Assembly: GCA_964016885.1 (NCBI GenBank)
Contig: OZ024745.1
Location: forward strand, 58,280,001 to 58,344,000
Direction: 5' to 3'
Origin: Eledone cirrhosa
Taxonomy: Eukaryota
DNA: 64,000 nt
Below, piece by piece: positions 1 through 64,000 of the stretch. The translations under genes and the position numbers were made by a program. The notes beneath the pieces are model-generated. The model had not been told where the DNA came from. It saw only the letters and a program-made list of their open reading frames with translations, and searched no databases. Each line of letters opens with the position of its first letter. Position 1 is the stretch's first letter.

Positions 1-1350
1 ATTAATAAATAATTAACATATTTTTTTTCCATTAAGCGCAAGGCGAACATTTGTATAAGATAGAATTATTTAATAGAATCAACATTACCAGTATTTGTTT
101 AATTGATCCCAGAGTAATGTATGTTTAAAGTTAGTATAGAGATGGGTTTGAACTTGGAACCTGACGCGATTCAAATAAATACTACCACTTAATCCAGTTT
201 TCTACTTTGCAAGAACCCGTCACCGCCATTTAGTTGACTACTAATTAAATACATATTTGTTTAATGTAGAATATTACACAAATATCCTTGCTTGAACCTG
301 ATCTAAGAAACTAAGCATATAATTTATCTGAGTATAATGATGTTATATGACAACAAACAACAGCAACAACGGCTACAATGACGTAGAAACATGAAGTCTA
401 TATAATGACAAAACAATCGCGAAAAAAGTAGAATAACAGTTAACTAACGTAAAACTTGTGGACAGCTTAAACTAAGCTAAACTTTTACTGAAGAAACATT
501 TAATGTGTGTGTGTGCATGTGTATATGCGTTTGGATATATGTGTCTGTGTCTGTGTGTATGCGTATGGGTATATGTGTGTATGCGTATGGGTATATACGT
601 GTGTGTCTCTGTGTGTGCGTGTGTGCAAGACTAATAAAAACAACAAAACGAAAAGATAAAAACGTGCATCTGCGTCTCCCAGCTTAAGGAAAGCGAATAA
701 AATGATTTAACATGTTTACAGAAACGCCCTTATTTTACCATTTATCAGCATACAGAGTTATTCTACTGTAAACGCATTCTTCGCAAAAATTCACAAGATT
801 CGTAGTTTTGATTGGCTTAAATAAATCATAAATAGTAGAAGATATGATTAGTTAGGTTATCGTATTGACCTTACAAGTTTCCTAGTACACAGATTTTTCT
901 GATACAATGATTGTCTTCCTTAGATTCAAACCTTTTTTTATATTTTTAGTTTTATTTCTATATTCTTTGGGGGTATATTTGTGTTGGCTATTTATTTTGT
1001 TCCAGCTGGGCTCCATTACCAAAGCGGTATAGCTCAATTAAATATGCTTCTCTATTACGCAAACTTTGAAAAGAAAATAGTACTGAAAACAATTGTATAA
1101 ATCTCTTCCAGTCTAATTGTTTGCTTTAGGTAAACTTTATACAGTTTTATTTCACCACAGATAGGAATTGTGTCTTGAGTGGGTGGAGGGATTTATATAT
1201 GTTTGGGTAGAAGGAAGCAGAGGAGAAAATCACTTTTCTTATATATGTGTTTGCTCTGCCTTAAAGGAGTTCATATTTTCATTTGTGTTGTATGTATATA
1301 TAGAGACACACACACATATATATATACTATATATATATATATACACACAC

Positions 1351-1456
<106 letters not shown>

Positions 1457-1458
1457 AT

Positions 1459-1492
<34 letters not shown>

Positions 1493-1723
1493 CATTATAT
1501 TATATTATATCTTTAACTTAATTGTTTAAGCGTCAGTCATACAAAAGTGAGTTACAAATGAAACAAAATTTAATTTCGTTTCGTTATTTGTTTTTATCGT
1601 CTCCGTTGAACCGGTACTTACTCACACTCTATGCAAATTAGTATGCCCACTACTAATTTTCATAGAAAAAGCATATAACGATATGTGCTTTTACGATTCT
1701 CTAGAGAGGCCGGAAGATAGGTA

Positions 1724-1768
1724 AATATTGCTGATGAGTTGTAACAACAACGAAACTAGTTCAATATT
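1724..1768 (+). ncRNA. Type I minimal hammerhead ribozyme (copy 1 of 467-bp array)
   Basis: AATATTG-CTGATGA-GTTGT aaca ACAAC-GAAA-CTAG-TT-CAATATT: 7-bp stem I, canonical core, 5-bp stem II, palindromic CTAG stem III. Confidence 0.88.
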
Positions 1769-2190
1769 CCTTGTCTGGCTTTCTGGAGAATAGAGGAAAG
1801 GTGTTTCCTCAAAAACCAGTATGACTCTAAAAACCGGTTTGTCTGTGTGTTTACATACAGAATAGCTGGCCACTCACAGTAAAGTGACCAGTGAAAAAAC
1901 TTGGTACATCTACATATGTATACGTGTGTGTATTCATATACATACTAGTATTTCAGTATACATATATGGATGTACATCTTTAACTTAATTGTTTAAGCGT
2001 CAGTCATACAAAAGTGAGTTACAAATGAAACAAAATTTAATTTCGTTTCGTTATTTGTTTTTATCGTCTCCGTTGAACCGGTACTTACTCACACTCTATG
2101 CAAATTAGTATGCCCACTACTAATTTTCATAGAAAAAGCATATAACGATATGTGCTTTTACGATTCTCTAGAGAGGCCGGAAGATAGGTA

Positions 2191-2235
2191 AATATTGCTG
2201 ATGAGTTGTAACAACAACGAAACTAGTTCAATATT
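2191..2235 (+). ncRNA. Type I minimal hammerhead ribozyme (copy 2)
   Basis: Identical to 1724-1768, offset +467. Confidence 0.88.
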
Positions 2236-2657
2236 CCTTGTCTGGCTTTCTGGAGAATAGAGGAAAGGTGTTTCCTCAAAAACCAGTATGACTCTAAAAA
2301 CCGGTTTGTCTGTGTGTTTACATACAGAATAGCTGGCCACTCACAGTAAAGTGACCAGTGAAAAAACTTGGTACATCTACATATGTATACGTGTGTGTAT
2401 TCATATACATACTAGTATTTCAGTATACATATATGGATGTACATCTTTAACTTAATTGTTTAAGCGTCAGTCATACAAAAGTGAGTTACAAATGAAACAA
2501 AATTTAATTTCGTTTCGTTATTTGTTTTTATCGTCTCCGTTGAACCGGTACTTACTCACACTCTATGCAAATTAGTATGCCCACTACTAATTTTCATAGA
2601 AAAAGCATATAACGATATGTGCTTTTACGATTCTCTAGAGAGGCCGGAAGATAGGTA

Positions 2658-2702
2658 AATATTGCTGATGAGTTGTAACAACAACGAAACTAGTTCAATA
2701 TT
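2658..2702 (+). ncRNA. Type I minimal hammerhead ribozyme (copy 3)
   Basis: Identical to 1724-1768, offset +934. Confidence 0.88.
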
Positions 2703-2950
2703 CCTTGTCTGGCTTTCTGGAGAATAGAGGAAAGGTGTTTCCTCAAAAACCAGTATGACTCTAAAAACCGGTTTGTCTGTGTGTTTACATACAGAATAGC
2801 TGGCCACTCACAGTAAAGTGACCAGTGAAAAAACTTGGTACATCTACATATGTATACGTGTGTGTATTCATATACATACTAGTATTTCAGTATACATATA
2901 TGGATGTACATCTTTAACTTAATTGTTTATATTATATTATATTATATTAA

Positions 2951-3138
2951 GGCGGTGGATTGGCAGTATCGGTAGAGGGTCGGACGCCATGCTTTCCAGC
3001 ATAGTTACGTCCCTTTACGATCTGAATTCATATCCCGCCGAGGTTGACTTTGCCTTTCATCCTTACGGGGTCGATAAAATAAAGTACCAGTAATACACTG
3101 GTTAATTGCTGGCCTTGTGCCTAACGTAGAAGCAATTA
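2951..3138 (+). mobile_element. SINE (abundant family; tRNA-like head, central domain CTTTCATCCTTACGGGGTCGATAAAATAAAGTACCAG)
   Basis: GGCGGTGGATTGGCAGTATCGGTAG...B-box-like...GTCGATAAAATAAAGTACCAG...GGCCTTGTGCC, with an ATTAT tail. More than 10 related copies in this window. Confidence 0.85.
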
Positions 3139-3494
3139 TATTATATTATATCAATATATTTATTTCTATATGTACGCCTCTATTCTGAAACGCTATGTAA
3201 ATAAGCCATAATCAAAAGTGATTTATTTACAAATCTCTTTATATATGAAGATATTAGCTTCTATGCCTCAGTACGATAATACGTAGGTGTCGTGGAAGAT
3301 TGCTTAATGATCCAGAAATATACAGTATGTACATAGAGTGCTTACAGCATAATTGAGGTAGATGTGATATGATAACAGATTAAGATACTCACCGAAAGGA
3401 CAAATATATGTTAATTAAACAAAAATATATTGTCTTTCTCCATAAACGTTTCTCACTTTCCCTCTGCTCTCCCCCTCTCCGGCACTTACTTAAG

Positions 3495-3800
3495 AAATGA
3501 AATTTCGTTTCATTCTATTCCATTTATCGTTTTCGGTGCGCCTGGCCGACTGAACTCACTCGATATGCAAATTAGGCTGCTCAGCCGTTAATTTTCATAG
3601 GGAAAGTATATACTTTCGAACGTTCAACCATCTGGCAGAAAGGTATACGGTGCTGACGATAGCTAACAAGCTTGAAACTAGTACATCGTTCCTGTGTCAG
3701 TGTTGAACAAAAGGGTGACGTGGTTGCCTGAACATTGTACGGCGTAAATCAGGCTGTCCGTTTGTTTACAAACGAACAAAGCGAACATTATAATAAATGT
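3495..3800 (+). mobile_element. Diverged single copy of the 467-bp HHR-bearing unit
   Basis: Shares AATTTCGTTTC, ACTCAC..TATGCAAATTAG...TAATTTTCATAG, the HHR and CTGT..GT.TGTTTACA with the array unit, in the same order. Confidence 0.75.
3647..3689 (+). ncRNA. Type I minimal hammerhead ribozyme (diverged relative of the array HHR)
   Basis: ACGGTG-CTGACGA-t AGCT aaca AGCT t-GAAA-CTAG-TA-CATCGT. Stems differ in sequence from 1724-1768 but still pair. Confidence 0.85.
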
Positions 3801-3835
3801 TCGGTAATCTGATACGTGCATATATATATGTGTGC

Positions 3836-3909
<74 letters not shown>

Positions 3910-4058
3910 GCTACTGTACGTCTGGATACATATATGTATGTATACATACATACTTACATATATAGATATAGATATATCTATATATATATATGTATGTACG
4001 TATGTACGTACGTATGTATGTACGTATATAACCGTGCACTAGACAGCAGTGAGGTACG

Positions 4059-4089
<31 letters not shown>

Positions 4090-4111
<22 letters not shown>

Positions 4112-4306
4112 TGAGGTTTTTTTTACAAAATGAAAAATAACCGAGGTCTCCTACACGAGTGAAAGTATAAAGAAAAAAAGTTGAAATCGAAAATGCAACT
4201 GGAGTCTTATTTTTTTTTAAATATATATATATATTTGGTTCCTTTACCGGTTTCGCAGTTCTTCTGCTTTTCAAAAGTAGAGTTGAGATGGAGGGTCTGT
4301 GGTTTT

Positions 4307-4310
<4 letters not shown>
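4090..4310 (-). mobile_element. PLE-type terminal fragment with variant-core HHR at 4241-4278 (-); same family as 15160-15526
   Basis: Near-identical to 15165-15365 and flanked by (TA)n on both sides. Minus strand reads ctt-TTGAAAA-GCAG aagaa CTGC-GAAA-CCGG-TA-aagg. Confidence 0.7.
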
Positions 4311-4356
<46 letters not shown>

Positions 4357-4400
4357 AGTAAACTAAAAAGTCAAATGTTTAAAATTTAGCTTCGTTTATT

Positions 4401-4455
4401 ACTGCTATATATATTTCGGTGACAGCCATCTTTGGCTGTGACCTCTTCAGGCAGT
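4401..4455 (-). ncRNA. Type I hammerhead ribozyme (left arm)
   Basis: Minus strand: ACTGC-CTGAAGA-GGTcACAGCC aaagat GGCTGTcACC-GAAA-TATATA-TA-GCAGT. Confidence 0.88.
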
Positions 4456-4937
4456 CCGAATTAGTGTGGTATAGACAAGTACATATGTTGTTGAGGTGTA
4501 TAATTTTGTCAATACTCTGATCTGCCGAGTTCCTGGTTGGGTTGTTATTTCACTGAGGAACTGGAATCATATGAATTCAAACAAACGAATTTCAGTGTCA
4601 AAGGGCCTCTTCTCCTCTCATTGGCCAGTTGTTAGAATATTCCTCATTCAAAAGTCTATAGAAATTCGTTCTGAGGCAAGCCAATCTGTAGTTGTTGTTC
4701 TTGTTCTTGTTAGGTACCTAACAATAACAAGAACAACAACTTTTGAATGAGGAATGTTCTAAGAACTGGCCAATGAGAGGAGAAGAGGCCCTTTGACACT
4801 GAAATTCGTTTGTTTGAATTCATATGATTCCAGTTCCTCAGTGAATAACAACCCAACCAGGAACTGGGCATATCAGAGTATTGACAAAATTATACACCTC
4901 AACAACATTTGTACTTGTCTATACCACACTAATTCGG

Positions 4938-4992
4938 ACTGTCTGAAGAGGTCACAGCCAAAGATGGCTGTCACCGAAATATATATAGCAGT
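4938..4992 (+). ncRNA. Type I hammerhead ribozyme (right arm)
   Basis: ACTGT-CTGAAGA-GGTcACAGCC aaagat GGCTGTcACC-GAAA-TATATA-TA-GCAGT; one G-U pair in stem I. Confidence 0.87.
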
Positions 4993-5135
4993 AATAAACG
5001 AAACTAAATTTTAAACATTTGACTTTTTATTTTACTTTATTTTACATTACTCCGGAGTAACCAAACCAACCTGCGCACTTCGTCGAGTGCTCCAGCCTGC
5101 ATACTGAGGTGTTGGTATACAACCAACATATACTC

Positions 5136-5252
<117 letters not shown>

Positions 5253-5645
5253 TAAAAAACTACCCGGATTGCATAAATGTGTATATAAACAGTGAGTATC
5301 TAGATACGTAAACAGGTCAACTTTACATCGTTCCATTTAAACTGAAATAATATGATTATCTGTAATTGACTTACGAAGCTTTTGAAGTTCTCATAAGATT
5401 ATATGTATGCCAGCTAAAGAACCACAATGAAATACTTAACGGTGGGAGGGGCGCTTATAGACCCTATCTAGCTGTGTCACTGAAACGGCTGTAATAATTT
5501 GTATGGGATTATCATGCATGGTAATAATTAATTTTAATATATATAGAAGTGTACGCTAAGCAGCCGACGTATGCGGTGAATTTATATCTGTACATATACA
5601 GTACAGACGAAACCGTGACTACGTAAATGTGTATATAAATCTACA

Positions 5646-5865
5646 CACGCTGTCATATGCCTTTTCGAGGTCATCAAAACTAGAATATACATCTTGGCAA
5701 TACTCCCGCGACTTCTCGAAGGCTTGCCGCAGTGTGAATATTTGGTCATCTGTCCTGCGTCCAGGGCCAAAACCTCACTGTTTATCAGCTAGCTCTGACT
5801 CGAGAATTTTCCTGGATCTCTTTGCCAGACACCTTAGCATAGACTTTACTGGGGAGGCTTAATAA
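5646..5865 (-). pseudogene. RTE-clade LINE reverse transcriptase fragment
   Basis: Manual translation: LLSLPSKVYAKV..(frameshift)..KILESELADKQ*GFGPGRRTDDQIFTLRQAFEKSREYCQDVYSSFDDLEKAYDSV, matching the RTE RT motifs QxGF...DQIFTLRQ...FxDLEKAYD. Confidence 0.85.
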
Positions 5866-6277
5866 GGAGGCATGAGTGTGAAATTTAAATACTAGTCAAA
5901 GCGTAGTGCTAAATAGATTATTACACAAATACAGGAAACATACACATATCTATCGTTGTTTTATGTCTTCATATGTGGACTACAGACTACATTTTCCTTG
6001 GCGAGTAAGTGATGGATGAGCCATTACGCAAATGTATCAGATGTTGCTCTAGTAGGCGTAGAAAATAAAATACATTTGGCCATAAATAACTTAGTGACAC
6101 TCACCACGTGAAAATCTATAGTTAACATAATGCTAACACTTAATGTTAAAAGTATTAAAATCTATGTTGAAATTATTATGATGCTGGAAATAGAAGCATT
6201 ATTGAGTCATGACTAATAGTTTTTTCATTATTTCGGCTGGTAAATATGACAAGCGTGTCCGGTTATGTTTGAGTCTT

Positions 6278-6660
6278 ATGGTGGATTGGTAGTATCGGTA
6301 GAGGGTCAGACACCATGATTTCAGCACAGAGTTACGTCCCTTTATCGTCTGAGTTCAAATCCCGCTACGGTTAACTTTGCCCTTCGTCCTTACGGGGTCG
6401 GAAAAATAAAGTACCAGTCATGGACTGGATAATTGCTGGCCTTGTGCCAAAAGTAGAAACAATTATTATCTAATAAGGACGGTGGATTGGCAGTATCGGT
6501 AGAGCGTCTGACAACATGCTTCGCTGCATAGAGTTACGCCTTTTTACGTTCTGAGTTTAAATCCCGCCGAGGTTAGCTTTGCACTTCATCCTTACGGGCT
6601 CGATAAAATATAGTACCAGTCACACACTGAGGTCTATTTAATCGACTTTCCCCTCCCCTA
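6278..6660 (+). mobile_element. Two tandem SINE copies (about 6278-6468 and 6477-6660)
   Basis: Both begin GGTGGATTGG(T/C)AGTATCGGTAGAG and contain the CCTTACGGG.TCG..AAAATA.AGTACCAG core. Confidence 0.85.
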
Positions 6661-8055
6661 CATCACTAATCCAAAACATCCACCTTATCATGCATTGTGA
6701 TACCATTATTCTGGAGGTGTCAGTGTTTGTAACGCCAATTTAAAATTGAGGCAACGACTAGGCCACTCAGTTGACCGAATAACTGAGACATCCACTGTCA
6801 AAACCGACAGAAGCCGGTTTTTCTGATTGTCATCTTTCTGAAGCGTATACTCTTTTATTATTTTGCCTATCCATAGATTGTGGACATGCTTCGTCACATC
6901 CATTATGCAGGGGCACCGCTCTATACATAATATCTTCTTTGAACAAAAGCTGAAAATAATAATGTTCGCTGTGACTGAGTGATGTTGATTTCTAAACCTA
7001 AACTAAATATGCACCAGTACTTGACTATACATTATTTAACGATGCTGGAAGGATGGAAGGCGGAGTCGTGTTTTATAGGACTTAAATAGAATGTAATGGG
7101 AAGTAACTAAATACTGACAAAGAATTCTGTTTAGTGTTCAAATGATTCTGTATACCAATAACCTTTTATATAGTAATTAATGTTCATGCTTGGGGTGGAA
7201 ACATCAAAAGAATCATTTTATGGACATTAGAACATTCTCACACGGTTGGATGTTAAACGAAAGTAGGTTTATGAGATTCTTCTGATCCCTTAATTTTGTT
7301 TCCTAATTAGAAACAGCTTCATCAGTTAATGAAATATTTGGTAGTACAATGCTGCTTTCATATAGAGTATACTTTGAAAGTCAGGTCTAATACACTCATG
7401 ATACTGATACACTTTTGTACTATTTTTAACTGTTTCACATTTTCTGCACTATTTCTTGCACAATTATTAGATTAAGCAAATCATATTTATTTTATTAGAA
7501 TTTGTTTAAGCTTCCATTATTGCCAAAGGTTCTGAACTATTCTGTTTGCTGCTGTCCACTATACAAAATAAGAAGCGTAATAAGATTTATATCTTTCAGC
7601 GCAGTAGAATAGCAGAGTCGGAAGTGAGCAATATAGTATTTCCTATATTTCCCTTTTTAAAAGCAAATATATTCCCAAGTACTTACATTGTATTTCATCA
7701 TTTTAGGGGATCTATAAGAATATGTACCATTCCAATACTGAGTCGAGTGACAATGATAGAAATAAATATACCATAGACAACAGTATAATAATCGCTCCGG
7801 ACACAGCACAGCCGAGACATTGTGGAGGATTTGCCAAGAGGTTTATGCCTGCTTTGTAGACATCGACCGCGTTCTATGGGACATATTGTGTAAGGTTTTG
7901 CAAGTATATAGAATTGATGAACAGTTTGTTTCCCTGAAGTCCATATATGAATGCTCTAGTATTTGTGTTAGGATAAATGGTGCTAAGTAGAAACCATTCA
8001 ATGTGGTGGTTGGGATCCCCGGCGGCGGCAGGGTAGAAAATAGAAATATATTTTT

Positions 8056-8091
<36 letters not shown>

Positions 8092-8244
8092 TGTGTGTGT
8101 GTGTGTGTGAAAATGATTCCATTAATAGAAATGGAGAAGGTGTTATGTGTGTGGGTGGGGGGTATGGTTAGAATGTTTAAGGTGTTAAAATATTAACGTA
8201 TGTTAAAGTATATTTAGCTCTGGTCTTTTATTTTCGAATATAGA

Positions 8245-8327
<83 letters not shown>

Positions 8328-8402
8328 TCTGTCTGCCTGCCTGCCTGCCTGCCTGTCTATGTGGATGGTTAGCACGTTATGGAGTTAACATATTAATGTA
8401 TA

Positions 8403-8692
8403 TTAAACTATATTTAATACTAGTCTATATTTCTGAATAAACATATTTTCCTTATTTATTCGTATTTTGTCTGTTGTATTGTCAGTGCAAAGATAAAATG
8501 GGAAGATTTGGAATTTAAGTGTCTTATCGTTTGCGCACATGTCTAGATATGCACTGAGTGGTATCTGTCTTATGGTAGGGTCTCGTAATTGTTGGCGATG
8601 AATTGTCATCCTGTTTCTGAGATTGAGTTTAGTTTGCGCTATATAATCTTCATTATATCCATTACATTTAATGGCATAAATCAAATTTTTTT
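8403..8692 (-). pseudogene. Penelope-like element GIY-YIG endonuclease C-terminal domain, 5'-truncated
   Basis: ORF segment KNLIYAIKCNGYNEDYIAQTKLNLRNRMTIHRQQLRD...PLSAYLDMC...FQIFPFY...RINKENMFIQKYRLVLN follows the PLE pattern (IY..C..C...YIG.T..L..R...H...E..I....LN). It lies between microsatellites. Confidence 0.85.
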
Positions 8693-8700
8693 TATGTATG

Positions 8701-8752
<52 letters not shown>

Positions 8753-8805
8753 TATATATATATATACATATATATACACACACACACACATATATATATA
8801 TAATG

Positions 8806-9800
<995 letters not shown>

Positions 9801-10442
9801 AATGATGTGATGTCGTTGATCAAATGTTTTGCTTAATTGTTTTATCTAAAAAGAAAAAATTATTTTTTCTCTTAGAATTCAGTTATTTTTTGAAAGCTAA
9901 GCATTGGCCCCTAAAATACTACAGTGGGCCCTGCGATGCTACCGTGGGCCCCCTGGGGCCCACTTGCCATTAGACAACCTGGCAACCTGGCCAGTCCGCC
10001 ACTATATATATATATATATATATCGAGAGAGAGAGAGAGGAGGGGGGGGGGTGATATTATTTCACTTGCAATAATCAAGAAGATTGAGTGAAAGAAATAA
10101 CTGTATTATTAATGTTGGAAATGTCTTAGAAGAGTTACGGCGTTAGCAACTAATGAAATATGCTTGTCTGGTATCTATATTTTTACATTATGTCTTATTA
10201 ACTGATAATTTATTTCGTCTCATAATGTAATTTTTACATTATTTTGCTTTTCTCTCGGTTGCATTAGTTTCGTTCGTTTTCGTATGCAATTTACATTTTT
10301 TTCTTGTTTCTATCTGGTGTTTATTTTATTGTTGTTGGTTGTTTGTTTCTTTTTGTTTTGTTTTGTTTACCCAAACAAAACAGCTTGATAGAAATAAAAA
10401 AAACAATATATATATATATATATATATACATATATATATAAG

Positions 10443-10524
<82 letters not shown>

Positions 10525-11118
10525 GTACAGAATAAAAACTGAAATAAATTGTCAGGATATTTCAACAGAGTATATATGAGTTGAGGTGTGTAAATACTCA
10601 TAAACTCACCACAATCGCACACGCCACACACACACACCCAGAGAAACACATGCCACACACACACACAGAACCACATGCCACACATACACACACAGAGAAC
10701 CGCTTGCCATATACACACACACACACACACACAGAAACACATGCCACACACACACACAGAGAACAACATGCCATACACACACACACACACACACACAGAA
10801 CAACATGCCAGACATACAGAGAGAGAGAGAGCCACATGCCACACATACACACAGAGAGAGCCACATGCCACACATACACACACAATACACACACACACAC
10901 GTGTGTGTGTGTGTGTTATTCATAACTTATTTTTTCTTTTTTGCGATTGTAAACAAAAATATATAATTATAGAAAGAAATGGTATGTTGCAACACGTATG
11001 GAGATATATACTCATACACACACATAAGTATTTGCACATACACACATATATGCATACATATATATATATACTTATATATATATATATATATGTGTGTATG
11101 TGCAAATACTTATGTGTA

Positions 11119-11156
<38 letters not shown>

Positions 11157-11200
11157 CGTATATATATATGTATGCATATATGTGTGTATGTGCAAATACT

Positions 11201-11247
<47 letters not shown>

Positions 11248-11255
11248 AGATATAA

Positions 11256-11299
<44 letters not shown>

Positions 11300-11329
11300 A
11301 TATATATATATATATATTTTTAGATATAA

Positions 11330-11397
<68 letters not shown>

Positions 11398-11419
11398 AGA
11401 TATATACTTATATCTACAA

Positions 11420-11450
<31 letters not shown>

Positions 11451-11856
11451 CATTATGCCATTATACTGATCATATTTCATAGATGTACAAGCTATTTTAG
11501 AAATGTACTTATTATTTTTTCATGTTTTCATTTACCAAGTTCGTATTTCTTTTGTCACACAATATTTAAGATAGTTTAATTTTTTTTTCTTTTTCTGTAA
11601 AGTCGTTTTAGCCATAATTCTCTTGTATTCTTTTCCCTCCAATCCATCTTTCTCTGTTATCTAAGTATCGTTTACTTGTTTCTCTAAATGTGGGAAAAAA
11701 CAAGAAAATCTCGACAAAAATATTTAAAACAAAGGAAAATATAATAAAATATATACGTACACTTACACATGCGTACACACACACAAACACCGATACACAC
11801 CGACACACACACACACATATATAATTATATATATATATCTAAATGCATTTGTATGT

Positions 11857-11892
<36 letters not shown>

Positions 11893-11931
11893 TGTATGTA
11901 TATATATGTATATACACATATACATGTATTA

Positions 11932-11983
<52 letters not shown>

Positions 11984-12197
11984 TGTATAACGAAACAGGA
12001 ATGTTTTTGGCGTTCGGAACACTTCAAACTACACACCACCCACTTTTACTAAATATCTGTTTTGTTTACTGCTATGGCAGAAGCAGAAACTCAAATGGAC
12101 TCGATGCATATTTGCCTAAAGATATTGAATTATTAACCACAAGATATAAGCGCTAATATGTTTTTATATATGGAGGTGTTTGAACACTTACATATAT

Positions 12198-12309
<112 letters not shown>

Positions 12310-12355
12310 TATATATACATATATCATATATATATATATACATATATATCGACTG

Positions 12356-12412
<57 letters not shown>

Positions 12413-12497
12413 AAAGGATAACAAGGACGATTCACAGAAGTGAACCTAAACATCGAGTGCTCACCCGGGTGAACCTGCTGTAACTCCAAGTTACACT

Positions 12498-12563
<66 letters not shown>

Positions 12564-12624
12564 GTAGAACACTGGAAGGTAATATCCGTAGTGGTAGAGC
12601 ACTCAGTCCATGGGACGAGTTTGG

Positions 12625-12747
12625 TAGAAGTGGTTACACAACAGTTAGTTCACCATACCGAGAACAATTGTTTCACCTTACGGATCCTCAGTAAGGTGAA
12701 ACAATTGTTCTCGGTATGGTGAACTAACTGTTGTGTGACCACTTCTA
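12625..12747. repeat. Near-perfect 57-bp hairpin between (TA)n tracts, folded at an HHR-like core
   Basis: Arms 12625-12681 and 12691-12747. Minus strand across the centre: CTGAGGA-tCC gtaa GGt-GAAA-CAATTG-TT. Confidence 0.8.
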
Positions 12748-13450
12748 TATATATATATATATAACTACATATATATATAACTACATATATATATAACTAC
12801 ATATATATATAACTACATATATATATAACTACATATATATATAACTACATATATATATATAACTATATATATATATAACTACATAAACGGAGAAAGCTAT
12901 TAGCGATACTCCGACCAATTTCCAACTCACTCATCAAACATTGGGAAATACCTGAGTATATTCCCAATTTAGCGTTTGGAGTGCTAACTATATTGTATTG
13001 TGTGGATAATTGGCTGTATTATTTTATATGAGATATATTAAAGATCTCATTTCCCAAACGAATCGTTTCATTGTAAGATTTCTACATGGTGGGTGAAATT
13101 ATACCAAGTTATGTGGAAACTTGTGGAAGATCAATGGATTCTTATGCAAGTGGGCTCTTACAAATCCTCAGTGGGTGCCCAATAATATTAATATTAATAA
13201 CTAAATCAACATCAATATTTAGCGATAATCACCGCCAGTGCTAGAAGGAGCTGTTAAGTTGTAAGTCCAGCAGTTCGAAAGAAAATTTCACATTGTCCCC
13301 AAAATAGGAGGAGGAGGCTACCGTGGAAAATAATACACACGCAGGTCATTGAACTCTGACAAGAATTAAAGCCTCGTGCGAAGAACTCAATTGGATATGA
13401 AAAAATAAATATGTCTGTACTGTTTAAGGACACATAGAGATATTTTCTCA

Positions 13451-13490
<40 letters not shown>

Positions 13491-13494
13491 ACGG

Positions 13495-13720
13495 GTAAAA
13501 TTGTCGAGATCCATGGACGAGTTCTCTCCAGCGGTCTCTGTCCCTCATTATCGCTGCCATGTACTGCGTCTCCAACAGGCCAGTGTCTGTCCTTAGGGCA
13601 TCAACATACGTTAACCTTGGTCTTCCTCTTCCAGTGTGTCCATGTAGGGGCTCCCACGGGAGCACTGAGTGCAATGTAAACTCTGGATGTCGGTGAGCAT
13701 GTCCAGCTAACCTCAGTTGT
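13495..13720 (-). pseudogene. RTE-clade LINE ORF C-terminus (3' end), ending in (TA)n
   Basis: LRLAGHAHRHPE..HSVLPWEPLHGHTGRGRPRLTYVDALRTDTG...MRDRDRWRELV is the typical RTE C-terminal GH...GRP...W/Y...DR..W pattern. Confidence 0.85.
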
Positions 13721-13764
13721 TTTTTCTAACTGCTAATACTATCTATCGGTCGAAAATCCAGGTA

Positions 13765-13878
13765 GAAGGAGCAACGTGAAATAAAGTGTCTTACTCAAGG
13801 ACATACCGCATCGCCCGGTCCGGGAATCGAACTCACAACCTCACGATTGCGAATCCAATTCTCTAATCCCTAAGCCAA
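13765..13878 (-). mobile_element. tRNA-derived SINE head with CORE-like segment
   Basis: Minus: TGGCTTAGGGATTAG (A-box-like)...GAGTTCGATTCCC (B box)...TGTCCTTGAGTAAGACACTTTA. A related head lies at 56100-56165 (+). Confidence 0.7.
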
Positions 13879-14471
13879 AATAACAAATAGAGGTAAAAAA
13901 AACGTCTTATTAGTTCCACGCTTTATAATGGGAACGGATGTTTATGTATAATGAACATACATATGTCTCATTGTGGGTGATATAAGCCGTGACCACGTCT
14001 GAACGCCAGGCGTTTACTCACTAGGTACTGAGGCAAAAATAAACTACAGCTTATATTGATTTTACGTATGGAACATCTGCGTTAGGAGCCATTCTTTCAT
14101 ATACGCCCCTATTATGAAACACTATGTTAGTCCTATAAATAGGTACTACTAGATCGTCAAGTTCACACTTTATACAAATGCGCATCGCCGGTATATGTTC
14201 CATACACATAATCTTTATCAGCTGAAGCTTATTCTTTCATCAGCCTCAAGTGAGTTAATATGTCCAGCGTTCTTACATGGCTTTTGAGTTAGTTGCGACA
14301 TAATAACAATTTAAAGCACACATGGTGAGACTTACGTTTGTCCATTATACAATAACATGTTACACATACTTTCATATAAAACTACAAATATGAATCACGC
14401 CATATTAGTGCTACTGCTAATTAATATATATGTATGTGTGTATGTGAATGTGTGTTTGTGTGTTTGTGTGT

Positions 14472-14575
<104 letters not shown>

Positions 14576-14764
14576 ACATTTAATCGCTATGTGGTGGTGA
14601 GCCTTGTTGCTCATGAGATTCATCAACACTCGCATGTGAAACTCCTGAGTAACAAGACTCACCATGAATATTTATACTCTATTTCGGTATTGAGTACTTT
14701 TTCTCACGTCCTTCAATAACACACGGATTTATTTATATATATTCATATTCATATATATATATAT

Positions 14765-15058
14765 ATATCACTTAAGAAACGGAGAATCAGTCGAGCGACG
14801 AATAAGATTTATTAGACATATTAGAATGGTTTCTCTGGCGACCAGCTCAAGGCACGATCGATACAATGATCAAACCTGACTCTGAAATCGCAATCTCTGC
14901 TTCGAAGAATCGATACATATCAGAGGATCTTGCGATTTCAGAGTCAGGTTTGATCATTGTATCGATCGTGCCTCGAGCTGGGCGCCAGAGAAACCATTGT
15001 AATATGTCTAATAAATCTTATTCGTCGCACCACTGATTCTCCGTTTCTTATGTGATAT
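14765..15058. mobile_element. Fold-back element (about 129-bp arms) carrying a long-stem-II hammerhead; same family as 53290-53410
   Basis: 14765-14893 is the reverse complement of 14930-15058; (TA)n lies on both sides of the element. Confidence 0.85.
14916..15006 (+). ncRNA. Hammerhead ribozyme with extended stem II, core mutated (CAGAGGA)
   Basis: CATAT-CAGAGGA-TCTtGCG...CGCcAGA-GAAA-CCATTG-TA-ATATG; covaries with 53296-53386. Confidence 0.65.
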
Positions 15059-15159
15059 TATACTCTGCTCTGTAAGAATGAGTGCTCAAATGGCATACCG
15101 CTTACGGACGCTTTAAGCATCCCACACCAATTATATATAATTATATATATATATATATT

Positions 15160-15519
15160 AGAAAGTGAGGGTTTTTTTACAAAATGAAAAATAACCGAGG
15201 TGTCCTACACGAGTGAAAGTATAAAGAAAAAGAGATGAAATCGAAAATGCAACTGGAGTCTTATTTTTTTTTTAAAATATATATATTTATTTGGTTCCTT
15301 TACCAGTTTCGCAGTTCTTCTGCTTTTCAAAAGGTGAGTTGATATGGAGGGTCTGTGGTTTTTCTCACATTCTCAGATGTGAGAAAAACCACAGACCCTC
15401 CATCTCAACTCACCTTTTGAAAAGCAGAAGAACTGCGAAACCGGTAAAGGAACCAAATAAATATATATATTTTTTAAAAAAATAAGACTCCAGTTGCATT
15501 TTCGATTTCATCTCTTTTT

Positions 15520-15526
<7 letters not shown>
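15160..15526. mobile_element. Fold-back element (about 150-bp arms, 6-nt spacer) with a variant-core HHR in each arm
   Basis: 15220-15370 is the reverse complement of 15377-15526; flanked by (TA)n. Confidence 0.85.
15413..15450 (+). ncRNA. Minimal hammerhead with variant core TTGAAAA (mirror copy 15297-15334, -)
   Basis: CCTT-TTGAAAA-GCAG aagaa CTGC-GAAA-CCGG-TA-AAGG. Confidence 0.7.
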
Positions 15527-15584
<58 letters not shown>

Positions 15585-16134
15585 TATATAGATATATATA
15601 TATTAAAATAACAGATTAAAGTTTAAGCAAAGAATCGCTGCTTTCACCCTTAACGGAATCTTCTGAAACTAAAAAAAAAAAACAATCTAAGAACGCAGAA
15701 GTAAATATTTCGAAAAACATTGCAATCGAAGGAAGACAGGAAGACGATACTTTGGTTCGTGGAAACGTTCCCTGGCAAAGAACGGGAAAAAAACGAAGAT
15801 AATACGTCATTATTTGGAGCGTTGAAAACAATTACACGCAAAGACAAAACCACGTTTTAGTATAACTGAAGTCGTAGACTAAAATTCTATTTAGGAAACC
15901 GAATGATACCCAGCTTCAGAGTTAAGAATAATGTAAATAAATTACAGAGGTAATTGAAATCAACAAAAATTAAATATATACATGCACGCATCCATATACG
16001 CACATACCCGCCATGGGTATGCAAATACAAACACGTACACAAAAACACGCACGCACATACAGAACCCACGCAACGCCTGTACCCGCACACATACGAACGT
16101 ATACACCAAATACACATAAAAATATATATTAAAA

Positions 16135-16181
<47 letters not shown>

Positions 16182-16757
16182 CAATTATATAGACGTATAT
16201 ATATATATACACACATAAATACGTATATAACGCGCGCACACACATACCTACATGTAAATACACATATGTAAGCTAAACTACGTCAACCAAAACACAAAGT
16301 ACACACGCCCTACATACGTGCGAACCCGCATACTCACACAGACACAAAACTCAGGTATACACATAACCATATGCACATTTACCAGTATATATAATATAAT
16401 ATATACGCCTATAACATATACAAGCAAATATACGTACGAGAAAGTATACGTACCTTCACAAAACATACAGGTAATATATAATTACCTACACAAATAAGTA
16501 ATGGTATAAACATAACATATACTTAGCTACCAGATCGTAAATTATCCGCGTATAGATCGTACTATCCGTTAGGGTATAATGTGGAGCTGTAATACAGAAA
16601 AGTTTTGTGCAATTTATGTTTACAAGCCGAAATTGCCTCAGATCTTTTGTTTAAGATGTTGTCTTAGACGTAGAGTATTTCCAGGGCTTCAGCGGGGCAT
16701 AGGTCACATGGTCTTTTATTTCCGTTATACGATTTTAGTCTTCAAATTTATTATTAT

Positions 16758-16914
<157 letters not shown>

Positions 16915-16997
16915 TATATAATGAAGGAATTGTGGTAAGGAACCAGATGGACCATAACGCACCAAAGTACTCAATACTTAGGGTAGTAGAGTGGGTA

Positions 16998-17113
16998 ATA
17001 GGAACAAGTATGACCCCGACGGCAGAGCTCAAGCCGTTTCGACGGCTGTCTGGATCAAAGAAATAACCGTCGAAACGGCTTGAGCTCTGCCGTGGGGTCA
17101 TACTTGTTCCTAT
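16998..17113. repeat. Hairpin with 48-bp arms between (TA)n tracts
   Basis: ATAGGAACAAG...GTTTCGACGG and CCGTCGAAAC...CTTGTTCCTAT; contains GAAACGGCTT, a possible HHR 3' half. Confidence 0.8.
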
Positions 17114-17122
17114 ATATATATG

Positions 17123-17212
<90 letters not shown>

Positions 17213-17227
17213 ATATATATATATTAT

Positions 17228-17512
17228 TATACTTTTGGAGGGTCATGTTGCCAATAAGAAACACACGCACCAGTTGCTTTCACTTCAATTTATTATATAT
17301 TTATAAATTTATAAATTTACAAATTTACAAACTTATAAATTTCTGGTTGGTTGGTTGGTTCCACAACCAGATAGGAACCAACCAACCAACCAACCAGAAA
17401 TTTATAAGTTTGTAAATTTGTAAATTTATAAATTTATAAATATATAATAAATTGAAGTGAAAGCAACTGGTGCGTGTGTTTCTTATTGGCAACATGACCC
17501 TCCCAAAGTATA
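17228..17512. mobile_element. Fold-back element (about 135-bp arms); a single arm recurs at 61656-61790
   Basis: 17228-17362 is the reverse complement of 17374-17512 and is adjacent to (TA)n. 61656-61790 has the same sequence, also after (TA)n. Confidence 0.85.
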
Positions 17513-17573
17513 ACAATATCGGTTTCAACACACGATTTCAGATAAAGAATCTTGCTAAACAAATTCAGAAACG

Positions 17574-17644
<71 letters not shown>

Positions 17645-18367
17645 GCGGAAATGAATAATCTCACATGACATGTTTCTTTGATTCTTTTGTTGTTTCTAAT
17701 TCTACTGTTGATGCAAATATTTTTGTTGTTATTAATATTTTTTATCGTTTTCGTGCCTATCAAGTGTAAATCTAATTCCCCCCATCCCCCACCCTACCAA
17801 AAAAAGAGAAAACTAATCGAACTCCCAACGGAACAACCAAGTACAGTAATGACGTTTTCTTAGGTAATTTCAGAATGTTTCCAGCTTAGCTGCATAAATG
17901 AATTTCGTACTTGATAAACTTGTGTTATTGTTGTTTAGTGAACGCTCAGTCCTGATCGAGTAGATTCTTAATCAATGGCGTTTTAACTGTGACAATTGTC
18001 AACCTTATTCTATAGTGCTTCTCCCTATTAGTAAATGTAGTGTGTTATTTGAGGGAGATTTGATTATTATTTCTATTAATTTGAGGTATTGCCACATAGA
18101 AACACCATTACTCGTTGTTTTATTGCGTCTTGTTTGTTGCTCTCTTGATCATCCTTGATCGACATCAAGCAAAACTATGGTTTAACAAATTCCACCAATT
18201 GACTAGTCCCTTTGTGTGTTCTTTTTTCTTTGGTGGGTGGGTGGTAGGTTGTCATTTCTGTTCATTAAACCTTGTGTAACCGGTATTGCCGCATTTTCCA
18301 ATTTGCTCATTCATTTTGGGGGATGGTTAGGTAAGATTTGAGAGACACTTGTTATTTTTAATCTCTT

Positions 18368-18399
<32 letters not shown>

Positions 18400-19539
18400 G
18401 CTTAGCTCAACTTTAAACGGACCCAGCATTCTAGCTTACTTTACTACATTACCTAATGCCTCTTTTACTTTTTTAGGTTGGTGTTGTGTATGAAGAGGGT
18501 TTAACTTCTGTTTCTCTCAGGTCGATCAAGGAGGTAGAAGGTCAATTGTTGGTATTTATAGGAATTATGGTAGTTTGTCTTAGCATTAAAGATGCTGTTT
18601 TTAACATTGAATGGTGTTTATGTATCATATTGAGATGTTGGTGCATTAGTACGAGTGTTGGTAATTGCGAATAATATTTTAACGGTTTAATGTTACATGT
18701 AGAGGTGATGGTGATGAGCAACTGTGTGGGATTTGTTGTGCTGTTGTTGCTAGATGTTGCACTATCCAAGATATCTGAGCAATAATTTAGAGGTAGACCT
18801 GATATTTCAACATTCACAATAAACTCAACAGAGAGTAGGCTAATTGATGTATTTTTTCCAGCTCTTTGCTCCCTCAGTTTGAATCTTGTTACAGTCAACG
18901 TTTCATTTATATTTTTCTTTTGCGTCATTGGTGAGTTTATTATGGCGTTGACTTGCTGCATTTGTTTCAACTCTTTATATTCTTAGTGAAGCTGTCGCTG
19001 GGTTTATAACCCCAATGGGCTGCTACTTGCTTCTGTGATTCTTATAATTCGTAGTCGACTAGACGAATATGTATGTATTATATATAACCTAACGTTAAAG
19101 CAGACCATGCTTACTAAAGACCGGCAATGATAATGCGTTATACCTCATTGTTTCACACTTATCAATGCTGTCATTAACTATTTATTTGATCGTTAAGATT
19201 TCGAATTTGAAAATATTTCATCCTATTGATTTTTTTTGTTCGGTGAGACTTTAGACGTATCTGAGCATGTAATTTACACTAAAATTATTCTATTGCATCT
19301 GGAACCATAAAATAGTGAATTATGTTCTCAACTCATTAGAGCTAATACACATACATACACAAACACAAAGCACATAGACACAATCAGACACATTCACAAA
19401 TACACTCACATACTTAAATATACATACATATAAATATATCCAGGGAGTGTAGCGTAAAGTTACTGTAGGTTCACCCATGTGAACACTCGATGTTTAGATT
19501 CACGTCTGTAGCGAGGTGTAGAGCGAAACAGAGTGTAAA

Positions 19540-19753
19540 TATAATGATACAAGGACGATTTGTTACGCCTTCATTACGTTTATTCATTGGTAACGCGCGT
19601 TTCGCTATTGATCAGTTCAAGGATCGATCTGTATCGAACTAGCCCGACTCTGGAACCAAAAGCTCGTCGCTATTGAACTGATCAATAGCGAAACGCACGT
19701 CACCAATCAATAAACGTAATAAAGGCTTAACAAATCGTCCTTGTGTTATTATA
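19540..19753. mobile_element. Fold-back element (about 80-bp arms) retaining the 3' half of a PLE-type hammerhead
   Basis: Arms 19540-19620 and 19673-19753. GCTATTGA actga TCAATAGC-GAAA-CGCACG-TC (left arm CGCGCG); the CTGANGA half is absent. Confidence 0.78.
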
Positions 19754-19772
19754 CGTGTGTGTGGGGGGGTAT

Positions 19773-19894
<122 letters not shown>

Positions 19895-22800
19895 AACAAA
19901 CGGATAACACGACAGATAATGAATTACAATGAAGATATATATTAGTTTCACGCTTAATATAGTAGGAAAAGTATTAACGTTTCGCACGCTAGAAGAAACA
20001 GAAAGAGGAGAGTGGCCAGAAGTGCTCAATTGCGACTTGACATATATGATGGTGCATTTATATGTATACTGGCACACAATTGAAGTACACACGTGGAGCT
20101 TTGTGACTTGGCTGATGGAGGAGATGGACCATACAGGCTACCGAGTTTCTTTTCCACATCCATTTTTTAGTGTCATTCCCAGCTGCACATCACAGTGTAG
20201 CGTTGATGACAGGTTACGCACCAGCATCTCATTACCTGGCAGAGAGGCTAACAGTCTATCGCTTCAGCAAGTTGCGTCACTTCCACTTGAATGGATCAGA
20301 ATAAATGCTATATCAATTTAGAAATACTTCGATCTTATAAAAATTGTATTTATGTTTTGCTCTTTCAATCAGTTTTGTTAGCAGCTACTACGTTATCTCT
20401 CTGTAATAGGCTTCTATTCACATACTTTTGTACATTGCCTGAAAGTAAACCAAATATGTTATTTGATAATTTAATTATAAAACAAACTAATCTTTTGTTC
20501 AAGTAAGCAATGATTATAAAGATGTACTTTAAACTTACGTTAATATACTCTAAAGTTCTAATACTTAAAAATTGCGAGACTGCTGATTTATATACTTTAT
20601 AATTTGTTTTGTTTTTTTGTTATGTTTTTAACCACTACGAACAATTTTCGGAATAGTAGTAGTCTAAAATATCTCATTTGAAAAACATCTATTTTAAATA
20701 TTAATCCGTACCTTCCAGTAACAATTATATTTGAAACAATCGGTTCTATTAATGATAAAAGTCGGAATATTTAATTGTACCTAGCATCACATGCAGTCAA
20801 TCTATCTTAGATGTGATGTCATATGCTGACGTCATGTCTGCAAAAAGAAATTTGGCTCAATGTTTTTTCTGCGTGTATTTGAGCATTTTATAAAAAAAGA
20901 TTTTGACTTTTTCTTATTTTATAGATTTTAATTTTCTCTACATAAATATACAAGAAAGATACAAGTAAGAACTAGAAATATACTGTAGGTGCTAAGAAAT
21001 ATTCCATAAAAAATGCAAAAACAAATCTCTGAATTTAAAAAAGTAAACATTGCGAAAGACAAACATTTTGTTTGAAAAAAAATCTGATAACAAAACAATT
21101 AATTTTTTAGTTGTTTAGATTGGACAATCTTATATGCGAAAATAGAGAGTATAATGTGGTTGATTTACTTCTCTTCAGCGGCATATAATTTACTTAAAAA
21201 TAGTAATAGTGTAATTGGTTATGTTTTTATAACTTCAAAGGCAAATTAAAGTGAATGCAATTTCACATAATTTCTGCTATATATTTGACATGTTAGATCA
21301 AAATACTGATATTGAACGAGTATATGCTGAAAACGATTGATCTTATATTATTATTTTCACAGACATCTCAATTTAGATTAGTAGATTCATCCTCATGAAA
21401 TATCGTGTGATTTCAACAAATTGAATACCATGAATTACTCTAACAACAGCTTAAAATATAAATGACCGGCACTCTAATGAGGCCGCCAGACATCCAGTTA
21501 AGCACTCTAACGATTCTCTCAATCCACCACCCTTGACGCACACTATTTATAAATCTTGAAGAGATAAAAGGTAAAAGTTGACTTCGGTAGTAGTTGAACT
21601 CAAAACACAATGAGCTGGAATAAATGCCGCAAGACATGCTGCCCGACGTTCTAAAACTTCTAGCAATTCGCCGCCTTTTAGTAACTTACTTTTTTCTATA
21701 TCGGTGTTATAGATTGCAATAGAATTTTATTCAGATAGTTTCTACATTTGGCACAAAGCCAAACAGATATACAATATAGTTTCATGTTCCTTTTCTCTGT
21801 CACGTTGTCTCTTTTTATCTCTCTTTCCCTCTCTTTCTCTCTCTTTTATCTCCCCCTCTCTCTCTCTCTCACTCCATCGCTCTCTCCCACCCTCTCTTTC
21901 TCTCTCTCTCTTTTCTTCTTTTTTTCTTTCACACACAAACACAATCTCACTCACTCACACACTGACATACAGACTGCTCCCCGTTTTTCAATCCTACGCC
22001 ATCATAAAAGAAAACATCACCACTCGAGGATACGTTAAACCGTTCCTCTTCCTCTCGACCAAGCAATTTATATCACATTTGAACTGTTTGTTTATATTCA
22101 CTAATTACTGACGCAGACGATCACTAGTTACCTGAAACCCTATTATTTACTAAATACGTGCTTTATTTGTTTATATGATATCAATAAATTCAACTTTGTG
22201 TAATATCACACTGTTCTGAAACAAGTTCAACATATTTTAGTAGTCATAGCGTTGTATGAATAATTTCTAGTCGAAATGCCTTTTCTAAGAGCATCCACAG
22301 CAAAAGTGTAGTCGTTGTTGTATATAGAGTCTAGCTCCAATTAGGTTGAGCTCTGATCACAGGCGTTCTAAATATGACTATTACTTTTCTTTCCTTAGTA
22401 TATTGAAACTAGATATTCTTCTTTTTCACCCACTTATTCCTAGGAGAATCATGGAGGAAGAGTTCTCAAACATTCCTTCAAAACATAATTCAACTTCCAG
22501 TCTTCCACCACTCGTGAATACGATCTCGAGGTACATTGAAATTCTCCACCTGCATCAGTGGAACTCTACTCACACGTAGAGTGCACAGCGAAGGCTTCCT
22601 TGAGATGACGAGTGTCCTTGTCTTCTCAGCACTCGGCTAAGTTGATATCGGCGTAATATGAACTTGAAGCACAGAGTTCCAGAACAAATATTACCACTAA
22701 GTATCTCGCCCAAAGCTCTAACAATTCCCCTAATCCATCGCTCTAAATTGAATGCTCTCACAAATAAGATACATACTACAGGAAAGATGCTGGAGGTTGT

Positions 22801-23625
22801 GTTTAGACGAAGGATATCGGACAATAGTCTGATAGGTCAATAGTTTGTCAAAACATATATTGTCAAAATAGATATTGCAGCCTCCATCTCATACTGTAAA
22901 AACTGGCGATGAGCCTGCAATCCGTCATGGGAGGAGCGGAATGGATGCACAAAGATTGCGTATTACGAAATCCCAAAGAGGTTTCGAAAGTGAGCAAACC
23001 ATAAAATTTGAATATTGGAGAGATACGTACCTAGTGTACTCGCATATATTTTCTCTGCTATTTTTCTTTTCTTTTTTTTACTTAGTAAATCACTATATGA
23101 ATAATACAAAGGCCACGAAAAAGAAACAAAAATATTGTATAAAAGTTTTCTTTTCTTGAAAAAGCTACAGGAGCTTAATTTATAATTGAAAGATGAAAAT
23201 CGGATAACAACAGAGAAAATATTTAACAACGCATGTTATTTCATTTCATTTCTTTTTCTTCGTTTTTCGTCATAGTTTCATGCCTCAGCGCATTTATGCT
23301 GATTTAAAGGAAATTCTAGACAGAAAAAACAATAAAACAGAACTGCTCTAAGGGAACGTCAAAAACTATTACCTGAATGTGTTATTAATTGATTCATTAG
23401 TGATATATTTTGAAAGGTAAGCTCTACAATTCTTCTTCTTTTTTTTTTGTTTTGCTAACAATCGAAAAGCAATCATCATCCATTCGTCACATCCGTATGT
23501 ATGTCTTTGAATGTGTATGTGTGGGTGGATGTGTATAAGCATATATATACAAATACTTGCATTTCTCTCTATATATATATACACAAATATATATATCTTC
23601 ACACACCCACACATACACATATAAA

Positions 23626-23701
<76 letters not shown>

Positions 23702-23873
23702 TATATATATATATAAAGAAAAGTCATCAAGGAACAAAACCCGGGAGAACAATAGGATACAATGATTACCGTATATATATATATATATATTAGTTTAACG
23801 CTTGTTATTATAGGAAAAAGTTATAATGTTTTGCGTGTTAGTCATTCATGACATTTGAACATTATTAACCAGA

Positions 23874-24192
23874 CTGAGTTCAAATCCCGCCGAGGTTGAC
23901 TTTGCCTTTCATCCTTACGGGGTCGATAAAATAAAGTACCAGTAATGCACTGGTAATTGCTGGCCTTGTGCCTAAAGTAGAAACAATTATATTACATATG
24001 AGGCGGTGAATTGGCAGTATCGGTAGAGGGTCGGACGTCATGCTTTGACGCATAGAGTTACGGCCCTTGCCATTCTGAGTTCAAATCCCGCCGAGGTTAA
24101 CTTAGCCTTTCATCCTTACGGGGTCGATAAAATAAGGTACCAGTAATGTAGGGGATAATTGCTGGCCTTGTGCCAATAGTAGAAACAATTAT
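23874..24192 (+). mobile_element. Two tandem SINE copies (5'-truncated 23874-23990; full 24002-24192)
   Basis: Same family as 2951-3138. Confidence 0.88.
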
Positions 24193-24267
24193 ATTACATA
24201 TGTGTGCGTGCGTATATTTCTGTCTCTCTGTTTGTGTATATAATGTAAACCTCAATATTGATATACC

Positions 24268-24302
<35 letters not shown>

Positions 24303-24328
24303 GGGAGAGGTGAGGAAGTGAAAAGGGC

Positions 24329-24363
<35 letters not shown>

Positions 24364-24465
24364 AGTTAAAAACAAAAAACAAAAACAATAACGAAGAGCG
24401 CAGTACAAACAGTGTTAGTATTAGGTTCACGCTTGAGAGTAGAGGTGGGGGATATATATATATAT

Positions 24466-24535
24466 ACCAAGCGTTAAACTAATATATTCCTCCCATATAG
24501 TGTACCGTTGGTATTGTTATTTCTGTTTACCTTAT

Positions 24536-24628
<93 letters not shown>

Positions 24629-24696
24629 AGGTAAACAGAAATAACAATACCAACGGTACACTATATGGGAGGAATATATTAGTTTAACGCTTGGTG
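24466..24696. repeat. Near-perfect inverted repeat (about 70 bp unique arms) centred on a (CA)n(TA)n(TG)n microsatellite
   Basis: ACCAAGCGTTAAACT...TTTACCTTATACACAC and GTGTGTATAAGGTAAA...AGTTTAACGCTTGGT. Confidence 0.9.
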
Positions 24697-25087
24697 TATA
24701 TATATATATAAATATCCCTCACCCCCACTTTGGAGGTATCAGAGGGTGCGTAAGTATGTATATAAAACACACGTATTTCCAAGTAAAGAAAAAAATATTC
24801 TAATTACCATAGTTGAAATAATCAAGATAATTAGTAAATAGGTATATCTTTTTTGTAATACAAAATATAAGCTATCCGTTGGGATTTCCGTAGCAAACTG
24901 AATCGTATATGTTGTTCAGTTAATAAAATAACTTCATGCTGAAATTGACGAGACACCATGTACTTTTTAGCGTCAAATGGATAGCAAAGAGTTCATATTA
25001 GATCTAGAAATAGCTCACCAACTCCTCCAAATGAAGCAGCTCAACCAACTAGGTGAGCAGAACATAAACATACATAAATAAATCGAA

Positions 25088-25276
25088 ATAATTGTTTCTA
25101 CTTTTGGCACAAGGCCTGCAATTACCCCAGTACTGGTGCCATATTTTATCGACACCGTAAGGATGAATGGCAAAGCTAACCTCGGCAGAATTTGAAGTCA
25201 GAACGTAAAGGGCCATAATTCTATGCTGTAAAGCATGGTGTCTGACGCTCCACCGATACTGTCAATCCACCGCCCA
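25088..25276 (-). mobile_element. SINE copy, reverse orientation
   Basis: Reverse complement of the 2951-3138 family (…CCGATACTGTCAATCCACCGCC). Confidence 0.82.
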
Positions 25277-25460
25277 ATAAATCGAAATAATGTCGTCTCG
25301 ATTTCGTCGTTCCATAAAAGCTCAATGGAAATTAGATACGACAAATATCATATTCCAGAGCACACTCACATCATAATATTACGGAAACAACAAATTATAA
25401 TTTGTAATGCATATGACAAAGCAGATAAATAAATGGATAGATAGATAGATAGATAGATAT

Positions 25461-26016
25461 GTTTCTTTATTAGCCACAGGGGCACAAAAGAAGGGGACAA
25501 ATACAAAGGGGAAGTTTACATACAATAAAAACGTGTAAAATGTTATCACAAATGCAATTTAAAAAATGAGTCGATTTTCCCCAATAGGGGAAGACAGTTT
25601 ATATGGGTAACACATACCCCCGAAAAAATGTGAAACCCTCATCTCCAGGAGTACGAAGAGTTTGTACTCCTTTCCTCTCCTACTCCTTTTCCTCAACCTA
25701 CAGGCTGATATAGAGAGAAGGCCCATTCACCCGGGCCATTCTCGCCACTTTCACCCACCTTTCATAAAACTTGCTGGGGTACAGCACCTCTCTCCCCATC
25801 CTGATTCTTCTTCCAAAGTGGTATTTGAAAAAAAGAATCAGTTGTTGGCCGGAGAGAAAGGTATCTGACCTCAGCCCTTTCAACCTGTCCACCATACAAC
25901 CTCTTTAGCCATAGCTATCACACAAAGGAAAACCGCCTCTCCTTCGTTTTTGAAGGAGGGTGGCGGTTTGATCATGACAATGGACTCGGTGGTCAACCGG
26001 ATTGGTCCCACCCGCG
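25461..26016 (-). mobile_element. 5'-truncated Tx1/L1-like non-LTR retrotransposon (ORF2 C-terminus + 3' UTR) inserted in (GATA)n
   Basis: Minus translation ...AVFLCVIAMAKEVVWWT(fs)LKGLRSDTFLSGQQLILFFKYHFGRRIRMGREVLYPSKFYERWVKVARM resembles Tx1 ORF2 ends (AK..IW..R...F..RW). AATAAA lies just before the 3' junction, with (GATA)n on both sides. Confidence 0.7.
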
Positions 26017-26107
<91 letters not shown>

Positions 26108-26616
26108 GATAGATGTGTGCACATGTCTGATGTTTTATTTTGTTTCATCTGTGTAGTTTAATACATACGTTTGAAAAACATTTTCTTTATTTACTAATAA
26201 TACTAATCATGTCTGTTTATAAGTATGCTTTTTAGATGTATCTGAAAGCCAATGTTTCTATTATATTTTTGTTATTTAGTTAATAATATATGCATAAATA
26301 ACAATAACGTCTTTATAATATGAATATTTTTGAATTAAACCATGATATTTTTTTCAAATAAATCCCACTATGTTTGATGTTAGAATCTTTGAATTTATTT
26401 TCAAAGGCAGGTATGTTAATGAGTGCATTCTTTCAACAAAAAGCCGTGTGGTTGGTCTACATATGAATATCCATATTTATGAGTGTGTATGTGTGTTGAT
26501 GTTTGTATGTATGTAAGTAGAAATAGATATAGCGATTATCTACATATATATATCATCATCATCACCGTTTTACGTCCGTTCTTCCACGCTAGCATGGGTT
26601 AGATGGTATATATATA

Positions 26617-26808
<192 letters not shown>

Positions 26809-26854
26809 CGTAAAATAAGAAAATTATAAAATTAACTTACTTACTAAAATATCA

Positions 26855-26934
26855 CTTCCAACTAATTAGTTTCTGAAATGGAATAAATATATTTTCCGAA
26901 GAATACATAGAGAATCATTTCGTCGTCAGGGAAG
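26855..26934 (-). ncRNA. Hammerhead ribozyme with extended stem II
   Basis: Minus: CTTCC-CTGACGA-cGAAATG..(about 35 nt)..CATTTCa-GAAA-CTAATTAG-TT-GGAAG. Confidence 0.82.
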
Positions 26935-27375
26935 ACTATTCTCATCTAAGTATCCAGGCAAAGCGGGGACTCTGGAAACTTATTCAAAAATAATTCAGTG
27001 GATAGAAAATAGCAAAGCGTGGACTGAATTCCTAGCCATTGAGAAAATAACTGCCTCTGCGTCGGTGGCAAATTCAAAAAGAATCAATCACGTGACATCG
27101 AGGTCAATCAGTGGAAAGTGGTTTGCTAATAAGACAGCGGCCTCCCTGCTACCATAGCAGCAGTCGTGGCCAATATTGCTCGACAAATAATTTGGAGATA
27201 ATTATAAAGAATTAATATCTAGTAACATATATATACATACAGATCATATCAATGCTAGCAAATATATAGGTTTTGTCTTAGTAACTTTGTGGTTCAATGC
27301 ATGGGGTTGCAGAACAATAATATGAGAGACGAAAAATAAGAAAATTATAAAATTAACTTACTTACTAAAATATCA

Positions 27376-55774: not shown

Positions 55775-56085
55775 AAAGATCATGTTTGTATCCGGTCTTT
55801 TAGGAAAGTGTATATGTGAATCATATAAGAAATTTTTGGTATTGCCAATATTGGGATTTGTAAAAATTGGAGTATTTAAAAAGACGTTTTGAAAGTATAT
55901 ATATGCTTGAGTGGATGATAGTTTGAATATTGATATTTTTGAATGTATAGTATGTACATATGCTTGTGTGAATGATATAGGAAACAGTGTCAATATTGCT
56001 ATTTAAAAGCTGATGTATATGACAGATGAGTGTAATGATTGTCAGTATGGAATTTAGGATAATATATTCAAGTAGCATTTTGTAA
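55775..56085 (-). pseudogene. Highly decayed CR1/L2-like RT fragment
   Basis: Across frames: KMLLEYIILNSI ... IYFQNVF ... TFLKDRIQT (resembles K.LE.II, .YLDF.KAF, FL..R.Q.V). Confidence 0.4.
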
Positions 56086-56362
56086 AACCTGTTGGAAGGC
56101 GCCTGGCTTAGTGTTTAGAGAATTTGATTCGGTCATCCTGAGGTTGTGAGTTCGATTCCCAAATCTGATGATTTATTACATCTGGAAGCAAAACGCTTTG
56201 TTTTACGTTTCTCTTTCTGCCAGGAGTTACAGCTGTCTGGCATTCTCAACATCACTTAGATATATGTGATATGTTAACAAAGAAAACGAGAGAAAACTAC
56301 TTTTTTCATTACAAAAGAATATGTGTTCCTTGATATGCAAGTCTCTCATACGTTTGTTTATA

Positions 56363-56965
56363 CTAGCAGTGGTAGCCGGCGTTGCACGGGATAATGTATT
56401 TTGGAACGCGGACCGCCAACAGACTTAATCGTGGAAAAACTGCATGCCTGGACAATATGTAAAGAAAATAAACCGAATACACTGATGGCTGGATAATCTT
56501 TAAGATTTTCCTCGATAAAGAAGGAAAAATGCAGGTTTTCACCTAATGCGGGCCCTGGGGGATCAAGAAAATGAATTTTTTTATGTGCATAATATGCCTT
56601 AAAATTTGGGGAAAACGGCTCGATTTAACGCCTCAAAAAAGCCCTAAATAGCTGAAAAAATAAAGTTTTTCACCTAATGCGGGCCCTAGGCCATAAGAAA
56701 GTTGGATTTTCTTTGCTTACGGTGTGAAGAAGAGACTGACTAATACATAGTTACAATTTCAAGGAAATCGGTCTGACGTAACGCCTCAAAAAATCCCTAA
56801 AAATCTTTAAAAACGCAGTTTTTCACCTAATGCGGGCTCTGGGAGATGAAAAAAAGTTGAATTTTTTTATGTGCCTAACACTCCTTGAAAAATAAGTAAT
56901 ACACATGTAAAGTTTGAAAAAAATCGGTTGGGTACTTCTCGAGTTTTAAGGATTCAAACTCACAG

Positions 56966-56998
<33 letters not shown>

Positions 56999-57299
56999 TC
57001 CTCAGGGAAGTGACGTAATGCAGACAGCCAGACATACAGACAGATATTATAAGGGCGCGATGTTATATGTATGTATCTATCTAAAAAGAGAAAGACTAAG
57101 AATTATAGAGAGAGATCGCTAAATCGCCTAATGCGGTCCCTAGGGCATTGGAAATTTGAAATTGTTTTTGCTCAGAACACTCCCTGAAACAAGTATTACA
57201 TGTGTAAAGTTTGAAAACAGTTGGTTTGGTGGTTCTCGAGTTTTAGGGATTCGAACTCACACACACACAGACAGACATCCTCAGTTTTATATATATAGA
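56363..57299 (-). mobile_element. Non-autonomous Helitron
   Basis: Minus 5' end TCTATATATATAAAA; 3' end GC-rich hairpin-like CCCGTGCAACGCCGG followed by CTAG|T; internal about 125-140-bp subrepeats (TTTTCACCTAATGCGGGC). Confidence 0.78.
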
Positions 57300-58228
57300 C
57301 TAGCAGAATCGCCCGGCGTTACTCGGGATTTGCTCTAGGGTTCTTATATATTTGATATATATTTATCCTTATTGAGCCTCGTGAAATAAATACGTTTATT
57401 TATATTTTGTTATTGTGTATGCAAAAATATCTGTACACGAATATTTTATTATATATATATCTATATATCTAAAACAGAGAATGTCTGTCTGTCTATCTGT
57501 CAGCTCACTAAAACTTGAGAACCACCCAACTGATTGTTTTCAGACTTTACACATGTAATACTTATGGTCCTGTGAGTGTTTGAGCAAAAGATATTTCAAA
57601 TTTTCAATGCCCTAGGGACCGCATTAAGCGATTTAGCGATCTCTCTCTATAATTCTTAGTCTTTCTTTTTAGATAGATACATAGATATAACGTTGCGCCC
57701 TTATAATATCTGTCTGTATGTCTGGCTGTCTGCATTACGTCATTATGACGCGATCAGTGTGTGTGTGTATATATATGTATCGTAATGCAGACAGCAAGAC
57801 ATATAGCTTTCCTTCCCCTCTTCCAGCGTCTCTCGCTCTCTCTCTCTCTCTCCCGCTATCCCCCTCTTTTAGTCTGTCTGTTTCTTTCACTCTCACTCTT
57901 TCTCTTTATAACTCACTCACATTAATACTAAAGGGTTAAGGTATTGTTCTCAAAATAAATAATATTAAATCTATGAGATGTTTATATTATGTGAGATAAA
58001 GACTCTACCATGAAAATAATATAGTATATATAGAGTAATGTAAATGCTATAGGGTTAATTACATCACACCATGTGAGAGAGTTTATAATCACCCACGCAC
58101 ACATACACACTCACGTATGCAAACTCATACAAACTCACACACACGCGCGCACGTACACACACACGCAATAGTTATTCCACTGTCATGTATCTTTGACGCA
58201 TACAACTCTCAAAAGACGGCGTCTGTCA

Positions 58229-58289
<61 letters not shown>

Positions 58290-58659
58290 CTATCCCCCTC
58301 TTTTAGTCTGTCTGTTTCTTTCACTCTCACTCTTTCTCTCTGTAACTCGTTCACATTTCTCCCCTCTATCGAAAAACGCTGTGACGAATGGGGAGAAGGA
58401 GGAGGAGTAGAGAGCCACTTCTTCACTTCGCCTCTCCGTTTCTTTCTCTCCCCTCTCACTCCCTCATTATGTACAGACATTGGCCACTTCACTAATTCGA
58501 TCCCTAGGTCAGAATAATTTGAAATTTTTTTTTGCTCAAAACACTTCCGGTGCCATACGGGTTACATGTGTAAAGTTTGAAAAAAAAAAGGGTTGGGTTC
58601 TTCTCGAGTTTTAGGGAAACAGACACACAGACAGAAATCCTCTGTTTTATATATATAGA
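57300..58659 (-). mobile_element. Second Helitron in tandem, with a nested plus-strand relative starting at 57460
   Basis: 3' end CCCGAGTAACGCCGGG..CTAG abuts the TC of the first element; 5' end A|TCTATATATATAAAA at 58659. 57460-57745 is an inverted relative of 57010-57299. Confidence 0.68.
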
Positions 58660-59354
58660 TAATCATAGAGTGTATGCTTTCGTAAACGCCCCTATGATGT
58701 CATAGTTGTATGAGATATATAAAAGTCTCTAATTCGCATTGATATAATGAATTTGTAGACATACATGTTAATAAGATTTTAAAATAGATTCATCCGAACA
58801 TATGTGCCCCGTCAGTCTCAAAGGGGTCTAAAAGAAAAAAAAATTTCATTAAAATAATAATAGATATGAATAAATCATTTAAGCATTTATGTAGAATTAA
58901 CAGAAAATCGGACAATATGCTTTGTGGTATTTAGTCACCGCTTTTACGTTCTGAGTATCATTTATATCCAGCCGATATAAACTTTGTCTTTAATTCTTGT
59001 GTTTGGTCAATAAAAATGTACCAGTCACATACTGGATTTAATCAACTATATACTCGTCTAAAACTTAGATCTATGTTATAAATATTATTTTATGAATAAA
59101 TCATTTAAACTAGTGATTTATTGGATTATCTGTTCTTTACTTGTAAGTTTACCACCTCAATTTCGCGTCTAAGATTTTGGAAATAATTACTTGACTTTTA
59201 ATTCAATAAAGTGTAAATATTTATTTATGTCTAAATGAAAATCTACACCGTATGTGTCAACAGTATGTATGCAGTTCAACGGCTTTTTCAATATATTTAC
59301 TAAGGCCGTGTTTAATTTATTGATTATTTCTAAGATCACTCTTTAATAATCAAC

Positions 59355-59425
<71 letters not shown>

Positions 59426-59473
59426 GATATAACTTTATATGTATATATGTATATATATATATATGCGTGTGAG

Positions 59474-59521
<48 letters not shown>

Positions 59522-59575
59522 CGTGTGGTGTATGTGCGTATAGAGACGTGGCGATGTACGTGAAGGGAATGTATA

Positions 59576-59627
<52 letters not shown>

Positions 59628-60176
59628 AGTATGTGTACAGACGTGCATCCAAGCACGCAGGAATGTGTGTTTAGAATGTCTGAACTCCGATAACATTGGA
59701 GCAATATTTAGCTTGCAAGAAAGGGAAATTTATAATGAGATTGCACCAAAAGACTACAAATCTGGCCGTTAGTTCTTAGACCAACACAGCTGTCTATAAA
59801 AATTAAGTTTACTAACAGATTCCCTTCATTCTATTAACTCTATCCGTCTCACATGAATATTCCAATTTTCATCCTTTACCCGTTTAGCATTACAGAACAA
59901 GATGAAAAGTGATAAGGATAAGAACGATCGTACATAAAATATATCCAAAAGTACGTTTTAATGAGCACTGAATAATTCTTAAAATGAAAATATCATTACA
60001 AGCCAACTAGATATCTTGTTTATTCAGAAACACTAACTTTATATGTCTGGTAAATTGGTTTGGCTATTTTAAGGGGTTTGTTATTTTAGTGATTTATTTT
60101 TCAATAGCAGCTTTCCTACCCGCTGTTGATTTAGTATCGACTTCTTTTACACATACGTACATACGTATAAACGTAT

Positions 60177-60269
<93 letters not shown>

Positions 60270-60901
60270 TATACACACACAAAAATTTAATATACGCTAT
60301 CGGAACGTATATTGTATTTATGCATCCCTGTGTTTATTTTGTTTTATTTGTTCAACTATATATATGTATATATATATATATATATATACCGTGTTATTTA
60401 TGGAGCCATTAAAGGAATGCTGGTCTCATTGACATCATATTCCGCTGCTATTCTGACTCATTCTTTCCAACTTACCAAAAGAATCAGAATAAAATTTCAA
60501 CTGAAAGAAAATAAGGATTGAAACAATTTTAGCTTAGCACATTTTATTATCGTGTTACAATTGACTTTATATGTTCAGGCGAAATGAGAGCGATGTATTA
60601 ATGTCTCTAACGGAAGTATTAGTTAAGTGATTGAAATGGTATTACAACAAACGAGAATGAAAACCGTGACTGGGGATTTACCCATCATGAATGTACTCGT
60701 CGCTCTACAGTAATGAAAGGTTGTCATTTGTAATGCAAGTTTCCACGGCTGGCTTTTTATAACCGGAGTTGCCTTTACTTATATAAAATAAAATAAATTA
60801 TTGCCCTGTTTTAGGAGTAGAGGTCTCTCAATAGATAATATTTCTAACCTGCAAAACATACACCAATTTATACCTTACAACAACTATGCATGTATCTATA
60901 A

Positions 60902-60962
<61 letters not shown>

Positions 60963-61100
60963 TATATGTGCAAAAGTTTTATTTAAAATTGTTGGGTTAC
61001 AACAAGTAAATATTTTATAACTGATATAAAGCACTCGACAAGTTTTTGGAGTAGATATACGATATTAAACAAATGGAAACTATATTTATAAAACCATATT

Positions 61101-61166
61101 TATTTCATTATACATATTTCGGGGATACCATATTAAAAATATGGCATGCCTTCGTCAGATAAAATA
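61101..61166 (-). ncRNA. Type I hammerhead ribozyme (left arm)
   Basis: Reverse complement of 61300-61365. Confidence 0.83.
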
Positions 61167-61299
61167 CAATATATAAACAGTTTTATAAATAATTTTGACG
61201 TACCATAAATATGAGCGACCATACCAAACCAGCATCCTACATAATGGTCGCTCATATCTATGGTACGTCAAAATTATTTATAAAACTGTTTATATATTG

Positions 61300-61365
61300 T
61301 ATTTTATCTGACGAAGGCATGCCATATTTTTAATATGGTATCCCCGAAATATGTATAATGAAATA
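61300..61365 (+). ncRNA. Type I hammerhead ribozyme (right arm)
   Basis: TATTTTAT-CTGACGA-aGGcATGCCATATT ttt AATATGGTATcCCc-GAAA-TATGTA-TA-ATGAAATA. Confidence 0.83.
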
Positions 61366-61405
61366 AATATGGTTTTATAAATATAGTTTCCATTTGTTTA
61401 ATATC

Positions 61406-61440
<35 letters not shown>

Positions 61441-61446
<6 letters not shown>

Positions 61447-61537
61447 TGAGATTCTACAGGACTAGAACTGTTTCATTCTTTAGAAATCATCATTCTAAAG
61501 AATGAAACAGTTCTAGTCCTGTAGAATCTCATCTATA
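61441..61537. repeat. Perfect 45-bp hairpin folded at an HHR-like core; related single copy at 47880-47925
   Basis: Arms 61441-61485 and 61493-61537. Minus: ATGATGA-tTTC taaa GAAt-GAAA-CAGTTC-TA. Confidence 0.8.
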
Positions 61538-61615
61538 TTAAAACTTTTATACTCTGCAATGTATTGAGTACCTTACTTACTGTGGTTACCTCCGATTCAA
61601 CCCGGAATAACGTAC

Positions 61616-61655
<40 letters not shown>

Positions 61656-61913
61656 ATACTTTGGGAGGGTCATGTTGCCAATAAGAAACACACGCACCAG
61701 TTGCTTTCACTTCAATTTATTATAATAAATTTATAAATTTAGGAATTTATAAATTTCCGGTTGGTTGGTTGGTTGGTTCCACAACCAGATGATTGTTTAT
61801 ATATTGTCAAAGTTCTTTCGTCACACATTATGTGACCTCTTCAGTGACTGGGGATTCTTTTCTTTGTTTTTGTGCCTCTCCTTTGTTCTGTCCTACGCCA
61901 TCTTGTGTTTGTG

Positions 61914-61972
<59 letters not shown>

Positions 61973-62281
61973 TTACCTTCAACACATAACGGTTGCTACC
62001 GCTGGTTTCCAACGGTGCATATGGCTTTGATTGTGCATCTGCACATCCACATGTGAAATTTTCGTTCAGGCAATTGCAACCAAAGATAACCAACGGCATT
62101 AAAACGAGATCTCATCAGGTGCACGATTGGGTGATCCTAAGTCTTACTTATTTTTTTTTTTTTCTAATGCAGGAGGGGGAATAACGTTTGCTAATATGTG
62201 TTGAAGATAACTATTTTAGCTCTCTACTTCGCATAGAGCGCTATGTTCTCTTTATCTGTTCTACAGAACCCTTTAACACTA

Positions 62282-62353
<72 letters not shown>

Positions 62354-62689
62354 TCTACAGCTCGAAATTATTTCGACGCCTAAGCAATCATTCTTTCTGG
62401 TTTTAAATTGTCTATTCTCATCAAACGAAACTGTAGTTCGGATACGCACTCTTATGTTCAATTTACACATAATATGTATATATCTAACTTTGCATAACTC
62501 TATCAAAGAACTGTATTGAACACTTTTATAACTTTCTTCCTCACAATATCATATGCAATATGGAGTGGCTTCCACGGGGCGGTTCAGCATTGTCAACTAA
62601 CGGAATCATTACAAATAAAAGTAACCAATGAATCGAATATGAAATATATTCCAGTTCTAACCAGGATTGTCTATTCATAAATACTCATT

Positions 62690-63290
62690 GAAAAAAGAAC
62701 ACCGCCAAGAAGACAAATAGTCCCGGATTCAAACCCCGAATTTTCCCAAGAGAATACAGACTTAAATGCATTGGAAAATGTCCTAATTAGTTTAATAAAA
62801 ATATAGAATTAAAACAGAAAGGATGACTGCTACAAATGGTAATTTCAAGATTATATATGTCCACAACAAAATCTATTCATATTTGCAAAAACAAAAGAAA
62901 CGAGCTACACAGGGAAGCACAACAGGTAGAGACAAAGCGTTATATTCACAACAAACAGAATTGTTTCGTAACAAAAGTAATTTTCATTTACACAAAGGAA
63001 GAACAAGGCCAGGTTCAAAACGTCAAAATTGTATACTCATTAATTCTATATAGATTAATGCTGCATCATTTACTACGTGGTTTAATGGCAGTGAAAACAA
63101 ATATGAATGTAGATTTATTCAATTCGACATCATGAACTATTATTCCCTCTAAGCTCGGCTTTTCTTCTAAAAGCATCTAATAAGCGAGAAGATACACACA
63201 TATCACATACGATGACATTGAGGTCGTTAAGCATGGCATGAGATTGATGTCTTTTATTTAACTCAAGCTGGGATACGAAAGACGGAACTG
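62690..63290 (+). pseudogene. Decayed Penelope-like element reverse transcriptase (N-terminal half)
   Basis: Across frameshifts: DLNALENVLISLIK ... FIYTKE ... RQNCILINS ... TTWFNGSENKYECRFIQFDIMNYY.PS..LLKA..RRYTHITYDDIEVVKH. This matches my recollection of the PLE RT pattern AFITLKDHK..CRLINP..WF..F.QFDI..FYPSI. Confidence 0.65.
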
Positions 63291-63369
63291 GTGGTTTGGA
63301 TATCACTACAGGTAGTTTTGATGGATCTGAAATCTGATAATAGATTTGTTCCAGCTAAACAAATATGAG

Positions 63370-63676
63370 AGTTCTTTTAATGGTATTAACATGGACATGT
63401 AGAGAAAATGATTAGCAACAAGGTCGGATGTAAGGTTGCTGCCTTTATGAAAGAACTCATTATACAGCGTTTCAGTCTGAGGTGAAAGCAAAGCAAATCT
63501 TCGAATGATCAATTATGTGGACGTTTTACTAGTTTCAATCATGGGCAGCGTCTACACTGGGGCACCACCTTCCAGTGTTTTACTCTATGAATTATTTCTG
63601 TCTGGTACTTATTTAAGTAATCTCTAAACTTTTATCTATTTTTTAACCAGGCCACTGTGTTTGAACATACAATGCT

Positions 63677-63715
<39 letters not shown>

Positions 63716-64000
63716 GCAAAGTTTTTATGCCATAGCAATAAATTCAAGGAAGAAATCTTTTCATTACTTAGATGCAGATGTTGGCTCAATAGACATTTTC
63801 AATCAGTCGATAATTCTAATAGATTTTCTTTGCTTCTGCAGTAAAAGATCTTAAAAGAAAAATACAAAGTGGTTTAACTTTTTCACTGTCTTGAATTCAC
63901 ATCTGTTGCATTCACCATCATCTGCAAATTTGATGGTGTGCCATCACAGTTTCCTGGTTAGCTAGTGATCAGCAATAAAATTGAGTAAGATATCAATAGT
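63370..64000 (-). pseudogene. Decayed CR1/Jockey-like LINE 3' portion
   Basis: Minus: HTIKFADDG near 63910-63940; KQRKSIRII near 63820; QTETLYNEFF..SNL..DL..NHF near 63400-63480. Confidence 0.4.

Follow-up and report, generated by a model that had tools for sequence, protein, structure and literature searches.

What is an array of three short non-coding repeats, each with a hammerhead ribozyme motif, and by what route did it enter the genome? The locus that raises this question lies in a 64,000-nt stretch of Eledone cirrhosa DNA (the window, meaning the whole stretch that was analysed). Our reading, held at a probability of roughly 0.7, is that the array is a young non-LTR retrozyme insertion placed by the RT-endonuclease of a Neptune-type Penelope-like element (PLE), probably from a self-cleaved, circular 467-nt RNA. 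The non-LTR retrozyme class is already known; the insertions of this new member retain unusually clear mechanistic footprints.

An exact 467-bp period spans 1,421 bp of the window (1509-2929), with zero differences between units. An earlier, sequence-only reading had described three identical head-to-tail monomers, and these were borne out, as 3.04 units ending at 2929 rather than at 2928. Its canonical hammerhead in every unit held in part: each unit does carry a type I motif, but with GUU instead of GUC as the cleavage triplet and with a minimal stem III. The motif consists of a 7-bp stem I, the core CUGAUGA, a 5-bp stem II with an AACA loop, and GAAA; the minimal stem III is palindromic in every window unit, and two window motifs co-fold via this palindrome. 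Re-analysis of the motifs returned the same predicted cuts, after 1761, 2228 and 2695, and positions within the unit are given below as phases, counted from the first base 3' of the predicted cut (phase 1). An Rfam scan of the window gave 0 matches at the gathering threshold. The unit is non-coding with a GC content below 50%; a 60-aa minus-strand frame is the sole ORF of at least 40 aa contained wholly within it, in keeping with the earlier statement that there was no credible ORF. Folding of the cut-to-cut monomer yields -149.6 kcal/mol (z = -8.8 against 100 shuffles). The array is flanked on both sides by TA-rich microsatellite (Table 1). It was also found in four public runs of unrecorded kind, available as contigs, in which it joins back by one unit and has two loose-end sites, a pattern that fits tandem DNA or an RNA circle alike.

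Three further repeats of the window were noted. Right of the array, at 2950-3130, is a very high-copy short repeat, far deeper than the array in the four public runs, which we take to be SINE-like. An inverted repeat at 4390-4990 has a different hammerhead-like motif in each arm and is probably a remnant of another PLE family, and positions 34446-44271 hold a long simple-repeat block (a 125-bp repeat x4, an 11-bp unit x323, (CAT)n and (AAC)n x820).

Table 1. Positions of the array, its predicted parts and its neighbours in the window.
Feature	Position	Strand	Remark
Left target, (TA)n/(TTATA)n tract	1459..1508	.	
Single-arm retrozyme insertion, 3.04 identical 467-bp units	1509..2929	+	Starts at phase 215, ends at phase 234
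Type I hammerhead motif 1	1724..1768	+	Predicted cut after 1761, GUU
Predicted cut-to-cut 467-nt monomer	1762..2228	+	Second copy 2229-2695; strongly self-paired
Most conserved non-core part of the unit, phase 218-305	1979..2066	+	Spans both end sites
End site 1 (phase 229-235), inferred start of RT	1990..1996	+	Window array stops at its last copy of this site (2929)
Tail of ~70 nt to end site 2 (phase 303 = 2064)	1997..2064	+	Second inferred RT start; AT-rich hairpin inside
Hammerhead motif 2	2191..2235	+	Predicted cut after 2228
Hammerhead motif 3	2658..2702	+	Predicted cut after 2695
Right target, (TTATA)n tract	2930..2948	.	Target-site duplication not resolvable within it
Family B copy, unit ~450 nt, hammerhead with GUA	3493..3959	+	Same two end sites

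The unit belongs to a family, here called family A, of about 9,000 or more units dispersed in the genome. In the 3.0 Gb searched, a DNA search with the unit returned 323 matches, from 38 of the 131 candidates scored, and exact ribozyme cores numbered 9,294 (6,130 with GUU and 3,164 with GUC) against 0 control matches; the retrozyme identity put forward in the sequence-only reading and the existence of dispersed copies are both supported. With a looser core pattern the count rose to 23,671, and the reversed control gave 3; these numbers and the fold of the monomer show that the motif is not there by chance. Between subfamilies and the window unit there are up to 57 differences. Family B, a sister family with 3,290 first-look candidates, retains the ribozyme core; in an alignment of 438 columns it is colinear with the family A unit at 256. 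A third hammerhead variant, met in the search for an autonomous parent, turned out to be a subfamily of family B without a joined RT-EN match.

Insertion anatomy was mapped in two sets of loci. Set 1 comprised 31 loci, including the window, from the best 150 matches, and is biased to young, long arrays because it was drawn from best matches. Set 2 comprised 35 stretches ordered by position along contig C1, two of which duplicate each other; 16 cover the family A cores listed in the first 23 Mb and 19 were picked for several cores. Most loci consist of two head-to-head (inverted) arms. In set 2, 56 of 59 arm 3' ends fell at phase 228-235 (26) or 296-304 (30), and in set 1 the same two sites accounted for 55 of 56 (53 before two by-eye corrections of small indels), a count that leaves out three tiny pieces and merges split ones at two loci. 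The two end windows together make up 17 of the 467 unit positions, and the sites lie ~70 nt apart; in family B the end sites, 234-237 and 294, are homologous to these. One end of each kind was present in 20 of 23 inverted two-arm loci of set 2 and in 23 of 25 of set 1. A TA-rich 3' flank, mostly (TA)n, adjoined 53 of 59 arms in set 2, and in run X1 loose (TA)n ends occurred at 1995 and 2064, matching both end sites. Arm-arm junctions (n=25) had a 1-3 nt overlap in 14 cases, were blunt in 3 and contained insertions in 8.

The 5' junctions, in contrast to the 3' ends, were uniformly spread in phase (n=115, Rayleigh p=0.95), with no enrichment at the cut site (10 observed vs 9.9 expected). The random permutation of array ends that the sequence-only reading had set as a test is therefore a property of the 5' junctions, whereas the 3' ends are fixed. 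The permutation of ends relative to the cut probably reflects internal priming by a PLE-type RT, and by itself it is silent on the existence of a circle. The window copy, a young insertion, has one arm only and stems from site 1.

As the origin of the array, an ordinary satellite, a local duplication or an assembly artefact is ruled out by the dispersal of the copies and their fixed ends. We give next to no credence to this explanation, in which the ribozyme-like motif would be there by chance, even though the window units are 100% identical and old arrays behave like satellites. Besides the dispersal, the fixed ends and the targets, the presence of the array in four public runs speaks against it, and the mixed arrays described below show that the assembly keeps unit-level variants, which counts against an artefact.

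The hallmarks described for PLEs are an inverted 5' arm, a pseudo-LTR, a tail of 30-40 bp on one end and a bias towards microsatellites (PMC8557442, PMC3846280). For an anole PLE (Poseidon), the enzyme is reported to cleave both strands of AT-rich DNA, with RT beginning in vitro at two sites inside the RNA, between which the tail lies (PMC11167929). Family A shares with EN+ PLEs (PMC8557442, PMC3846280, PMC11167929) a pair of inverted arms, set head to head, of which only one bears a tail, as well as AT-rich or (TA)n targets and ends downstream of the hammerhead cut. It differs from them in its lack of an ORF (the RT + GIY-YIG ORF of an autonomous PLE is absent from the 467-bp unit), in a tail of ~70 nt and in arms of up to tens of units. 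Judging from these shared features, family A is very probably a retrozyme mobilised by a PLE.

Candidate helpers are at hand. At least two PLE families with RT, CxxC linker and GIY-YIG are present in this genome, and by the CxxC linker both are assigned to the Neptune/Nematis type. PLE1 has intact 775-aa frames and a 63-nt tail; PLE2 has intact 784-aa frames and a 40-nt tail, and of 150 scored, more than 100 copies tie in score. The two ends, the inverted arms and the (TA)n targets of family A recur in both, and both are young, autonomous RT + GIY-YIG families. Scans detected no hammerhead in PLE1 or PLE2 and no homology of either to the 467-bp unit. A PLE terminal repeat with homology to the unit, another point of comparison with known retrozymes, did not turn up in 16 + 30 + 9 PLE stretches, a small part of the more than 10,000 first-look candidates. 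RT-EN matches occurred in 7 of 146 array stretches, with just one joined at the inversion junction. A chimera of a family A inverted arm and PLE2, present in 1 of 75 family A stretches (L195:1153-4501 with L243:1-390), consists of a family A left arm with the tailed end, 40 nt of unit, a 4-nt microhomology and a 5'-truncated PLE2 with the untailed end. This order suggests that one enzyme inserted both parts together, but PLE2 may instead have arrived later and deleted part of the target.

Some further observations concern the PLEs themselves. Fragments of PLE1 (3' ends and a GIY-YIG remnant) lie in the window at 4100-4310, 8406-8690, 15262 and 15484, and full PLE1 copies have an upstream 409-aa ORF that overlaps the RT-EN frame and has no Pfam match. 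A third tandem repeat, of 310 bp and with its own hammerhead-like motif, adjoins PLE1 ends (L091:7280-8221 and L097). On contig C2 (L281-L283, 359.51-359.54 Mb), a PLE2 insertion and its flanks are tandemly duplicated five-fold with a ~3.9-kb period.

The template that fills the arms was approached through array haplotypes. Among the set 1 loci with at least 3 full units, 14 of 16 show a single haplotype and, besides it, only singletons; in loci with two arms the haplotype runs through both, and these clonal haplotypes differ from locus to locus; at two further loci, 18/18 and 13/13 units are identical across both arms. Of the 25 genome matches to variant 93T, 18 lie together at a single locus and 7 stand alone; 6 of these 7 were checked, all 6 being on other backgrounds. 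Variant 238A is found 17 times in a locus of period 467 and 16 times in a locus of period 468, and no second array of either period, as a possible donor, was found among 76 matches. The same test of privacy with 433G was uninformative because several arrays share this variant. A locus-specific haplotype, repeated through both arms in many young arrays, favours the re-reading of a unit-length, likely circular, RNA. The rolling-circle origin suggested by the sequence-only reading thus gains indirect support from clonal arrays with locus-private variants, although some arrays were expanded at the DNA level.

Such expansion was evident at several loci. The 9 set 2 loci with at least 3 full units comprised 3 clonal arrays, 3 that were mosaic or period-2, and 3 too old to call. 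Other non-clonal arrays include a 30-unit mosaic array and arrays of period 2 and period 3. On contig C1 at 95.66-95.69 Mb (L202-L204), an array of more than 60 units, a lower bound since its far end lies beyond the mapped stretch, has a six-unit higher-order repeat and includes units without the core anchor; this array is a retrozyme turning into a satellite. The higher-order repeat, the period of 3 and the five-fold duplication of PLE2 indicate that DNA-level expansion operates in this genome and that older arrays also grew in this way; short arms expanded later could mimic the 93T pattern.

A competing account therefore has to be weighed, in which a PLE mobilises uncleaved linear multimers, unequal exchange later lengthens and homogenises the arrays, and the hammerhead has a minor role. 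It would explain the mixed and the period-2/3 arrays, the unit variants common to both arms and the six-unit higher-order repeat, and it agrees with the weak GUU triplet in two thirds of the cores. Unprocessed RNA is, moreover, the main substrate of the anole PLE in vitro, its ribozyme being dispensable (PMC11167929), and local amplification is proposed in bioRxiv 10.64898/2026.07.22.740005. We nevertheless consider this account unlikely, if worth keeping in mind: arrays of 13-18 units have zero divergence across both inverted arms and locus-specific haplotypes, 238A has no donor array although the variant would be needed in two adjacent template units, and the ribozyme core is conserved in families A and B. 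Donor arrays may be absent from a single assembly. A circle would also be dispensable if a unit-length linear RNA were re-read via end-to-end template jumps of a telomerase-like RT. Clonal arrays are accounted for equally well by such jumps, and PLE RTs are akin to telomerase RT (PMC8557442), but where units meet at the cut site there is almost no scar, with one 2-nt insertion among the best-match arrays, and the 5' junctions are not enriched near the cut; we regard this route as highly improbable. On balance, we think it somewhat more likely than not that young arrays derive mainly from a circular template of unit length.

Conservation indicates that the ribozyme is under selection, the core being kept in family B at ~58% unit identity and stem II showing a compensatory change. 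Across 21 aligned units, one pair of stem II reads A-U in 12 units and U-A in the other 9. The consensus fold of the 21 predicts 147 pairs, 6 of them with a compensatory change. These changes may represent few events inherited by many copies, that of stem II perhaps a single one. Outside the core, shared-variant columns amount to 3 of 88 in phase 218-305 vs 64 of 334 elsewhere (Fisher p=1e-4), and this region is likely to be one of protein recognition. GUU ranks as a weak cleavage triplet under the NUH rule. From this triplet and the minimal stem III, we predict weak, dimer-dependent cleavage; the dimer rule is given in PMC4209133, and of nine retrozymes predicted in Xenopus, eight failed to cleave in vitro (bioRxiv 10.64898/2026.07.22.740005). 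Weak cleavage would be expected to yield both monomer circles and mixed multimers, which matches the mixture of clonal and mosaic arrays.

From the anatomy, copy number, fixed ends, targets and haplotype patterns observed here, we infer a cycle of six steps. The array would be transcribed on the + strand, the transcript would be cut to unit length by the hammerheads, likely acting as dimers, and the circle would be closed by a host ligase. The PLE protein would cut (TA)n on both strands, and both target ends would prime cDNA at two internal RNA sites ~70 nt apart. Each RT would then re-read the unit a variable number of times, and the two cDNAs would finally be joined head to head, often at 1-3 nt of microhomology. 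We put at even odds the more specific proposal that a Neptune-type PLE twin-primes the two internal sites on one ribozyme-made circle, rolling around it in both arms.

The element has every sequence-level feature of non-LTR retrozymes (PMC7229834, PMC7761336) and is a candidate member by motif. Like the metazoan non-LTR retrozymes of coral, mussel and axolotl (PMC7229834), it has non-coding tandem units with one type I hammerhead each. A GC content below 50% and a highly self-paired monomer (PMC7229834; bioRxiv 10.64898/2026.07.22.740005) are likewise shared with metazoan non-LTR retrozymes, as are thousands of dispersed copies and coexisting PLEs. The unit of 467 nt is longer than the 170-400 nt first described for retrozymes and falls within the 51-972 bp of the 2026 vertebrate survey. 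RNA circles were shown for metazoan retrozymes (PMC7229834), whereas the circle of family A is a prediction. The two fixed sites of the 3' ends, the inversion of the arms and the preference for (TA)n targets, on the other hand, are not part of the retrozyme descriptions in the accessible text of PMC7229834 and bioRxiv 10.64898/2026.07.22.740005; in the latter, the word 'tail' is absent and 'inverted' occurs only within a reference.

Family A also resembles Chlamys MRC1 (PMC8557442), as a non-autonomous PLE derivative with multicopy head-to-tail insertions. Most Chlamys elements, unlike family A, are described as having no hammerhead, and the non-autonomous ones match their autonomous partner at the 3' end (PMC8557442), whereas no such match was found for family A in the PLE stretches sampled. 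PLEs were named as candidate helpers of retrozymes in PMC7229834, retrozyme repeats are said in PMC7761336 to carry no helper-indicating motif, and the link to PLEs in bioRxiv 10.64898/2026.07.22.740005 is based on co-occurrence and homology. In a literature search with subscription journals outside its coverage, PMC8557442 and a squid genome paper were all that surfaced on octopus or cephalopod retrozymes or hammerheads. A search on PLE twin priming and retrozyme rolling-circle RT found nothing on a two-end, inverted-arm anatomy in the texts it reached.

For animal retrozymes, neither the helper nor the way of integration has yet gone beyond hypothesis, and the insertions of family A bear the PLE signature directly. 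Because of this signature, the base-level predictions of RT starts and the young, intact candidate helpers in the genome, mobilisation becomes testable in vitro, and the multi-unit arms provide a natural test of whether twin priming produces the inversions of PLEs. If the twin-priming mechanism proposed here is true, family A would provide direct genomic evidence for the mobilisation of animal retrozymes and for the origin of the inverted-arm and tail structure of PLEs, and a named, young, hammerhead-less partner family would be available for reconstitution.
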